From the NCBI GenBank assembly GCA_026180655.1, contig GCA_026180655.1_4341.1: DNA of 43,041 nt. One strand, 5' to 3'. Source of the DNA: a phage. The notes under the pieces are model-generated. The model had not been told where the DNA came from and made no database searches. It saw only the letters and a list, made by a program, of their open reading frames with translations. Below, piece after piece: positions 1 to 43,041 of the stretch. The translations under genes and the position numbers were made by a program. Each line of letters opens with the position of its first letter. Within the stretch, counting starts at the first letter, position 1.

Positions 1-528
1 ACCCAGTAAGCGTTGTGCCGGCAGGGAGGGAGAGGCCACCACTTGGGACCTCATGGATACCCTGAATCGCCGCCGAGCCAACCGACGATAAGTTATCTAC
101 CAATTCGGTAACGTTATTGGACAGCCCGGTAGATCCGACAACGAATTCGCGTAAAGTAGGGTCAGTTTGGGGCTCCCAATCCGCATTACCTACAGGATTA
201 AACCCAGCGGAAACTGTAACAGGAAGTGCACCCGCGTATGAATACCACGTTTTGCTCACGGGGTCATACACCACTTTGTCCCGGTCGTTAATGGTCAATG
301 TACCACCAGTGGAGAAATCCCACGACACGGGGGAAAATCCAGCGTCGCGCAACACGGCGGGTAGCGTCTTCTGTGTCTGCCCGGTAACTTGGTTCGTCGC
401 GTAATCGATTTCAGCACCAGACGCAACGCCACCCTGCTTACCAGTGATAACCTCGGCCTCGAAAATCTGATGTTTCTTGGCGGTCTGTAAATCCGCCAGG
501 CTTAAAACGTCACCGCATCCGCTTGACA
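1..528 (-). CDS. Tail fibre/tailspike-like protein, N-terminal part (gene truncated by window start)
   Basis: ATG at 528-526 on minus strand, frame open to base 1 with no stop; translation MSSGCGDVLSLADLQTAKKHQIFEAEVITGK...; lies directly downstream of the J-like gene. Confidence 0.45.
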
Positions 529-541
529 TATAGAGTCCTCT

Positions 542-3109
542 TTAATTAAAACCATTGCTGAATCCGTCGGAGAAGCTGCTGCCGTATGGCGCGACGCCGT
601 CGTATTTATAGAATCCGTCGTCATAGTTGTAACCAGTAATCTTGACCGTGCGGTCGTCGCCGGGGTCGATTGAAGAAACAACTATCTTCTGAGCATTATG
701 CCTTGCTTCGTTGCCGAATGAAAACTCAGTTTTTAGTGCGCTATTCCCCGTGTAGATTGCCTCCTCCGGCGCGGAGAGCATAATCACCTCGCGGTCGTGG
801 CTTCCTTTGATAACAGAAATACTCTGCACGGAGCCATCGCGCTTCTTGAGGATGATGGAGTGGTCATCGCCGGGGGTAAACGTAACAGGTTGCGACAGTG
901 TCAGCGTAAGCCCATTAACGGCAACAACATAACCATCCTGAGGCGCGATACGTGAACCTTTAACCACGCTGATTACACCACCCGGTGTAGCGAGTGCACC
1001 CTCTTCGGTAGCTTCGAACTCTACGACAACTTTACTTAACGCGTTGCGCTGGTAGCGACGCCACGCCAGCCAATATGCCTGCTGATAGTTACGTACGCCC
1101 TTCGATTCATATTCCTCGGTGTTTGCTCCGAGTTCTTCCGGGATATAAATCGTTTCCTGTACGTTAGTATCCGGGTCGATGTATGAGAACGACAGGCTAT
1201 CATAGGTTGTCGAATCGTTGAACGTGCGCGTCCATTTCTCTGTACCAGTAGTTTTGCTGCGGTGGGTGAACACCATTTCGGGCCCCGCAACCGGACGATC
1301 AAATCGCAGCATAATATCCGCACCTTTACGGTACGCAGTACAGAAAACGGCTTCCGCGATGGTCTGAACGATGTCCTGCATCGTGGTGTCGTAGTCGTCG
1401 AACGTGTAGCAGAACTGCCCCGCTAATTCACTTCCAAAATAGGATTCAATTTCTTCCTGCACAGCGAGTAACTTGTCCATGTTTGCCGTTGTCAGTTCCA
1501 GATTACCTACCGCCGGGTCGCGAGCAAGTCTGATTAGTGATTGCACTGCCTGCGTATTTGGGGACATTACCGTATCGAATATGCCGTTACCTAAGTATTT
1601 GTAACACATCTCGGTTGCTATCATGCGTAGTTCCGGTTCTGACACCTCCGCGGCACGTGGCGTTTGTTTACGAGCGCAGTGTACGGTAGTGCGGTTGCCG
1701 TAGTGCGGTGTTGTGTCCAGTGACTGCCCGTACAGATTAGTGAAAGTAACCTCATCACTAACAGTACCTTCAAAATCTTTATCGGTGTCGGAAACACGAC
1801 GCATACGGGCGCGGAATCTGGAAGCAGTTGGTAAACTTCCGTAAAGAGTAATACCTGTGTAATCCGTGTTCCGGCCTGTTACGGTTCCTTGTACAGTAAA
1901 TATATCACCTACAGGCTGTTTCAGCTCATCAACCATCTGGTATTGCAGTTCCACTGTCACTGAAGCGCGGTTATAGTCGCCGTTGTATTTATACATGCCG
2001 TTGCTGGCGGCGACATTTGCTACAACACGGTCGACAGTACCGCGGGTGATGTACGCCCATTCAGAGAGAGAAGCCGCGTAAGTGTCCGCCGGGCCTATAA
2101 GATGGTTACCCTCTTCACCTATAAACCACACAGACGCCCCTAGCTGGTTCCATACTGATTGATTTGTACTGACGTCCACAATAAGGGTGGTTTCACTAAC
2201 CGAAAGAACAGTGTACCTCCCGTCTAAGTTAACCTCATTACCTAAAGACCCAGGAGTTGTGTCCGCATATACGTTATCGAAATATGCCAGGTCTCCGACA
2301 GCCAAAAACTCATCGAAACCAGCGTCATCGCCTATTACAACACCTGTTGTTCCCTGCCGCTGGACAGTGTAGTCCTGCACGTCTATAGCGATGTCATTAG
2401 GTGCGGGAAGAACAGCGCCATCGACATCGGCGTTTTTAAATGTAACGTACAATTTCTGGTCTATAGGGTCGCCGATATGCAATTGTGGGGTGCTGGTATT
2501 ATTTGGCGAAGTATAAGGGGAATACACCGTCACCGACGAGCCAGTTATCTCGCTGATTCGGGTATCCGCCTCCGTTACACCGTCTTCCTCAATATGCAGA
2601 TACCCTCGACCGGCGTCATAGTACGCATATTCAATAAGCGCACCCGCGGCATTAAACACCTTATATGTCTGCATCAGGTCATTGGGGATGGTCTGCACTG
2701 TCCCGCAGATATCATAGGAACGCTCATAAGGTCGTGGCTTGTTTGAGCGGTCGGTGAGACTGTTGTTAGGCGACGTAGCCTGATTGTTGGTAGCGGAATA
2801 ATTAGCGTTAGCCGCTGTGTTTAGCCCGAACAATTTGGCGATTGGCTTAAGGATGAAACTGAATACACTCCCGATGGCGTCGCCAATGCCGCCGCCAGCG
2901 CCCTCAATAATGTGGTACACGGCGTCCTCGTCTTTGAGCGCGTCGAAGTCGTCTGTAACATCAGTATCATCACCAATCTCGCCAAGATAGACGCGTACCG
3001 GAACGCCGTCCGGGATACGGTTAACGACAAACTCCATCGGCATCCCGACGTGTTTTGTACGGTCGAAAGCGCCATCAGCGTTTCGCGTGTAGTGCAGGAT
3101 TATCGCCAA
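542..3109 (-). CDS. Tail tip / central fibre protein (lambda I/J-like host specificity protein)
   Basis: 855-aa ORF, last large gene of the tail module after the K-like gene; Gly-rich hydrophobic N-terminal segment (GAGGGIGDAIGSVFSFIL); GGAGA RBS before a TTG start. Confidence 0.5.
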   Translation of the reverse strand: MAIILHYTRNADGAFDRTKHVGMPMEFVVNRIPDGVPVRVYLGEIGDDTDVTDDFDALKDEDAVYHIIEGAGGGIGDAIGSVFSFILKPIAKLFGLNTAANANYSATNNQATSPNNSLTDRSNKPRPYERSYDICGTVQTIPNDLMQTYKVFNAAGALIEYAYYDAGRGYLHIEEDGVTEADTRISEITGSSVTVYSPYTSPNNTSTPQLHIGDPIDQKLYVTFKNADVDGAVLPAPNDIAIDVQDYTVQRQGTTGVVIGDDAGFDEFLAVGDLAYFDNVYADTTPGSLGNEVNLDGRYTVLSVSETTLIVDVSTNQSVWNQLGASVWFIGEEGNHLIGPADTYAASLSEWAYITRGTVDRVVANVAASNGMYKYNGDYNRASVTVELQYQMVDELKQPVGDIFTVQGTVTGRNTDYTGITLYGSLPTASRFRARMRRVSDTDKDFEGTVSDEVTFTNLYGQSLDTTPHYGNRTTVHCARKQTPRAAEVSEPELRMIATEMCYKYLGNGIFDTVMSPNTQAVQSLIRLARDPAVGNLELTTANMDKLLAVQEEIESYFGSELAGQFCYTFDDYDTTMQDIVQTIAEAVFCTAYRKGADIMLRFDRPVAGPEMVFTHRSKTTGTEKWTRTFNDSTTYDSLSFSYIDPDTNVQETIYIPEELGANTEEYESKGVRNYQQAYWLAWRRYQRNALSKVVVEFEATEEGALATPGGVISVVKGSRIAPQDGYVVAVNGLTLTLSQPVTFTPGDDHSIILKKRDGSVQSISVIKGSHDREVIMLSAPEEAIYTGNSALKTEFSFGNEARHNAQKIVVSSIDPGDDRTVKITGYNYDDGFYKYDGVAPYGSSFSDGFSNGFN

Positions 3110-3465
3110 AATTCAATCTCCGTGTACGTGTCTCTGAGGTCCGCCAGCCTGTCAAGCCGTACCTGACGAGAAGCAAGCTCGCAATGGCTAACCATCCCGT
3201 CGAAGTAAACTCCTGCGTGCCACACGATACGACCACCACGGCGATACCCCATAAGCACCGCACAGAAGTTTTCAGGCTTATCTATTTTCGTAAGCCCCTT
3301 CGTGTTGCGATGTCCTTCGTCGAACGCTTCATTAATTGCCGTTGGGCTTGTGACGTCGAACGCCGGGGTTTCTAACCCGGCATCCGCCCGCACAATTCGC
3401 ACATGATGCCAGCAATTGCGCTTGCGAAAGTCGTAAGGTATGCCCGTGTAGTCGTTAATATTCAT
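3100..3465 (-). CDS. Tail assembly protein, NlpC/P60-type peptidase (lambda K-like)
   Basis: 121 aa with Cys (NCWHH) and His (VWHAG) dyad typical of NlpC/P60; ATGA overlap with upstream gene; position between L-like and J-like genes. Confidence 0.5.
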   Translation of the reverse strand: MNINDYTGIPYDFRKRNCWHHVRIVRADAGLETPAFDVTSPTAINEAFDEGHRNTKGLTKIDKPENFCAVLMGYRRGGRIVWHAGVYFDGMVSHCELASRQVRLDRLADLRDTYTEIEFWR

Positions 3466-3992
3466 GTTGTCAACAGGCCGCGTAATAACGGTATCTCTTT
3501 AGGTGTCATCAGTATACCAGTGCTTCGTTGGTTCAGCATAGGTGTACCGACATCCGCAGAGAACTCGCCTTTCTCCTGGTTGATTGCCTGCAACTCGTAC
3601 ACGACCGGACCGTCGGCCGGATAAGACAGGTCGGTGCTGACGTAACGGCGGAAGACGAATTTCGGCAACTCGGTGTTACTCATCGGGATTTTATCCATCT
3701 CATCATCCAGTTGATTGAGAATATCCGGTAGGGTAAACGTTGTCGTCTGGTCCATATCACTGTTGTTAGCCGCCCCCGACGCCTCCATCGGGGTGGGTTC
3801 GAACGTGATTGTTTCGCCCGTCTCCAGTGTTGCCGTAAGTTCCTGTAGCCCGCGCACAAGATAATACGTCTTTGACAGCAACGGGTGGCTGATTTGCAAC
3901 GTGATGTAGTCCATCTCACCATCTTGGTTCGACGCCAGCTTCCGGCGGTAGGCTGCTTCTACTGATTCCTGGCTCATTGCATCGGGTCCCAA
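3462..3992 (-). CDS. Minor tail protein (lambda L-like), putative
   Basis: 176-aa ORF in canonical position after the M-like gene; overlapping stop/start coupling. Confidence 0.4.
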   Translation of the reverse strand: MGPDAMSQESVEAAYRRKLASNQDGEMDYITLQISHPLLSKTYYLVRGLQELTATLETGETITFEPTPMEASGAANNSDMDQTTTFTLPDILNQLDDEMDKIPMSNTELPKFVFRRYVSTDLSYPADGPVVYELQAINQEKGEFSADVGTPMLNQRSTGILMTPKEIPLLRGLLTT

Positions 3993-4474
3993 ATTCGTGG
4001 AAACGTTGATTGCGCGGTTCCGTAGGCTTTAAGGAAGCAATTAAGCCAGTCACCATAGCAACCAAACAAATCCGGCAGATTGTTAATCAGGCACCGGTTC
4101 TCAAGGTCCTGGAACGGTGACTTCTCGGCGGTTGCCGTGAAAGTAATCGTCCAGTTAATGCCGTCTTCTGTGGACTCCGCGATGGTGGACGTGATGGTTA
4201 CCTGATAATCCTCGATACCCATGCCGAAGTCGTGCGCCATCCAGAAACTTGACGCACCGCCGTCTACTTTTTCGAGGAACGACAGAAACGCCTGCCGCCC
4301 AAGCGCGGAGGTAATCAGGGTTACGCTTATCGGGAACACGTCGTAATACGTGTCGCGCCCCTGACGTACACCGCCGCCAGCTAAATCTACACTCCAGACG
4401 TTGTTGCGTCTGGTCATTGAGTAGCCTTTTGACACAATAGGCTTAAGGCTACGTGGGAAATATAAGTCGCTCAT
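3974..4474 (-). CDS. Minor/distal tail protein (lambda M-like), putative
   Basis: 166-aa ORF immediately downstream of the tape measure gene. Confidence 0.35.
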   Translation of the reverse strand: MSDLYFPRSLKPIVSKGYSMTRRNNVWSVDLAGGGVRQGRDTYYDVFPISVTLITSALGRQAFLSFLEKVDGGASSFWMAHDFGMGIEDYQVTITSTIAESTEDGINWTITFTATAEKSPFQDLENRCLINNLPDLFGCYGDWLNCFLKAYGTAQSTFPRIWDPMQ

Positions 4475-6762
4475 TACTTGAACCCCGGCGCGTTTCTTGT
4501 GGCCTTGCGGGCCTTGCTAATCTTACTGTTGCTGTTCTGCAAAGATGCGGCCACTTGCTCTTCTATGATGATGCGCAAACGGCCTTCATCATCCTGCTCA
4601 GTGGATACGTTGCCAATCTGACTCGATGTGTTATTTACGATGGTAACATTAGATGGGCCGGAAGAAGACCCATTTTGCCCCATAATCTCTTTCATTTGTT
4701 GCGCGGTGCGTACTCGCGACGCCCCTGCGGGCATGATTACCTCAGGTTTACCGCGTTCGGCAATGGTCGATGCCTGCCCTGCGGATAACTGACCGCCCTG
4801 TTCGCGCGCTGATCGGATAGCTGAAACCTGTGCCATACCCGCACCAACGGCAGCGGCAGCGGCTACAGGCGCAAGGAATGGCCCAACAACCGGGATAGCA
4901 GCCGTTGACTTGTATGCCTCGATAGCTGCGGTATACGTAGCGATAGTGGCCTGTACAATAGCGAACGCCTTATAAGCCCCGGATGCCTCCCCTAACGCGG
5001 AGCCAATGTTTGAGGCCATGTTGCCAAAAGCTGTTGCCGTCGCGTCGGCTCGCTTGGTTGCGTATTGCTCGTTGATAGCATTAAGTGCGGCCTGATACTG
5101 CTTCTCGCTAATCAAACCCTGCTCGCGGTACTTATCCGCTACCGCCAGTTTCTGCTGTTCCTGAATATCCAGAAGCTCAAGCTCGGTGGCGTTCTGGCCC
5201 ATAATCTGAGCCATGAAATCATCGCCTTTCTGTTGCTTCTCCTGGGCTTCTTTCTGGCGTTTATCAAGTTCATCTTGTCGTTTTTGCCCTGCCTCAAGAA
5301 CAATGGCAGTTTTAGCCTGCTCGTACTCTTTTAACGACAGCGCACCCTGACTGTAGAACTCTTTCGCTTTAGCCAGTTTCTGCTGTTCCTGCGCGTCAAT
5401 AGCCTTTAACTCGTCGTTGTTCTGACGGGCCAAAGTGTCGAGGTAATCCTGCGCCTGATTCCGCAATTGCTCTGCTTTCTTAGCGGCTGCTTTTGCGGCT
5501 TTATCGTCGGTTTTTCCTGTCCCACCAGTCCCGCCCTTTTTATTAACAAGGCTGGCTAAGTCGATTTCTTGTTTCTTGCGCTCGTCATACTGTTTGCGCT
5601 GTTCCTCAATTTCTTTTTTACGCTGTTTCGACCTGTCAGTAATAGCTTGGGATTCCGCCTCAGCGCGTTTTATGCTGGCGGCATACGCGGCGTCGGCCTC
5701 CGCGGTCAGGTTTTTAAATGTGAGCGCCGCCGTTTTGCTAGGGTCGAACACATCGGCAATAGTCTGGCCTAACGCCACAGCATAGTCGTCGATGCGCTGG
5801 AACCATGCGATAACCTCGTGGAAAGTCTGCTGAATATCAGGCAGCCACTCGCGGATGGCGTCGGGGATTGTGCCAAGCGAATCTGACATGTCCGCAGATT
5901 TGTCTTCTGTGTCGTACGCCAAATCGTTCAAAGCATCAGAAATAAACTTGAACGACTCATTGAACAGCGTCACCCAATCCTGGAGCGTAGCAGCTATCTC
6001 ATTAGACGCGATGGCGTCGGTGAGCGCCGTGATAGCATCTTCTGCTGTCGCCGCTTGCTCGCCTACCGCGTCACCGAAACCAGACTGCGCTACTGCAAGA
6101 ACAAGACCATCGAAGGAGTCAGCAAGGCTCGACAACTGCCCATCTAAGGTCTTCGAACGCGTTTCCATCGCCCCTGCAAAATCAGTGTTACCTATGTTCA
6201 GGAGGTATTTCTGAATTTCTTCGGAGTTCTTCTTAACCGTGGTCGTTACGCCACGGAACGTGAACGAAACAGTATCAGCCTGCTGTGACGACTTGATGCC
6301 AAACTCTTTCAGTCGCTCGAATTCAAATGTACTGGCGTCGGCAACTGCCTCAATCATCTGATTAAGGTCTTTACCCATCGCCGCAGCGGTGTTGCCGTAG
6401 GAAATCAAAGCCTCTTTGCTGGGGTTAAGCCCGAGCGCCACGAGCTTGGTAAATCCCTCTACCGCCTGGTTAAGGCCATACGGGGTTTCTTTCGCGAACT
6501 GTTGCAGGACGCTGAAAGCCTTAGCCGCGTTCTCGGCGCTCCCGGTCATCGTGATGAGGCCGGAGTTCAGCTTATCGAAGTTGCGCTGGGAGTCCACCAG
6601 CGCACTGAACACCTGCTTAGCGGTTTCCAGACTGACGACGGCAGCAGCAGCGGCCCCAGCCGCCTTAGTAAGCCCGTTCAGTTGTGATGTGGTTTTATCG
6701 ACGCCGGTCGATGATACTCGTACTATCAAGCTAGCGGTATCAGCCATGATTTCTACCTTCAA
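4474..6762 (-). CDS. Tail tape measure protein
   Basis: 762 aa, long Ala/Gln/Glu/Lys-rich coiled-coil stretches, Gly-rich segment (GGTGGTGKTDDKAAKAAAKK), position after the chaperone pair. Confidence 0.8.
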   Translation of the reverse strand: MKVEIMADTASLIVRVSSTGVDKTTSQLNGLTKAAGAAAAAVVSLETAKQVFSALVDSQRNFDKLNSGLITMTGSAENAAKAFSVLQQFAKETPYGLNQAVEGFTKLVALGLNPSKEALISYGNTAAAMGKDLNQMIEAVADASTFEFERLKEFGIKSSQQADTVSFTFRGVTTTVKKNSEEIQKYLLNIGNTDFAGAMETRSKTLDGQLSSLADSFDGLVLAVAQSGFGDAVGEQAATAEDAITALTDAIASNEIAATLQDWVTLFNESFKFISDALNDLAYDTEDKSADMSDSLGTIPDAIREWLPDIQQTFHEVIAWFQRIDDYAVALGQTIADVFDPSKTAALTFKNLTAEADAAYAASIKRAEAESQAITDRSKQRKKEIEEQRKQYDERKKQEIDLASLVNKKGGTGGTGKTDDKAAKAAAKKAEQLRNQAQDYLDTLARQNNDELKAIDAQEQQKLAKAKEFYSQGALSLKEYEQAKTAIVLEAGQKRQDELDKRQKEAQEKQQKGDDFMAQIMGQNATELELLDIQEQQKLAVADKYREQGLISEKQYQAALNAINEQYATKRADATATAFGNMASNIGSALGEASGAYKAFAIVQATIATYTAAIEAYKSTAAIPVVGPFLAPVAAAAAVGAGMAQVSAIRSAREQGGQLSAGQASTIAERGKPEVIMPAGASRVRTAQQMKEIMGQNGSSSGPSNVTIVNNTSSQIGNVSTEQDDEGRLRIIIEEQVAASLQNSNSKISKARKATRNAPGFK

Positions 6763-7072
6763 AGATTGCTTCTAAGCCCATGATAATGTCTATCTCGAAC
6801 AGGCTAAGCTGCTTTTGCGTAACATCGAGATAGGCTTTCAGGTCTTGCCACGTAACGGATTCTCTTGCAAACAATACTACAGCGTCCTCGCGCACGTGTC
6901 GCGTAAACTTAATGTCACAATACGTCTCAAAGGTGGATATAAAAAGGGGCGGGCATTCTGGCCCACCCCGTCGCGCTGCACGTTTTTTCTTATCGATTAC
7001 ACCCATTGCGATAAGCGCCTGTTCGTGACCGTCGGCTATAGAATCAAATTCTCTGATTTTATGCTTATCCAC
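6740..7072 (-). CDS. Tail assembly chaperone, frameshift-extension ORF (lambda T-like)
   Basis: ORF in the -1 frame relative to 7105..7524; its frame is open upstream to 7123, overlapping the last codons of the G-like ORF around the A-rich stretch caggaaaag. Confidence 0.4.
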   Translation of the reverse strand: MDKHKIREFDSIADGHEQALIAMGVIDKKKRAARRGGPECPPLFISTFETYCDIKFTRHVREDAVVLFARESVTWQDLKAYLDVTQKQLSLFEIDIIMGLEAIFEGRNHG

Positions 7073-7104
7073 GAACTCGTAGGTGGCGAACCTGTACAGC
7101 GCGT

Positions 7105-7524
7105 CTACTTTTCCTGTAATGCTTTACGCTCGGCATTATGGAACGCAGCTACCTGAGTACCTAGCCCCTTGAACTGGTCTAATAGCTTATTAAACGCTTC
7201 CTTAGAGAAAGGCTCGTCGTCGAAGCTCCAGCCGTTTACGACTTCTGCCGCGAGTTGCCGGTTGAGGTCTTCCGCCAGTTCATTAATCGCCAGGTTATAT
7301 TCAGTATAGTCGCCGGATTCTTTGGCGGCTTTTTCCAGTTCTTCAAAACGTGCGAGCCCGCGACGATACGCAATAATGAAAGCGCGGCCTGCTTTAACGG
7401 CGGCATCAGCATCAGGGCTTACCACATTAAGCCATTCCCCTGAGTCTTCACCGTTCGGCAGGAGAATCGGCATCTTCTTGCCTACCAGCGCTTTGTCTTC
7501 GAAATAAAAATCAGAAAGTTTCAT
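7105..7524 (-). CDS. Tail assembly chaperone (lambda G-like)
   Basis: 139-aa acidic ORF directly upstream of the tape measure gene, followed by an overlapping -1 frame ORF. Confidence 0.45.
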   Translation of the reverse strand: MKLSDFYFEDKALVGKKMPILLPNGEDSGEWLNVVSPDADAAVKAGRAFIIAYRRGLARFEELEKAAKESGDYTEYNLAINELAEDLNRQLAAEVVNGWSFDDEPFSKEAFNKLLDQFKGLGTQVAAFHNAERKALQEK

Positions 7525-7630
7525 TCTTTAATCCTTTGGTTAAGAGGTTACTGGTTAAAGGAGATGCGCCAGACGGGAACCACCCGCTTTTCGTGTGCGA
7601 CACTAGGCGCAAAATTATTCTAACACACTA

Positions 7631-7665
7631 CTTGCACACCCCAATATAATAGCGTACTATTCACT
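7631..7665 (+). promoter_or_regulatory. Conserved promoter-like element, class A copy 1 (CTTGCACACCCC-AATATAATAG-CGTA-CTATTCA)
   Basis: TATAAT at 7645-7650 overlapping palindrome AATAG-N4-CTATT (7648-7661); near-identical copies at 16310, 27219 (rc) and 28441 (rc); gene start 27 nt downstream. Confidence 0.45.
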
Positions 7666-7691
7666 TACACCAACAATGAAGGGGTTTTAAA

Positions 7692-7883
7692 ATGTCCAGT
7701 TTACCAATTTCCTTAATCCTGTTTGCACTGCTCGTGTACTTTGCGCCTTTTTTAGTTGCCTACTTCCGCAACCATAAAGCAAAGCTGGCGATATTCATGG
7801 CTAACTTATTTCTCGGATGGGTTCTGTTGCCGTGGGTATTCATTTTAATCTGGGCTTGCAACTCGAACGTGAAAGAGAAGTAA
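7692..7883 (+). CDS. Small two-TM membrane protein, superinfection-immunity (Imm)-like
   Basis: 63 aa, two hydrophobic helices, motif FRNHKAKLAIFMANLFLGWVLLPWVFILIWA recalled as typical of Imm-type superinfection immunity proteins; GAAGGGG RBS; opposite strand to flanking tail genes. Confidence 0.45.
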   Translation: MSSLPISLILFALLVYFAPFLVAYFRNHKAKLAIFMANLFLGWVLLPWVFILIWACNSNVKEK

Positions 7884-7921
7884 GCTACTATAAGACAAAT
7901 CCTAAACACGAGGAAGTAAGC

Positions 7922-9052
7922 ATGGCCCGGAAGAAAATAACCGACGAGCAGTTACAGGAAGAATTGAACGCCGGAACAAAGATTATCGACATATCCCGTA
8001 AATACGGCATCTCAGACCGCGTAATTCGTATCCGTAAAGCGAAGCTAGCTAAAAAAGGTGTAGGCCACGGGCGCGACGTTAGCCACCTTGTCCCGGACGG
8101 CTACAAGATTAAAGGAACGTCGTCACTGGTGGACGAGTTCGGCAACACTAAACTGCAATGGGTTAAGACCGACACCGACGCCGAACGCCAGGTAGAGTTG
8201 ATGAAAGCCGTAATCGAGGGCATGAAGTCAGAGATTACGCCAGTTGCGCCTGTTAAAGCCACCCGCACCAAACGTGACGATAAACTACTCAATCTTTACA
8301 CGGTATCTGATTTACATCTCGGTATGCTGGCCTGGGCCGACGAGAGCGGCGACGACTGGGATATGAAGATTGCGGAAGACCTGTTTTCTCGATGGTTCGA
8401 CGCAGCGTTTCAGAAAGCACCGGATGCAGGAACAGGAGTCATTAACCTGCTAGGCGACTTCGCACACTTCGATAGTCTTGATGCCGTTACCCCTGAGTCG
8501 CGTCATGTGTTGGACGCAGACACGCGCTATCAGAAACTTGTACGCTACATGATTCGTATGGTCCGCCGTGTTGTAGATATGGCGCTGGTTAAACATAAAA
8601 CCGTTCGCTTGCTTATTGTGCAAGGGAACCACGACGAAAGCGGAATGATTTGGTTGGCTGAGATGTTCAGTACGCTGTATGATAACGAGCCGCGTGTGTT
8701 CGTCGATACGTCGCCGGACGTTTACAAGATGGTACGGCACGGCAAAACGACGCTGTTCTTCCATCACGGGCATAAAGCACGATTCGACGCTATCGAACCG
8801 GTTATGATTGCCAAGTTCCGCAAAGCGTTTGGTGAGAGCGTTTACAGCTACGCCCACGTAGGCCACCTGCACCATCAGAAGATTGTAGAAAGCCGTAATA
8901 TGATTGTTGAGCAACACCGCACCTTAGCGGCGAAAGACGCCTACGCCTCTCGCGGTGGATGGATGTCGGGCCGGAGTGCAAATGTAATTACTTATAGCGC
9001 CGAATATGGTGAGGTCGCACGTTTAACTATTTCACCGGAGATGCTGGGATGA
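7922..9052 (+). CDS. Calcineurin-like metallophosphoesterase with N-terminal HTH domain
   Basis: Motifs D-x-H (VSDLHLG), GD-x-x-D (LGDFAHFD), GNH[DE] (QGNHDE), HHGH and GHLHH; N-terminal 60 aa HTH-like (IIDISRKYGISDRVIRIRKAKL); GAGGAAG RBS before ATG 7922. Confidence 0.65.
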   Translation: MARKKITDEQLQEELNAGTKIIDISRKYGISDRVIRIRKAKLAKKGVGHGRDVSHLVPDGYKIKGTSSLVDEFGNTKLQWVKTDTDAERQVELMKAVIEGMKSEITPVAPVKATRTKRDDKLLNLYTVSDLHLGMLAWADESGDDWDMKIAEDLFSRWFDAAFQKAPDAGTGVINLLGDFAHFDSLDAVTPESRHVLDADTRYQKLVRYMIRMVRRVVDMALVKHKTVRLLIVQGNHDESGMIWLAEMFSTLYDNEPRVFVDTSPDVYKMVRHGKTTLFFHHGHKARFDAIEPVMIAKFRKAFGESVYSYAHVGHLHHQKIVESRNMIVEQHRTLAAKDAYASRGGWMSGRSANVITYSAEYGEVARLTISPEMLG

Positions 9053-9279
9053 CTTCAAAATACAACCGCACAATGACAAATACTCACGGCAGCACAATGG
9101 CAGTAGATGTTTATGATGTGCTCCGCGCCTTTGATATACGCGACCCAGCACTACAGCACGCATTGAAGAAGCTATTGTGCATGGGGTTGCGCGGGCACAA
9201 AGATACAGGAACCGACTTAGCGGAAGCAATTGAAAGTCTGGAGAAGTTACGGGAGTATCGAAGCAATATTGACGAGTAA
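9049..9279 (+). CDS. Hypothetical protein (76 aa), translationally coupled to the phosphoesterase gene
   Basis: ATGA start/stop overlap with 7922..9052; followed by a terminator. Confidence 0.35.
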   Translation: MTSKYNRTMTNTHGSTMAVDVYDVLRAFDIRDPALQHALKKLLCMGLRGHKDTGTDLAEAIESLEKLREYRSNIDE

Positions 9280-9280
9280 G

Positions 9281-9310
9281 AAAAAAGGCCCCGAAAGGGG
9301 CCTTAGTTTT
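9281..9310. terminator. Bidirectional rho-independent terminator
   Basis: AAGGCCCC-GAAA-GGGGCCTT hairpin flanked by A-run on one side and T-run on the other; sits between convergent genes. Confidence 0.6.
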
Positions 9311-10481
9311 ATGCGTAGGTGATGCGCTGGATAACAATAGACGACTGGTACTGGTTGCCTGTGGACTGCCCTTCTATACTTTGGGTAATTGATTCCGGGC
9401 CAGATATTTCTGGTGTAACCGCCGTGAGTTCCGCGCGTTTCAAACTGAAAGACATAGCCCCGTTTACCCCCGCCAGAATAGAGTTAATCTCTACCTGCTG
9501 TTCGTTGATAAACTTCTGAATCATCGCCATGTCATACAGCTTACCGGAGATGGAGAAGGTGTTAGCCGCGCGGCTACGCTCAACAAATGCAACGTTAGTG
9601 TTGCCGAGTTCGAACTGCGCAGACGCGCTGTTATCGTTGGTGATGGTCAGGCTGTCACAACGCAACGGCGTAGAACCGTCGAACACGGAAACGTCAACCG
9701 AGGAGAACGGCTCATCAGTGAAAGTCACCGTAGAGAAATCAGAGCCAGACGGCTGCGCGGCGAGAATCTCCTGACTGCGACCGATGAATGGGAAGCTGCC
9801 AGTTACCATCGCGTTAACAGCCTGTTCGATGGTAAAACCAGAAACTTCCACGCCTTTGGTAAGCGTGTACGCGTCAGCCCCGCCGCACTGGCCTTTGTAC
9901 CAGGTGAGAATAGAGAACGTCTTACACTGGCTACCGGTTTCCAGTTTGTCGCCGGTCTTAGCCGCAGTAGTGGCAGTCTCCGTGGTGAGGGTGTGCTGAA
10001 TGCCCGCACCGGTAACAACCGTAGCCGTTACCGCGGTGACGATAAACGGTTTTGCGTTGTCGCCCGTTAAGTCGGTAAACGCGATCAGGTCGCCTACTTC
10101 AACGCCATCAGAAATAAAGCTGCCATCAGCACGGGTGAACGTCTTGCCCGCTGGTGCGACGGTAATAGACAGGTCAGTCAAGGATACACCTGATTGCCAC
10201 GTAGAGCCTAAAGCACCTGCCAGCCAGTCATCCTGGCTTTTCGAACTAAGCTCGATGGCGTATTCTCCGCTAACCTGTTTGTTACCGGTGCGGATGGACG
10301 TAGTTTCACGGCTGCCGTCCAGTTCGTTGGAGGTCAGCGTGTCGCGGGTAATAGCAGGAACGCCACCTGTGTTACGCAACGGCGACCAGACAGGGTTGTC
10401 CGGGGTTACGCCAGGGGTAGTTTCCGCCACATAGAATTGCGCGGTATTAGCGCCCTTAAAAGGAGTTGTAGCCATATTCAC
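9309..10481 (-). CDS. Major tail protein, putative
   Basis: 390-aa Thr/Ser/Gly-rich ORF preceding the chaperone/tape measure block; strong terminator downstream. Confidence 0.5.
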   Translation of the reverse strand: MNMATTPFKGANTAQFYVAETTPGVTPDNPVWSPLRNTGGVPAITRDTLTSNELDGSRETTSIRTGNKQVSGEYAIELSSKSQDDWLAGALGSTWQSGVSLTDLSITVAPAGKTFTRADGSFISDGVEVGDLIAFTDLTGDNAKPFIVTAVTATVVTGAGIQHTLTTETATTAAKTGDKLETGSQCKTFSILTWYKGQCGGADAYTLTKGVEVSGFTIEQAVNAMVTGSFPFIGRSQEILAAQPSGSDFSTVTFTDEPFSSVDVSVFDGSTPLRCDSLTITNDNSASAQFELGNTNVAFVERSRAANTFSISGKLYDMAMIQKFINEQQVEINSILAGVNGAMSFSLKRAELTAVTPEISGPESITQSIEGQSTGNQYQSSIVIQRITYA

Positions 10482-10894
10482 AGCCTCTTGGTGAATGCAA
10501 TAAAGTTAATTGACAATGGTCGTTTGGCCCATCCGTTTTCTACAATCAGCGGCCCCAGGCTAACCGATTGAACCTCGGCGCAGATGTCGTTACGCGAAAA
10601 TGACTTACCTGCTTTAAACGCCGTGTTAAGTAAGTCTGCCATTTTATTGATTGGCGCGCTACCTTTCACAGATGCGTAGTTAATATCTACCTGATAGATG
10701 CCCGCGCGTTGTTCCGTGAAGAACAAATCAGCCTGTTCCGTATCTGCCAGCAACATGTAACTTGCCAGATACGGCGTATCGGTTGACGTCGGCGCGTCGA
10801 TGTTTTCAAGCGCGACCTTGATGCCGTTGGTGGTTCCGAAGGCTACCAGCTGCACATCGAACGCTTTGGTTAAGTCCTCAAAGTAGCCCATCAT
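10478..10894 (-). CDS. Tail completion/terminator protein, putative
   Basis: 138-aa ORF immediately upstream of the major tail gene, overlapping start/stop. Confidence 0.35.
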   Translation of the reverse strand: MMGYFEDLTKAFDVQLVAFGTTNGIKVALENIDAPTSTDTPYLASYMLLADTEQADLFFTEQRAGIYQVDINYASVKGSAPINKMADLLNTAFKAGKSFSRNDICAEVQSVSLGPLIVENGWAKRPLSINFIAFTKRL

Positions 10895-11286
10895 TTCACC
10901 TTGTTGGCTTCTTCGTTAATGAGTTGCTGGAAGCGAGACACGTTAGTCCTGACCATCCCGGCCGGAGCCTGTTGCGACCAGCCATACTCCAGCCGCTGTA
11001 TATACGGCAGGTTATTTGTCAGTGTGAACTCGTGCCAGTCTGTAGCGGTGTTTATAACCGCAGTAACACGCTGGATAGTAGCCGTTCCTTGTGGCGCGCC
11101 GTAGGTGGTAGTTTCCTGTGACGGAGTGCTGCCAGACGCAAACCAGTTATTTCTCGCGCGACCGGTATCAACTGGCGTCGCCTTTATGATAGCGGAAAAC
11201 AGCTTGATAGACACCTGACGCATCACCTTCTCAGGGTTCTTCTTCGCCTTTTCCACGAACTTAGAGACATCTAGCGCGAAACTCAT
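10891..11286 (-). CDS. Head-tail joining protein, possibly HK97 gp10-like
   Basis: 131 aa with PVDTGRARNNW segment reminiscent of gp10-family proteins; position in neck gene block. Confidence 0.4.
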   Translation of the reverse strand: MSFALDVSKFVEKAKKNPEKVMRQVSIKLFSAIIKATPVDTGRARNNWFASGSTPSQETTTYGAPQGTATIQRVTAVINTATDWHEFTLTNNLPYIQRLEYGWSQQAPAGMVRTNVSRFQQLINEEANKVK

Positions 11287-11696
11287 TTTCTCACCTGAAT
11301 AAAATATGCCACGACATCATCGTTAACCATCTTCTTCTCAATGGCCACGACAGACCATTGCTCGCCGCCAAATTGCACCTTGTCTTCCATCTTCGGAACG
11401 ACGCTGTAATCGGCCTTAACAATCATGTCACCTGCCTGAATCGTCGTACCGTTTACCAGTCCAGCGTTTACCGGAACCGGAACAGCCTTCAACGGCAACA
11501 CTTCATCCGCAGACCAGACGTACTCACCGAGAACTTCATCCCACACTTTCGAGCCGGTGTGAATCAGAGATACAGTGCTACCGAATTTGGTTAGCAGGCG
11601 TGTACCCACGCCTTGCATACGTTTACTGAAAGCGGTGCTCATCAGGCAGCCTCCAGTCTCGAAATAACCAGTAGTGCGGATGGTGCCGTCCCCCAT
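11283..11696 (-). CDS. Neck/head closure protein, putative
   Basis: 137-aa ORF in the head-to-tail joining block; coupled overlaps. Confidence 0.3.
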   Translation of the reverse strand: MGDGTIRTTGYFETGGCLMSTAFSKRMQGVGTRLLTKFGSTVSLIHTGSKVWDEVLGEYVWSADEVLPLKAVPVPVNAGLVNGTTIQAGDMIVKADYSVVPKMEDKVQFGGEQWSVVAIEKKMVNDDVVAYFIQVRK

Positions 11697-12256
11697 GCAG
11701 TTACAGTAGCCGCTTGCGGGTATACGCCACCAAAGTTGCTTCCTGCGCTATCCCGCATAATCTGAACGGCAAACGTCTGGCCTGAGGCTGGGTTAATAAC
11801 GACGCGGGATTCAATCGGGATTGTTACATCGGCGCTTACCAGTTTCGTGGCAGCTGGTGAGCCGTACTGAGCGCCGTTTACTAAAATACGTGATAGCAGG
11901 ATTGACGTACCACTCGCACCCGTGCGACCAGCCTGTAACTTGATGCGAACGGCGTAGTTACCCGCAGTGTTGAACGTAACCAGACCCGCCGCGTTAATCA
12001 TGACCGGGTCAGATGCGCTACCTTGTGCTGCGCCAAAGGTTAATTGCAGCGCTGTATCGACCGCGGACGGAGCCTGAACGACAGTAGACGCGGCGCGAAG
12101 CACTTCAACCTCTTTCACGCCAGGAGTGGCATAAATAGGCGAGTCCGCCATTTGGGTAAGAACGCCACGTAACTTAGCCGGGGTGATTAGTCCTGTGGTG
12201 TTATCTGGTAATTCAGACCCGATTAGCGCAAATATCTCTGTTTTAGTATTCGCCAT
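11642..12256 (-). CDS. Virion structural protein, putative
   Basis: 204-aa Ala/Thr/Gly-rich ORF between connector-like and neck genes. Confidence 0.3.
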   Translation of the reverse strand: MANTKTEIFALIGSELPDNTTGLITPAKLRGVLTQMADSPIYATPGVKEVEVLRAASTVVQAPSAVDTALQLTFGAAQGSASDPVMINAAGLVTFNTAGNYAVRIKLQAGRTGASGTSILLSRILVNGAQYGSPAATKLVSADVTIPIESRVVINPASGQTFAVQIMRDSAGSNFGGVYPQAATVTAWGTAPSALLVISRLEAA

Positions 12257-12258
12257 TT

Positions 12259-12771
12259 TTAACCACGGTACACGTTAAACGAGAAGCCATTGTTAAGGCC
12301 GCCGCAAAGAAGCGGGCGCAATGCATCATCTGCTGCGGTGATTGATGTAGTAGCGCCAGAGCTGCCGTTGTTGAAGTAGGTGACGGTTACTGCACCCTCT
12401 ACGCGCTCGGTCTGTACTGAACGTCCGTCGGAGTTAGCCCGCACCTCTGTACCCGTGCCGTATGTTACCGCAGCGATTACCTGCGCAAGAATCACCTGCT
12501 TCGGAATGACATTGTTCGATACAGGGAAACCATTCAACGTTACGCCGATGCGAGGGTACGCAAGAGACTGTTCGGCGGATACACGGCGACCGCACATCTG
12601 CGGTTCGGATAGGCCGACGTACGTAGCGCCATTTCGCAGGGCTACTTCAGCGTCAGTATCGTCGACAGGTAACTCAAGACCATAATTAGCCGCTAACGCG
12701 CGGGCGTCAGTCAGGCTAACGTAACTGTCAGCATTCGGGACTATTGAACCGTCTTCCACGATTAGCGGCAT
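12259..12771 (-). CDS. Head-tail connector/adaptor (gp6-like), putative
   Basis: 170 aa; N-terminal region (LTDARALAANYGLELPVDDTDAEVAL) resembles adaptor-protein N-termini; position after capsid genes. Confidence 0.35.
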   Translation of the reverse strand: MPLIVEDGSIVPNADSYVSLTDARALAANYGLELPVDDTDAEVALRNGATYVGLSEPQMCGRRVSAEQSLAYPRIGVTLNGFPVSNNVIPKQVILAQVIAAVTYGTGTEVRANSDGRSVQTERVEGAVTVTYFNNGSSGATTSITAADDALRPLLCGGLNNGFSFNVYRG

Positions 12772-12774
12772 AAA

Positions 12775-12954
12775 TTATTCCTCTGACTTGCGGCGACGAC
12801 GTTTAGTACCACCGCCGTTGTTGTGCGCTTCTTCGTTATCCGGTTGCGTTGCTACAAGCTCATCCGCTTCTACAACACCGCGAACGGGCATCACCTGACC
12901 ATCAACCATATCAACGTGGGTGTACTTTTCGCGGATTACATAATTATCTGCCAT
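12775..12954 (-). CDS. Small protein (59 aa) with basic C-terminal tail
   Basis: ATG at 12954, stop TAA at 12777-12775; ends ...GGGTKRRRRKSEE; below the ORF-track length cutoff. Confidence 0.25.
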   Translation of the reverse strand: MADNYVIREKYTHVDMVDGQVMPVRGVVEADELVATQPDNEEAHNNGGGTKRRRRKSEE

Positions 12955-12990
12955 GACCTTTCCTTATTACGGCCCCGAAGGGCCGTTGTA

Positions 12991-13332
12991 TTAAGACACA
13001 GTTGCTACGGTGCTGCTGGAGATAATATTACCATATACGTCGTGAACAACCACTTTATACGTACCGGAATCGGCGGCAGTAGTGGACGCCTTCGCATAGG
13101 AAGCAGCGTTTGCGCCAGCGATAGCGTTGTTATCCTTGTACCACTGGTAGGTGTACGGAGCCAGACCGCCGGTAACAACTACGGTCAGTGTCATAGTCTG
13201 ACTGGCTGTAACTGCTGTGGTAGCGTTCAGTGCGGTAGAAAAAGACGCTGGCGAGATATTTGCCATATCGATTTTAGCACCAACGGTATCGGCGGACACA
13301 CCGGTAATACGACGTTTGAGTACATCAACCAT
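12991..13332 (-). CDS. Ig-like domain protein (capsid or tail decoration), putative
   Basis: 113 aa with bacterial Ig-like signature (LAPYTYQWYKDNNAI...GTYKVVV). Confidence 0.4.
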   Translation of the reverse strand: MVDVLKRRITGVSADTVGAKIDMANISPASFSTALNATTAVTASQTMTLTVVVTGGLAPYTYQWYKDNNAIAGANAASYAKASTTAADSGTYKVVVHDVYGNIISSSTVATVS

Positions 13333-13344
13333 GTTAAATCTCCT

Positions 13345-13599
13345 TTACGATTCAATTACGCCAGCGGCGCGGAGTTGCGCCAGAAGTGCGTTTAGTTTAG
13401 TGCCTACGGCGTTAACCGCGGTCTGTGCGGACGTAGCAACTGCGCCGGCGTCTTCACCAGTAACGGTTTGCGTACCGATGTTCGTTACGGCAGCACCTTT
13501 CTTAACCAGTCCAGCGGTTTCTGCCGTTGCTTCCGGCACAACACTACTGAAATCAGTGTTCTCAAGGCTGCGGGGCAAGCCTTTTCCGGTCTTAGCCAT
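13345..13599 (-). CDS. Small virion-associated protein, putative
   Basis: 84-aa Ala/Thr/Gly-rich ORF just downstream of the capsid gene terminator. Confidence 0.3.
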   Translation of the reverse strand: MAKTGKGLPRSLENTDFSSVVPEATAETAGLVKKGAAVTNIGTQTVTGEDAGAVATSAQTAVNAVGTKLNALLAQLRAAGVIES

Positions 13600-13611
13600 A
13601 ATTTACCTCTT

Positions 13612-13642
13612 AGTAAATGAAAAGAGGGACCGAAGTCCCTCT
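13612..13642 (-). terminator. Rho-independent terminator after major capsid gene
   Basis: AGAGGGAC-CGAA-GTCCCTCT hairpin followed on the minus strand by TTTTCATTT. Confidence 0.55.
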
Positions 13643-13652
13643 CGATTATATC

Positions 13653-14708
13653 TTAACCTTGAGACCCTACACCAGTTACCAGGAAGGCAATCGGTACGTG
13701 CTTACGGTCAACAACGCGGTTCCAGTTGGAGGCGTTTGCCAGGTCCTGCCAGGAAGCGGAACGCGCTACAGTCTCGGTGCCGTTGCCGGTGATTACCGCG
13801 CTGGTGAAGCTGTATCCCAGCGGGTGCAGCAACCATGTCTTACGGGTCCAGAGGGTTTCAACGCCACCACCGTTACCGCGAGACGCTTCGCGCTCGTATT
13901 CCAGCGGGTTAGACGGATTTCCTTCGCCATAACCGATAGCGCCGTTGCCGAAGATGATGGAGATGAACTTGCGGCTGCCGCCGGAGCCGACTACGGTCAT
14001 GCTGTCGTCAACAATCACACGGTAGCCCTGGTAGGTGGCGAACAAGGTGTCGTTGTCGGCGTCTTTGATGAAGTCGATAAGCTGCTGCTTACGTGCCTGC
14101 GCATAAACGAAGCTGTGCATAGCGATAGCACCCAGCACCTCTCCACCGTTGCCCATCAGCGCATCGCCCATAGTCTGGGTAGCGTCGATGAACGCACCTG
14201 CGTCGAAGCCCAGAGTAGCAGACACGTCGATAACCATGTCGTTCTGCTCGTGGTAAGCATCGGTAGCAGCTACGTTGTCGTTGTACAGACCGAGCGCAGT
14301 AGCAATCAGACGGCGTTGTGCCTGGCGCTGCCAGAAGTTATCCAGACGGGACGCTACGGATTGCAGCGGGTTCTGGCTTGTCAGCTCAACCGTCAAATCC
14401 GCCTGACCGAAACCTTCGTTCAGGTACGCAACGCGGGCCATCATCTCGCCTGTCTGCACATTACGCGGGGTTGCGATGTCCTGATATACGTCGTTCGAGT
14501 AGTTAGGCTCGATAGACGTATCAATCGCTTTCCAGAAAGGGATGTTGGCGATGTTGGACGGGCCGCGAGCAATCTCGGCAGCGTACGGAGTCGGGGTCAG
14601 AATGCCGGACTGGAAGAACGCGGTTTTTTCTACCGGGTCCTCGGTCATATAAGACGCCAGGACCGGGATGTTGCCAGTTACGATATCACCGATAGTGGTA
14701 ATTGCCAT
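13653..14708 (-). CDS. Major capsid protein
   Basis: 351-aa ORF directly after the scaffold gene and before a strong terminator; size and position typical of HK97-fold capsid proteins. Confidence 0.65.
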   Translation of the reverse strand: MAITTIGDIVTGNIPVLASYMTEDPVEKTAFFQSGILTPTPYAAEIARGPSNIANIPFWKAIDTSIEPNYSNDVYQDIATPRNVQTGEMMARVAYLNEGFGQADLTVELTSQNPLQSVASRLDNFWQRQAQRRLIATALGLYNDNVAATDAYHEQNDMVIDVSATLGFDAGAFIDATQTMGDALMGNGGEVLGAIAMHSFVYAQARKQQLIDFIKDADNDTLFATYQGYRVIVDDSMTVVGSGGSRKFISIIFGNGAIGYGEGNPSNPLEYEREASRGNGGGVETLWTRKTWLLHPLGYSFTSAVITGNGTETVARSASWQDLANASNWNRVVDRKHVPIAFLVTGVGSQG

Positions 14709-14710
14709 TA

Positions 14711-15412
14711 TTATTTCCTCAGGGCTTTAAGTTGCCGTTCAAATTCGGCAGGGTTCGATTTATACAGAGCTAAACGCTCCGCTTCACTCATGTCTTTAAA
14801 CGCTGGTGCGGCCCCGCCGCCTTTGCCACCGGAAGCCCCGCCGCCGGAAGCTGCATTTGCTTTAATCAAATGCGAAAACGCTTTGTGCTCGCGCAAGTAT
14901 TTGCGGAACTGTTCTGGGTCAGTCGTGATTACGTTACCATCTGCGCCAACAAACTTAGTAACCACGTCATCGCCTTCAAACTCAGTCTTAACGAACGGTG
15001 CAAGAATGTCCACTGCTTCCGGGGTAATAAAGTCACCCGCGAAAGAGCCTAACACCGCCTTACGTTCGCTGCCGAGGATGCGCTCTGCCATTTTAGAGAT
15101 GCGGCCGTCTTTCTCGGCTAACACCGGGTCATACTGGCTACGAATCGTTTTTTCGAACTCGTCCATCTTACCGGCGGCTTTTAACGCCTCCTGGTGTGCG
15201 CGCTGCCGTTCTTCTTCGGCCTCTCTTGCTTTACGAGCGGCTTCTTTCTTCTCCGCGAGCAAGGCTTCTTGATTGGCCTTAAGCCCGGCAACTTCTTTCT
15301 CAATCAGCGCCTGAACTTCTTCAGCGGTGAACATTTTCGGCGTGTCACCGCCGCCAGATTTACCTTCTGCCCCAGCTTCTTCCTGGAACGGATAACGTAA
15401 AAAACGATTCAT
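14711..15412 (-). CDS. Capsid scaffolding protein
   Basis: ATG at 15412 with AGGGGA RBS; Ala/Glu/Lys-rich coiled-coil sequence, Gly-rich tract (GGGASGGKGGG); immediately upstream of capsid gene. Confidence 0.5.
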   Translation of the reverse strand: MNRFLRYPFQEEAGAEGKSGGGDTPKMFTAEEVQALIEKEVAGLKANQEALLAEKKEAARKAREAEEERQRAHQEALKAAGKMDEFEKTIRSQYDPVLAEKDGRISKMAERILGSERKAVLGSFAGDFITPEAVDILAPFVKTEFEGDDVVTKFVGADGNVITTDPEQFRKYLREHKAFSHLIKANAASGGGASGGKGGGAAPAFKDMSEAERLALYKSNPAEFERQLKALRK

Positions 15413-15494
15413 AGTCAGTATGTCCCCTGGACGTTGGAACCCGGGCCACCCGGATTTACATGTCAAGAATAAATTATTCCAACATGCAAGGCAA

Positions 15495-15758
15495 CTATTC
15501 CAGAATATTCCTCACGTAATCCTGCAACATGAACACTTTCAGCCTCAGTTGCCGTACGCATTCGGTGTTCTGAACGTCTATGGCTAAATCCTCGTCAGCG
15601 TCGCTACTTGGCGCTGCCAGTTTGCACGGCGGCTGCATCATCGTCGTATCCGGGGATGGAATTGGCGTTGGCGATGGCACGGGACTTGAGCAGGACGCGA
15701 GCATCGTCGAAAGTGCACACGCTGCGACCAGGCGTTTTAATGTACTTAACGACTTCAC
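15495..15758 (-). CDS. Outer-membrane lipoprotein, Rz1-like o-spanin candidate
   Basis: GTG start; signal peptide with lipobox LASC (MKSLSTLKRLVAACALSTMLASC), Pro-rich mature part (SPVPSPTPIPSP); starts inside the Rz-like ORF in another frame and extends beyond it. Confidence 0.45.
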   Translation of the reverse strand: MKSLSTLKRLVAACALSTMLASCSSPVPSPTPIPSPDTTMMQPPCKLAAPSSDADEDLAIDVQNTECVRQLRLKVFMLQDYVRNILE

Positions 15759-15990
15759 GGGTAATAACCTCTGATTTCGTCTTGCCTTCGTTGTCAGCGG
15801 CTGCGGCCTTCGATTCGTCCTGCTGCTGCCGTTGTGTTTTCTTCGCTAACTCGGCCTGCGCTTTCTGCTGTTGTTGCGAAACGAGATTAGCCCGGCCTTC
15901 GTTCCAGCCGCTGCGATACTGATAAATGCCGTGTGCGTAAGCCAGGATGATGAAACATGCTCCAGCTACGACAGTTGCTTTAAGATTCAT
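15604..15990 (-). CDS. Rz-like i-spanin candidate
   Basis: N-terminal TM helix (ATVVAGACFIILAYAHGIY), Gln/Lys/Ala-rich coiled coil, C-terminal KTPGRSVCTFDDARVLL resembling T7 gp18.5-type Rz proteins; AGGAG RBS. Confidence 0.45.
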   Translation of the reverse strand: MNLKATVVAGACFIILAYAHGIYQYRSGWNEGRANLVSQQQQKAQAELAKKTQRQQQDESKAAAADNEGKTKSEVITREVVKYIKTPGRSVCTFDDARVLLKSRAIANANSIPGYDDDAAAVQTGSAK

Positions 15991-16309
15991 GTTTCTCCTT
16001 TCTCGATAAGTAAAGCCCCGCCTTAAAGCGGGGCGCTAGTCCTTATCATTTAAACACAGAAACGGCGTAATCTCAGTAAACCAGTTACTTTTTACACAAG
16101 CAATAGAGTATGGCCCTTCCTAACGCGTCAGCGTAACTACACTCATGACTTACGTCCCGCTCCGTTACCTGCCCGCGCCGCGGTCGCTTGTTCATACTTC
16201 ACAAGCTCAGGTGGAGCTTAGCATATTTTCAGTGAAAAGTCAACTATTCGAATAGTTTATTCCAACATTTACAATTTAGTGGAATAACTGGAATACATAA
16301 CCAAATAGT

Positions 16310-16345
16310 TTGCGCACCCCAATATAATAGGGTACTATTCAGTTA
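16310..16345 (+). promoter_or_regulatory. Conserved promoter-like element, class A copy 2 (TTGCGCACCCC-AATATAATAG-GGTA-CTATTCA)
   Basis: TATAAT 16323-16328; palindrome AATAG-N4-CTATT at 16326-16339; gene start 28 nt downstream. Confidence 0.45.
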
Positions 16346-16372
16346 TTGAAACGAGAGATAAGGAACTTAAAG

Positions 16373-16585
16373 ATGAAAGAATTAATTATCGCGGTATTGA
16401 TGACATTGGCAGTTTCACTGGTAATCGCTGCTGTGGTACGTAGCTTAGATAAACACGGGTGCGAGAACTACGGAGATATCACAGGCCGAGAGGTAATGTA
16501 TAGTTACACAACTTGTTATGTAAAAACTGATAGGGGGTTTATCCCCCGTGAAGAACTTAATTTTAGAGCAGCGACACATGAATAA
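16373..16585 (+). CDS. Small membrane-anchored protein (moron), unknown function
   Basis: ATG 16373 with AAGGA RBS; N-terminal TM helix (LIIAVLMTLAVSLVIAAVV), 4 Cys in extracytoplasmic part; own promoter-like element and terminator; opposite strand to capsid module. Confidence 0.4.
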   Translation: MKELIIAVLMTLAVSLVIAAVVRSLDKHGCENYGDITGREVMYSYTTCYVKTDRGFIPREELNFRAATHE

Positions 16586-16587
16586 AA

Positions 16588-16613
16588 CTAAGGCCCCGTA
16601 AGGGGCCTTTTAT
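16588..16613. terminator. Bidirectional rho-independent terminator
   Basis: AAGGCCCC-GTAA-GGGGCCTT hairpin with flanking T/A runs. Confidence 0.55.
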
Positions 16614-17074
16614 CATTCTGGCTTAGTGACCTTCGCCGCTTTGCTAACTGCCTCTACACCATCGGCATCGGTAACTTTAACGAAGTATTCACCGACCGCG
16701 TTAACCGTCAGAGACAAAGCCTCTTCTGGAGCGTTGACCACTTCCTTCCCGTCTTTGTACCAGGTCAGAGCATACGGCGCTTTACCCGCTTTAACTTCGA
16801 CAGTGATAGTTGCGCTGCCGTCTGCCAGTTCAGCGTCCTGCGGTTGCGCAGAGAAATACACGTCGCCAGCATCAGCCAGATACGGAATTTCATAAAGCAT
16901 ACCCGCCGCTGGCAGCGCAATACCAGTTTTATACGCAAACGGCATATCGTCTACCGGTGTGCCTAGTACACTTTCATCCTCAATAAATACCACGTTCTCG
17001 CCAGAGCCAGACACACGGGCATACTGGACTACGCGGCGCGCAGGTACATCAGTTACTTTGAAAAAGCCCATCAT
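16613..17074 (-). CDS. Ig-like domain protein, capsid-associated, putative
   Basis: 153 aa; C-terminal Ig-like segment (ATITVEVKAGKAPYALTWYKDGKEV...GEYFVKVTD); follows head morphogenesis gene. Confidence 0.35.
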   Translation of the reverse strand: MMGFFKVTDVPARRVVQYARVSGSGENVVFIEDESVLGTPVDDMPFAYKTGIALPAAGMLYEIPYLADAGDVYFSAQPQDAELADGSATITVEVKAGKAPYALTWYKDGKEVVNAPEEALSLTVNAVGEYFVKVTDADGVEAVSKAAKVTKPE

Positions 17075-18150
17075 TATTCCCCTTTCAGATAATCAGCAAC
17101 ACGTTTATCGAGTTCCGCCATCTCTCTAATAGTCAGCGGACTCCCGAAACCATCTACAGATATTACGCGAAACTCTCCCGGCGATATACCGCTGTTGCGG
17201 AAAATCTTACCGCGAACAGGGCCGAGCGCTTCATCCACAAACCATGCCGGTTGTTGTTTCAGGAACTCGTAATAGGTGGTGTCTGCGCTTACCTGGGTAC
17301 CGCCGTCAGCGCCCTTAGCCGCGCGTTTCTCCCCTTTATCGAGGAAGTCGAACTCTGAACTGATTACCGGGGCCGTGCACGACCGACAATTCGGATGGGC
17401 AGGGGGCATAGGCCCTTTACCAATTTCCCATGCCATTCCGTCTCTGGCTCTGCAAATCGTACTGGTACGGCTGTCCAGCGTTGACACCCATTCGTATTTC
17501 TCGATGATGTCGTCGTTCTGACGGTACGTCTCGTTGCGGGCTTCGTTGGATACATGAGACAGCGCGGTGCGGATTACAGTAGCTGCGTTACGCTCAGAGA
17601 TGTCGGCCAGGCCGCCAGCGCCAACAACATTCTTAACAATCTGCCGTGTTGTCTGGCCTTGTACGAACCCCATCTTAACGCCCGTTACAAGACGGGCGAC
17701 TTCGGTTTCACCCCAGCCATCCATCAGCTTAGTGAAATCAACTGGCTTGTCACTTAACGCCAGTGGTTGAAACACGGCGGCAGACCACACCTGCTCAGCT
17801 GTCGGGGTAACAAATTCAGCGTTGACGTTAGCCGTGAGTGTTTTCACATTCCACTCGGCTTCATACGCAGCCAGTTCCTTAAGGTCTTCTGTCAGCTTCG
17901 TTTGCCAGTCGCCCGTAAGCCCTGTCAGTGCTTCTTCCAGGTCGCGTAACAGTTTATTCAGCCGCGCGGTGCTTCGCCCGTCGTCACCGAATAACAGCAC
18001 CTGCCGTTTGATTTCGTCCCGCATTTCCTGAAGAAACGGCGCAAGGTCTTTCACCTCACCGGATGCGGTGCGTTGCAGCCATATCTGGTGGCTGATTAGG
18101 GATGTAAGTAAGCTCATAGATAAACCCTGTGGTGCTAAAGTTAATAGCAT
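17074..18150 (-). CDS. Head morphogenesis / minor capsid protein (SPP1 gp7 / Mu F-like), putative
   Basis: 358-aa ORF directly downstream of the portal gene, the conserved position of this family. Confidence 0.5.
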   Translation of the reverse strand: MLLTLAPQGLSMSLLTSLISHQIWLQRTASGEVKDLAPFLQEMRDEIKRQVLLFGDDGRSTARLNKLLRDLEEALTGLTGDWQTKLTEDLKELAAYEAEWNVKTLTANVNAEFVTPTAEQVWSAAVFQPLALSDKPVDFTKLMDGWGETEVARLVTGVKMGFVQGQTTRQIVKNVVGAGGLADISERNAATVIRTALSHVSNEARNETYRQNDDIIEKYEWVSTLDSRTSTICRARDGMAWEIGKGPMPPAHPNCRSCTAPVISSEFDFLDKGEKRAAKGADGGTQVSADTTYYEFLKQQPAWFVDEALGPVRGKIFRNSGISPGEFRVISVDGFGSPLTIREMAELDKRVADYLKGE

Positions 18151-18186
18151 ACTATAAGAAAGCCCCTTTCGGGGCTATATGAGAAC

Positions 18187-19668
18187 TTACTGCTGAGCGG
18201 TGTCTTGTTGCTGCGCCGACCGCGGAATTTCTCCAGTTACCTGAGTAACAGCGCCTAACGGCATCGGTGCATCCTCAATCGCCGTCATAATCTCCTCGTC
18301 AGTCCAGTCAGTTACCCCGGCCTTACGCAACGCAGAGTAGTAAGCAGTTGCAGGAAGTAAACCGGCGTTAATGTCAGCCATCCACTGCGCACGGTCTTGC
18401 GCGGTCATCGGTTGCAGGAAGAATTCCATATTCAGCTTGAACTCAATCTCCGTTCCTTCACGCATGCCAAGCATAGCCGCAACCCAGCGCAATGCTTCGG
18501 TGTACGCCATGCTTACGTTACGTGCGATAGTCGCCATTACGGAAGTATCGGCGCCGCGTTGTAGACGGGCAGATTCAGCGGTGATTTGCTGCGTGGGGGT
18601 GATAAGTTGCGCCCCAATCTGGATGGCCTGATTCTCTTTATCCAGCATGTTCTGTTTGGCGAGGTTGTTCTCCCCTGCCTGAACCAGAAACGCATTACCT
18701 CCGTAACCGATGTTATGGCCTGAACGCGACCCCATGCGCACGCCGTGGGGGTTGGCTTCCGCCCACTGTTCCATGCTCATATTCTCGCCCGGGGCGATGA
18801 ACAGAGTTGGCTGGCCTACAACGAAGCTGGACTCTTCATTGTCTGCACTGTTACGGAAATGTCCGATATTAAGCTCCGCCAACGGCAGCAAAGGCGCGTC
18901 GTCAATGGTTGCGTCATTATTGCTAGCCCCGATGAACGTGAACGGGATTTTTCCGCGCAACTGTTCGCCGAGTTCCGGGAATATTTCGATTACTTCATCC
19001 TGAGCGCCACCTTCAGCATCGAAGCGATAGATGCGCTGGCGGTAGCGACCATCTATCAAATCGAGGACGCGGTATTGCTCACCGAACTTTGTTTCGAACT
19101 CCGCGCCAGGTTCCGAGTATTCCCACACCTCGCGTAGCACAACCATTGTCACGCGGTTAACTGAACCAACGCGTGTAAGTCGCCAGTTGATGATGTTCTC
19201 TGCGGTGTAGAATGCGATGACCGGGTTTAATAATCCCGCGTTCTGCTCTGCCGCCGTCGCCGCGGCTGTCTCTGGGGCGTCCACCAGCAACCCGCCACGA
19301 CCCACCGAGTCAATCTCCATTAGCGTATCCTGCGCGTGCTGCCACAGCCCAACACCAGAACCGTCCGCGTTACGTAACAGGTACTCCAGTTCAGGCGGGA
19401 TAATCTGCTCGGGGTCTTTGCGCATGACACTGCCGACCATCCCTGCCAGGGTACGTTTAGTGAAGTTGTAGCAGATAGCGCCGTTCTCGTATTCTTCCTG
19501 GCGCTGTGCAGCGTAGGTCTGGTCGGGTTCGTTCTTCCCAACGTTACGGAGATAGCGGATAAGGTCTCCTTCCAGCGCGTGGCGTACCTTCTGCCATTTA
19601 TCGAAGTGATGCAGCCATTCCCGGTGTTTTGTCTTAACACCCTGATTCTGACCGTTCATAGTTAACAT
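18187..19668 (-). CDS. Portal protein
   Basis: 493-aa ORF immediately downstream of terminase large subunit; size and position. Confidence 0.6.
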   Translation of the reverse strand: MLTMNGQNQGVKTKHREWLHHFDKWQKVRHALEGDLIRYLRNVGKNEPDQTYAAQRQEEYENGAICYNFTKRTLAGMVGSVMRKDPEQIIPPELEYLLRNADGSGVGLWQHAQDTLMEIDSVGRGGLLVDAPETAAATAAEQNAGLLNPVIAFYTAENIINWRLTRVGSVNRVTMVVLREVWEYSEPGAEFETKFGEQYRVLDLIDGRYRQRIYRFDAEGGAQDEVIEIFPELGEQLRGKIPFTFIGASNNDATIDDAPLLPLAELNIGHFRNSADNEESSFVVGQPTLFIAPGENMSMEQWAEANPHGVRMGSRSGHNIGYGGNAFLVQAGENNLAKQNMLDKENQAIQIGAQLITPTQQITAESARLQRGADTSVMATIARNVSMAYTEALRWVAAMLGMREGTEIEFKLNMEFFLQPMTAQDRAQWMADINAGLLPATAYYSALRKAGVTDWTDEEIMTAIEDAPMPLGAVTQVTGEIPRSAQQQDTAQQ

Positions 19669-19680
19669 TGAATAATCCTC

Positions 19681-20931
19681 TTAAAGTGCGAAAGTCACCG
19701 GGATGTTGATTACTGGTTTAACCACCGGCATCTCGTAAACTACAGGATAGCCGAGAGCATCCGCCATATGGTCGATGATGCCGTCTTTAGCTGGCTCTCC
19801 GTTATCGTCGTATGCCTGCTGCTCCAGCGTCTTCGCTATCTCTGGGCATAAGTGGTCGTTAACCCACAGCTTACCTTTTTCCAGCGCGGTATTCACGGCC
19901 AAAACACGGTCTTTAACCGGTGGGTTGGCAGATTTAGCGCGAACATCGAACCCGGCCTGCTGTAGTAACGCGATATCGGAGATTGACGCCGAGTTTGTCT
20001 TGCGGTTCTTGCCGCTGGCGTCTGGGTAAATGACGATGCGGTGGCCTTGCGACTTCCACTTCTCGGTAATCACGCGCACGGTGTCCGGCGTATCAAACAG
20101 ACCTTTCAGTTCTGCCACCGCGTGCCAGCCGTCTTTACGTTGCACATACACGGCGCTTGCGTTCTTCGTAACGTTGAAGTCCTGCCCGATGTACAGTGTG
20201 TCGCCAGGTTGGATTGTCTCTTTGCTGCGGTGCTTACGGCGGTCGTACGCGTAATACACGCTGCCAGATGTCAGGTTAACGAACTCACCGTTCAGATAGG
20301 CATTAATCAGTTGCGCCGGGTAAGTCTCTGTCAGCGAGCTAATATAATCCGGCGGCAGGAATCTGGCGTTCTCATGAGTTGATGCCTGCACCATAGAGTA
20401 GCTCGGCGTCGGGTTCTCTTTGAACTTGGCGTAGACGAACTTGAACCCTTCCGGCGTCGTGGTTACAGAGATGTGGTTTGTTACGCCAGGAATAACAAGA
20501 CGCATACGGGCTACGATTTTGTTCCACGCCAGCTCAGCTTTCTCGCGGCTCAATACATCGAGCTCATCCACGACCGCCGCAGCTATTTTGAAACCGACTA
20601 TCGAGCCAGGGTTATCCATTGAACGGCAGATAACCGTACCGAGCACCGTCTTACCGCGAGTGACCACGACTTCCTTGTCGCCAGATTTAACCAGCACATC
20701 GAGGCCGAGCATGTTAGCCGCTTCTTCGAATGTCGGGTAGAAGATGTCGCGGATAGCTGGGTATGTGGGGCCGAAGTATCCGAGGCGCGTACCGGGGTGC
20801 TTGAGCATAAATGTAAGCAGGTCCAGACAGCCGACGAAAGTCTTGCCGCTCCCGAAGCCGCCGACATAAGCCTTGTATTTGTTATTGCAATTCAGGAACA
20901 GTGCCTGTGGTGCGGATAGCTGAATACTCAT
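19681..20931 (-). CDS. Terminase large subunit
   Basis: Walker A GGFGSGKT, Walker B-like VVDELD, C-terminal nuclease-type acidic residues; ATGA coupling to upstream small-subunit ORF. Confidence 0.8.
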   Translation of the reverse strand: MSIQLSAPQALFLNCNNKYKAYVGGFGSGKTFVGCLDLLTFMLKHPGTRLGYFGPTYPAIRDIFYPTFEEAANMLGLDVLVKSGDKEVVVTRGKTVLGTVICRSMDNPGSIVGFKIAAAVVDELDVLSREKAELAWNKIVARMRLVIPGVTNHISVTTTPEGFKFVYAKFKENPTPSYSMVQASTHENARFLPPDYISSLTETYPAQLINAYLNGEFVNLTSGSVYYAYDRRKHRSKETIQPGDTLYIGQDFNVTKNASAVYVQRKDGWHAVAELKGLFDTPDTVRVITEKWKSQGHRIVIYPDASGKNRKTNSASISDIALLQQAGFDVRAKSANPPVKDRVLAVNTALEKGKLWVNDHLCPEIAKTLEQQAYDDNGEPAKDGIIDHMADALGYPVVYEMPVVKPVINIPVTFAL

Positions 20932-21473
20932 TCCTCTACCCCGCCCATATTCGTTGTCACGATTTTACCCACAGGCTCTGCAACACTGAAAATAATCTCA
21001 GTCGGTGCTGTTTCTTCGGCAGATTCAACTGGTTTCTCTTTGCTGAGGCCCAACTTAGCCGCGGCAAACGTAGCGGAGATTCCGGCGGCCCCTGTCTCGG
21101 TAAAGTACGCCTCTTCCAGCGCCTTCGCCGTTTCATAGGCTTCTGCAAATGCTGGAATCTCTCGCAGCCACAGCTTGATAATCGGGATAGTGACGCTGAT
21201 GTGTAGAGCGAAGCGGGCCAGCGACGGCGGTTTATCCTGAATCAACGGGCGTTCGTCACCCTTAGACGTAGGCACAAGCTCCCACGACGTGCGGTCGAAG
21301 AAACGAATCAATTCGTCACAATAGTCCGGGTCCCACAACGCGGCGGAATTACGGGATGATTGATAAAGGCTCTGTTTACCGCGCGGCCGTTTACGGCGAC
21401 GGTTTGCGCTAACAGCTTCTTCATGTGCAGCTTGCACCACCTCAGGCGATGGCTGCTTGAGTTTCAGCTTCAT
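20928..21473 (-). CDS. Terminase small subunit, putative
   Basis: ATG 21473 with AAGGGGA RBS; basic N-terminal region; position directly upstream of and overlapping the large subunit gene. Confidence 0.4.
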   Translation of the reverse strand: MKLKLKQPSPEVVQAAHEEAVSANRRRKRPRGKQSLYQSSRNSAALWDPDYCDELIRFFDRTSWELVPTSKGDERPLIQDKPPSLARFALHISVTIPIIKLWLREIPAFAEAYETAKALEEAYFTETGAAGISATFAAAKLGLSKEKPVESAEETAPTEIIFSVAEPVGKIVTTNMGGVEE

Positions 21474-21565
21474 AGAATCCCCTTGCATATGCGTCTGACC
21501 ATCAGAGCGCACCAGACGCGCCCTACGCGTCTAAAGGGATTATATAAGGGGATTGGGCGGGATGT

Positions 21566-21590
21566 ACAGAAAAGCCCTCCGTAGAGGGCT
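21566..21590 (-). terminator. Terminator-like hairpin upstream of terminase genes
   Basis: AGCCCTC-CGTA-GAGGGCT hairpin followed on minus strand by TTTTCTG. Confidence 0.35.
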
Positions 21591-21853
21591 TGTGGTGTGG
21601 TTATTTTCGGCTTGCCACCCATTGCAGTAATTGATTTATGCAATCTGCTTTCGAAAACCCGTTAAAGGACTTCGAGTAAACACCGTACATTACAGTCAAA
21701 AACACCGTTCCGCGGTATTCCTCAAATAAAACATCATCAAATTCAACCATTTTTCACTCTCCAATCAGTTGTATAGGCCGTGTCGTGAGGCTCTTTTACC
21801 ATCGCCGCCGTAATGGTCGTTAGCTACCGCGATAGCCCAGGCATTTGGGATAA

Positions 21854-22159
21854 TTAGTAGTCCCATTCCCCGCCCTCCTTTCGCATACTACGAGTTAATA
21901 ACTTATCCTGCAAAACCATAACAGCATCAGCTATGATTTGTACGTGCCACAAATCTTTATCAGCGTACGGCAGTTTGTTAGGGTCGGACGACGATACGCA
22001 GGTTGTTATCTTGGACCGCATAATGTCGATAAGAGTCAATAATTGCTTTTCATCGCCGCTTTGAAGCACTAAGCTGACAAGTGTTTCGTATTCAGCGTTC
22101 TTTTCATCAACCGGGCTTTGTTTAATACCACAACATCTGCAAGGTTTCATCTCACTCAT
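21854..22159 (-). CDS. Hypothetical protein with N-terminal Cys cluster
   Basis: 101 aa, CRCCG near N-terminus; ATGA-type overlap with upstream gene. Confidence 0.3.
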   Translation of the reverse strand: MSEMKPCRCCGIKQSPVDEKNAEYETLVSLVLQSGDEKQLLTLIDIMRSKITTCVSSSDPNKLPYADKDLWHVQIIADAVMVLQDKLLTRSMRKEGGEWDY

Positions 22160-22413
22160 TCCCCACTCTCCCCTTTAGCAATGCGTTGCTCTGTTTTAGT
22201 GATACCGCGGCGAGTGAATAACACCGGGCTTGTCTTAACGTGCGTCATCAGACGGTTGTTATAGATTACGTGGCGCTCGCAATTAACGTCTTTGCTGTAC
22301 TTGGCAATCGTCATTTCGTTGATGCCGGTTTGTCTGCATGTCTCTGCCATCGTGCCGAATTCTTTAATCAGGTTCGGAATGCTGGTAATCAGGTTCGGAA
22401 TGCTGGTAATCAT
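22156..22413 (-). CDS. HTH-like small protein carrying an in-frame 7-aa duplication
   Basis: 85 aa; N-terminus ITSIPNL-ITSIPNL encoded by a perfect 21-bp tandem repeat; HTH-like segment CRQTGINEMTIAKYSKD. Confidence 0.35.
   Translation of the reverse strand: MITSIPNLITSIPNLIKEFGTMAETCRQTGINEMTIAKYSKDVNCERHVIYNNRLMTHVKTSPVLFTRRGITKTEQRIAKGESGE
22364..22410. repeat. Perfect 21-bp tandem duplication (about 2.2 copies)
   Basis: ATCAGGTTCGGAATGCTGGTA at 22365-22385 and 22386-22406, followed by partial ATCA. Confidence 0.9.
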
Positions 22414-22631
22414 TCTGGGGCAATCTCCGATACACTAAGAATAATCACTTCGGCGCCGTTTGGGAGAGACTTTGCGATGTCCTGTTCAATTTCCCTTAGT
22501 GCGCTGTATGTGAATTTATCACTGTCAATAAGTGCTTGTTCGGTATTCCCAAACCCACTACGTCCGGTGTTGTCAGCCCAGTTGAAACCAATTAAGAAGT
22601 GTTTCGTCATAAGAAATTCCTCGTTGTCCAC
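22410..22631 (-). CDS. Hypothetical protein
   Basis: 73-aa ORF in chain of overlapping small genes. Confidence 0.3.
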   Translation of the reverse strand: MDNEEFLMTKHFLIGFNWADNTGRSGFGNTEQALIDSDKFTYSALREIEQDIAKSLPNGAEVIILSVSEIAPE

Positions 22632-22776
22632 ATCGCATTTGGGTATTTATTATCCCGGTCCTGCACAACGGCAATCATGTTACCGCGTTGCACAAGGCAG
22701 AAGTGCCGCTGTTGCTCACCGTTGTAACGACGCCAGATTGCTTCTTCGATTGCTGCGTTGATGTCACTGAACATAA

Positions 22777-22998
22777 TCACCCTACTATTTCATCACCAAG
22801 CCACGCCGTTTCTCGTATATCGTCTACCACACAGGCGGCGTGCTCACGGCTAATTGCAAAAATGTAGAAGCTGAACTTCTCCCCGTCGGCGTCGATGTGG
22901 TTGACAGAGTAAGGTTTCCACAGGACGCCATCAATTACTACTGGCTTAGGCGATTTCATATTTAGTATTGCCAGAGGTCTTGCAAGGAATGTGCCCAA
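22777..22998 (-). CDS. Hypothetical protein
   Basis: 73-aa ORF. Confidence 0.3.
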   Translation of the reverse strand: MGTFLARPLAILNMKSPKPVVIDGVLWKPYSVNHIDADGEKFSFYIFAISREHAACVVDDIRETAWLGDEIVG

Positions 22999-23147
22999 TT
23001 TTCCTCGTCCTTCATGCGCTCAAGCAACATCTTAAACGCCTCCAGTTGAAACTCACCGTTAATTGACAGTTGCCCACCTAACGTCTGTTTCTCTGACTCA
23101 AGAACCTGAATACGGCGTTCGAGTGATGCGATTGTGATTTTAGGCAT
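22962..23147 (-). CDS. Hypothetical coiled-coil protein
   Basis: 61-aa ORF. Confidence 0.25.
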   Translation of the reverse strand: MPKITIASLERRIQVLESEKQTLGGQLSINGEFQLEAFKMLLERMKDEENWAHSLQDLWQY

Positions 23148-23328
23148 TGGTGCCCCATTTGTTCAGGTTGAAGCGGTTAATCAGTTCACGGCGGCGTTCC
23201 ATAAGACTGTCTACCTGCCGTAAGTGGTACTCTATGTGGGCATCAATCCACTCTATTTCAGATTCACCGGTCGCGGATTCTACGCATGCTTTTTCATATT
23301 CGTTATTTGTCATAAGGTTACGCCTCAA
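23140..23328 (-). CDS. Hypothetical protein
   Basis: 62-aa ORF. Confidence 0.25.
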   Translation of the reverse strand: MRRNLMTNNEYEKACVESATGESEIEWIDAHIEYHLRQVDSLMERRRELINRFNLNKWGTNA

Positions 23329-23525
23329 TTAATCAAATAATAAATATCATCACGGGCTAACACATCCGCGCCATCCTGGCGGTCGATATCGTAGCCGTAG
23401 TCTACCAACTCAATCGCCATTACCCGCGCTAGCTGTCGGCGAAGCCGCTTGTTGTTCTTTAGGTCTGTAAATATCTTAAGTTCTTTGTCGTATGCACGTA
23501 CCATCATCTTCATTTTGCTTTTCAT
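23325..23525 (-). CDS. Hypothetical basic protein
   Basis: ATG at 23525 overlapping stop of upstream small ORF (ATGA). Confidence 0.3.
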   Translation of the reverse strand: MKSKMKMMVRAYDKELKIFTDLKNNKRLRRQLARVMAIELVDYGYDIDRQDGADVLARDDIYYLIN

Positions 23526-23677
23526 TTCTTCTCTCCCCACATGCGATTGAGATACTTGTTCTTGTCCGGCCCCTGGAAACTGTTACGTTTCGTCAGTTCC
23601 TCGCGTGTCGGGAACGGGGTGTGACTAACTTTACGACCTACGCGTAATGGCTGGCTTGCGGGGCATTGTTCACTCAT
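23522..23677 (-). CDS. Small hypothetical protein (51 aa)
   Basis: ATG 23677, TGA 23524-23522; ATGA coupling on both sides; below ORF-track cutoff. Confidence 0.25.
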   Translation of the reverse strand: MSEQCPASQPLRVGRKVSHTPFPTREELTKRNSFQGPDKNKYLNRMWGEKK

Positions 23678-23823
23678 TTCTTCTCTCCTGCATAAGCTGC
23701 TTTCAGTGCCTGCATCGCCGCAGCCCAGAACGCGTCCGCTGGAATATTGTTGCTCAGGTTGCCAACGGCAATACGTGCCATCAGTTGCGCGTCTTCGAAT
23801 GCTTCGATATCTTTGATTTTCAT
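23674..23823 (-). CDS. Small hypothetical protein (49 aa)
   Basis: ATG 23823, TGA 23676-23674; first gene after the lysis-cassette terminator. Confidence 0.25.
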   Translation of the reverse strand: MKIKDIEAFEDAQLMARIAVGNLSNNIPADAFWAAAMQALKAAYAGEKK

Positions 23824-23905
23824 CTTCTCTACTCCGTTCTCGTTGTCGATGAAGTAAATATAGTAGGGTCGTAGGTAATAGTCAACTAGTCATTGCAGAA
23901 AATAG

Positions 23906-23938
23906 AAAAAAAAAATCCCGGCTGGGTCAGGGCCGGGA
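23906..23938 (-). terminator. Rho-independent terminator after lysis cassette
   Basis: TCCCGGC-N8-GCCGGGA hairpin (23916-23938) followed on the minus strand by a T10 run (A10 at 23906-23915 on plus). Confidence 0.65.
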
Positions 23939-24003
23939 TAAAACTGGAGAGCAGAGGGGTGGAACAGGAGGTGATTTAGGTATCGTCGGATTAGTCTTAG
24001 GTG

Positions 24004-24096
24004 TCAACCTTTGCGAAACGTATCAATAGCACCCCAGAAAGCACCAACTACAGCACCGGCACCGATAGACAATAGAATGAAGTCAATCTCTGTCAT
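24004..24096 (-). CDS. 30-aa single-TM peptide coupled to endolysin gene
   Basis: ATG 24096 overlaps endolysin TGA (ATGA); MTEIDFILLSIGAGAVVGAFWGAIDTFRKG; too short for ORF track. Confidence 0.3.
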   Translation of the reverse strand: MTEIDFILLSIGAGAVVGAFWGAIDTFRKG

Positions 24097-24578
24097 TTAA
24101 CAGCCCTCCCAATAGCCTCCGCCTCTTGCCACGGTTTACCGTTGAACAGCGCCAGACGACCCGCAGTACGGCGACGCAGGCCGAGTAGTGGTTTGCCGTT
24201 CTGGTTGATGAACAGCGCCAGCTTAGCCCGCAGTGTCGCAATATCACCAGAACGAAGCGCCTTACCTGTACCTGTAGTAGCCGCAATCACGCCCGCACCC
24301 GCGTTATACACCAGGTCGCACACAGCGTCGAACTGCGCCTGTGTCAACGAATGGTGTGCTGCTGCATCAACCGCAGCCACGGCCTTAGCCATATCGCGAT
24401 TAAGCAGCAGGAGGCCCTGCCCTGGCGTGATGGTCTTGCCCGGTGTTACGTCAGGCCCGTAGTGACCGTAGCCTATCGTCAGGTACTTCTCGTTCGGCGT
24501 AGCGCGATATGCGGTTCCGCGGAATCCCTCGAACGCGGCGGTAAAATGCAGTCCATTATCTGAAATATTTCGAGACAC
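24093..24578 (-). CDS. Endolysin, phage lysozyme (GH24-like muramidase)
   Basis: Likely GTG start at 24578 with GGAGGA RBS; lysozyme signature FEGFRGTAYRATPNEKYLTIGYGHYG; follows two holin-like genes. Confidence 0.7.
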   Translation of the reverse strand: MSRNISDNGLHFTAAFEGFRGTAYRATPNEKYLTIGYGHYGPDVTPGKTITPGQGLLLLNRDMAKAVAAVDAAAHHSLTQAQFDAVCDLVYNAGAGVIAATTGTGKALRSGDIATLRAKLALFINQNGKPLLGLRRRTAGRLALFNGKPWQEAEAIGRAVK

Positions 24579-24828
24579 GCTTATATCCTCCGTATGACAG
24601 CCACGCCTGGCGAATCTGACGCAGCGCAACTAATGTGATTAACGTCTCGGGCAGAGTCGGCGACATGCTGCCATGTAACAGGTGGATGCATCCGGCAGCG
24701 CAGACGATAGCGGTAAGGATATAGAGCACCCGTCCAAATAGCCCGTCGTCAACGCTGGGATGATATACATTAAACAGCGACGTGCCTCCGATTGCCAGCA
24801 TACCGCCGAACCAGAATAACTCATTCAT
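24556..24828 (-). CDS. Holin/antiholin-like membrane protein (2 TM)
   Basis: 90 aa, two hydrophobic helices, basic C-terminus; GAGGAGG RBS; between holin and endolysin. Confidence 0.45.
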   Translation of the reverse strand: MNELFWFGGMLAIGGTSLFNVYHPSVDDGLFGRVLYILTAIVCAAGCIHLLHGSMSPTLPETLITLVALRQIRQAWLSYGGYKRVSKYFR

Positions 24829-25129
24829 CTGGGCCTCCTCGACGTGCGATGTATTCCCCGGCGACGATACCGGAGAGACGGGAATAGATAGGCATCCAGA
24901 GAATAGCGATAATGAATCCGAGGCCAGCTATCTCGCGCTCCCCAGTAATGCCAAACCATTGAGCCGCAAGAGGTGCCCCAAATACGGCGCAGGTGAAGCC
25001 AGTTGCGATAAAGCAGAAGCCGTCGATGGGGCCAGAAATAACGGACTTATGTTGTCGTAGTCCGATTACCCCTCCGGCTAGTGCGGCGGCGAGAAGCCAG
25101 CCTGTCACTGTTTCAGTAAATTTATCCAA
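24821..25129 (-). CDS. Holin (3 TM), putative
   Basis: 102 aa with three hydrophobic helices and charged C-terminus; TTG start with GGAGG RBS; first gene of lysis cassette. Confidence 0.5.
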   Translation of the reverse strand: MDKFTETVTGWLLAAALAGGVIGLRQHKSVISGPIDGFCFIATGFTCAVFGAPLAAQWFGITGEREIAGLGFIIAILWMPIYSRLSGIVAGEYIARRGGPDE

Positions 25130-25188
25130 GATGAATCCTCCAGGTGCGTATTAAGTATGCAGTAACTGGAGGATACCACGGGTAGGAA

Positions 25189-25629
25189 TTATCCTAATAG
25201 TTGTTTGGTAATAATCTTGCCGCCTGTGTTAGTGTCGAACTTCGAGGCAACGGCCACACCACCGTGTGCCGAATACCCGCATCCCATAGCCGCCAGCGCA
25301 TAAGGAGAACCGGAGCCTACTGCGGCAAAGCTATCAGCAATCGGAATAACTGAACTAAGGGCACAATCCCACGATTTATAAAAAGCGACTTTATACACCT
25401 TTTCTGTGTCTTTCACGAACACCAGGGCTTCGAAATCGAAGTCGTAGTGCTGCGCCCGAAGAATACCCGGGAAATCGATAAGCATAGCCCCTACCCCCGC
25501 GTCGCCAGCTACACCGATTACATAAGTGTCATTCTCATATATCTTTGTGTCTGTGTTGTAACAGTTACTCCCGCACACAACACGGGTGTCACACGCCATT
25601 GTCTTTCCATCAAACGTGATAGTAGTCAT
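25189..25629 (-). CDS. HslV/proteasome beta-like N-terminal-nucleophile peptidase
   Basis: Starts MTTI (Thr directly after Met as in HslV MTTIV), VIGVAGDAGVG and AVGSGSPYALAAMG matching HslV VIAGFAGGTADA and IGSGGPYAQAAA; ATGA coupling to upstream gene. Confidence 0.5.
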   Translation of the reverse strand: MTTITFDGKTMACDTRVVCGSNCYNTDTKIYENDTYVIGVAGDAGVGAMLIDFPGILRAQHYDFDFEALVFVKDTEKVYKVAFYKSWDCALSSVIPIADSFAAVGSGSPYALAAMGCGYSAHGGVAVASKFDTNTGGKIITKQLLG

Positions 25630-25952
25630 TTATGTCTCCAGATGTATTGTCGTCTCTGCGGTTTCGTCGGAATATCATCGTACCCCAGCGATTTCCAGTA
25701 ATTAAATAACCGATTAGCTATTGCTGCGCGTTCCTGTGTTTTGAACTCACCGAGATTCACGGCCTTCCCGTTCTGGAACCCGCAGGCACGGACAGCCTTA
25801 CGTCTGGCCTGAATCTCAGGGAACAGCGCGTTACCCCGACGCTTGTATATCTGTGTTTTAACTCTCGGTGACAGCGGCGCAAGGCCGCTTCGTTTCAGGA
25901 TGTCAGTTACCAACGACATCACTCCACCCCTCCACATGTGTAACTGACCCAC
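25626..25952 (-). CDS. Hypothetical basic protein
   Basis: 108-aa ORF, Arg/Lys-rich. Confidence 0.3.
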   Translation of the reverse strand: MGQLHMWRGGVMSLVTDILKRSGLAPLSPRVKTQIYKRRGNALFPEIQARRKAVRACGFQNGKAVNLGEFKTQERAAIANRLFNYWKSLGYDDIPTKPQRRQYIWRHK

Positions 25953-26181
25953 GGTTCGCGCATTCGACGTAATCCGGGAACTGGTCTTTGTATTTCTGTA
26001 ACTCAGCGTTTACTTCTGCCAGTCTTGACACAAGCCCCTCTATTTCCATATCCGTAGTTGTTATGTAGTCCCAGAAACTGTCGTCCAGTTCCTTGTAGGC
26101 TTCGTACCTTACATAGCGCCCAGAATCAGTCGCTACACAATCGATACGCCCTTGTGTGTCGTATCTCTGTACCATAATCAC
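25903..26181 (-). CDS. Hypothetical protein
   Basis: 92-aa ORF. Confidence 0.3.
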   Translation of the reverse strand: MIMVQRYDTQGRIDCVATDSGRYVRYEAYKELDDSFWDYITTTDMEIEGLVSRLAEVNAELQKYKDQFPDYVECANRGSVTHVEGWSDVVGN

Positions 26182-26381
26182 TTCTCCTGTTTACCAAGTC
26201 GCTTAGGGGCGCAGATGGCGCGTACCTCTGAATCGTTGGGCTTGTCTCCCTGAAACAGGAAATGCGCGTTCTCTGCGGCGCGTGCCGCTGACTGGCACGC
26301 CCCCATCGAGTAAAACATTTCTGATGCCGCCAGTTGCATCTGGCCTGTGGACAGTACCCAGATAAATAAGATGCTGGTCAT
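26178..26381 (-). CDS. Small secreted/periplasmic protein, putative
   Basis: ATG 26381 overlapping upstream stop; signal-peptide-like N-terminus MTSILFIWVLSTGQMQLAAS; two Cys. Confidence 0.3.
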   Translation of the reverse strand: MTSILFIWVLSTGQMQLAASEMFYSMGACQSAARAAENAHFLFQGDKPNDSEVRAICAPKRLGKQEK

Positions 26382-26761
26382 TTCTTTAACCCGCATTTAA
26401 TGCACATACACGGAAACCCTACTCCGTAAAATTGCCATTCGTGCTCGCATTCTTTGCGCACCCCACATTTCTTGCACATCATCGACGCACCTTTATCGTA
26501 GAAGTACCAATCATGGTCGCACTCCCGCCCGTCTTCCTCACGGCAACCGGATTGCTCCTGTTTGCGGATAAGTTTGTACGCCTCTGCATCACCTGTAGCT
26601 TTAACCAACGCCAGATGCAACTCCTTAATCTGCGCCGAGGCGTCACGTAACCGATTCTTAAGTGACTGCACCTCATGCGCCAGGTCTTCGCACTGGTTGT
26701 TATTTACCTGCTGCCGTAACTGGTCAATCAGGTACTCGAATACTTCGTTTTTGTTACCCAT
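26378..26761 (-). CDS. Coiled-coil protein with duplicated C-terminal zinc-ribbon-like motif
   Basis: 127 aa; two repeats ECDHDW...MCKKCG and ECEHEW...MCIKCG. Confidence 0.35.
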   Translation of the reverse strand: MGNKNEVFEYLIDQLRQQVNNNQCEDLAHEVQSLKNRLRDASAQIKELHLALVKATGDAEAYKLIRKQEQSGCREEDGRECDHDWYFYDKGASMMCKKCGVRKECEHEWQFYGVGFPCMCIKCGLKK

Positions 26762-26864
26762 CTCTATCTCTCCTCTCGTTTATTCAACAGCGCCTGTTAT
26801 TGCTATAAGTCCTGTGTTACCGCGGCGGCGATACTTACGAATCACTGTTTTAAGTTCTTCGTTA

Positions 26865-27059
26865 CTACTCTGATGCCCGAAAGTGATAGGCAACTCTTCC
26901 CCCCCCCGACATCCCGAACTCAGTATCTGTTGGTTTATCCCGCCACCCCTGAATAAAACCGAAACGGTCACGGGTTATATACCGGTAGTTGTTAGGGAGT
27001 GGCAACTCCAGCCCCTCAAAATCAACGGTCACGGTGTAGCTTCTAAAATTCATAGTCAA
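26865..27059 (-). CDS. Hypothetical protein whose frame is joined to a second ORF by a G9 tract
   Basis: ATG at 27053; GGG codons span the homopolymer; downstream ORF 26780..26971 is in the frame reached by a 1-nt length change. Confidence 0.3.
   Translation of the reverse strand: MTMNFRSYTVTVDFEGLELPLPNNYRYITRDRFGFIQGWRDKPTDTEFGMSGGGRVAYHFRASE
26899..26907. repeat. Homopolymeric C9/G9 tract
   Basis: ttCCCCCCCCCgac on plus strand; lies inside overlapping ORFs 26865..27059 and 26780..26971. Confidence 0.9.
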
Positions 27060-27192
27060 TTACCCCGAACTCGTTAATGATTTGAGCCTTGTAGAAGTTG
27101 CCGTTTGAGGCCAGGTGATACGCCTGCACCATAGTCATCTCGCGATAGGTTGCTGCACTGTTTTCGAATTCCATAATCATCAAAGTAACCAT
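27043..27192 (-). CDS. Small hypothetical protein (49 aa)
   Basis: ATG 27192, 27 nt downstream of class A element copy 3; below ORF-track cutoff. Confidence 0.25.
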   Translation of the reverse strand: MVTLMIMEFENSAATYREMTMVQAYHLASNGNFYKAQIINEFGVIDYEF

Positions 27193-27218
27193 CTTCCGTC
27201 TCTCCTCTCGTCTGTGTA

Positions 27219-27254
27219 AATGAATAGTATCCTATTCTATCCCAGCGTGCAAGT
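27219..27254 (-). promoter_or_regulatory. Conserved promoter-like element, class A copy 3 (minus orientation)
   Basis: Reverse complement reads CTTGCACGCTGGGATAGAATAGGATACTATTCA; palindrome AATAG-TATC-CTATT at 27223-27236. Confidence 0.4.
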
Positions 27255-27554
27255 AAATTTTATTGGTGTTTTAGAGATAATTGCTCACTGCGAATCCAGT
27301 AGTATCTCGGACGTCTGGCCCACTGCCGCCAACGCATAACACGGTACTTGTTGCCGTCTGACTCAACAATAAGCCCGAATCGCTTTTCTCCGTTTCTACC
27401 GGTCCAGGTTACGATGTCGTTCAGTTTCGTTGTTGCATCTCCTGCAATAGTCGCTTCGATTGTTGCGTTTGGTGAAATAGAACAAAAATGAGAAAAATGA
27501 TACGCTGCTGTGTAGCAGCGTAAGTCACTCAGTAAAATCCCAAACTATTGAACA

Positions 27555-27749
27555 TCACACTTCCGGCGGCTCGGGTAATGGCATCCAGTGAGTCACTTCG
27601 CCACGTGAAAACCACCCTACGCCAGTAACATACCAGGCATCATTTCTATCGTTGAACCACGCCACTCTGGAAACCATATCTATGTCGGTTATTATTACGT
27701 CACGGCACGCCATTGGCATCCGCTCACTACACTTAATCCACTTGCCCAT
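27555..27749 (-). CDS. DUF551-like phage protein
   Basis: 64 aa, KCSERMP near N-terminus and C-terminal THWMPLPEPPEV, which I recall as typical of DUF551 proteins. Confidence 0.4.
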   Translation of the reverse strand: MGKWIKCSERMPMACRDVIITDIDMVSRVAWFNDRNDAWYVTGVGWFSRGEVTHWMPLPEPPEV

Positions 27750-27928
27750 AAATCACCTCTGATTCGCGATAAACAACACACCAGCTTTCCACGCCCGCCA
27801 CGCGAGACGCGTCTTAACGTTCAGGTACTCTTTCTTCGAACCTTTGTTAACCGGCAGACCCTCGACGGTGGCCCACCGTTCAAATGCTTCTCTCATACCA
27901 ACCCCGCGCCACATAAACGGTTAAAATA

Positions 27929-28228
27929 TTACTTAGCACGGCAACCTCCCTCAGAGTCGTCGGCACAGGCATCATGATTCGATGCCGTTCTTATAAACAG
28001 CTTACCTTTGCGCTGTAACAAATCCATTGCCACAGCACCTGCCCCTGACTTATTAGGGCTACGCAGCAGGCTAAAATTCCATACCCTGGTCTTTGTTACA
28101 TCCCTGGCGTTACATACCCACAAAGCACCATTTTCTCTCAGGTCCAGTAAATCAGAAATGTTGAAATTATTTACCGGGATAAACCCGCTAATGAACTGGT
28201 GTTCACATTGAGGTAATTCTTCCATCAC
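27929..28228 (-). CDS. Hypothetical protein
   Basis: 99-aa ORF. Confidence 0.3.
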   Translation of the reverse strand: MMEELPQCEHQFISGFIPVNNFNISDLLDLRENGALWVCNARDVTKTRVWNFSLLRSPNKSGAGAVAMDLLQRKGKLFIRTASNHDACADDSEGGCRAK

Positions 28229-28422
28229 TTCGCCCCTTTGAATTTAAAATTGTTGCCGATGAGTTCTAAATATTCTGCGCTTATAGTTGCATGGTCGCCA
28301 GTAAATACGTTGCGAAGTTTACAAATGGCGGCACTGCCCCTGTTGTTGGTGGAAAATACGGCGTACAAACATCCCGACTTTTTACTACGGACCAACTGAC
28401 CCTTCTTAAACATAACCCTCAC
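28225..28422 (-). CDS. Hypothetical basic protein, first gene of leftward operon
   Basis: 65-aa ORF about 25 nt downstream of class A element copy 4. Confidence 0.3.
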   Translation of the reverse strand: MRVMFKKGQLVRSKKSGCLYAVFSTNNRGSAAICKLRNVFTGDHATISAEYLELIGNNFKFKGAK

Positions 28423-28440
28423 TCCTCTGTCTCGTTTCGA

Positions 28441-28478
28441 TAAGTGAATAGTATCCTATTATGTTGGGGTGTGCAAGA
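28441..28478 (-). promoter_or_regulatory. Conserved promoter-like element, class A copy 4 (minus orientation)
   Basis: Reverse complement reads CTTGCACACCCCAACATAATAGGATACTATTCAC; palindrome AATAG-TATC-CTATT at 28447-28460. Confidence 0.45.
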
Positions 28479-28908
28479 GAATAGTTACGTTGCCGTTGTG
28501 ATTCTTCAGGTAGGGTTGTGCCTTTATTCTTATTACTTGGTAACTAAAGGGCAGGCCTTAAGCCTGCCCAATAATCGTTACATTTTTACGGTTGCGAATC
28601 TACGGCACATTAAGAAAATCAGATACTTAAGAGATGTGCTGCCGATGAGAATAGAGCTTGCCCAGGGCAACCTGAGATACTTAGGAAGGAAAGTTACGAT
28701 AATTCTCGTGTTCAGTAAGCCTGCTGCTTAACCCTTTGCTTAACGCACGGGTTAAGCATTCTTACAAGGTGAACAAGAATCAAAGTAACTAAGATATAGA
28801 AGCACCTTAAACGAAGATTTTCATAATGTCAATAGGTGCGATTATGTTTGATTTCCCATTATTCGCAATGTATACTTGGTTTCGTTAACTGATAGTGAGG
28901 GTTTGAGA

Positions 28909-29079
28909 ATGACACAGAATGAGGTAGCTGAGCGTATCGGGGTTACTCGTCGCACGCTCAATAACTGGTTAAAGAGTGGGAAGTTCCCGGATTGTTGTAT
29001 CCGCATTATGGGTCGCCGTCAGCCGGGTACGTTTGACCCGGAGAAAGTGGAAGCGTGGATTAAGGAGAACGTGAAATGA
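28909..29079 (+). CDS. Small HTH DNA-binding protein (excisionase/AlpA-like fold), first gene of rightward operon
   Basis: ATG 28909 after TGAGGG RBS; NEVAERIGVTRRTLNNWLKSGKFP helix-turn-helix. Confidence 0.45.
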   Translation: MTQNEVAERIGVTRRTLNNWLKSGKFPDCCIRIMGRRQPGTFDPEKVEAWIKENVK

Positions 29080-29309
29080 CCGAGTTTCAGTCACGCGTAT
29101 TTACGGCAGTCGTTTCGTTAACACGTAAAAAAGGGTCGTGCAGCGTTATCGACTTGCGCCGTAGTTATTTTAGGTACTATAGTTCAGCCATTATTGAGGG
29201 GTCGTTGAAGGTGTTGGTTAAATCCGGTGTTGTGAAAAATGTTGGCGGGGGATATAGCGCCGTTGCCGAAGTTCGCGGAATGACAGCTACTTTAGAAGAC
29301 CTGGAATAA
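29076..29309 (+). CDS. Hypothetical protein
   Basis: 77-aa ORF, ATGA-coupled to upstream HTH gene. Confidence 0.3.
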   Translation: MTEFQSRVFTAVVSLTRKKGSCSVIDLRRSYFRYYSSAIIEGSLKVLVKSGVVKNVGGGYSAVAEVRGMTATLEDLE

Positions 29310-29326
29310 AAGAAAGCCCCGACGCG

Positions 29327-31609
29327 GTGAACGCCGAGGCCAAATTACTTGCTGAAGGAATATACAATATGTCCGATGTAATTTTATCCTACTCGTGGTC
29401 TCGTCGCAACGCGCGAGCAGAGAAAAAGGATATAAACGTCAGAACCACACACACGGCAACACTGGACGACCTGAAAGAGTTAATCCAGCCGCTCGATGCC
29501 GTTCGTGACGGAATTAACCCGAAGACCGCGCCCGGCTATATCACAGCCGCGTGTGATTCTACACACAGCACCGTAAAAGACCCGGAAACCGGGGACTTTA
29601 AGCAAGCGCGTAAAGGCTTCTTTTATCGCTGTGATGCGTCTGTAAGCAAATCGTCACTTGCGTATCTGGACTTCGACAGCGCAACACCGGAAGAGTATCA
29701 GGAGGCTGTGCGCCTGGTTAAGCGCAGCCGCCTGGCGATGTGTCTCTACACCACGGCATCGCATACTGATGAGTCACCGCGCTTTCGCGTCGTCATGCCT
29801 CTGGGACGCCCGGTCGAAGGTGGCGACATCATCCGTGTTCGTCATGGATTGCTCGAGCACTTCTTCAAAGGCATGGGCGCTGACCGCAGCGGGTTTACTC
29901 TTTCACAACCGATGTACCTGCCGCCGGTTGACTCCCAGGTTATCTGGTCAAGACGCAATGACCTGATTGACCCTGGCGAGTTACTGGAGGGTATACCGGA
30001 TTACGAGGTGAGCAGCGCATCGGATTACCAGATACCGGAAGAACTGCGCACCGCGTTCACTGATGCGTTCGAAGCACTGGCGTTCGAGTACGGCGGTATC
30101 ATGACGCCGCGCGGCCTTAAGATGCCAGCCACACCAGAACACGCTGAAAACTACAGCGACCCGACTCCACGCCCGGATGACTTCCTGTTGTGCTTCCCGC
30201 GAGAGGGATACGAAGCGCCTAACGTAACCATGATTCACGACACTGACATCACGGCAACAGAGGGCATGTCGCCAAAAGAGGTGTGGAAATATGCGTGTGA
30301 TGCGACCGGGCTGCCGTTCAGTGAAGTCGCCGAGGCTATCGGGTGGGGTTCGCGTGAATCTGTTTCATGCAGCCTTGATGACCTGGAAGACGACGAGGAC
30401 TCAGAGGAGGACGAGTTACCAGAACCGGTAAAGGCTGATTTCGTCGTCGAAGGGTACATGCCGTCGGATTGTATCTGGGACATCGTCGGTGAGTCAGGCA
30501 CGTACAAGTCCTTCTATACGCTGGGGATGATGTACCTGGGCGCCGCCGGGTACCGGTTTGCGGGGGCGGATACACAGCGCTGCCACCATTTCTATATCGA
30601 CGGTGAGGGTGGTGCAGCTACACGCACACGTATCGACGCACTCGCGGCTAAATATGGCGAGGAAGGTAAAGATTATGTACATGTCATCGACATGGGTGAA
30701 GTCGGCAAACTGAAAAACCTGATTAAGTTGATGCGTGAAACTGCTGGCGACGAGCCTATTGGCATGGTTGCCTTCGACACTCTCAACCAGACGCTGGCTC
30801 TGACGATTGATAAGTTCGACGAGAACAGTTCATCGACGGCGATCGGCATGGGTAAAGTTATCGCCATCCTGAAAGAAGTACGCGACGCGACTAAAGCCGC
30901 GGTAGGCGTTGTTCACCATACGCCGAAGGGTGGAAAGAAGGCCCGTGGCAGCGGGGCGCTGTATGCAGGTGTAGACGTGGAGCTGACAATTGAACGAGCA
31001 ACCGACCGCCAGATAAACGTATACCACTCTAAATTCAAGCACGGGCCCCAACAGAAGACGGTTGGTATGGTGCTGGAGTCGGTACAGTTCCGGGAAGCGC
31101 CACCACCGAAAGAGTACCGCGCGGTTGAGTTCCTGAGCAGCACAGAGGAATACGGCACAATCGTTAACCTCGACCTGCCGGAGCCACACAAGGCGCTTGT
31201 GCTGATGCCGTGGGGCTTCGAGCCATTCAAAACTGACGAGGAGAAAGAGCGGGAAGAAGGGCTGACAAAGGAAGGTAAAGAAAACGTAAAGAATGCTGTA
31301 AAACGCGGGAAGGATGAAGGGCGTAATGAATCAATACTCGCCGCGCTGGAAGACCTGCAACAGTCCGACGACACCGGACGAGGTTTTACCCAACGGCAGA
31401 TAGTAGCGAACTCAGGCGACCACGCCATCACCAACCACCATCTTGAGAAGATGCTGAAAGACGGTGAGTTGATGCTTGGATGTGATGTTAACGGTGAAGT
31501 TATACCTGGTACCTACCGGATACCGGAAAAGATGGGTGACAGATTAAGACCGAAGACAATATACGAACAGAATGAAATGCTGATAGTGACAGAGGAAGAT
31601 TTGGAATAG
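29327..31609 (+). CDS. Putative DNA primase/helicase (RecA-like NTPase domain with N-terminal primase-like region)
   Basis: 760 aa; Walker A GESGTYKS in central domain, acidic linker, position at head of replication module. Confidence 0.45.
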   Translation: MNAEAKLLAEGIYNMSDVILSYSWSRRNARAEKKDINVRTTHTATLDDLKELIQPLDAVRDGINPKTAPGYITAACDSTHSTVKDPETGDFKQARKGFFYRCDASVSKSSLAYLDFDSATPEEYQEAVRLVKRSRLAMCLYTTASHTDESPRFRVVMPLGRPVEGGDIIRVRHGLLEHFFKGMGADRSGFTLSQPMYLPPVDSQVIWSRRNDLIDPGELLEGIPDYEVSSASDYQIPEELRTAFTDAFEALAFEYGGIMTPRGLKMPATPEHAENYSDPTPRPDDFLLCFPREGYEAPNVTMIHDTDITATEGMSPKEVWKYACDATGLPFSEVAEAIGWGSRESVSCSLDDLEDDEDSEEDELPEPVKADFVVEGYMPSDCIWDIVGESGTYKSFYTLGMMYLGAAGYRFAGADTQRCHHFYIDGEGGAATRTRIDALAAKYGEEGKDYVHVIDMGEVGKLKNLIKLMRETAGDEPIGMVAFDTLNQTLALTIDKFDENSSSTAIGMGKVIAILKEVRDATKAAVGVVHHTPKGGKKARGSGALYAGVDVELTIERATDRQINVYHSKFKHGPQQKTVGMVLESVQFREAPPPKEYRAVEFLSSTEEYGTIVNLDLPEPHKALVLMPWGFEPFKTDEEKEREEGLTKEGKENVKNAVKRGKDEGRNESILAALEDLQQSDDTGRGFTQRQIVANSGDHAITNHHLEKMLKDGELMLGCDVNGEVIPGTYRIPEKMGDRLRPKTIYEQNEMLIVTEEDLE

Positions 31610-31610
31610 A

Positions 31611-31636
31611 TAAAAAGAAAGGGGCGTTAAGCCCCT
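31611..31636 (-). terminator. Terminator hairpin for the minus-strand XRE gene
   Basis: AGGGGC-GTTAA-GCCCCT hairpin; on minus strand followed by TTCTTTTTATC. Confidence 0.45.
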
Positions 31637-31842
31637 TCACCTAACGCCAGCCACTTGGCGTCTACTTGCAGCACTTCCGCCAGTTTAAACAGCGTCGCCG
31701 GGCGGACGTCCTGAGTTACACCCAGTGCAAGCTGGTTAATCGCACCCTGGGAAACGCCAGCCAGGACAGCCAGACGGCGCTGGGAGATGCCGAGTTCTTT
31801 ACGGCGTTGTTCTACACGGATGCCTAGTTCAGATGGTTGCAT
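31627..31842 (-). CDS. XRE-family HTH transcriptional regulator (Cro/CI-like)
   Basis: 71 aa, LGISQRRLAVLAGVSQGAINQLALG helix-turn-helix; AAGGAG RBS; only minus-strand gene inside rightward operon. Confidence 0.75.
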   Translation of the reverse strand: MQPSELGIRVEQRRKELGISQRRLAVLAGVSQGAINQLALGVTQDVRPATLFKLAEVLQVDAKWLALGEGA

Positions 31843-31862
31843 GTCAATTACTCCTTAGTTAG

Positions 31863-31891
31863 TTGATATGTGAATAGTACCATATTAATTA
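31863..31891. promoter_or_regulatory. Operator/promoter element with imperfect palindrome (AATAG-TACC-ATATT)
   Basis: TTGATA at 31863-31868; palindrome 31873-31886; about 30 nt upstream of the XRE gene start on the other strand. Confidence 0.35.
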
Positions 31892-31906
31892 TTTTAGAAA
31901 AGCCCA

Positions 31907-31935
31907 TTGACATGTGAATAGCCCGCTATTATAGT
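31907..31935 (+). promoter_or_regulatory. Sigma70-type promoter, class B (TTGACA-N17-TATAGT) with operator palindrome in spacer
   Basis: TTGACA 31907-31912, TATAGT 31930-31935, palindrome AATAG-CCCG-CTATT 31917-31930; GAGGAGAG RBS and ATG 31967 downstream. Confidence 0.6.
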
Positions 31936-31966
31936 TAGCATATACCAAACGAGAGGAGAGAAACAA

Positions 31967-32479
31967 ATGTTAGACCAATTTTTAAAATTACTGGAACGTT
32001 TCGTAGTTGCACATGAACTGATTGCTGCGAACAGCGCGAAACAATCGACTGGTAAGTCGGTAGGCGAATTAACGGTTGACGTCGCGGTAACTGGGGTAGA
32101 GACAGTTAAAAAAGAACTGGCTAAAGCACTTGAAGAAGTCGAGAAAGCAAAAGAAATCCCGGTTGAAGGTGAAGACGTCGTTGACACTAAACCGGCAGAA
32201 GAAGAGAAGCCGAAACGTAAGCCGCGTAAAGCTAAAGTAGAGGAACCGACGCCAGAGCCGGAAGAAGAAGTCGATTATCAGTCTCTGCGTGACCAGATTC
32301 AGGCTATCGACGATGCAATTAACGAGGGTCCGAGCGATGCCGCGTGCGATGATTCAGATGAACTGCTGGAAGAGTTCACCGGTAGGAAGATGAAGATTGC
32401 AGCGATTAAAGACGAAGACCTGGCTGAATACCTGGAACGCCTGACAGCAATCAAGAACAAGTATTTCGAAGAAGAATAA
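31967..32479 (+). CDS. Highly acidic early protein, unknown function
   Basis: 170 aa, very Glu/Asp-rich with low-complexity PAEEEKPKRKPRKAKVEEPTPEPEEE; first ORF after strong promoter; own terminator. Confidence 0.4.
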   Translation: MLDQFLKLLERFVVAHELIAANSAKQSTGKSVGELTVDVAVTGVETVKKELAKALEEVEKAKEIPVEGEDVVDTKPAEEEKPKRKPRKAKVEEPTPEPEEEVDYQSLRDQIQAIDDAINEGPSDAACDDSDELLEEFTGRKMKIAAIKDEDLAEYLERLTAIKNKYFEEE

Positions 32480-32484
32480 CTATC

Positions 32485-32507
32485 CCGCGGCCTTCGGGCC
32501 GCTTTAA
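32485..32507 (+). terminator. Rho-independent terminator
   Basis: GCGGCC-TTCG-GGCCGC hairpin followed by TTTAACTG. Confidence 0.5.
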
Positions 32508-32522
32508 CTGAGGGTAGGAATT

Positions 32523-32795
32523 ATGATTTATCAACTCTACCGAGCCGTAGACAGGCGGGATAACACAGAGGCGCTATGGCTGTTACGTGCACCGTCCGGT
32601 GCGTATCAGATGGAAGAGATGGCGTACTTAGGAAAAGTACCACGGCCTAAAGATATAGGCCGTCATGTGTCGCAGATTAAGCGCACGACTTTTGCCAAAC
32701 CTGACTTTTATGTCTTCGAGTCGATGTATGGGTGGGCCATGCACTGCGACCATAAGACGCGACATTTAATTGACCAGTGGGAGAACAGGGTATGA
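32523..32795 (+). CDS. Hypothetical protein
   Basis: 90-aa ORF. Confidence 0.3.
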   Translation: MIYQLYRAVDRRDNTEALWLLRAPSGAYQMEEMAYLGKVPRPKDIGRHVSQIKRTTFAKPDFYVFESMYGWAMHCDHKTRHLIDQWENRV

Positions 32796-33286
32796 ATTGG
32801 CACGAACTGTTCGACTATGACCCGGATACAGGTAAGTTGTTTTGGAAGATAAGCCCTTCGGATAAGGTAAAGGTAGGCCAAGAGGCGGGGTCGAATGATG
32901 TTCACGGCTATAAACAGGTACAAGTGTTAGGTAAGGTCCATAAAGTGCACCGTGTTATATGGGAACTTTGTAATACTAATGATGTTTTAAGTAGCAGCGA
33001 CCAGATTGACCATATAGACCATGACAGAAGGGATAATCGCATATCTAATCTTCGTAAAGTTGACAGTCTAGGCAACCGGCGTAATTCTGGAATGTCGTCG
33101 CTAAATACGTCAGGTGTAACCGGAGTTTCATGGTGCCGTAGGCGCGGTAGATGGCGGGCAAGTATAAAAATAAACAAGGTATCGAAGCATTTAGGATACT
33201 TCGACAGCTTCGACGATGCGGTAAACGTTAGAAAGAAAGCAGAAGAGATTTACGGGTTCCACAAAAATCATGGGGTTAAAAGATGA
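32792..33286 (+). CDS. HNH homing endonuclease with AP2-like DNA-binding domain (copy 1)
   Basis: ATGA overlap with upstream gene; MNWHELFDYDPDTGKLFW, His/Asn-containing HNH core (HRVIW...DHIDHDRRDNRISNL), C-terminal AP2-like GVTGVSWCRRRGRWRASI; paralog at 41034. Confidence 0.6.
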   Translation: MNWHELFDYDPDTGKLFWKISPSDKVKVGQEAGSNDVHGYKQVQVLGKVHKVHRVIWELCNTNDVLSSSDQIDHIDHDRRDNRISNLRKVDSLGNRRNSGMSSLNTSGVTGVSWCRRRGRWRASIKINKVSKHLGYFDSFDDAVNVRKKAEEIYGFHKNHGVKR

Positions 33287-34566
33287 AATTAAAAGAACGC
33301 AGGGGCAATAACGATGTGCACGCGCTGTTGTCACCGTCCGGTGCTAAGAAATGGTTGGCGTGCAGTGCATCACTGGCATGTGAAAAAGATATTCCTAACA
33401 CATCCTGTAAATCCGCCGTTACAGGAACCGCATGTCACACTATAGCTGAGGTCCATCTAAACCAGTACATAAAAGGCACTGCGTTGCCATTAGAGCGTGA
33501 AGTTGGTGCTTACGTGCTGGATGATGGTAAAGGCCAGATTAAGGCGCTAATCAGCCCGATGAAAGGTGCGGTACTGATTACGGCTGACATGATTGAGCAG
33601 GTACGCAAGTACACCGATTACTGCAAAGCGATTATCGATGTAGCGACTTACGCTAAGCTAGAAATGCGCGTCAATCTTACCCAGGTGTTGCACCCAGGGT
33701 ACAAAGTACCTGTTGAGAGTGGGGAAGACGAGGAAGAAGACGAGGATGAATTAGAGACATTCGGAACCGCTGACCTCGTTGCCGTACAGGAACTGGCTAA
33801 CACAGACGAGCACATGCTCATTATCGGCGACCTGAAAACTGGGAGACATCGTGTTGAAGCGAAAGGAAACAAACAGCTTATGCTTTACGCTCTCGGTGTT
33901 TATCGTCGACTCAAGAGACGTTATAACATCACAGTTGTTCGTCTGGTAATCTTCCAGCCGTATGCCGGAGGCGCGTCGGAGTGGGACATCACGGTTGAAG
34001 GTCTGGAACTGTTCGCTAAGTTTGCACAGAAGCGTGCGCTGTTAGCCCTTGATGCGTACTTCCGCGGTAAGAAGAACCTGAAAGCGTCAGACTTCAGGCC
34101 TTCGGTAGATGGTTGTCAGTGGTGCCGGTTCTCAGAACAGTGCGCTGCACGTACAAAGACGGTTAACTCAGTACTGGCGGAAGAACTTGAGGACGACTTT
34201 GCACTGGAACTGACACCAGAGCAACTCGTAGCTGAATATGAGAAGTTGCCGTTGTTTCGCCAGCACATAGACAAGGTTGAAAAAGCGATGGCGGCTGCGC
34301 TGCATTCCGGTAAGAAAGTGCCGGGGTATAAACTGGTTGAAGGACGCCCGGGTAATCGTGCGTGGAGAGACGTGGAGAAAGTAGCAGAAATCTACGGCGA
34401 CAAGCTGACCAAAGAAGTGATCATGACCCCGACCGAAGCTGTTAAAGTGATACCGGAAGAAGAACTGAAAGACCTCATTACCCGCAAGCCTGGAGCGCCA
34501 TGTGTCGCGACGGCAGATGACAAACGGCCTGAGTGGAATCAAGTTAGTGAAGAAGATTTAGAATAA
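33283..34566 (+). CDS. PD-(D/E)XK exonuclease, DUF2800 / Cas4-like with Cys cluster
   Basis: N-terminus HALLSPSGAKKWLACSAS, nuclease motifs GTADL, IGDLKTG, QLMLYA, C-terminal CQWCRFSEQC. Confidence 0.65.
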   Translation: MKLKERRGNNDVHALLSPSGAKKWLACSASLACEKDIPNTSCKSAVTGTACHTIAEVHLNQYIKGTALPLEREVGAYVLDDGKGQIKALISPMKGAVLITADMIEQVRKYTDYCKAIIDVATYAKLEMRVNLTQVLHPGYKVPVESGEDEEEDEDELETFGTADLVAVQELANTDEHMLIIGDLKTGRHRVEAKGNKQLMLYALGVYRRLKRRYNITVVRLVIFQPYAGGASEWDITVEGLELFAKFAQKRALLALDAYFRGKKNLKASDFRPSVDGCQWCRFSEQCAARTKTVNSVLAEELEDDFALELTPEQLVAEYEKLPLFRQHIDKVEKAMAAALHSGKKVPGYKLVEGRPGNRAWRDVEKVAEIYGDKLTKEVIMTPTEAVKVIPEEELKDLITRKPGAPCVATADDKRPEWNQVSEEDLE

Positions 34567-34570
34567 AGTG

Positions 34571-34599
34571 TTGACACCTGAATAGTTAGCTATTATAGT
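34571..34599 (+). promoter_or_regulatory. Sigma70-type promoter, class B (TTGACA-N17-TATAGT) with operator palindrome
   Basis: TTGACA 34571-34576, TATAGT 34594-34599, perfect palindrome AATAG-TTAG-CTATT 34581-34594. Confidence 0.6.
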
Positions 34600-34667
34600 T
34601 CTAATCACTGGCCGGGCAGCTTCCCGGAGTAAACTTTGAAATATAAACTGAAAAGCGAGAAATCACG

Positions 34668-35297
34668 ATGGGTATTAAACTGAATCTGCGTAAAGTAAAC
34701 ACTGCATGGGTTAACGTATTCGAACGTGCTGCCGACTCTGAGGACAAGAAAACCGGTAAACTGATTAAGGGTAAATATCAGGTCACGGTTCTTATGCAAC
34801 CTGACCATCCTCAAATCGATGCGCTTTACGATACTGCGCTTGAAGTTGTAACAGAGGCAATCGGAACGGCTGCTGCCGAGAAATGGATGAAGGCCAACTA
34901 CGGGGTAGGCCACCATGCGGATAAATGCTGCGTCCGTGACCTGGCAATGCGTGACAATCCGATTGAGGATTTTGAAGAAGGTCTGTATTTCCGCGCTACT
35001 AACAACCGCCAACCGGTGATTATGACATCGGCTAAAGGTGAAAAACAAACCGAGCCTGATTTCAACATCGACGGGAAAGAAATCGAAGGAGAGCAGGTAT
35101 ATAGCGGATGTGTAGCAAACGTATCTGTAGAATTATGGTGGCACAAAGATTGGAAAAACCTGTGCGCTACCATCCTCGGTATCAAGTATATGGGTGAAGG
35201 TAAACGCTTCGGAGGCTCCAGTGTAGTAGCGAGCACCGATGACCTGGAAGACGATGAAGAAGATGAAGCACCGCGCCGCGAACGTCGCCGTCGTTAA
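34668..35297 (+). CDS. ssDNA-binding protein, DUF2815 / T7 gp2.5-like, putative
   Basis: 209 aa, acidic C-terminal tail DDLEDDEEDEA, position between Cas4-like nuclease and DNA polymerase. Confidence 0.45.
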   Translation: MGIKLNLRKVNTAWVNVFERAADSEDKKTGKLIKGKYQVTVLMQPDHPQIDALYDTALEVVTEAIGTAAAEKWMKANYGVGHHADKCCVRDLAMRDNPIEDFEEGLYFRATNNRQPVIMTSAKGEKQTEPDFNIDGKEIEGEQVYSGCVANVSVELWWHKDWKNLCATILGIKYMGEGKRFGGSSVVASTDDLEDDEEDEAPRRERRRR

Positions 35298-35316
35298 TAT
35301 CTGAATCAATTTAACT

Positions 35317-35341
35317 AAGGCCCTTCATTGGGCCTTTTTAC
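35317..35341 (+). terminator. Rho-independent terminator
   Basis: AGGCCC-TTCATT-GGGCCT hairpin followed by TTTTTA. Confidence 0.5.
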
Positions 35342-35507
35342 TAAGGGTCAAAATAATGATTTTCTGTAAGCACGTTTATCGCTATATGAAACCGCTTCCG
35401 TGGTATGCAGACGAGTACCGGGCCGGGTACAGGCATGTGTAGATTTGCCGTGATTGTATGAAAATAAGATTAAGCGAAACGAAGGCACTGGATTTAAGGA
35501 AAAAGAA

Positions 35508-37781
35508 ATGAGCTACTTATACCTTGACTTTGAAACATTCTCTGAGGCCGATTTAAATAAAGTCGGGTCCTACGCTTACGCCGAACACCCGACTACCGAA
35601 GTGCTTATCTGTACCTATGCTTTTGATGACGAGCCTGTGCAGGTGTGGGATTGCACCGACGGCAGCGACATGCCGGGCGATTTGCACCGAGCGCTACGCC
35701 GCCTGGTTAAGCCAAATAGCCGTATCAAGATGGTGTGGCACAATGGCTCAATGTTCGATAGGCTCATCATGAAGCACTGCTGGGGCTTTGACATCCCTGT
35801 AAGTAACACCATTGATACGATGATTTGGGCGTTTCGTCACGCGTTGCCGGGTTCACTCGAGGCATTGTGCGAAGTGTTGGGCGTGTCCGCGGACAATGCG
35901 AAAGACAAACGCGGCAAGGCGCTGATTAAGCGTTTCTCTAAACCTACGCCGAAGAACTACAAAATCCGCCGCTATACCTCCGAAACGCACCCGGATGAGT
36001 GGGCGCTGTTCATCAAATACGCTGTGAGCGACATCACTGCGATGCGAGAAGTATTCCATAAGCTGCCGCGGTGGGGTAACTCGGAGTTCGAGGACCGCGT
36101 ACTGGAACTGGACCAATTAATCAATGACCGAGGCTTCTTTGTTGATACGGCTCTTGCTGAGGCGGCGGTAGCAGCAGTTGAACGCCACAAGCAAGAGCTA
36201 AAAAACGAGGCCCGCGCGAAATTCGGGGGAAAACTAACCGGCAAAGATTTCCTGCCAATCCTTCGGGAACTGGCACCGGCCTACAATATTTATAATGCGC
36301 AGAAAGCAACGCTCGAAAGTTTGTTAGAGGACGACGACTTGCCCGACGATGCGCGTACAATCATTGAGATGCGCCTCGGCGCGGCCTCCACGGCGTCAAC
36401 AAAATATAAACCGCTCCTGCTAGGACGGTCCAAAGACGGACGACGTCGTGGCTGCATCCAGTATGGCGGCGCGAAGCGCACTTTACGATTTGCGGGTAAA
36501 GGGTTTCAGCCACAGAACCTGTCGCGCGGGTATTACCACGATGACCCGACTAACGAGGAAAAGAAACTTGTACGCCAGCCGTGGGAGTCCGACGAAGACT
36601 GGAACCGCAGGCTTAACCCGCTATCGTTTGGTATCAATTTGCTTTTAAAGGGTCGGGCGCATCGTCGTTTCGATGTATCTAAACTAACGGCCTCGACCGT
36701 CCGCAGTTGCATCATCCCGGAAAAAGGCAATAAGTTGCTCGTTGCCGACTACTCAAACGTGGAAGGACGTGGGTTAGCCTGGACGGCGGGGGAGACGTCA
36801 GCCCTTGAGACGTTCCGCGCGGGGGTTGATATCTATTGTGCCACAGCTGGTAAGATGTTTGGCATGGACCCCATAGAACTGAAAGCCACCCGTAAAGACC
36901 TACGACAGGTCGGGAAATGTTGCGAGCTTGGCCTCGGCTACGAGGGGGGCGTAGGGGCTTTTATGACTATGGCTAAAACTTACGGGCTGGACCTCTTTAA
37001 AATGACGGAGACAATGCGAGGGACCTTTCCCGACCACATATGGGCCGCCACTGCCCGAGGTTATGAATGGGCGCGGATTCAGGAGGCTAAGCGACCCCCA
37101 AAACCAGGTAAAAAGGACGAACGGGCCTCTTACGTGTTGCCTAAGGAAGTGTGGCGCACCTGCGATGCTATCAAGCGCATGTGGCGGGAAGCCCACCCAG
37201 AAACAGTGAAATTCTGGAACGACCTTAAGGATTCGGTGATCGCCGCAATCAGAAATCCGGGACGAGAGTTTTGGGCGGGGGCCAGAGTCCGCCTTAACGG
37301 CGACAGAGCTATTCGCATCTGGCGTACTAAAGAGAAAGACAGACAGGGTAACTTTGTGCCTGGTTGGTGGTTGTGCGTGGAGCTGCCGTCGGGGCGCATC
37401 ATGTCCTACCCTGGTATAGGCTTAAGCGTCACTAAAGAGACTGACGAGGATGGGCGCGTAACAACTAACGTTCGCATTAAGTACCAGGGCGAAAATCAGA
37501 CCACCCGCCAGTGGACAACTTTGTATACCCACGGCGGAAAATTGTGTGAAAACATCATCCAGGCATTGTGCCGTGATTTACTGGTTAACGGACTCCTGAC
37601 GGTGGAAGCGGCGGGCTACCCAATTGTACTTCATGTGCATGACGAATGTGTCGCCGAAACACCAGACACACCGGAGTACACGGTTAAAGAGATGGGCGAC
37701 CTGCTATGCTCATTACCTGAATGGGCTGAAGGATTCCCACTAACATGGGCCGGGGAAGAGGTGTACCGTTATGTTAAGTAA
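35508..37781 (+). CDS. DNA polymerase, family A, with 3'-5' exonuclease domain
   Basis: ATG 35508 after AAGGAAAAAG RBS; exo motifs DFETFS, WHNGSMFD, YAVSD; pol motif A DYSNVEGR, motif B RKDLRQVGKCCELGLGYEGG, motif C HVHDE. Confidence 0.85.
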   Translation: MSYLYLDFETFSEADLNKVGSYAYAEHPTTEVLICTYAFDDEPVQVWDCTDGSDMPGDLHRALRRLVKPNSRIKMVWHNGSMFDRLIMKHCWGFDIPVSNTIDTMIWAFRHALPGSLEALCEVLGVSADNAKDKRGKALIKRFSKPTPKNYKIRRYTSETHPDEWALFIKYAVSDITAMREVFHKLPRWGNSEFEDRVLELDQLINDRGFFVDTALAEAAVAAVERHKQELKNEARAKFGGKLTGKDFLPILRELAPAYNIYNAQKATLESLLEDDDLPDDARTIIEMRLGAASTASTKYKPLLLGRSKDGRRRGCIQYGGAKRTLRFAGKGFQPQNLSRGYYHDDPTNEEKKLVRQPWESDEDWNRRLNPLSFGINLLLKGRAHRRFDVSKLTASTVRSCIIPEKGNKLLVADYSNVEGRGLAWTAGETSALETFRAGVDIYCATAGKMFGMDPIELKATRKDLRQVGKCCELGLGYEGGVGAFMTMAKTYGLDLFKMTETMRGTFPDHIWAATARGYEWARIQEAKRPPKPGKKDERASYVLPKEVWRTCDAIKRMWREAHPETVKFWNDLKDSVIAAIRNPGREFWAGARVRLNGDRAIRIWRTKEKDRQGNFVPGWWLCVELPSGRIMSYPGIGLSVTKETDEDGRVTTNVRIKYQGENQTTRQWTTLYTHGGKLCENIIQALCRDLLVNGLLTVEAAGYPIVLHVHDECVAETPDTPEYTVKEMGDLLCSLPEWAEGFPLTWAGEEVYRYVK

Positions 37782-37905
37782 ACCGATTGTTACGGCACTG
37801 GCGGGATTCGCAACCGGTGTCTACTGTCACGGGGGACAGTACGGCATGATGGTCGCCGTATTGTGTATGTTAGTCGCAATTTATCTGTGGGTGCTGGAAT
37901 GAAAA
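37771..37905 (+). CDS. Small hydrophobic peptide (44 aa)
   Basis: ATG 37771 overlapping polymerase 3' end; two hydrophobic segments; below ORF-track cutoff. Confidence 0.2.
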
Positions 37906-37984
37906 TTTACTGGTTCTATGAAGAAGACTGCCGAATCTGTCCGCGCTGCGGAATTGAGCATACGAAACGTGAGGGGTGTGTATT

Positions 37985-38176
37985 ATGAAAGAAGAATGTT
38001 TCAGCAACACCAAAGCATTAGTAGATATGCCTGAGTGGGAGTTCATCACGGTAATGGGAGATGGGTTCTTTAGTGATGCCTGCGCGGGGTGCACGCATAA
38101 AGGCGTTTACTATTCAGAACACGACATCTATCAAGCGTACTTCCTGCGCAACCCGGATGCGGAGCCTTTGCTGTGA
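37985..38176 (+). CDS. Hypothetical protein
   Basis: 63-aa ORF, MKEECFSNTKALVDMPEWEF... Confidence 0.3.
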   Translation: MKEECFSNTKALVDMPEWEFITVMGDGFFSDACAGCTHKGVYYSEHDIYQAYFLRNPDAEPLL

Positions 38177-38457
38177 CCCCGGAAGGCAAGATTCAGAAAT
38201 ACGCAAAAGACCGATTCGAGGCCATTGGTGGCCTCGTTCGTAAACTTTCCTACGAAGGACGTTCCGGTGCTCCTGACCTGCTGGTAATTCTCCCCGGCGG
38301 CATCGTCTGGTTTGTCGAGGTGAAGAAAGACGAAAACACGAAGCCAGACCCACACCAGCTACGTGAGCATGAGCGTATGCGCAAACGTGGCGCGAATGTT
38401 TTTGTCGTCGGGTCGTTCAAACAGGTTGACGATCTAATAGCGAACTATTATAGTTAG
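38173..38457 (+). CDS. VRR-NUC domain nuclease
   Basis: GTG start overlapping upstream stop; GAPDLLVILPGGIVWFVEVKKDENTKPDPHQ matches the VRR-NUC PD-(D/E)XK core. Confidence 0.55.
   Translation: MTPEGKIQKYAKDRFEAIGGLVRKLSYEGRSGAPDLLVILPGGIVWFVEVKKDENTKPDPHQLREHERMRKRGANVFVVGSFKQVDDLIANYYS
38426..38454 (+). promoter_or_regulatory. Sigma70-type promoter, class B (TTGACG-N17-TATAGT) with operator palindrome
   Basis: TTGACG 38426-38431, TATAGT 38449-38454, palindrome AATAG-CGAA-CTATT 38436-38449; lies within 3' end of VRR-NUC gene. Confidence 0.5.
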
Positions 38458-38487
38458 TACTACACCAACAATATAAGGAATTGAGAG

Positions 38488-38679
38488 ATGAAACACGAAT
38501 ATAGCCGCAAACCAGCGCGTGACATTGTACCAGGGGACATGATTTTCAACGTTAGGACACGTCGTCCTGTTGCCGTTGACATGGTATTCGTCGAGTCGAA
38601 CGGTAAACTGGTTATCGAAGATGTAACAGGTAACGTTACGGCGTTCGGACGTAAAGAGTTAGTTCTGGTGGCAAAATGA
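38488..38679 (+). CDS. Hypothetical protein
   Basis: 63-aa ORF with GAGAG RBS, ATGA-coupled to the methyltransferase ORF. Confidence 0.3.
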   Translation: MKHEYSRKPARDIVPGDMIFNVRTRRPVAVDMVFVESNGKLVIEDVTGNVTAFGRKELVLVAK

Positions 38680-39620
38680 ACTATTACAACGAATGGGATA
38701 AAGGTGCAGCCGCATGGCTGCGTGAATTAATAAAACAGGGTCACATACCTTTTGGAGTTGTAGATGAAAGAAGCATTACCGAAATTAGACCAGAAGACCT
38801 TGACGGGTTCACCCAGTGTCATTTTTTCGCTGGTATCGGAGGCTGGCCTCTCGCGCTCAGACTTGCGGGAGTTTCGGAAGATACGCCTCTCTGGACGGGA
38901 AGCCCGCCTTGCCAACCGTTTAGCTCGGCAGGAAAGCAACTCGGACAGTTCGACCAGAGACACCTCGCGCCCGTATTCCTTGACCTCATCAGCGAGTGCG
39001 GCCCTCCAGTCCTCTTTGGGGAACAGGTTGCGCCAGCAATTGCAAAATCGTGGATGTGCGATTTACAAGCTCATCTGGAAGGAGAAGACTACGCCGTCGG
39101 GTTTGCCGTACTCCCAGCTTGTAGCATCGGCGCACCGCACAAACGTGACAGACTTTTCTTCGGCGCGTACAACCTGGCCGAGTCCTTGCGCGCAGAACGG
39201 GGCGGTGAACGGGTACACGGATTGGGAGAAGGTGATAAAACGCAAGGAAGCAGGACGGCAACAGAATCTACAGGACGTGGTGATTCTGGCGGCTTGGGCA
39301 ACACCGACAGCGAACGATTACAAAGGGAGCGGAGAGACAGTGATTCGCAAGGACGGGAAGGACAGGACATTCGACAGGTTGGACTACTCGACGGAGCAGG
39401 GGCTGAAAATAACACAACCAATCCGCATCACGGCTTCTGGTCAGATGCTGACTGGCTCGGATGCCGGGATGGGAAATTCAGGCCAGTTGAACCCGGCACA
39501 TTCCCGCTGGCTAATGGGATACCCGCAAGAGTGGGACGATTGCGCGGTTACGGCAATGCCATCGTCCCGCAAGTAGCCGCGGAATTTATAAAGGCGTTCA
39601 TGGGGGTGGTGAATGAGTAA
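38676..39620 (+). CDS. DNA (cytosine-5)-methyltransferase; conserved motifs split between two reading frames
   Basis: Frame of 38676: FFAGIGG (motif I), GSPPCQPFS (motif IV), GAPHKRDRLFFGAY (motif VIII), RGYGNAIVPQVAAEFIKAF (motif X); +1 frame (38764..39576) carries WATPTANDYKGSG and NPAHSRWLMGYPQEW. Confidence 0.6.
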   Translation: MNYYNEWDKGAAAWLRELIKQGHIPFGVVDERSITEIRPEDLDGFTQCHFFAGIGGWPLALRLAGVSEDTPLWTGSPPCQPFSSAGKQLGQFDQRHLAPVFLDLISECGPPVLFGEQVAPAIAKSWMCDLQAHLEGEDYAVGFAVLPACSIGAPHKRDRLFFGAYNLAESLRAERGGERVHGLGEGDKTQGSRTATESTGRGDSGGLGNTDSERLQRERRDSDSQGREGQDIRQVGLLDGAGAENNTTNPHHGFWSDADWLGCRDGKFRPVEPGTFPLANGIPARVGRLRGYGNAIVPQVAAEFIKAFMGVVNE

Positions 39621-41037
39621 GTTTCAAAGGCGCGAGTACCAGAAACTCATGACTTCGTTCATGTTGCAACATCATCGATGCAACATATGGGCAAGCATGG
39701 GTGCCGGGAAGACTGGCAGCGTACTGTGGACATTAAACCGACTGTTCCGCAACGGCCAACTTACGGACGACGACCGGGTATTAATCCTCGCCCCGTTGCG
39801 CGTTGCGTCTGGTACGTGGCCAGCAGAACAAGAGAAATGGCAATTCCCATGCCTGAGTGTTGTGGACGCGACGGGTTCGGAGAAACGCCGTATTGCGGCG
39901 CTGGAGTCGGACGCTAACGTTGTGTGCACTAACTACGAGGTAATCGAGTGGCTGATTGACTACTACGGCAAAGACGACTGGCCTTTTACCGTTATTGTTG
40001 CCGATGAAAGCACGAAGCTGAAATCATTCCGCAGCCGTTCGGGCGGCAGTAAGAGGGCGAAGGCGCTTAGCAAAGTGGCGTTAGGTAAGGTAAAGCGTTT
40101 TATAAACCTGACAGGTACTCCATCCCCTAACGGACTCAAAGACCTGTGGGGTCAGAACTGGTTTATTGATGCGGGCGAGCGCCTCGGTTCTTCATATACG
40201 GCGTTCACTGACCGCTGGTTTAACTCGGTACAGAAAGGCAAATCCGCGATGGTGCGTGAGTACCATGCACGCCCGGGCGCAGATACTGAGATTCATCAGA
40301 AGATGAAAGACATTAGTCTCACGATTGACGCCGCCGAGTGGTTCGGTTGTGAAGCGCCGATTATTGTACCGGTTGAAATCGACCTGCCGAAGAAAGCTCG
40401 TCAGGCGTACATCGATATGGAGGAGAAGTTATTCGCCGAACTGGAGAGCGGAGAAGTTGAGGCGGCTAACGCGGCAGCGAAGACGTCGAAGTGTTTGCAG
40501 ATTGCATCCGGTGCTGTATATGTGTCAGGGCCAGACGGCGAAGCAACGAAAGACTGGGAGAAAGTGCACGACACGAAACTGGACGCGCTGGAGTCCATTG
40601 TTGAGGAGTTACAGGGTGCGCCGTTACTGGTCGCCTATCAGTTCAAGCACGAACTGGAACGCATACTGAAACGTTTCCCGCAGGCACAGGCGTTTGCCAA
40701 AGGCGCTAAGGGTAATAAGCAGATGGAAGCGTGGAACCGTGGTGAAATCGAGATTTTGTGCGTCCACCCCGCGTCAGCCGGTCATGGTTTGAATTTACAG
40801 GACGGCGGACACCATCTGGCGTTCATCTCGCAAGGCTGGAACCTTGAGCACTATTTGCAGGTTGTTGAGCGTATAGGTCCAACGCGTCAAAAGCAATCGG
40901 GGTATAATCGCCCTGTTTTTATCTACAAGATTATTGCTAAAGATACGTTAGATGAGGTAGTTGCTGCTCGTACCGACGAGAAAAAGCAAGTACAAGACAT
41001 ATTACTAGAGTACATGAAGCGCAGAGGTAAAAAATGA
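39613..41037 (+). CDS. SNF2-family helicase
   Basis: Walker A GAGKTG, DExx box ADESTKLK, LTGTP motif, C-terminal helicase motifs (HPASAGHGLNLQ). Confidence 0.7.
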   Translation: MSKFQRREYQKLMTSFMLQHHRCNIWASMGAGKTGSVLWTLNRLFRNGQLTDDDRVLILAPLRVASGTWPAEQEKWQFPCLSVVDATGSEKRRIAALESDANVVCTNYEVIEWLIDYYGKDDWPFTVIVADESTKLKSFRSRSGGSKRAKALSKVALGKVKRFINLTGTPSPNGLKDLWGQNWFIDAGERLGSSYTAFTDRWFNSVQKGKSAMVREYHARPGADTEIHQKMKDISLTIDAAEWFGCEAPIIVPVEIDLPKKARQAYIDMEEKLFAELESGEVEAANAAAKTSKCLQIASGAVYVSGPDGEATKDWEKVHDTKLDALESIVEELQGAPLLVAYQFKHELERILKRFPQAQAFAKGAKGNKQMEAWNRGEIEILCVHPASAGHGLNLQDGGHHLAFISQGWNLEHYLQVVERIGPTRQKQSGYNRPVFIYKIIAKDTLDEVVAARTDEKKQVQDILLEYMKRRGKK

Positions 41038-41531
41038 CCTATTGGAATGAGCTTTTTAATTATGACCCCAATACCGGAGTACTATCGTGGAAAAAGTGGC
41101 GTAGGGGTGCAAAAAGAAGTTTAGTAGCGGGTACAAAGGAACGTGATGGGTACGTGCGCGTAAAACATAAAAACAAGCATATCCCTGTTCACAGAATAAT
41201 TTGGGACATGTGCCACCCTAATGACGTTCTGACACCTGGATTTGAGATAGACCATATAAATCACATACGGGATGACAATAGAATACTAAACTTGAGAAAA
41301 GTAGTTAAGATTGATAACAACCGCAACACGACAAGAAACAAGGCTAATACTTCTGGGGTTGTAGGCGTACATTTTAACCGTTCCAGGGGTAAATGGGTCG
41401 CCGTTATCTACGACAATCGTAAGCTAGTTTTCTTGGGGCACTTCTCTGATTTCAAAGACGCTGTTGCCGTCAGGAAAGCAGCGGAAATAAAATATAATTA
41501 CCACGAAAACCACGGATCAGAAAAACCATGA
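41034..41531 (+). CDS. HNH homing endonuclease with AP2-like domain (copy 2)
   Basis: ATGA overlap with SNF2 gene; MTYWNELFNYDPNTGVLSW, HRIIW...DHINHIRDDNRILNL, AP2-like GVVGVHFNRSRGKWVAVI; paralog of 32792..33286. Confidence 0.6.
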   Translation: MTYWNELFNYDPNTGVLSWKKWRRGAKRSLVAGTKERDGYVRVKHKNKHIPVHRIIWDMCHPNDVLTPGFEIDHINHIRDDNRILNLRKVVKIDNNRNTTRNKANTSGVVGVHFNRSRGKWVAVIYDNRKLVFLGHFSDFKDAVAVRKAAEIKYNYHENHGSEKP

Positions 41532-41665
41532 ACATCATAGCCCCGATCCCGGCATTGCAAAAACGTATCAAGGAACTTGAGGAGGAGGTCTTGCGACTAC
41601 GCCAGCAAAGAGACGCCGCTAATGCGCAACTGGCGTTTGTACTGGAGAAGTTATCAGAAGAGTAG
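41528..41665 (+). CDS. Small coiled-coil protein (45 aa)
   Basis: ATG 41528 overlapping upstream stop; KRIKELEEEVLRLRQQRDAANAQL; below ORF-track cutoff. Confidence 0.25.
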   Translation: MNIIAPIPALQKRIKELEEEVLRLRQQRDAANAQLAFVLEKLSEE

Positions 41666-41668
41666 AGA

Positions 41669-41696
41669 AAAGGCCCCGTTTGGGGCCTTAGTTTTA
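41669..41696. terminator. Bidirectional rho-independent terminator between convergent operons
   Basis: AGGCCCC-GTTT-GGGGCCT hairpin with flanking A- and T-runs. Confidence 0.6.
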
Positions 41697-43041
41697 GCTA
41701 GGAATGGCGTTAAACCCGCTATCAGCTATCTGGTATGTGATACTGCCGGTTATCGAACTCGTATCAGTTAAGTCTGTGTTAGTAGCGATAACCGTAGCTG
41801 TTGCTGCCATTCTGCGCAATGGAATAGAGTTGTCAGCAGCTACTACTGAACCAAGTACAAAGGGGCCGTTAACCATACCCGACCAAGACGTAAGAATGCC
41901 GCCAGTTAACGCTGGAATGTTTTTAGGCAGGTTACCGATTGTTACGTTGCCAGTAAGCGCCCCTTTACTCGATAGTGACAGTGTGAAGTTAACCGTAATC
42001 GTGTTGCCATTCTTCGACCATGTACCGGAGCGCGCGGCATATGTAATACCAACGGTACTACCGCCGATTAACAGCATCGGGTTGAACGCCTGGCGTTCAT
42101 ATTCGTACTCCACCACCGGAGTGTCAGCAGTGACGCCAGCGGTAAGAATGGCACGGTTGCCGCCGTTCAGCCACACGACAACTTTACTTGTCGAACCAGG
42201 CGCAATGTGGATGACAGGTATATTCCGTGCAGCGCGAACCTGAGCGGATTTAATCTCTACAAGACTGCCGTTTCCGTATACGTATAAATCCGGGTTGGTG
42301 TACGCCACGCCGTTGTTCGTGAACAGACGGTCAATGATGATGTTGTTATTATCGCCTACCGTAATAAGCGGGCCTGTATACGACTCGCCGCCATTAGCAC
42401 TGCCTGGAGATAAAGGGCTAATCTGAAAGTTATTAAGCGTGATTTTGTTACCAGAATCGAAGGTGATAGCACCGCCTTCGTTCGCGCCGAGGTTAAGGAA
42501 GTATCCAGGACCTTCGGTTGCGCAACTGTTAAGCGTCAGCGCCACACAATTCTTGAAGTAGAACGCACCACGGCGCGGGCGGTCTGAGCAGCAGCTATCG
42601 AAAACCGAATAATTAAGATTTTCTATATGGAACGCACCAAGTACATCAGTATGTCCGCGCGCCCATACGTTATCGTAATGTGTGCTGGTGCCATTTGACT
42701 GCTGAACGGCACCAGAGAAATGACATCGAATCAAGTTTGATAGGTAGACATCGCCAAGTCGCACCCCAAATTTGGTATTAAACACCTGGACGTTTTCAAA
42801 AATGAAACCTCCACCAGTAAGAACCTCTATTCCTACCTCATTTTGTGTTGGACTTGTCCCCTTAAACGCCGCGTCGCGGATGACAACCGCTCTGCCGAAA
42901 ATCTCGTTCGTACCGATAGTTCCTAGCGAATCGGTATTCACGTAAGCAATCGCGTCTGTGGTTACGGTTTGCACGGGATTGTTAGGGTTGGTGATGGTTA
43001 CCTGTGCGTTATTACTCTTAGAGAAATACCCACGGCCCAGC
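41694..43041 (-). CDS. Tailspike/tail fibre protein, beta-helix-like C-terminal part (5' end beyond window)
   Basis: Minus-strand frame open from window end (no stop upstream of the GTG used by the ORF track); repetitive Gly/Asn/Thr/Val-rich beta-strand-like sequence typical of tailspikes; convergent on replication operon. Confidence 0.5.
   Translation of the reverse strand, partial: LGRGYFSKSNNAQVTITNPNNPVQTVTTDAIAYVNTDSLGTIGTNEIFGRAVVIRDAAFKGTSPTQNEVGIEVLTGGGFIFENVQVFNTKFGVRLGDVYLSNLIRCHFSGAVQQSNGTSTHYDNVWARGHTDVLGAFHIENLNYSVFDSCCSDRPRRGAFYFKNCVALTLNSCATEGPGYFLNLGANEGGAITFDSGNKITLNNFQISPLSPGSANGGESYTGPLITVGDNNNIIIDRLFTNNGVAYTNPDLYVYGNGSLVEIKSAQVRAARNIPVIHIAPGSTSKVVVWLNGGNRAILTAGVTADTPVVEYEYERQAFNPMLLIGGSTVGITYAARSGTWSKNGNTITVNFTLSLSSKGALTGNVTIGNLPKNIPALTGGILTSWSGMVNGPFVLGSVVAADNSIPLRRMAATATVIATNTDLTDTSSITGSITYQIADSGFNAIPS

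Follow-up and report, generated by a model that had tools for sequence, protein, structure and literature searches.

The stretch of DNA analysed here, which we call the window, is 43,041 bp long and is about 90% identical to the Kagunavirus (Guernseyvirinae) siphophages of E. coli (Bas70-76, Shashou, Schulenburg and Ro145clw). Within a minus-strand block of small accessory genes, between the regulator/helicase-primase region and the lysis cassette, lies a gene that is divided between two reading frames at a run of nine G residues. The features of this locus, in the order of transcription, are as follows.

27501-27522, minus strand: terminator-like hairpin with a T-rich tail, upstream of the DUF7170 gene
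27043-27192, minus strand: DUF7170 gene (49 aa, phrog_4653), upstream of the disrupted gene, the start of which is overlapped by its 3' end by 11 nt
26780-27053, minus strand: whole locus, a frameshifted allele (273+1 nt) of a 90-aa gene of the phrog_1972 family
26865-27053, minus strand: frame A, the 5' part of the disrupted gene, from the ATG at 27053 to a TAG stop (62 aa)
26899-26907, minus strand: G9 homopolymer (C9 on the plus strand), an in-frame G8 (TCG GGG GGG and the G of GAA) plus one G
26780-26899, minus strand: frame B, the 3' part of the disrupted gene, codons 52-90 (EELPITFGHQSSNEELKTVIRKYRRRGNTGLIAITGAVE) and the stop
26378-26761, minus strand: phrog_6094 gene (127 aa), downstream, with its own strong ribosome-binding site, GAGAGGAGAG

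A pair made up of the DUF7170 gene and, overlapping it and directly downstream, the phrog_1972 gene is syntenic in all relatives. The hairpin at 27501-27522, which has an annotated terminator at the equivalent place in Shashou and Schulenburg, lies ahead of this pair and marks the start of the small transcription unit; the phrog_6094 gene starts 19 nt past the frame-B stop. An overlapping DUF7170/phrog_1972-like pair is also syntenic in phages of about 50 kb that belong to a different group (L058-L061, e.g., OQ359886.1 and MT478992.1), and in these phages the equivalent variable loop of the intact gene contains a run of A6.

Two reading frames of one gene

On the minus strand the sequence at the tract reads GAG TTC GGG ATG TCG GGG GGG GGA AGA GTT. 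The product of frame A is homologous to the family over residues 1-50 and then continues into a 12-aa out-of-frame tail (GRVAYHFRASE), so that its C-terminal end is ...FGMSGGGRVAYHFRASE; an alternative TTG start at 27059 would extend the product to 64 aa. ORF B, on the same strand, extends as an open frame from 26971 to 26780, one base 3' of the frame of ORF A, and its codons 52-90 are identical at the protein level to the family consensus. When the Bas72 orthologue was used as a tblastn query, the match to the window fell into two HSPs, in frames -2 and -3. Editing of the tract in silico restored a single reading frame at two lengths, G8 giving 90 aa and G11 giving 91 aa, while G6, G7, G9, G10 and G12 led to early termination; the junction peptide of the full-length product is GMSGGEELPITFGHQ. 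The repaired product matches phrog_1972, a family annotated as function unknown, over residues 1-73 (E=1e-13) in a match that crosses the frameshift junction, and its close homologues are 57-97% identical to it. Both the profile match and synteny with DUF7170 place the gene in this family.

A sequence-only reading of the window had proposed that the G9 run joins two small ORFs, that a G8 or G11 tract would fuse them and that a comparison with orthologues would reveal whether they encode one fused ORF. The edits described above agree with the second point, and the orthologues settle the other two: the two ORFs are the halves of one gene, as the approximately 25 orthologous loci that we examined (from Kagunavirus-like phages and metagenomes in GenBank, IMG/VR, ENA, NCBI and Logan) each contain a single uninterrupted ORF of about 90 aa, without the two-frame architecture and without the homopolymer. 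These loci include 20 distinct full-length alleles of 273 nt, which encode 90 aa, and two length variants, one of 89 aa with a single Gly and one of 92 aa with three Gly. The orthologue product has the form MNF.SYTVTVDFEGLELPLPNNYRYITRD..GFIQGWRNKPTDTEFGMSGGEELPITFGHQSSNEELKTVIRKYRRRGNTGLIAITGAVE, in which Ser-Gly-Gly-Glu is encoded by any of TCA, TCG, TCT and TCC, by GGA, GGT, GGC or GGG at each Gly and by GAA. No G run longer than 5 is found in any of the approximately 25 loci. Alignment with the orthologues places a difference of exactly one inserted G at 26899-26907, within the loop that varies most in length across the family (1-3 Gly, besides other indels). One allele, TCGGGTGGGG, present in two of the orthologous loci (L011 and L015), is a single T-to-G change short of G8.

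The protein is confidently predicted to be all-beta, and no solved structure is similar to it. According to this model, the 62-aa product would retain the first six of eight beta-strands and would lose the conserved C-terminal part, ELPITFGHQ...RKYRRR. Profile matches to large repeat proteins (fn3, Big_9) were judged to be spurious. In distant relatives, proteins of 172 and 176 aa (P0036 and P0043) have two copies of the family's module of about 85 aa in tandem.

Disruptions of the same gene near residues 44-56 have arisen independently in other lineages, as found by a profile search of the full library; in these members the N-terminal half alone matched, and detection was biased to N-terminal fragments. 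One contig (L043:1315-1600) is frameshifted at an A run, with A4 in place of the A6 of the intact relatives L058-L061 (CCCAAAAGG instead of CCAAAAAAGG). Another (L042:123-420) has a frameshift after GGFRS, just past the Gly-Gly position, and in two more (L044, 846-1064, and L045) other sequence takes the place of the C-terminal half from ...TTCGGGATGTC onward, with a terminator behind it. These repeated knock-outs would fit a dispensable gene.

Authenticity and age of the ninth G

The tract is the sole G/C run of at least 7 bases in the 43,041-bp window, in agreement with the earlier remark that runs of 9 G are rare elsewhere in it, and there is one other G/C run of at least 6 bases, a G6 at 36944. 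Runs of this kind are depleted in the window, with 5 overlapping matches to G/C runs of at least 6 bases observed (4 of them inside the tract) against 14.4 expected; in the related phage Bas72 there is just a single C6. At least one G9 occurred in 13 of 100 dinucleotide-preserving shuffles; thus, a G9 is not extreme given composition alone. The probability of the all-G arrangement of Ser-Gly-Gly-Glu, from the codon usage of the phage itself, is about 0.5%. A run of A10 at 23906, the only other long homopolymer, was considered as a second error-type tract and was ruled out, since it is the T-tail of an intrinsic terminator: A10 at 23906-23915 on the plus strand corresponds to a T10 that trails a GC-rich hairpin (CCCGGCCCTGACCCAGCCGGG; window 23880-23940), a minus-strand intrinsic terminator after the lysis cassette, and the contig L028, from a close relative, has T9AT at this place.

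It is possible that in the true genome the tract is G8 and the 90-aa gene intact, the ninth G being a homopolymer miscall of sequencing or assembly, and the sequence-only reading had named an indel error among its candidates. In favour of this, no G/C homopolymer in the genome is longer than the one that holds the frameshift, and it is in such runs that indel errors concentrate; in addition, the frame downstream is perfectly intact, and a public dataset contains the repaired protein in exact form. Look-ups with neighbouring window proteins in the Logan assemblies returned only two accessions, SRR14739106 and SRR22287332, and G9 is present in both of these independently built assemblies. The contig SRR22287332_918 (L017) matches the window at 100% identity over 1481 bp; it might be derived from the same data as the window, in which case only one confirmation would be truly independent. 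The other, SRR14739106_1809 (L020/L028), is a contig of 43.9 kb with 99.8% identity to the window, from which it differs by 11 substitutions and 1 indel in 6.1 kb, and is clearly the genome of a different strain. The recurrence of G9 in assemblies that are 100% and 99.8% identical to the window makes a chance sequencing error, or random miscall, unlikely. Nor are these assemblies noisy long-read consensus sequences, as their A6 and T6 runs agree with those of the window and only two other indels set them apart from it in about 7 kb. A genome-wide comparison points in the same direction: of 71 Bas72 proteins used as tblastn queries, 61 had a match in the window, and this gene alone was split between frames, the other partial matches being due to mosaic divergence or domain deletion with intact ORFs. 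An artefact would be expected to lack reproducibility in independent datasets and to be accompanied by other homopolymer frameshifts, and the locus shows neither of these signs. A systematic, platform-specific homopolymer miscall could be common to the assemblies, as the evidence for G9 is at the level of assemblies; nevertheless, we consider an artefact to be an unlikely explanation, and the suggestion of an indel error is disfavoured by the recurrence of G9 in a diverged strain and by the lack of any other frame-split gene.

Several other differences were observed during these comparisons. At 27906 (minus strand) the window has G4 and the SRR14739106 contig G5, in the spacer that immediately precedes the ATG of a 47-aa gene of the Phage_phiTE_015 family; this is a second difference in G-run length between the two strains and may alter the spacing of the ribosome-binding site. 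The same contig differs from the window in the terminator T-tract and, at 27429 (minus strand), has a C-to-T change that makes an ATG, so that a 56-aa ORF is called there, an equivalent start being absent from the window. Between the tape measure and minor tail proteins, a protein of 166 aa (window 3974-4474, minus strand) corresponds to one of 466 aa in Bas72 (Bas72_0028); about 900 bp are absent, probably an extra domain, and no frameshift is involved.

The age of the shift can be gauged from frame B. Between the window and individual orthologues there are up to 13 synonymous and 0 nonsynonymous differences in codons 52-90, and each of the three bases in these codons that only the window lineage has is synonymous when read in frame B. 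As the downstream differences are synonymous only, the shift is recent. These patterns suggest that frame B was under purifying selection until very recently or is still translated. In the SRR14739106 strain the gene has two further nonsynonymous changes, P20L and, in frame B, a Gly to Arg replacement. These two changes were considered as evidence of relaxed selection and discarded as such, as most other differences between this strain and the window are also nonsynonymous and 2 of about 13 changes in 273 bp is not significant.

The repaired form of the protein has a counterpart among known sequences. In a collection of 15 billion proteins, one entry (P0013), from a 13.3-kb Logan contig, has the exact repaired 90-aa sequence, a match at the protein level; if this contig carries TCGGGGGGGGAA on a near-identical backbone, then there would be a natural G8/G9 polymorphism. 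The truncated products of 62, 64 and 63 aa had no exact match in this collection, because the split gene was skipped by the gene callers in both Logan contigs, where the interval is empty. Scans for an allele of the gene with G8 or longer returned none from IMG/VR, 10 matches from the JGI/ENA metagenomes, all of them unrelated chance matches, and none from the GTDB genomes, where a looser pattern gave 11 chance matches.

Possible explanations: replication slippage, phase variation and recoding

Our results are best explained by a genuine, recent and heritable replication-slippage frameshift in a lineage-specific tract, which has switched off a dispensable accessory gene, and we regard this explanation as probable. 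The mutation appears to be heritable because it is common to two genomes that are 99.8% identical, and recent because the downstream frame is without decay. According to this explanation, synonymous changes in the lineage would have led to Ser-Gly-Gly-Glu being encoded as TCG GGG GGG GAA, creating a G8 run, and slipped-strand mispairing during DNA replication would then have added one G. Kagunaviruses encode their own DNA polymerase (window 35454-37781), and slippage by that enzyme is therefore the presumed cause. Translation from the ATG at 27053 would depart from the ancestral frame at codon 51 and reach a stop 12 codons later, yielding a product of 62 aa that is presumably non-functional, from a gene that is presumably dispensable. 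As a run of 8-9 G would be intrinsically hypermutable, we would anticipate that G9 to G8 revertants are frequent and hence that the tract may act as an accidental, reversible switch. The tract looks like the site of a real and potentially reversible mutation rather than a special decoding signal. There are similarities to the ordinary frameshift pseudogenes of phages, in which a single-base indel truncates a small non-essential gene, and here too other lineages have been disrupted independently; the differences from these pseudogenes are that the homopolymer is unusually long and easily reverted and that the remainder of the gene is without decay.

A more demanding explanation is that selection keeps the G tract as a switch, with G8 and G11 as the ON states and G9 and G10 as the OFF states, so that populations hedge on the 90-aa protein, for example by escaping a host defence that senses it. 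The G9 tract at 26899-26907 is a mononucleotide run of at least 6 bases within an ORF, in which a change of one base in either direction shifts the frame, and it falls under the published operational definition of a putative phage contingency locus (a run of at least 6 bases within an ORF; PMC12633550); these runs are over-represented in hypothetical or unclassified proteins (PMC12633550). An OFF allele (in the window and both Logan contigs) and an ON protein of identical sequence both exist, and the same gene is disrupted at an A run in another clade. However, the tract is found in none of the approximately 25 orthologous loci and is thus lineage-specific, lying one T-to-G change away from alleles such as that of L011 and L015, and so conservation of the repeat across related genomes, which is a sign of selection for mutability, is not seen. 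Furthermore, the three assemblies of the lineage all have the same OFF length and the ON state is known only as a protein, the scans of IMG/VR, metagenomes and genomes having yielded no allele of the gene with G8 or longer. An evolved contingency locus is, therefore, a doubtful interpretation. The same doubt attaches to the proposal that the G8/G9 tract is a genuine Kagunavirus contingency locus toggling a small early protein, to which low-level +1 decoding may add leakiness; if this were true, then some hosts would favour the OFF state (e.g., those with a defence sensing the protein) and the ON state would be regenerated from every burst. The term phase-variable, as applied in the sequence-only reading, may hold in the weak sense of a hypermutable tract in an accessory gene, but an evolved switch would be conserved, and this tract is not.

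Two published types of phage locus provide a yardstick for this interpretation. In Fletchervirus, polyG tracts are conserved in receptor-binding-protein genes, and the host/phage system uses polyG phase variation widely; in contrast, the tract described here is unconserved, lies in a small early or accessory gene and occurs in a genome that otherwise avoids G/C runs. As relayed in PMC10877375, Sorensen et al. (2021, Cell Rep 35:109214) described hypermutable polyG tracts in these Campylobacter phages, and the resemblance is of a poly-G run in phage coding sequence, the length of which sets whether full-length protein is produced. Gomez, Barrick and Waters (2025, bioRxiv, PMC12633550) demonstrated experimentally reversible homopolymer frameshifts in T2 agt and T4 rIIA; their cases involve A runs of 6-9, with measured reversion rates and trade-offs defined against defence systems, and in their survey such runs were in excess among genes of the hypothetical class. 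Our locus shares with T2 agt and T4 rIIA a mononucleotide run in a non-essential phage ORF, where slippage by one base in either direction turns the gene off or on, but differs in being a G9 confined to one lineage, in having the OFF state as the only one seen in DNA and in being known from sequence alone.

A further alternative is that the G9 template still yields the full-length protein, either through a +1 ribosomal frameshift, with the P-site tRNA-Gly moving from GGG to GGG, or through RNA polymerase dropping one G. The G run permits perfect +1 re-pairing and the shift is sterically possible; the next zero-frame codons, GGA (13% of Gly) and AGA (7% of Arg), are uncommon in the phage; and frame B is without decay. 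At the frameshift site of prfB there is a Shine-Dalgarno-like sequence, and the G run itself is Shine-Dalgarno-like. The absence of downstream decay would also fit ongoing expression of the full-length protein, but recency of the shift explains it equally well. Moreover, the shift site is in none of the approximately 25 orthologous loci, and no stable RNA structure follows the tract on its 3' side (z=-0.31 versus shuffles for the 121 nt around and downstream of it); the geometry, we infer, does not give good re-pairing at a pause on AGA. Programmed ribosomal frameshifting would entail conservation of the shift site and of two frames, and the orthologues have neither the site nor the two-frame architecture; programmed transcriptional slippage would entail a conserved A/T run of about 7-9 bases or more, and the run here is of G/C and unconserved. 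The two studies of slippage in bacteria on which we draw (PMC1088944, PMC6260861) cover A/T runs only, and even on such runs the RNA polymerase of E. coli was found to slip poorly. Overlapping frames, a slippery repeat and a rare zero-frame codon are features held in common with prfB-type +1 frameshifting and with dnaX and IS-element slippage (PMC1088944, PMC5009743), whereas our locus has an unconserved site, no stimulatory structure and G in place of A/T, and, unlike prfB-type sites, no stop or strongly hungry codon placed right for re-pairing. We consider recoding to be very unlikely, and the earlier suggestion of programmed slippage is disfavoured by the absence of the tract from every orthologue and of a stimulatory RNA structure. 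Neither programmed frameshifting nor an evolved switch is backed by any evidence, and the mutation is, on present evidence, a recent and ordinary case of slippage.

A probable OFF allele of a small phage protein

Annotation should treat the two small ORFs as a single frameshifted gene, or pseudogene, rather than as a pair of hypothetical proteins. Replication slippage in this tract would have produced, in nature, an OFF allele of the gene for a small and widespread phage protein of unknown function. Isogenic phages with G8 and G9 would constitute a ready pair of knock-out and revertant for probing the role of this protein. Finally, the locus adds one more candidate, in this case a G run in a siphophage, to the proposal that homopolymers may give phages a means of reversible bet-hedging.

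Follow-up and report, generated by a model that had tools for sequence, protein, structure and literature searches.

A 43,041-nucleotide stretch of phage DNA (NCBI GenBank assembly GCA_026180655.1, contig GCA_026180655.1_4341.1; hereafter the window) carries one leftward gene for a small XRE-type regulator within an otherwise rightward early region. A sequence-only reading took this gene and the two palindrome-bearing elements upstream of it for a Cro/CI-style autoregulated switch, and found it puzzling that no integrase accompanied them. The locus therefore raises the question of what such a regulator does in a phage without an integrase.

By sequence, the window is the near-complete genome of a Kagunavirus (Guernseyvirinae; type members K1G, K1H and K1ind). 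A 2-kb query matched K1ind1 with 92.3% identity over 90% of the query, and 445 records matched in all. Phages of the Guernseyvirinae are reported to be strictly lytic, with integrases absent throughout (PMC9825357; PMC8425127), so the missing integrase is expected and the puzzle falls away. The absence itself was correctly noted: among window ORFs of at least 150 aa, in a contig that is broken inside the tailspike gene, we found no recombinase or integrase and no match to a partition protein, protelomerase or RNA polymerase. These ORFs are structural, replication or lysis genes or, in two cases, members of a PHROG of unknown function. No integrase, partition or protelomerase gene was found in annotated complete relatives, and Rfam and tRNA scans returned no matches. 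Circular closure of the window was considered and rejected. A query across the junction appeared to match a Hafnia phage tail-fibre gene; the match breaks off precisely where the window ends (query position 295 being the junction) and the two tailspike fragments are out of frame, which indicates a linear near-complete contig and leaves a circle unproven.

The features of the regulator locus are as follows (the dyads O1 and O2 are given without strand).

31627–31842, minus strand: XRE / 434-Cro-like regulator gene (71-aa ORF)
31851–31856, minus strand: Shine-Dalgarno AAGGAG (CTCCTT on the plus strand), 8 nt before the regulator ATG, read from the sequence
31608–31638, minus strand: intrinsic terminator of the regulator gene from a terminator scan, hairpin 31618–31638 followed by a U-tract
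31873–31886: O1, AATAGTACCATATT, imperfect dyad with one mismatch, candidate low-affinity autoregulatory operator
31917–31930: O2, AATAGCCCGCTATT, perfect dyad within the P_R spacer
31907–31935, plus strand: P_R, TTGACA-17-TATAGT (promoter scan, 11/12 match), for the replication/recombination operon from 31967
31891–31918, minus strand: candidate regulator promoter TTCACA-16-TAAAAT (promoter scan, 10/12 match), back-to-back with P_R
31967–32479, plus strand: first gene of the divergent operon, 170 aa, acidic (phrog_3127, no Pfam match, no HTH)

All other real genes between 28909 and 41531 lie on the plus strand, and the regulator is, as first described, the lone minus-strand gene of the early region, a 71-aa HTH_XRE protein with its own ribosome-binding site and terminator. 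It matches Pfam HTH_3 with 48.1 bits (E 1.2e-12; curated cutoff 23 bits), and the HTH, spanning residues 5–68 of 71, is its single domain. In the PDB, 434 Cro is the nearest match by sequence (E 1.8e-6). An AF2 model built from the single sequence, and so of moderate confidence, has five helices (pLDDT 85); with it, the best Foldseek match was 2cro (TM 0.70–0.76). Judged by sequence and model, the regulator is a 434 Cro-like member of the XRE / Cro-C1-type HTH family (HTH_3). An S24 peptidase or dimerisation C-terminal domain of the CI type was sought in the protein and not found. A 218-aa S24-type relative exists in a different phage, L054. On the minus strand, the terminator hairpin runs into CUUUUUAU, the TAA stop sits within the hairpin loop, and folding gave an MFE of −15.2 kcal/mol (z −2.6). 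The plus-strand hairpin lacks a U-tract, so the terminator serves the minus-strand transcript only. The Shine-Dalgarno is kept in the upstream regions of Kagunavirus and Jerseyvirus.

The gene is under strong purifying selection, as are the dyad half-sites described below. Its ORF is undamaged in 37 of 37 Kagunavirus genomes (pN/pS 0.059), the protein is 94–100% identical across the genus, and the recognition helix has a single substitution among 14 protein variants. The gene occurs in 546 public phage records from three genera, usually annotated as an XRE regulator or repressor. Its neighbours are a primase-helicase gene and the replication operon, with no restriction-modification pair. No second CI-type repressor lies near it, the sole other HTH being an HTH_17 protein 2.5 kb away. 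Two antagonistic repressors at divergent promoters are not present here, as the product of the 31967 gene has no HTH. Thus the proposed switch survives in part: the protein is Cro-like and autoregulation is plausible, but a CI-type partner is absent, and there is one single-domain protein.

Upstream of the regulator is a 25-nt direct repeat (31863–31887 and 31907–31931; 80% identical, 44 bp apart) with a 14-bp dyad inside each copy. These are the two palindrome-bearing elements of the sequence-only reading, and the second coincides with P_R; that reading had taken both to form the promoter of the divergent gene. Beyond the 31967 gene, the operon continues with a 90-aa protein, an HNH-AP2 endonuclease, a DUF2800 nuclease, SSB and PolA. 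The half-sites of O2 are unchanged in the 37 Kagunavirus genomes, its N4 centre occurs in 7 variants, and the region between the P_R −35 and the dyad occurs in 10. P_R architecture is repeated in Jerseyvirus, AH01, phiEap-2 and Cornellvirus. O1 overlaps a TACTAT −10 (minus strand, 31879 to 31874) or the 5′ leader of the regulator transcript. Including its ATATT "defect", O1 is essentially invariant in the 37 genomes, varying only at C31881 (centre, third base). The −10 of the candidate regulator promoter is kept in other Kagunaviruses and the −35 is partly kept; the TACTAT inside O1 is an alternative candidate −10. In Jersey, the regulator promoter is TTGCGT-17-TACTAT and spans O1. In the lineages compared, the regulator's own promoter always bears the imperfect copy. 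The distance from O1 to O2 is 44/45 bp in Kagunavirus, 55 in Jerseyvirus and 64–65 in AH01 and phiEap-2; it changes between lineages by about 10 bp, or about one helical turn. With a dyad overlapping each of the divergent promoters, the regulator could plausibly control its own synthesis and repress the rightward operon. Both promoters adjoining the regulator thus carry suitable putative operators, to which a dimer is predicted to bind.

O1 and O2 are not, as had been assumed, a private operator region. They belong to a family of about ten promoter-embedded dyads, AATAG-N4-CTATT (core AATA-N6-TATT), spread genome-wide and not confined to the regulator locus. Seven perfect copies occur in the window against 0.04 expected, making this the top-ranked palindrome of the genome. 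The core alone occurs 8 times (0.7 expected), and an extended pattern gave 10 matches (0.79 expected). The remaining members, again without strand, are listed here.

34581–34594: same dyad in TTGACA-17-TATAGT (34571–34599), promoter for SSB and PolA; conserved across Kagunavirus loci
38436–38449: same dyad in a TTGACG...TATAGT promoter before small ORFs that precede the Dcm methylase / SNF2 helicase genes
28447–28460: same dyad across the −10 of leftward TTGCAC-17-TACTAT at the start of the early-left operon; kept in 33 Kagunavirus loci
27223–27236: same dyad across the −10 of a second leftward promoter, TTGCAC-17-TACTAT, before 27043–27192
7648–7661: same dyad across the −10 of a plus-strand promoter (TTGCAC 7632–7637, TACTAT 7655–7660)
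16326–16339: same dyad across the −10 of a plus-strand promoter driving a 70-aa membrane-protein moron (16373–16585) with its own terminator
23877–23890: variant dyad ACTAGTTGACTATT (minus strand, one mismatch) centred on the −35 of TTGACT-17-TATATT

All of the sites lie in sigma-70-type promoter-like contexts: early-left, replication, two moron promoters and the regulator's own. The dyad occupies the −35/−10 spacer in the replication promoters and lies across the −10 in the early-left and moron promoters. It occurs on both strands, and its position relative to the −10 takes at least two registers, probably three, so the −10 hexamer alone does not account for it. Across the 37 Kagunaviruses the half-sites are fixed, and the N4 centre and flanks drift. 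Known host sites (ARG box, CRP) were rejected as likenesses of the dyad because their half-sites differ. Convincing repeats were sought in the non-coding gaps 28423–28908 and 27193–27554 and none was found. The promoter at 7648 drives a 63-aa membrane protein (7692–7883) and a metallophosphatase gene, antisense within the tail genes. The Kagunavirus record CP088689.1 has the corresponding dyad too, and its annotation calls the homologous small ORF 3′ of it a superinfection immunity protein. The promoter with the variant dyad at 23877 precedes small genes, terminase and structural genes, and its dyad is possibly a weak site. The Jersey counterpart, also with one mismatch, is at 42338, just 5′ of an annotated promoter (42343–42371). 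A site at this presumed late promoter does not agree with a simple early shut-off.

The genome-wide distribution points to global temporal control rather than to a local bistable switch. On balance, we favour the view that the regulator is a stand-alone 434-Cro-like dimeric repressor in an obligately lytic siphovirus, which would damp most phage promoters and regulate its own synthesis. After injection, host RNA polymerase would fire all of the dyad-bearing promoters. As the regulator builds up, it would bind dyads in the −35/−10 spacer or across the −10, occlude polymerase and turn down early and middle transcription. At higher levels it would also occupy the imperfect O1, which lies on its own promoter or leader, and so limit its own expression by negative autoregulation; binding to O1 and O2 would probably be cooperative, on one helix face. 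With no CI antagonist, neither bistability nor lysogeny is expected. This would be the lytic-cycle job of Cro, enlarged from a single operator region to a whole-genome regulon. The pairing of regulator and dyad is inferred by elimination and by analogy. Phyletic profiling of all window ORFs against the dyad distribution gave no alternative binder, and the XRE protein is the sole recognisable DNA-binding protein common to all dyad-bearing lineages. The geometry would suit such a protein: 434-type Cro relatives, found with the same query, use 14-bp operators in promoters (ACAA-N6-TTGT and ACAG-N6-CTGT) with the geometry seen here. A non-homologous small protein that escaped recognition may instead be the dyad binder, a point against the main reading.

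The lineages differ in how far the dyad family extends. Jerseyvirus has the AATAG-N4-CTATT family at promoters equivalent to those of Kagunavirus. Pantoea phage AH01 has AATAC-N4-GTATT in 5 perfect copies (9 sites for AATA-N6-TATT), and phiEap-2 has 8 copies of AATA-N6-TATT. No enriched dyads were found in Cornellvirus (VSiA, Shemara), Klebsiella phage VLCpiS11a or TS33. Cornellvirus and VLCpiS11a retain the XRE gene with only a degenerate dyad copy at the local promoter, which suggests that the global regulon is lineage-specific and that the ancestral role may be local alone. The gene is monocistronic with its own terminator in Kagunavirus and Jerseyvirus, and is first in the primase operon in AH01, Cornellvirus and phiEap-2.

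This persistence of the regulator without the dyad family is an argument that it controls just the divergent pair, the distal dyads being bound by another phage or host protein or being a binderless promoter feature. The recognition helices point the same way, as Kagunavirus (SQGAINQ) and Jerseyvirus (SQSLITH) differ and yet have the same dyad; across nine lineages we found no clean one-to-one code from helix to half-site, only an AATA/TATT core and an invariant Gln in common. Several observations weigh against a purely local role. O1 and O2 belong to the same family as the distal dyads, O2 as a perfect copy; no other ORF shares the phyletic pattern of the dyad; the geometry matches that of the 434 Cro / P22 C2 family; and the several registers relative to the −10 favour a separate binder over a polymerase element. 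We regard the local explanation as rather unlikely.

A more elaborate version of the favoured repressor model is distinctly unlikely. Here the regulator and its approximately ten operators would form a genome-wide timer sensitive to copy number, in which an autoregulated, roughly constant repressor pool is titrated by replicating, operator-rich DNA. The entire temporal programme of a small lytic phage without its own polymerase or sigma factor would then depend on this timer. It might also silence the genome under some conditions, giving an integrase-free carrier state like that suggested by a clinical E. coli Kagunavirus "plasmid" (discussed below).

The dyads might instead be bound by the second HTH protein, leaving the XRE protein with another target.

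28909–29079, plus strand: HTH_17 (excisionase/AlpA-like) protein at the head of the primase operon (Pfam HTH_17, E 3e-7)

This protein is 79% identical between Kagunavirus and Jersey, which have an identical dyad, and it was not found in the dyad-free Cornellviruses VSiA and Shemara. Its own promoter has no dyad. It is also missing from AH01, which has nine AATA-N6-TATT sites and where a weak tblastn match proved to be an AP2-like protein, and from phiEap-2, which has eight. Furthermore, HTH_17/Xis-type proteins usually act as monomers on direct repeats, not on 5-N4-5 dyads. We therefore consider the HTH_17 protein a very unlikely binder. The single published Kagunavirus time-course (K1B4 RNA-seq; PMC12645636) has an "early HTH gene", which is possibly this one; the gene numbering used there did not map reliably onto the regulator gene, so no expression time was taken from it.

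Slightly less probable still is a lysogeny or pseudolysogeny switch, in which the repressor would keep the phage in a quiescent, non-integrated state. In its favour, almost every strong promoter carries a putative operator, so that a protein of the repressor type might in principle shut the whole genome down. Among 72,556 plasmid records there is one match, CP088689.1, a complete Kagunavirus genome that was submitted as a circular "plasmid" from a clinical E. coli blood isolate (C16EC0033); headful-packaged, permuted phage DNA would give a circular assembly anyway. The genes that such a state would call upon (integrase, partition genes, protelomerase and a CI-type (S24) repressor) are all absent. 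We found no prophage copies in 5,426 complete E. coli genomes, and a search of 185,579 GTDB representatives yielded no close homologue. Neither the operators nor the protein split into immunity types across the 37 genomes, and Jerseyviruses tested with mitomycin C behaved as lytic phages (PMC8425127).

It is extremely unlikely that the locus has lost its function and is decaying from the immunity region of a temperate ancestor. The HTH domain is 42–46% identical to 434-type Cro and to the N-terminal domain of an S24-type CI repressor, which makes a lambdoid origin likely; decay is contradicted by the intact ORF and low pN/pS in the 37 genomes, by the spread over three genera, and by the conserved ribosome-binding site, promoter, terminator and operators. 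We give practically no weight to the dyad as a promoter for a phage-encoded RNA polymerase, an interpretation that rests on seven "phage promoters" reported by PHIRE in fBC-Eco01 (consensus tgAATAGTa-ccTATTat-T; PMC9825357), given the lack of a polymerase match among window ORFs of at least 150 aa and the placement of the dyad within sigma-70 −35/−10 promoters in different registers on both strands.

Kagunaviruses and Jerseyviruses rank among the commonest candidates for phage therapy and biocontrol against E. coli and Salmonella. Labels for the regulator gene vary ("repressor", "DicA", "XRE regulator", "hypothetical"), and some papers list the gene yet declare the genome repressor-free. A lytic-cycle role would end a recurring false alarm of a temperate lifestyle in safety screening. 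If the regulon reading is true, it would provide a simple, testable account of scheduling in a 43-kb phage with host-type promoters only, and a compact orthogonal repressor/operator set for engineering Kagunaviruses and Jerseyviruses. It also predicts interference between co-infecting phages with a common operator, which bears on cocktail design.

Among known systems, the fBC-Eco01 motif is the same sequence, in seven copies in a sister genome, but was read as a phage-polymerase promoter (PMC9825357) and is read here as a candidate operator in host-type promoters. DicA and Rac-type repressors have the HTH_3 domain of the regulator (a dicA-annotated region of Rac is 42% identical), but maintain cryptic prophages, whereas the regulator has no prophage context. 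Controller (C) proteins of similar size (C.AhdI, C.BclI and C.Esp1396I) are XRE proteins among the fold matches of the regulator. At their own promoter they have one strong and one weak dyad, through which they serve as timers that respond to protein concentration. The regulator resembles them in function alone; its dyads have another sequence and spacing, and no restriction-modification pair adjoins it.

The closest likeness is to 434 Cro (PDB 2cro, 3cro) and the DNA-binding domains of the 434 and P22 C2 repressors. The regulator has the same length (71 aa), shares their five-helix HTH and is 39–42% identical to them; their operators are, as here, 14-bp dyads in promoters with conserved outer bases and a free centre. 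The specificities differ, with recognition helix KQQSIQL and half-site ACAA in 434 Cro against SQGAINQ and AATAG here. Unlike 434, this lytic phage has no CI partner and no OR1-OR2-OR3 triplet, and the operators of 434 are at two promoters against about ten here. During lytic growth, lambda Cro is a small early repressor that turns down PL, PR and its own synthesis. The job proposed for the regulator is the same, although the folds differ and the regulator gene here faces away from the operon it would repress. In AH01, Cornellvirus and phiEap-2, where the regulator gene heads the primase operon, the arrangement resembles cro-O-P.

The 71-aa XRE regulator gene forms a self-contained transcription unit, and two 14-bp dyads, the candidate operators O1 and O2, lie upstream of it.

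31627..31842, minus strand: XRE gene, 71-aa ORF (Pfam HTH_3, E 1.2e-12)
31873-31886: O1, AATAG-TACC-ATATT, dyad with one mismatch
31917-31930: O2, AATAG-CCCG-CTATT, perfect dyad

A ribosome-binding site (AAGGAG) is placed 8 nt ahead of the ATG, and the transcript of this small gene is terminated by a hairpin (31618-31638) that holds the XRE stop codon in its loop and is followed by a U-tract on the minus-strand transcript only. This is the hairpin of the interval between the primase and XRE genes (31605-31650). Read-through from the convergent primase-helicase gene would not be stopped by this terminator; transcripts of the primase operon may run antisense through the XRE gene, hence convergent transcription. 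The two palindrome-bearing elements picked out in the sequence-only reading (31863-31891 and 31907-31935) proved to be a 25-nt direct repeat, 44 bp apart, with a 14-bp dyad in each. As had also been proposed, there is a promoter for the divergent gene at 31967: the second element is near consensus (TTGACA-17-TATAGT, here P_R) and points at that gene. The description of a minus-strand 71-aa XRE gene with a ribosome-binding site and a terminator of its own was equally accurate. For the XRE gene itself there are two candidate promoters, TTCACA-16-TAAAAT (31918->31891) and one with its -10 (TACTAT) inside O1; the counterpart in Jersey (Jerseyvirus) is clearly TTGCGT-17-TACTAT, across O1.

Among solved structures, phage 434 Cro, likewise of 71 aa, is nearest in sequence (E 1.8e-6), followed by the 434 repressor DNA-binding domain, HipB and P22 C2. 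A single-sequence AlphaFold2 model has five helices (pLDDT 85), and its top Foldseek match is 2cro (TM 0.70-0.76). XRE has no C-terminal domain and is therefore a Cro-type, not a CI-type, protein. The locus had been read as a Cro/CI-style autoregulated switch; the Cro part of that claim stands, but there is no CI antagonist, so the circuit would be one of negative feedback and not a bistable switch.

A tblastn search placed the XRE gene in 546 phage records, with identities of 94-100% in Kagunavirus, ~50% in Jerseyvirus and ~40% in Cornellvirus; farther matches include Rac DicA and 434 Cro. Selection was examined in 37 Kagunavirus genomes, taken from IMG/VR together with the window. The ORF is intact in all of them, 35 distinct nucleotide sequences encode just 14 protein variants (pN/pS = 0.059), and the recognition helix has a single substitution. 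By this pattern of variation the gene is under selection and functional, not a relic. Selection extends to the operator half-sites: across the same genomes those of O2 are invariant, whereas its central four bases take 7 forms and the stretch from the -35 to the dyad takes 10, in two lengths. The 'defective' ATATT half of O1 is always kept. The start-to-start distance between O1 and O2 is 44/45 bp in 32/33 Kagunavirus cases, 55 bp in Jerseyvirus and 64-65 bp in AH01 and phiEap-2; these distances, in three classes only, step by about one helical turn, which is suggestive of two dimers on one face of the DNA.

The dyad belongs to a family embedded in promoters. AATAG-N4-CTATT, by far the most enriched palindrome of the genome, occurs in 7 perfect copies (0.04 expected), the core AATA-N6-TATT in 8 (0.7 expected) and an extended dyad pattern in 10 (0.79 expected). 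Every copy has a sigma-70-type promoter context. The dyad fills the spacer in three promoters and lies across the -10 in four others; because it adopts at least two (probably three) registers relative to the -10, it is no side-effect of that hexamer.

31917, 34581 and 38436, rightward: dyad in the spacer of replication promoters, TTGAC[A/G]-17-TATAGT
28447 and 27223, leftward: dyads at the start of the early operon, across the -10 of TTGCAC-17-TACTAT
7648, plus strand: dyad of an antisense 'moron' promoter among the structural genes, which serves the genes for a 63-aa membrane protein and a metallophosphatase
16326, plus strand: dyad of an antisense 'moron' promoter among the structural genes, which serves a 70-aa membrane-protein gene that has a terminator of its own
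23877: one-mismatch variant centred on the -35 of the promoter, presumed to be late, that precedes the terminase and structural genes

The dyad is absent from the primase-operon promoter (28848-28876).

Several features of these regions were recorded in passing. The unit at 7632-9279 (plus strand), antisense in the tail genes, consists of the dyad promoter, the 63-aa membrane protein (7692-7883), the metallophosphatase and a 76-aa ORF. The Jersey equivalent additionally has an Ant-type anti-repressor, and in CP088689.1 the ORF downstream of the equivalent dyad, a counterpart of 7692-7883 by position, is annotated as a superinfection immunity protein. The self-contained moron at 16304-16608 (plus strand), antisense in the head genes, comprises a dyad promoter, the 70-aa membrane protein (16373-16585) and a terminator, and has a homologue in phiEap-2 only, among eight genomes compared. 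A GC-rich hairpin, AGGCCCC-N4-GGGGCCT, recurs at operon ends (9286-9305, 16591-16610, 35318-35337 and 41671-41690), and this terminator family is also found in Jersey, AH01 and VSiA. Between the divergent early promoters lies a gene-free gap of ~400 nt (28461-28875) with two hairpins (28549-28569 and 28725-28758), in which neither a repeat family nor an Rfam match was found; it is possibly an origin of replication or a small RNA. The replication operons contain two HNH-AP2 homing-endonuclease genes (32777-33286 and 41034-41531, both plus strand); HNH endonuclease genes of this sort vary in count and position among related genomes.

A single paper has described the motif: it lists seven PHIRE 'phage promoters' with the consensus tgAATAGTa-ccTATTat-T and ascribes them to a phage RNA polymerase (PMC9825357), a reading we reject since these phages encode no such polymerase. 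The other DNA-binding candidate of the window is the excisionase/AlpA-like HTH_17 gene (28909-29079, plus strand). The two candidates were set against the number of AATA-N6-TATT sites in complete genomes, for which 4-mer frequencies predict 0.4-1.0 each.

AATA-N6-TATT sites by genome
Kagunavirus (window): 8; G/C at positions 5/10 in 7/8 sites
Jerseyvirus (Jersey): 5; AATAG-N4-CTATT too, at equivalent promoters
Pantoea phage AH01: 9; AATAC-N4-GTATT, 5 perfect at equivalent promoters, plus hybrids
Enterobacter phage phiEap-2: 8; no preference at positions 5/10
Serratia phage Tsm2: 2
Hafnia phage TS33: 2
Klebsiella phage VLCpiS11a: 0
Cornellvirus (VSiA, Shemara): 0; degenerate copy at the local promoter only

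HTH_17 is confined to Kagunavirus and Jerseyvirus among the nine genomes and is missing from AH01 and phiEap-2, both of which are dyad-rich. All nine carry the XRE gene. When every ORF of the window was profiled against the eight other genomes, no protein was distributed like the dyad. Some lineages keep the XRE gene without the dyad family, so that a wide regulon would be a lineage-specific expansion. The promoters of 434-type Cro homologues retrieved with the XRE query hold 14-bp operators with the geometry of the window dyads. Kagunavirus and Jerseyvirus recognition helices differ at 4/7 positions, yet the dyad is identical; we conjecture that a common Gln and the common AATA core lie behind this.

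From these sequence comparisons, XRE probably represses P_R and regulates its own synthesis; that it is a global repressor of the dyad-bearing promoters is a wider claim, which we favour by a small degree. The regulator would bind the dyads as a dimer and occlude host RNA polymerase. As it accumulated, it would turn down transcription from the early-left, replication and moron promoters, and then its own synthesis through O1, the weaker site.

The window was also said to lack an integrase, and none of its ORFs of at least 150 aa matches a recombinase; all are assigned to structure, replication or lysis, bar two in PHROG families of unknown function. A 2-kb query around the XRE locus matches 445 phage records, led by Kagunavirus BCH953P1 (92.5%) and K1ind1 (92.3%), with several hundred Jerseyviruses next (80-90%). 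The complete Kagunavirus genomes among the matches listed span 40.6-45.8 kb, a range that includes the window (43,041 bp). Each end of the window falls within the tailspike gene, whose two parts do not join in one frame.

1-530, minus strand: N-terminal part of the tailspike (Tail_spike_N), running off position 1
41694-43041, minus strand: C-terminal part of the tailspike, running off position 43041

The window is thus a near-complete contig broken in that gene alone. Circular closure was rejected, as the match to a query spanning the junction stops exactly there. A tail-fibre gene of Hafnia phage yong1 matches the C-terminal part at 90.9% identity, and the match ends precisely at the window end; this similarity suggests a swapped receptor-binding module.

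No match to the 4-kb XRE region turned up among 5,426 complete E. coli genomes, and no close homologue in 185,579 genomes representative of bacteria and archaea. A single record among 72,556 plasmids, CP088689.1, holds a whole Kagunavirus genome of 44,086 bp, entered as the circular, non-mobilizable 'plasmid pC16EC0033-2' of a clinical E. coli blood isolate. Its regulator is intact, and so are its dyads next to the XRE gene and at the early-left, replication and moron promoters. It may reflect a carrier culture or state, or contamination; permuted phage DNA gives a circular assembly anyway. Phages of this group are regarded as lytic in the literature, on evidence that includes a mitomycin C test on Jerseyviruses (PMC8425127) and the lack of an integrase in fBC-Eco01 (PMC9825357).

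For a phage of this family it is ordinary to have an XRE gene but no integrase, and the gene is already annotated in hundreds of records. The literature searched yielded no paper tying the motif to this regulator or testing the protein; to read the dyads as an operator regulon is modestly new, for a kind of system that is already known. Temperate-phage immunity regions diversify into immunity types, whereas neither the protein nor the operators do so in the 37 Kagunavirus genomes. In Kagunavirus and Jerseyvirus the primase-helicase segment (28876-31609) is inverted relative to other Guernseyvirinae, has gained a 77-aa gene and the HTH_17 gene, and carries, along with the latter, a promoter of its own. 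The primase operon begins with the regulator gene in AH01, Cornellvirus, phiEap-2, TS33 and Tsm2, an arrangement that resembles cro-O-P of the lambdoid phages.

Follow-up and report, generated by a model that had tools for sequence, protein, structure and literature searches.

Why does a coliphage carry two similar open reading frames wedged tightly between genes of its replication operon, and did one give rise to the other? The window (the whole stretch of 43,041 nucleotides that was analysed) belongs to a Kagunavirus-like coliphage of the subfamily Guernseyvirinae, and the initial annotation had described these two ORFs as paralogous HNH-AP2 homing endonuclease genes. Very probably each is a free-standing homing endonuclease gene of the HNH_3 plus AP2 type that has remained intact, and the two reached this genome independently, each forming an exact cassette between adjacent genes of the replication operon. 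The first, HNH1, lies at 32792..33286 (site 1; 164 aa) and is supported by its ORF and translation, Pfam and phrog_99; the second, HNH2, lies at 41034..41531 (site 2; 165 aa) and is supported by its ORF, Pfam, phrog_99 and an AF2 model. All features described here are on the plus strand.

Both genes are separate ORFs outside any intron or intein, and each shares an ATGA overlap with either neighbour. The overlaps with the preceding genes, at 32792-32795 for HNH1 and 41034-41037 for HNH2, were as originally described, and equivalent overlaps close the 3' ends at 33283-33286 and 41528-41531, respectively; together they should keep translation coupled across both insertions. The neighbours also proved to be those that had been named. 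At site 1, the stop codon of a 90-aa ORF (phrog_4965; 32523..32795) overlaps the HNH1 start, and the HNH1 stop overlaps the start of a Cas4-like DUF2800 / PD-(D/E)XK nuclease gene (33283..34566; Pfam DUF2800, E 1e-64, and PDDEXK_1). At site 2, HNH2 starts in the stop codon of an SNF2-family helicase gene (39613..41037; Pfam SNF2-rel_dom; phrog_62, E 7e-168), and its own stop overlaps the start of a 45-aa ORF (phrog_5915; 41528..41665).

Both products scored above the Pfam cut-off for HNH_3 (33.6 bits for HNH1 and 34.8 bits for HNH2; cut-off 24.8 bits) and matched the phrog_99 'HNH endonuclease' family (E 1.9e-64 and 1.7e-58, respectively). The single-sequence AP2 scores (PF00847) of 21.5 bits for HNH1 (E 3e-4) and 18.7 bits for HNH2 (E 2e-3) were below the gathering threshold of 33.3 bits in both. 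A family profile built from 61 sequences matched the homing endonuclease I-HmuI (PDB 1U3E) over residues 30-103 (E 2.7e-8), and the AP2 domains of WRI1 (7WQ5; E 1.2e-5) and TEM1 (7ET4; E 5e-4) over residues 106-155. The similar N-termini and the paired motifs HRVIW/HRIIW, DHIDH/DHINH and GVTGVSW/GVVGVHF, on which the original assignment of a shared architecture was based, were all found. The AF2 model of HNH2 (pLDDT 90) predicts a beta-beta-alpha metal-finger, with strands at 70-74 and 87-91 followed by a helix at 92-97, and an AP2 part made of strands at 112-115, 120-127 and 130-137 and a helix at 140-153. When this model was used in a Foldseek search, 1U3E ranked first (probability 1.00; sequence identity ~18%), followed by the AP2 matches TEM1, WRI1 and AtERF1 (TM 0.68 on target).

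Residues D73, H74, N82, N95 and N98 of HNH2 are invariant across the 61 homologues, and HNH1 carries the same residues within IDHIDHDRRDNRISNLRKVDSLGNRRN. D73-H74, N82 and N95 align with D74-H75, N83 and N96 of I-HmuI (I-HmuI numbers counted from the profile alignment), which we take to be the catalytic histidine preceded by an aspartate, a structural asparagine and a metal-binding asparagine. The alignment revealed no loss of HNH catalytic residues, the second outcome that had been named as speaking against the assignment; they are conserved in HNH1 as in HNH2. Each protein is an I-HmuI-like HNH_3 core followed by a C-terminal AP2-type DNA-binding domain, with its catalytic residues intact. 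It is highly improbable that the two proteins serve instead as DNA-binding regulators, with an AP2 domain that controls transcription or replication and an inactive HNH part. AP2 domains are best known from transcription factors and one is recognisable here, and a different allele at site 1, allele C, seems to have lost conserved nuclease residues in L020 and EcoPhCCP1, but both proteins of the window retain the D-H, N and N positions, which match the I-HmuI active site in the alignment.

Among solved structures, I-HmuI from Bacillus phage SPO1 came closest both in the profile search and in the comparison with the predicted fold. It shares with HNH1 and HNH2 the HNH_3-type His-Me finger and, N-terminal to the nuclease core, a region of beta-sheet. 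Its gene lies within a group I intron, and the enzyme nicks a single strand and binds DNA through C-terminal helical modules, whereas HNH1 and HNH2 are free-standing between genes, end in an AP2 domain and are only ~18% identical to it in sequence. HNH plus AP2 is a recognised homing endonuclease architecture, and genes of this kind are located where segments exchanged between phages begin or end (PMC10448857, which cites Magnani et al. 2004 for the HNH-AP2 homing endonuclease family). The 'IPA-HNH' genes of vibriophage ICP1 (Barth, Dunham and Seed 2023) resemble HNH1 and HNH2 in having an HNH part at the N-terminus and an AP2 domain at the C-terminus, and in lying beside essential genes at the boundaries of exchanged DNA. 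Their sequences are described as having diverged too far to be recognised by the Pfam HNH-3 profile, which HNH1 and HNH2, in contrast, pass.

Closer to the window, HNH genes annotated in Jerseyvirus and Kagunavirus isolates (e.g. Jersey_35, UPWr_S2-4 gp63, fEg-Eco19 and ORH_001) belong to the same family and occupy the same two junctions with the same ATGA design, as different alleles that are 45-57% identical to HNH1 and HNH2 at the amino acid level. The type of element is thus an ordinary one for phages, HNH-AP2 genes being common and already annotated in Guernseyvirinae, and in the literature searched we found annotation-level mentions only and no dedicated study of HNH-AP2 elements in this subfamily. 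The Seg and Mob endonucleases of T4-type phages (e.g. SegG and MobE) are also free-standing, their genes lying between conserved ones. They cleave a neighbouring conserved gene of a nuclease-less phage, flanking markers are co-converted, and the carrier is immune through sequence polymorphism (see references in PMC10448857); the linkage of HNH2 to the helicase tail described below fits this pattern. They differ from HNH1 and HNH2 in protein family or in DNA-binding module: Seg enzymes are of the GIY-YIG type and Mob enzymes are HNH nucleases without AP2. T4 homing endonuclease genes usually reside in intergenic DNA with expression signals of their own, unlike HNH1 and HNH2, which are exact ATGA-to-ATGA inserts within an operon.

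The term 'paralogous' holds for the two genes in a loose sense only. Their proteins are clearly homologous (48% identity across 162 residues, E 6e-48, far above chance), but each has closer relatives in other phages, and no similarity between the genes was detectable at the DNA level. The closest relative of HNH1 is 96% identical at the amino acid level and lies at the same site in Kagunavirus BCH953P1, with a 54% identical relative in another lineage, and the closest phage relatives of HNH2 are 57-58% identical. Since each protein is closer to proteins of other phages than to its partner, HNH1 and HNH2 are, on these comparisons, family members acquired separately, and neither arose here by duplication of the other. 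In a set of 50,697 phage records no relative of HNH2 exceeded 58% amino acid identity, and the allele is absent from the isolate collection. The exact HNH2 protein was present in seven metagenome contigs, each time at the junction of the helicase gene and the 45-aa ORF. Site 1 in the HNH2-bearing contigs is empty, or holds a different HNH allele, or holds that allele with an in-frame stop, which indicates that the two genes assort independently.

Comparison with relatives that lack the insertions revealed exact empty sites, at which a single ATGA joins the flanking genes: in K1H the 90-aa ORF leads directly into the DUF2800 gene, and in ULINTec2 the helicase gene leads directly into the 45-aa ORF. 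Universal presence without empty-site alleles, the other outcome named beforehand as contrary to the proposal, was not what we found, as empty sites are common. Site 1 is empty in 9 of 17 panel loci (K1H and eight others) and site 2 in 5 of 19. Judged by match span, site 2 is also empty in 19 of the 60 best database records, and HNH2 occurs in none of the 60. Decayed copies were observed as well: the HNH1-like gene at site 1 of fBC-Eco01 is frameshifted, and allele C has an in-frame stop in L019 and L021. Among the sequences compared, HNH2 itself was never found in decayed form. The empty sites and decayed copies, together with the linked flanks described below, support the claim that these are free-standing homing endonuclease genes at gene junctions.

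These distributions also bear on the idea that the nucleases have been domesticated and are kept by selection on the phage, either for degrading host or competitor DNA or as an aid to replication or recombination. Both genes do lie inside the replication/recombination operon, apparently in translational coupling with essential genes; HNH genes are frequent in Guernseyvirinae and occupy several junctions; and a 99.5% identical phage from an independent sample has both genes intact. However, the majority of relatives are isolates that are viable without these genes, pseudogenised copies persist at site 1, and the low GC content of HNH1 (43%) and HNH2 (42%) relative to the window (51%), combined with the patchy distribution, points to recent horizontal arrival. 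Domestication therefore seems very unlikely.

In other phages the two junctions host unrelated, non-nuclease genes, among them a 171-aa Toprim-like ORF, a 61-aa ORF and NinX-annotated genes. Variable genes of many kinds thus collect at these hot spots, and nuclease-driven mobility is not proved by polymorphism alone. The HNH genes might accordingly be passive cargo, occupying recombination hot-spot slots that are swapped by homologous recombination in the conserved flanks, without driving their own spread. Such a reading would accommodate the contents of site 2 in most database Kagunavirus records (the Toprim-like ORF, the 61-aa ORF or nothing, all ATGA-to-ATGA), the wide variation in length of site 1 and its surroundings among phages, and the position of HNH2 within a ~3 kb block of 99-100% identity that also takes in the complete tailspike, which is known to be exchanged as a module under host-range selection. 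We nevertheless regard it as unlikely, as the catalytic residues are intact and the sequence next to HNH2 is not what a neutral slot would be expected to leave.

The last 177 nt of the helicase gene (40861..41037) form a strongly diverged 3' tail, which we refer to as haplotype B. Tail B is 96-100% identical among the six HNH2-positive loci and 68-73% identical to the tails found at 11 loci without HNH (haplotype A), which resemble one another at 88-99% identity; ST20, one further HNH-less locus, has a third tail type. Phages in which site 2 is empty or occupied by the Toprim-like or the 61-aa ORF mostly share tail A, whereas the 30%-diverged tail B was found in the panel only with an HNH gene at site 2. 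A B-like tail (at least 80% identity) is present in 8 of 379 database records, and in seven of the eight an HNH gene directly follows the helicase gene. As one of the seven is Salmonella phage Jersey, the linkage reaches another genus. fBC-Eco01 has an empty site 2 yet a B-like tail. This asymmetry between the tails is expected from a nuclease with its target in tail A, and not from a neutral slot.

When the window was compared with the HNH2-positive contigs, mismatches were dense up to 40833, followed by one at 40864 and none through HNH2 and the 45-aa ORF, which places a recombination breakpoint in the window 170-200 bp upstream of HNH2 (40833/40864). Because the HNH2-positive contigs share one helicase allele, this breakpoint effectively represents one recombination event. 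The pattern looks like co-conversion and points to the likely region of the cleavage site, with tail B as a putative co-conversion tract and cleavage-immune version of the target.

The homing endonuclease interpretation suggests the following mechanism. During co-infection by HNH-bearing and HNH-less relatives, the protein would use its AP2 domain together with its N-terminal beta region to bind a specific sequence of the HNH-less allele beside the insertion point, and the I-HmuI-like His-Me finger would nick or cut the bound DNA. Recombinational repair using the HNH-bearing genome as template would then copy the nuclease gene, with some flanking sequence, into the HNH-less genome. The HNH2 target would most likely be found within the 3'-terminal ~170 nt of the helicase gene, tail B being the uncleavable version. 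For both proteins we infer the nuclease activity itself, be it as a nick or a double-strand cut, as well as the target positions and present-day homing.

HNH2 sits at the left edge of the ~3 kb block, which runs from the helicase tail through HNH2 and the 45-aa ORF to the end of the tailspike. Four long contigs match the window at 97-100%, mostly 99-100%, identity in this block, but at only 65-95% in the rest of their replication genes. As the identical stretch continues for more than 2.5 kb rightward through the tailspike, ordinary module exchange could have brought HNH2 along. The converse, that HNH2 cleavage drives long co-conversion tracts carrying the tailspike, would make the nuclease the motor of host-range module exchange among Guernseyvirinae, a small 'HEG island' with receptor-binding-protein cargo; we offer this as a speculative and rather doubtful extension. 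The adjacency of HNH2 and the tailspike region does provide a simple way to ask whether selfish nucleases help to move host-range genes, a question relevant to phage evolution and to how stable Kagunavirus phages are once engineered or used in therapy.

Linkage at site 1 is weaker than at site 2, and the sequences compared include only two independent HNH1-positive genomes. The window and BCH953P1 are ~89% identical in general (genome-wide median 89.6% in 250-nt windows), and an island at 32850..33350, covering most of HNH1 and the start of the DUF2800 gene, is 98.8% identical; it has 6 mismatches in ~500 nt, whereas every 50 nt of the sequence flanking it has 5-8. The first ~100 nt of the DUF2800 gene are nearly the same in the two phages. 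In the 17-locus panel, the HNH1-bearing phages alone have a DUF2800 protein with the N-terminus MKLKERRG, which includes the private changes K2 and R7; all the rest have MILKERGG. The HNH1 target would most likely span the point at which the 90-aa ORF meets the DUF2800 gene. For both enzymes the comparisons predict a specific target region, this junction for HNH1 and the haplotype A helicase 3' tail for HNH2, and isolates such as BASEL Bas70 and UTI-CM001, in which both sites are empty, are possible recipients in crosses. Separately, we observed that nucleotide diversity peaks beside both sites, yet also elsewhere in the two flanking genes.

The two ORFs at 32792..33286 and 41034..41531 (both + strand), which the initial annotation had described as paralogous HNH-AP2 genes, proved to be real on translation and alignment: their products, HNH1 (164 aa) and HNH2 (165 aa), are 48% identical across 162 residues (E = 6e-48). 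As had been noted, the start of each gene overlaps its upstream neighbour by ATGA, and the same overlap joins each of them to the following gene. Their GC contents are 43% (HNH1) and 42% (HNH2), compared with 51% for the window. A recent duplication inside this genome was rejected as their origin, since comparison of the two genes as DNA gave no similarity and each is closer to genes elsewhere; a third copy was not found within the window.

HNH1 lies at the junction between a 90-aa ORF (phrog_4965) and a DUF2800 gene (site 1), and HNH2 at the junction between the SNF2 helicase gene and a 45-aa ORF (phrog_5915; site 2). The replication/recombination module between them encodes a DUF2800/PD-(D/E)XK nuclease, a DUF2815-like ssDNA-binding protein, a family A DNA polymerase, a VRR-NUC nuclease, a C5 methylase and the SNF2 helicase. 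Searching a phage database with region 31600-43041 matched 516 phage records, the best of which were Escherichia phages of the genus Kagunavirus (Guernseyvirinae; ~84–90% identity over 63–71% of the query). HNH1 and HNH2 are also both present on a metagenome contig (run SRR14739106) that matches 20 kb of the window at 99.5% identity; the arrangement is therefore found in an independent sample. Within the module, the ORFs at 38676-39620 and 38764-39576 (+ strand) overlap by ~810 nt in different frames. The 314-aa product has a Pfam C5 methylase match and a match to phrog_363; the 270-aa product matches phrog_1008 ('DNA methyltransferase'; E = 6e-57), with no Pfam match found. Both are annotated in phage K1H, and metagenome gene callers choose one or the other; the pair may be two genuine genes that overlap, a frameshifted methylase or an artefact of annotation.

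Both proteins exceed the Pfam cut-off for HNH_3, the AP2 domain is detected in both with a score under its cut-off, and both match phrog_99 ('HNH endonuclease'; E = 1e-64 for HNH1 and 1e-58 for HNH2). Searching solved structures with the single HNH1 sequence returned only noise, and a family profile was required. Using a profile of 61 members gathered with HNH2 as the query, we found matches to I-HmuI (1U3E), an HNH homing endonuclease, at residues 30–103 (E = 2.7e-8), and to the plant AP2 domains of WRI1 (E = 1.2e-5) and TEM1 (E = 5e-4) at residues 106–155. Residues D73, H74, N82 and N95 of HNH2 are invariant in the family and align with D74, H75, N83 and N96 of I-HmuI, and HNH1 carries the same residues. 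An AlphaFold model of HNH2 (mean pLDDT 90) had 1U3E as its best Foldseek match, followed by the AP2 domains of TEM1, WRI1 and AtERF1. On the basis of these profile matches, invariant residues and the model, the predicted architecture runs from a beta region at the N-terminus through an I-HmuI-like His-Me finger to an AP2 domain at the C-terminus, and the HNH core and AP2-like segment of the initial annotation are both borne out, the former by Pfam and the latter by the family profile. Terminase-associated HNH proteins of the HK97 gp74 type were considered and set aside, as HNH1 and HNH2 lie in the replication module and have an AP2 domain, and relatives can do without them. The combination of HNH and AP2 has been described as a homing endonuclease family (PMC10448857).

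Empty sites, in which the flanking genes are joined by a single ATGA, exist for both genes. In K1H the 90-aa ORF and the DUF2800 gene overlap in this way, and alignment revealed that what the window has in addition is precisely the HNH1 ORF as far as its own ATGA; site 1 was empty in 9 of the 17 loci of our panel. In ULINTec2, the helicase gene and the 45-aa ORF share an overlap of the same kind. Among the best 60 database matches, classed by match span, the spans indicate an empty site 2 in 19, a ~61-aa ORF in 17, a ~171-aa Toprim-like ORF in 18 and another HNH gene in four, with HNH2 in none. The exact HNH2 protein occurs in seven metagenome contigs, at the same junction every time, and no relative above 58% identity was found in the isolate collection. 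Two records of Kagunavirus BCH953P1 contain relatives of HNH1 at site 1 with 96% identity, and other HNH-AP2 alleles, 44–54% identical to HNH1, are found at this site or in slots next to it in EcoPhCCP1, GZMU_E2010, Jerseyviruses and metagenome contigs. In GZMU_E2010 (L024 1501-1995) the HNH-AP2 gene replaces the 90-aa ORF, and in phage Ivi (L023 2501-2992) such a gene follows the DUF2800 nuclease gene; some Jerseyvirus-like helicases are annotated with inteins. The 171-aa Toprim-like protein of Golestan (L006 1035-1550) and its relatives (Pfam Toprim_2 just under cut-off; phrog_849 'DNA primase', E = 1e-48) is an ATGA-to-ATGA insertion like the HNH genes, and is linked to tail A, one of the haplotypes of the helicase-gene 3' end.

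At site 1, an island of ~500 nt, which takes in most of HNH1 and the opening 70–100 nt of the DUF2800 gene, is 98.8% identical between the window and BCH953P1, against a median of 89.6% for the window versus the BCH953P1 genome. Within the 17-locus panel, the DUF2800 N-terminus MKLKERRG was found in HNH1-bearing phages only; the remaining 14 loci have MILKERGG or MVLKERGG, except fBC-Eco01, which has MKIKGRSG. Although few independent genomes contribute, the island and the HNH1-specific N-terminus are consistent with an HNH1 target that spans the site-1 junction. The DUF2800 gene shows raised nucleotide diversity in its first ~240 nt, as does the helicase gene in its final ~165 nt. Since other peaks lie at the far ends of both genes, we rejected this as a clean signal and regard it as suggestive only.

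The strongest evidence for the initial reading is the linkage of HNH2 to its flank. Compared with HNH2-bearing contigs, the window helicase gene shows roughly one mismatch per 9 nt as far as 40833 and one more at 40864, beyond which there are zero mismatches across HNH2 and the 45-aa ORF and 97–100% identity through the tailspike gene. As the HNH2-bearing contigs have a single helicase allele in common, this breakpoint is in effect one event. Divergence from HNH-less phages is ~30% over the final ~170 nt of the helicase gene and ~8% over the rest of it. Clustering the last 177 nt (40861..41037 in the window) from 19 loci placed all six HNH2-bearing loci in tail B (96–100% mutual identity) and 11 HNH-less loci in tail A (88–99%), regardless of whether site 2 was empty or held the Toprim-like ORF or a small ORF (a 61-aa ORF, or a 249-nt gap in K1H). 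The two tails are 68–73% identical and differ by 10 amino acids. A third tail, ~71–76% identical to all others, belongs to ST20, the twelfth HNH-less locus, and ORH_001, with a different HNH gene at site 2, has a B-like tail. Only eight of the 379 helicase-tail records in the database were at least 80% identical to tail B; seven of these, including Salmonella phage Jersey, have an HNH gene directly after the helicase gene, and the eighth is fBC-Eco01, with an empty site 2. Such an asymmetry between the tails is to be expected of a nuclease that targets tail A, but not of a neutral slot for genes. For fBC-Eco01, a candidate explanation is that its lineage lost the nuclease gene and retained the resistant flank.

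The identical block shared with HNH2-bearing contigs extends through the tailspike gene (41694-43041 and 1-~530, − strand), across the window ends, to about position 750, so HNH2 could have been carried along by ordinary module exchange. A copy of the window tailspike beside an HNH-less site 2, which would tell homing from a module swap, was sought; the tailspike has no close relative anywhere in the isolate collection, and the two explanations are therefore inseparable here. Its receptor-binding part (41700-43041) is without a close relative among isolated Kagunavirus phages, its best database match being Hafnia phage yong1 (80.5%), and most differences between the window and the SRR14739106 contig are concentrated there. 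Since the tailspike gene crosses its ends, the window represents a nearly closed genome in permuted form, with ~43 nt absent at the join relative to contig L018. An 'HEG island' between HNH1 and HNH2 was also considered and is not supported, as 33300-40800 is just 65–95% identical to contigs carrying HNH2 and a site-1 HNH gene.

Among HNH2-bearing contigs, site 1 is empty in L018, holds an intact different allele in L020, and holds that allele with an in-frame stop codon in L019 and L021. In fBC-Eco01 the HNH1-like gene is frameshifted, its AP2 part running on in another frame. These states are expected of a cycle of invasion, decay and loss of a selfish nuclease, and the fBC-Eco01 genome (L033 1001-1310; L003 993-1500), with its B-like helicase tail beside an empty site 2 and its frameshifted gene at site 1, looks like the loss phase at both sites. 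The allele shared by L020, L019 and L021, allele C (L020 121-618; L025 1698-2195), is a third HNH-AP2 allele at site 1 and has its first 23 residues in common with HNH1; as it has RH in place of DH and lacks the Asn aligned with I-HmuI N96, it may be catalytically inactive.

With empty sites in relatives and the catalytic residues kept, the initial reading of HNH1 and HNH2 as free-standing homing endonucleases is supported. They appear to be canonical HNH_3 + AP2 genes of predicted activity, new here as alleles of a known kind, and resemble annotated HNH genes of Jerseyvirus and Kagunavirus isolates. Unlike I-HmuI, they are free-standing and use an AP2 domain, and unlike the 'IPA-HNH' genes of ICP1, they pass the HNH_3 profile. 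Barth et al. (PMC10448857) reported nuclease genes situated at boundaries of genetic exchange, a pattern into which both fit.
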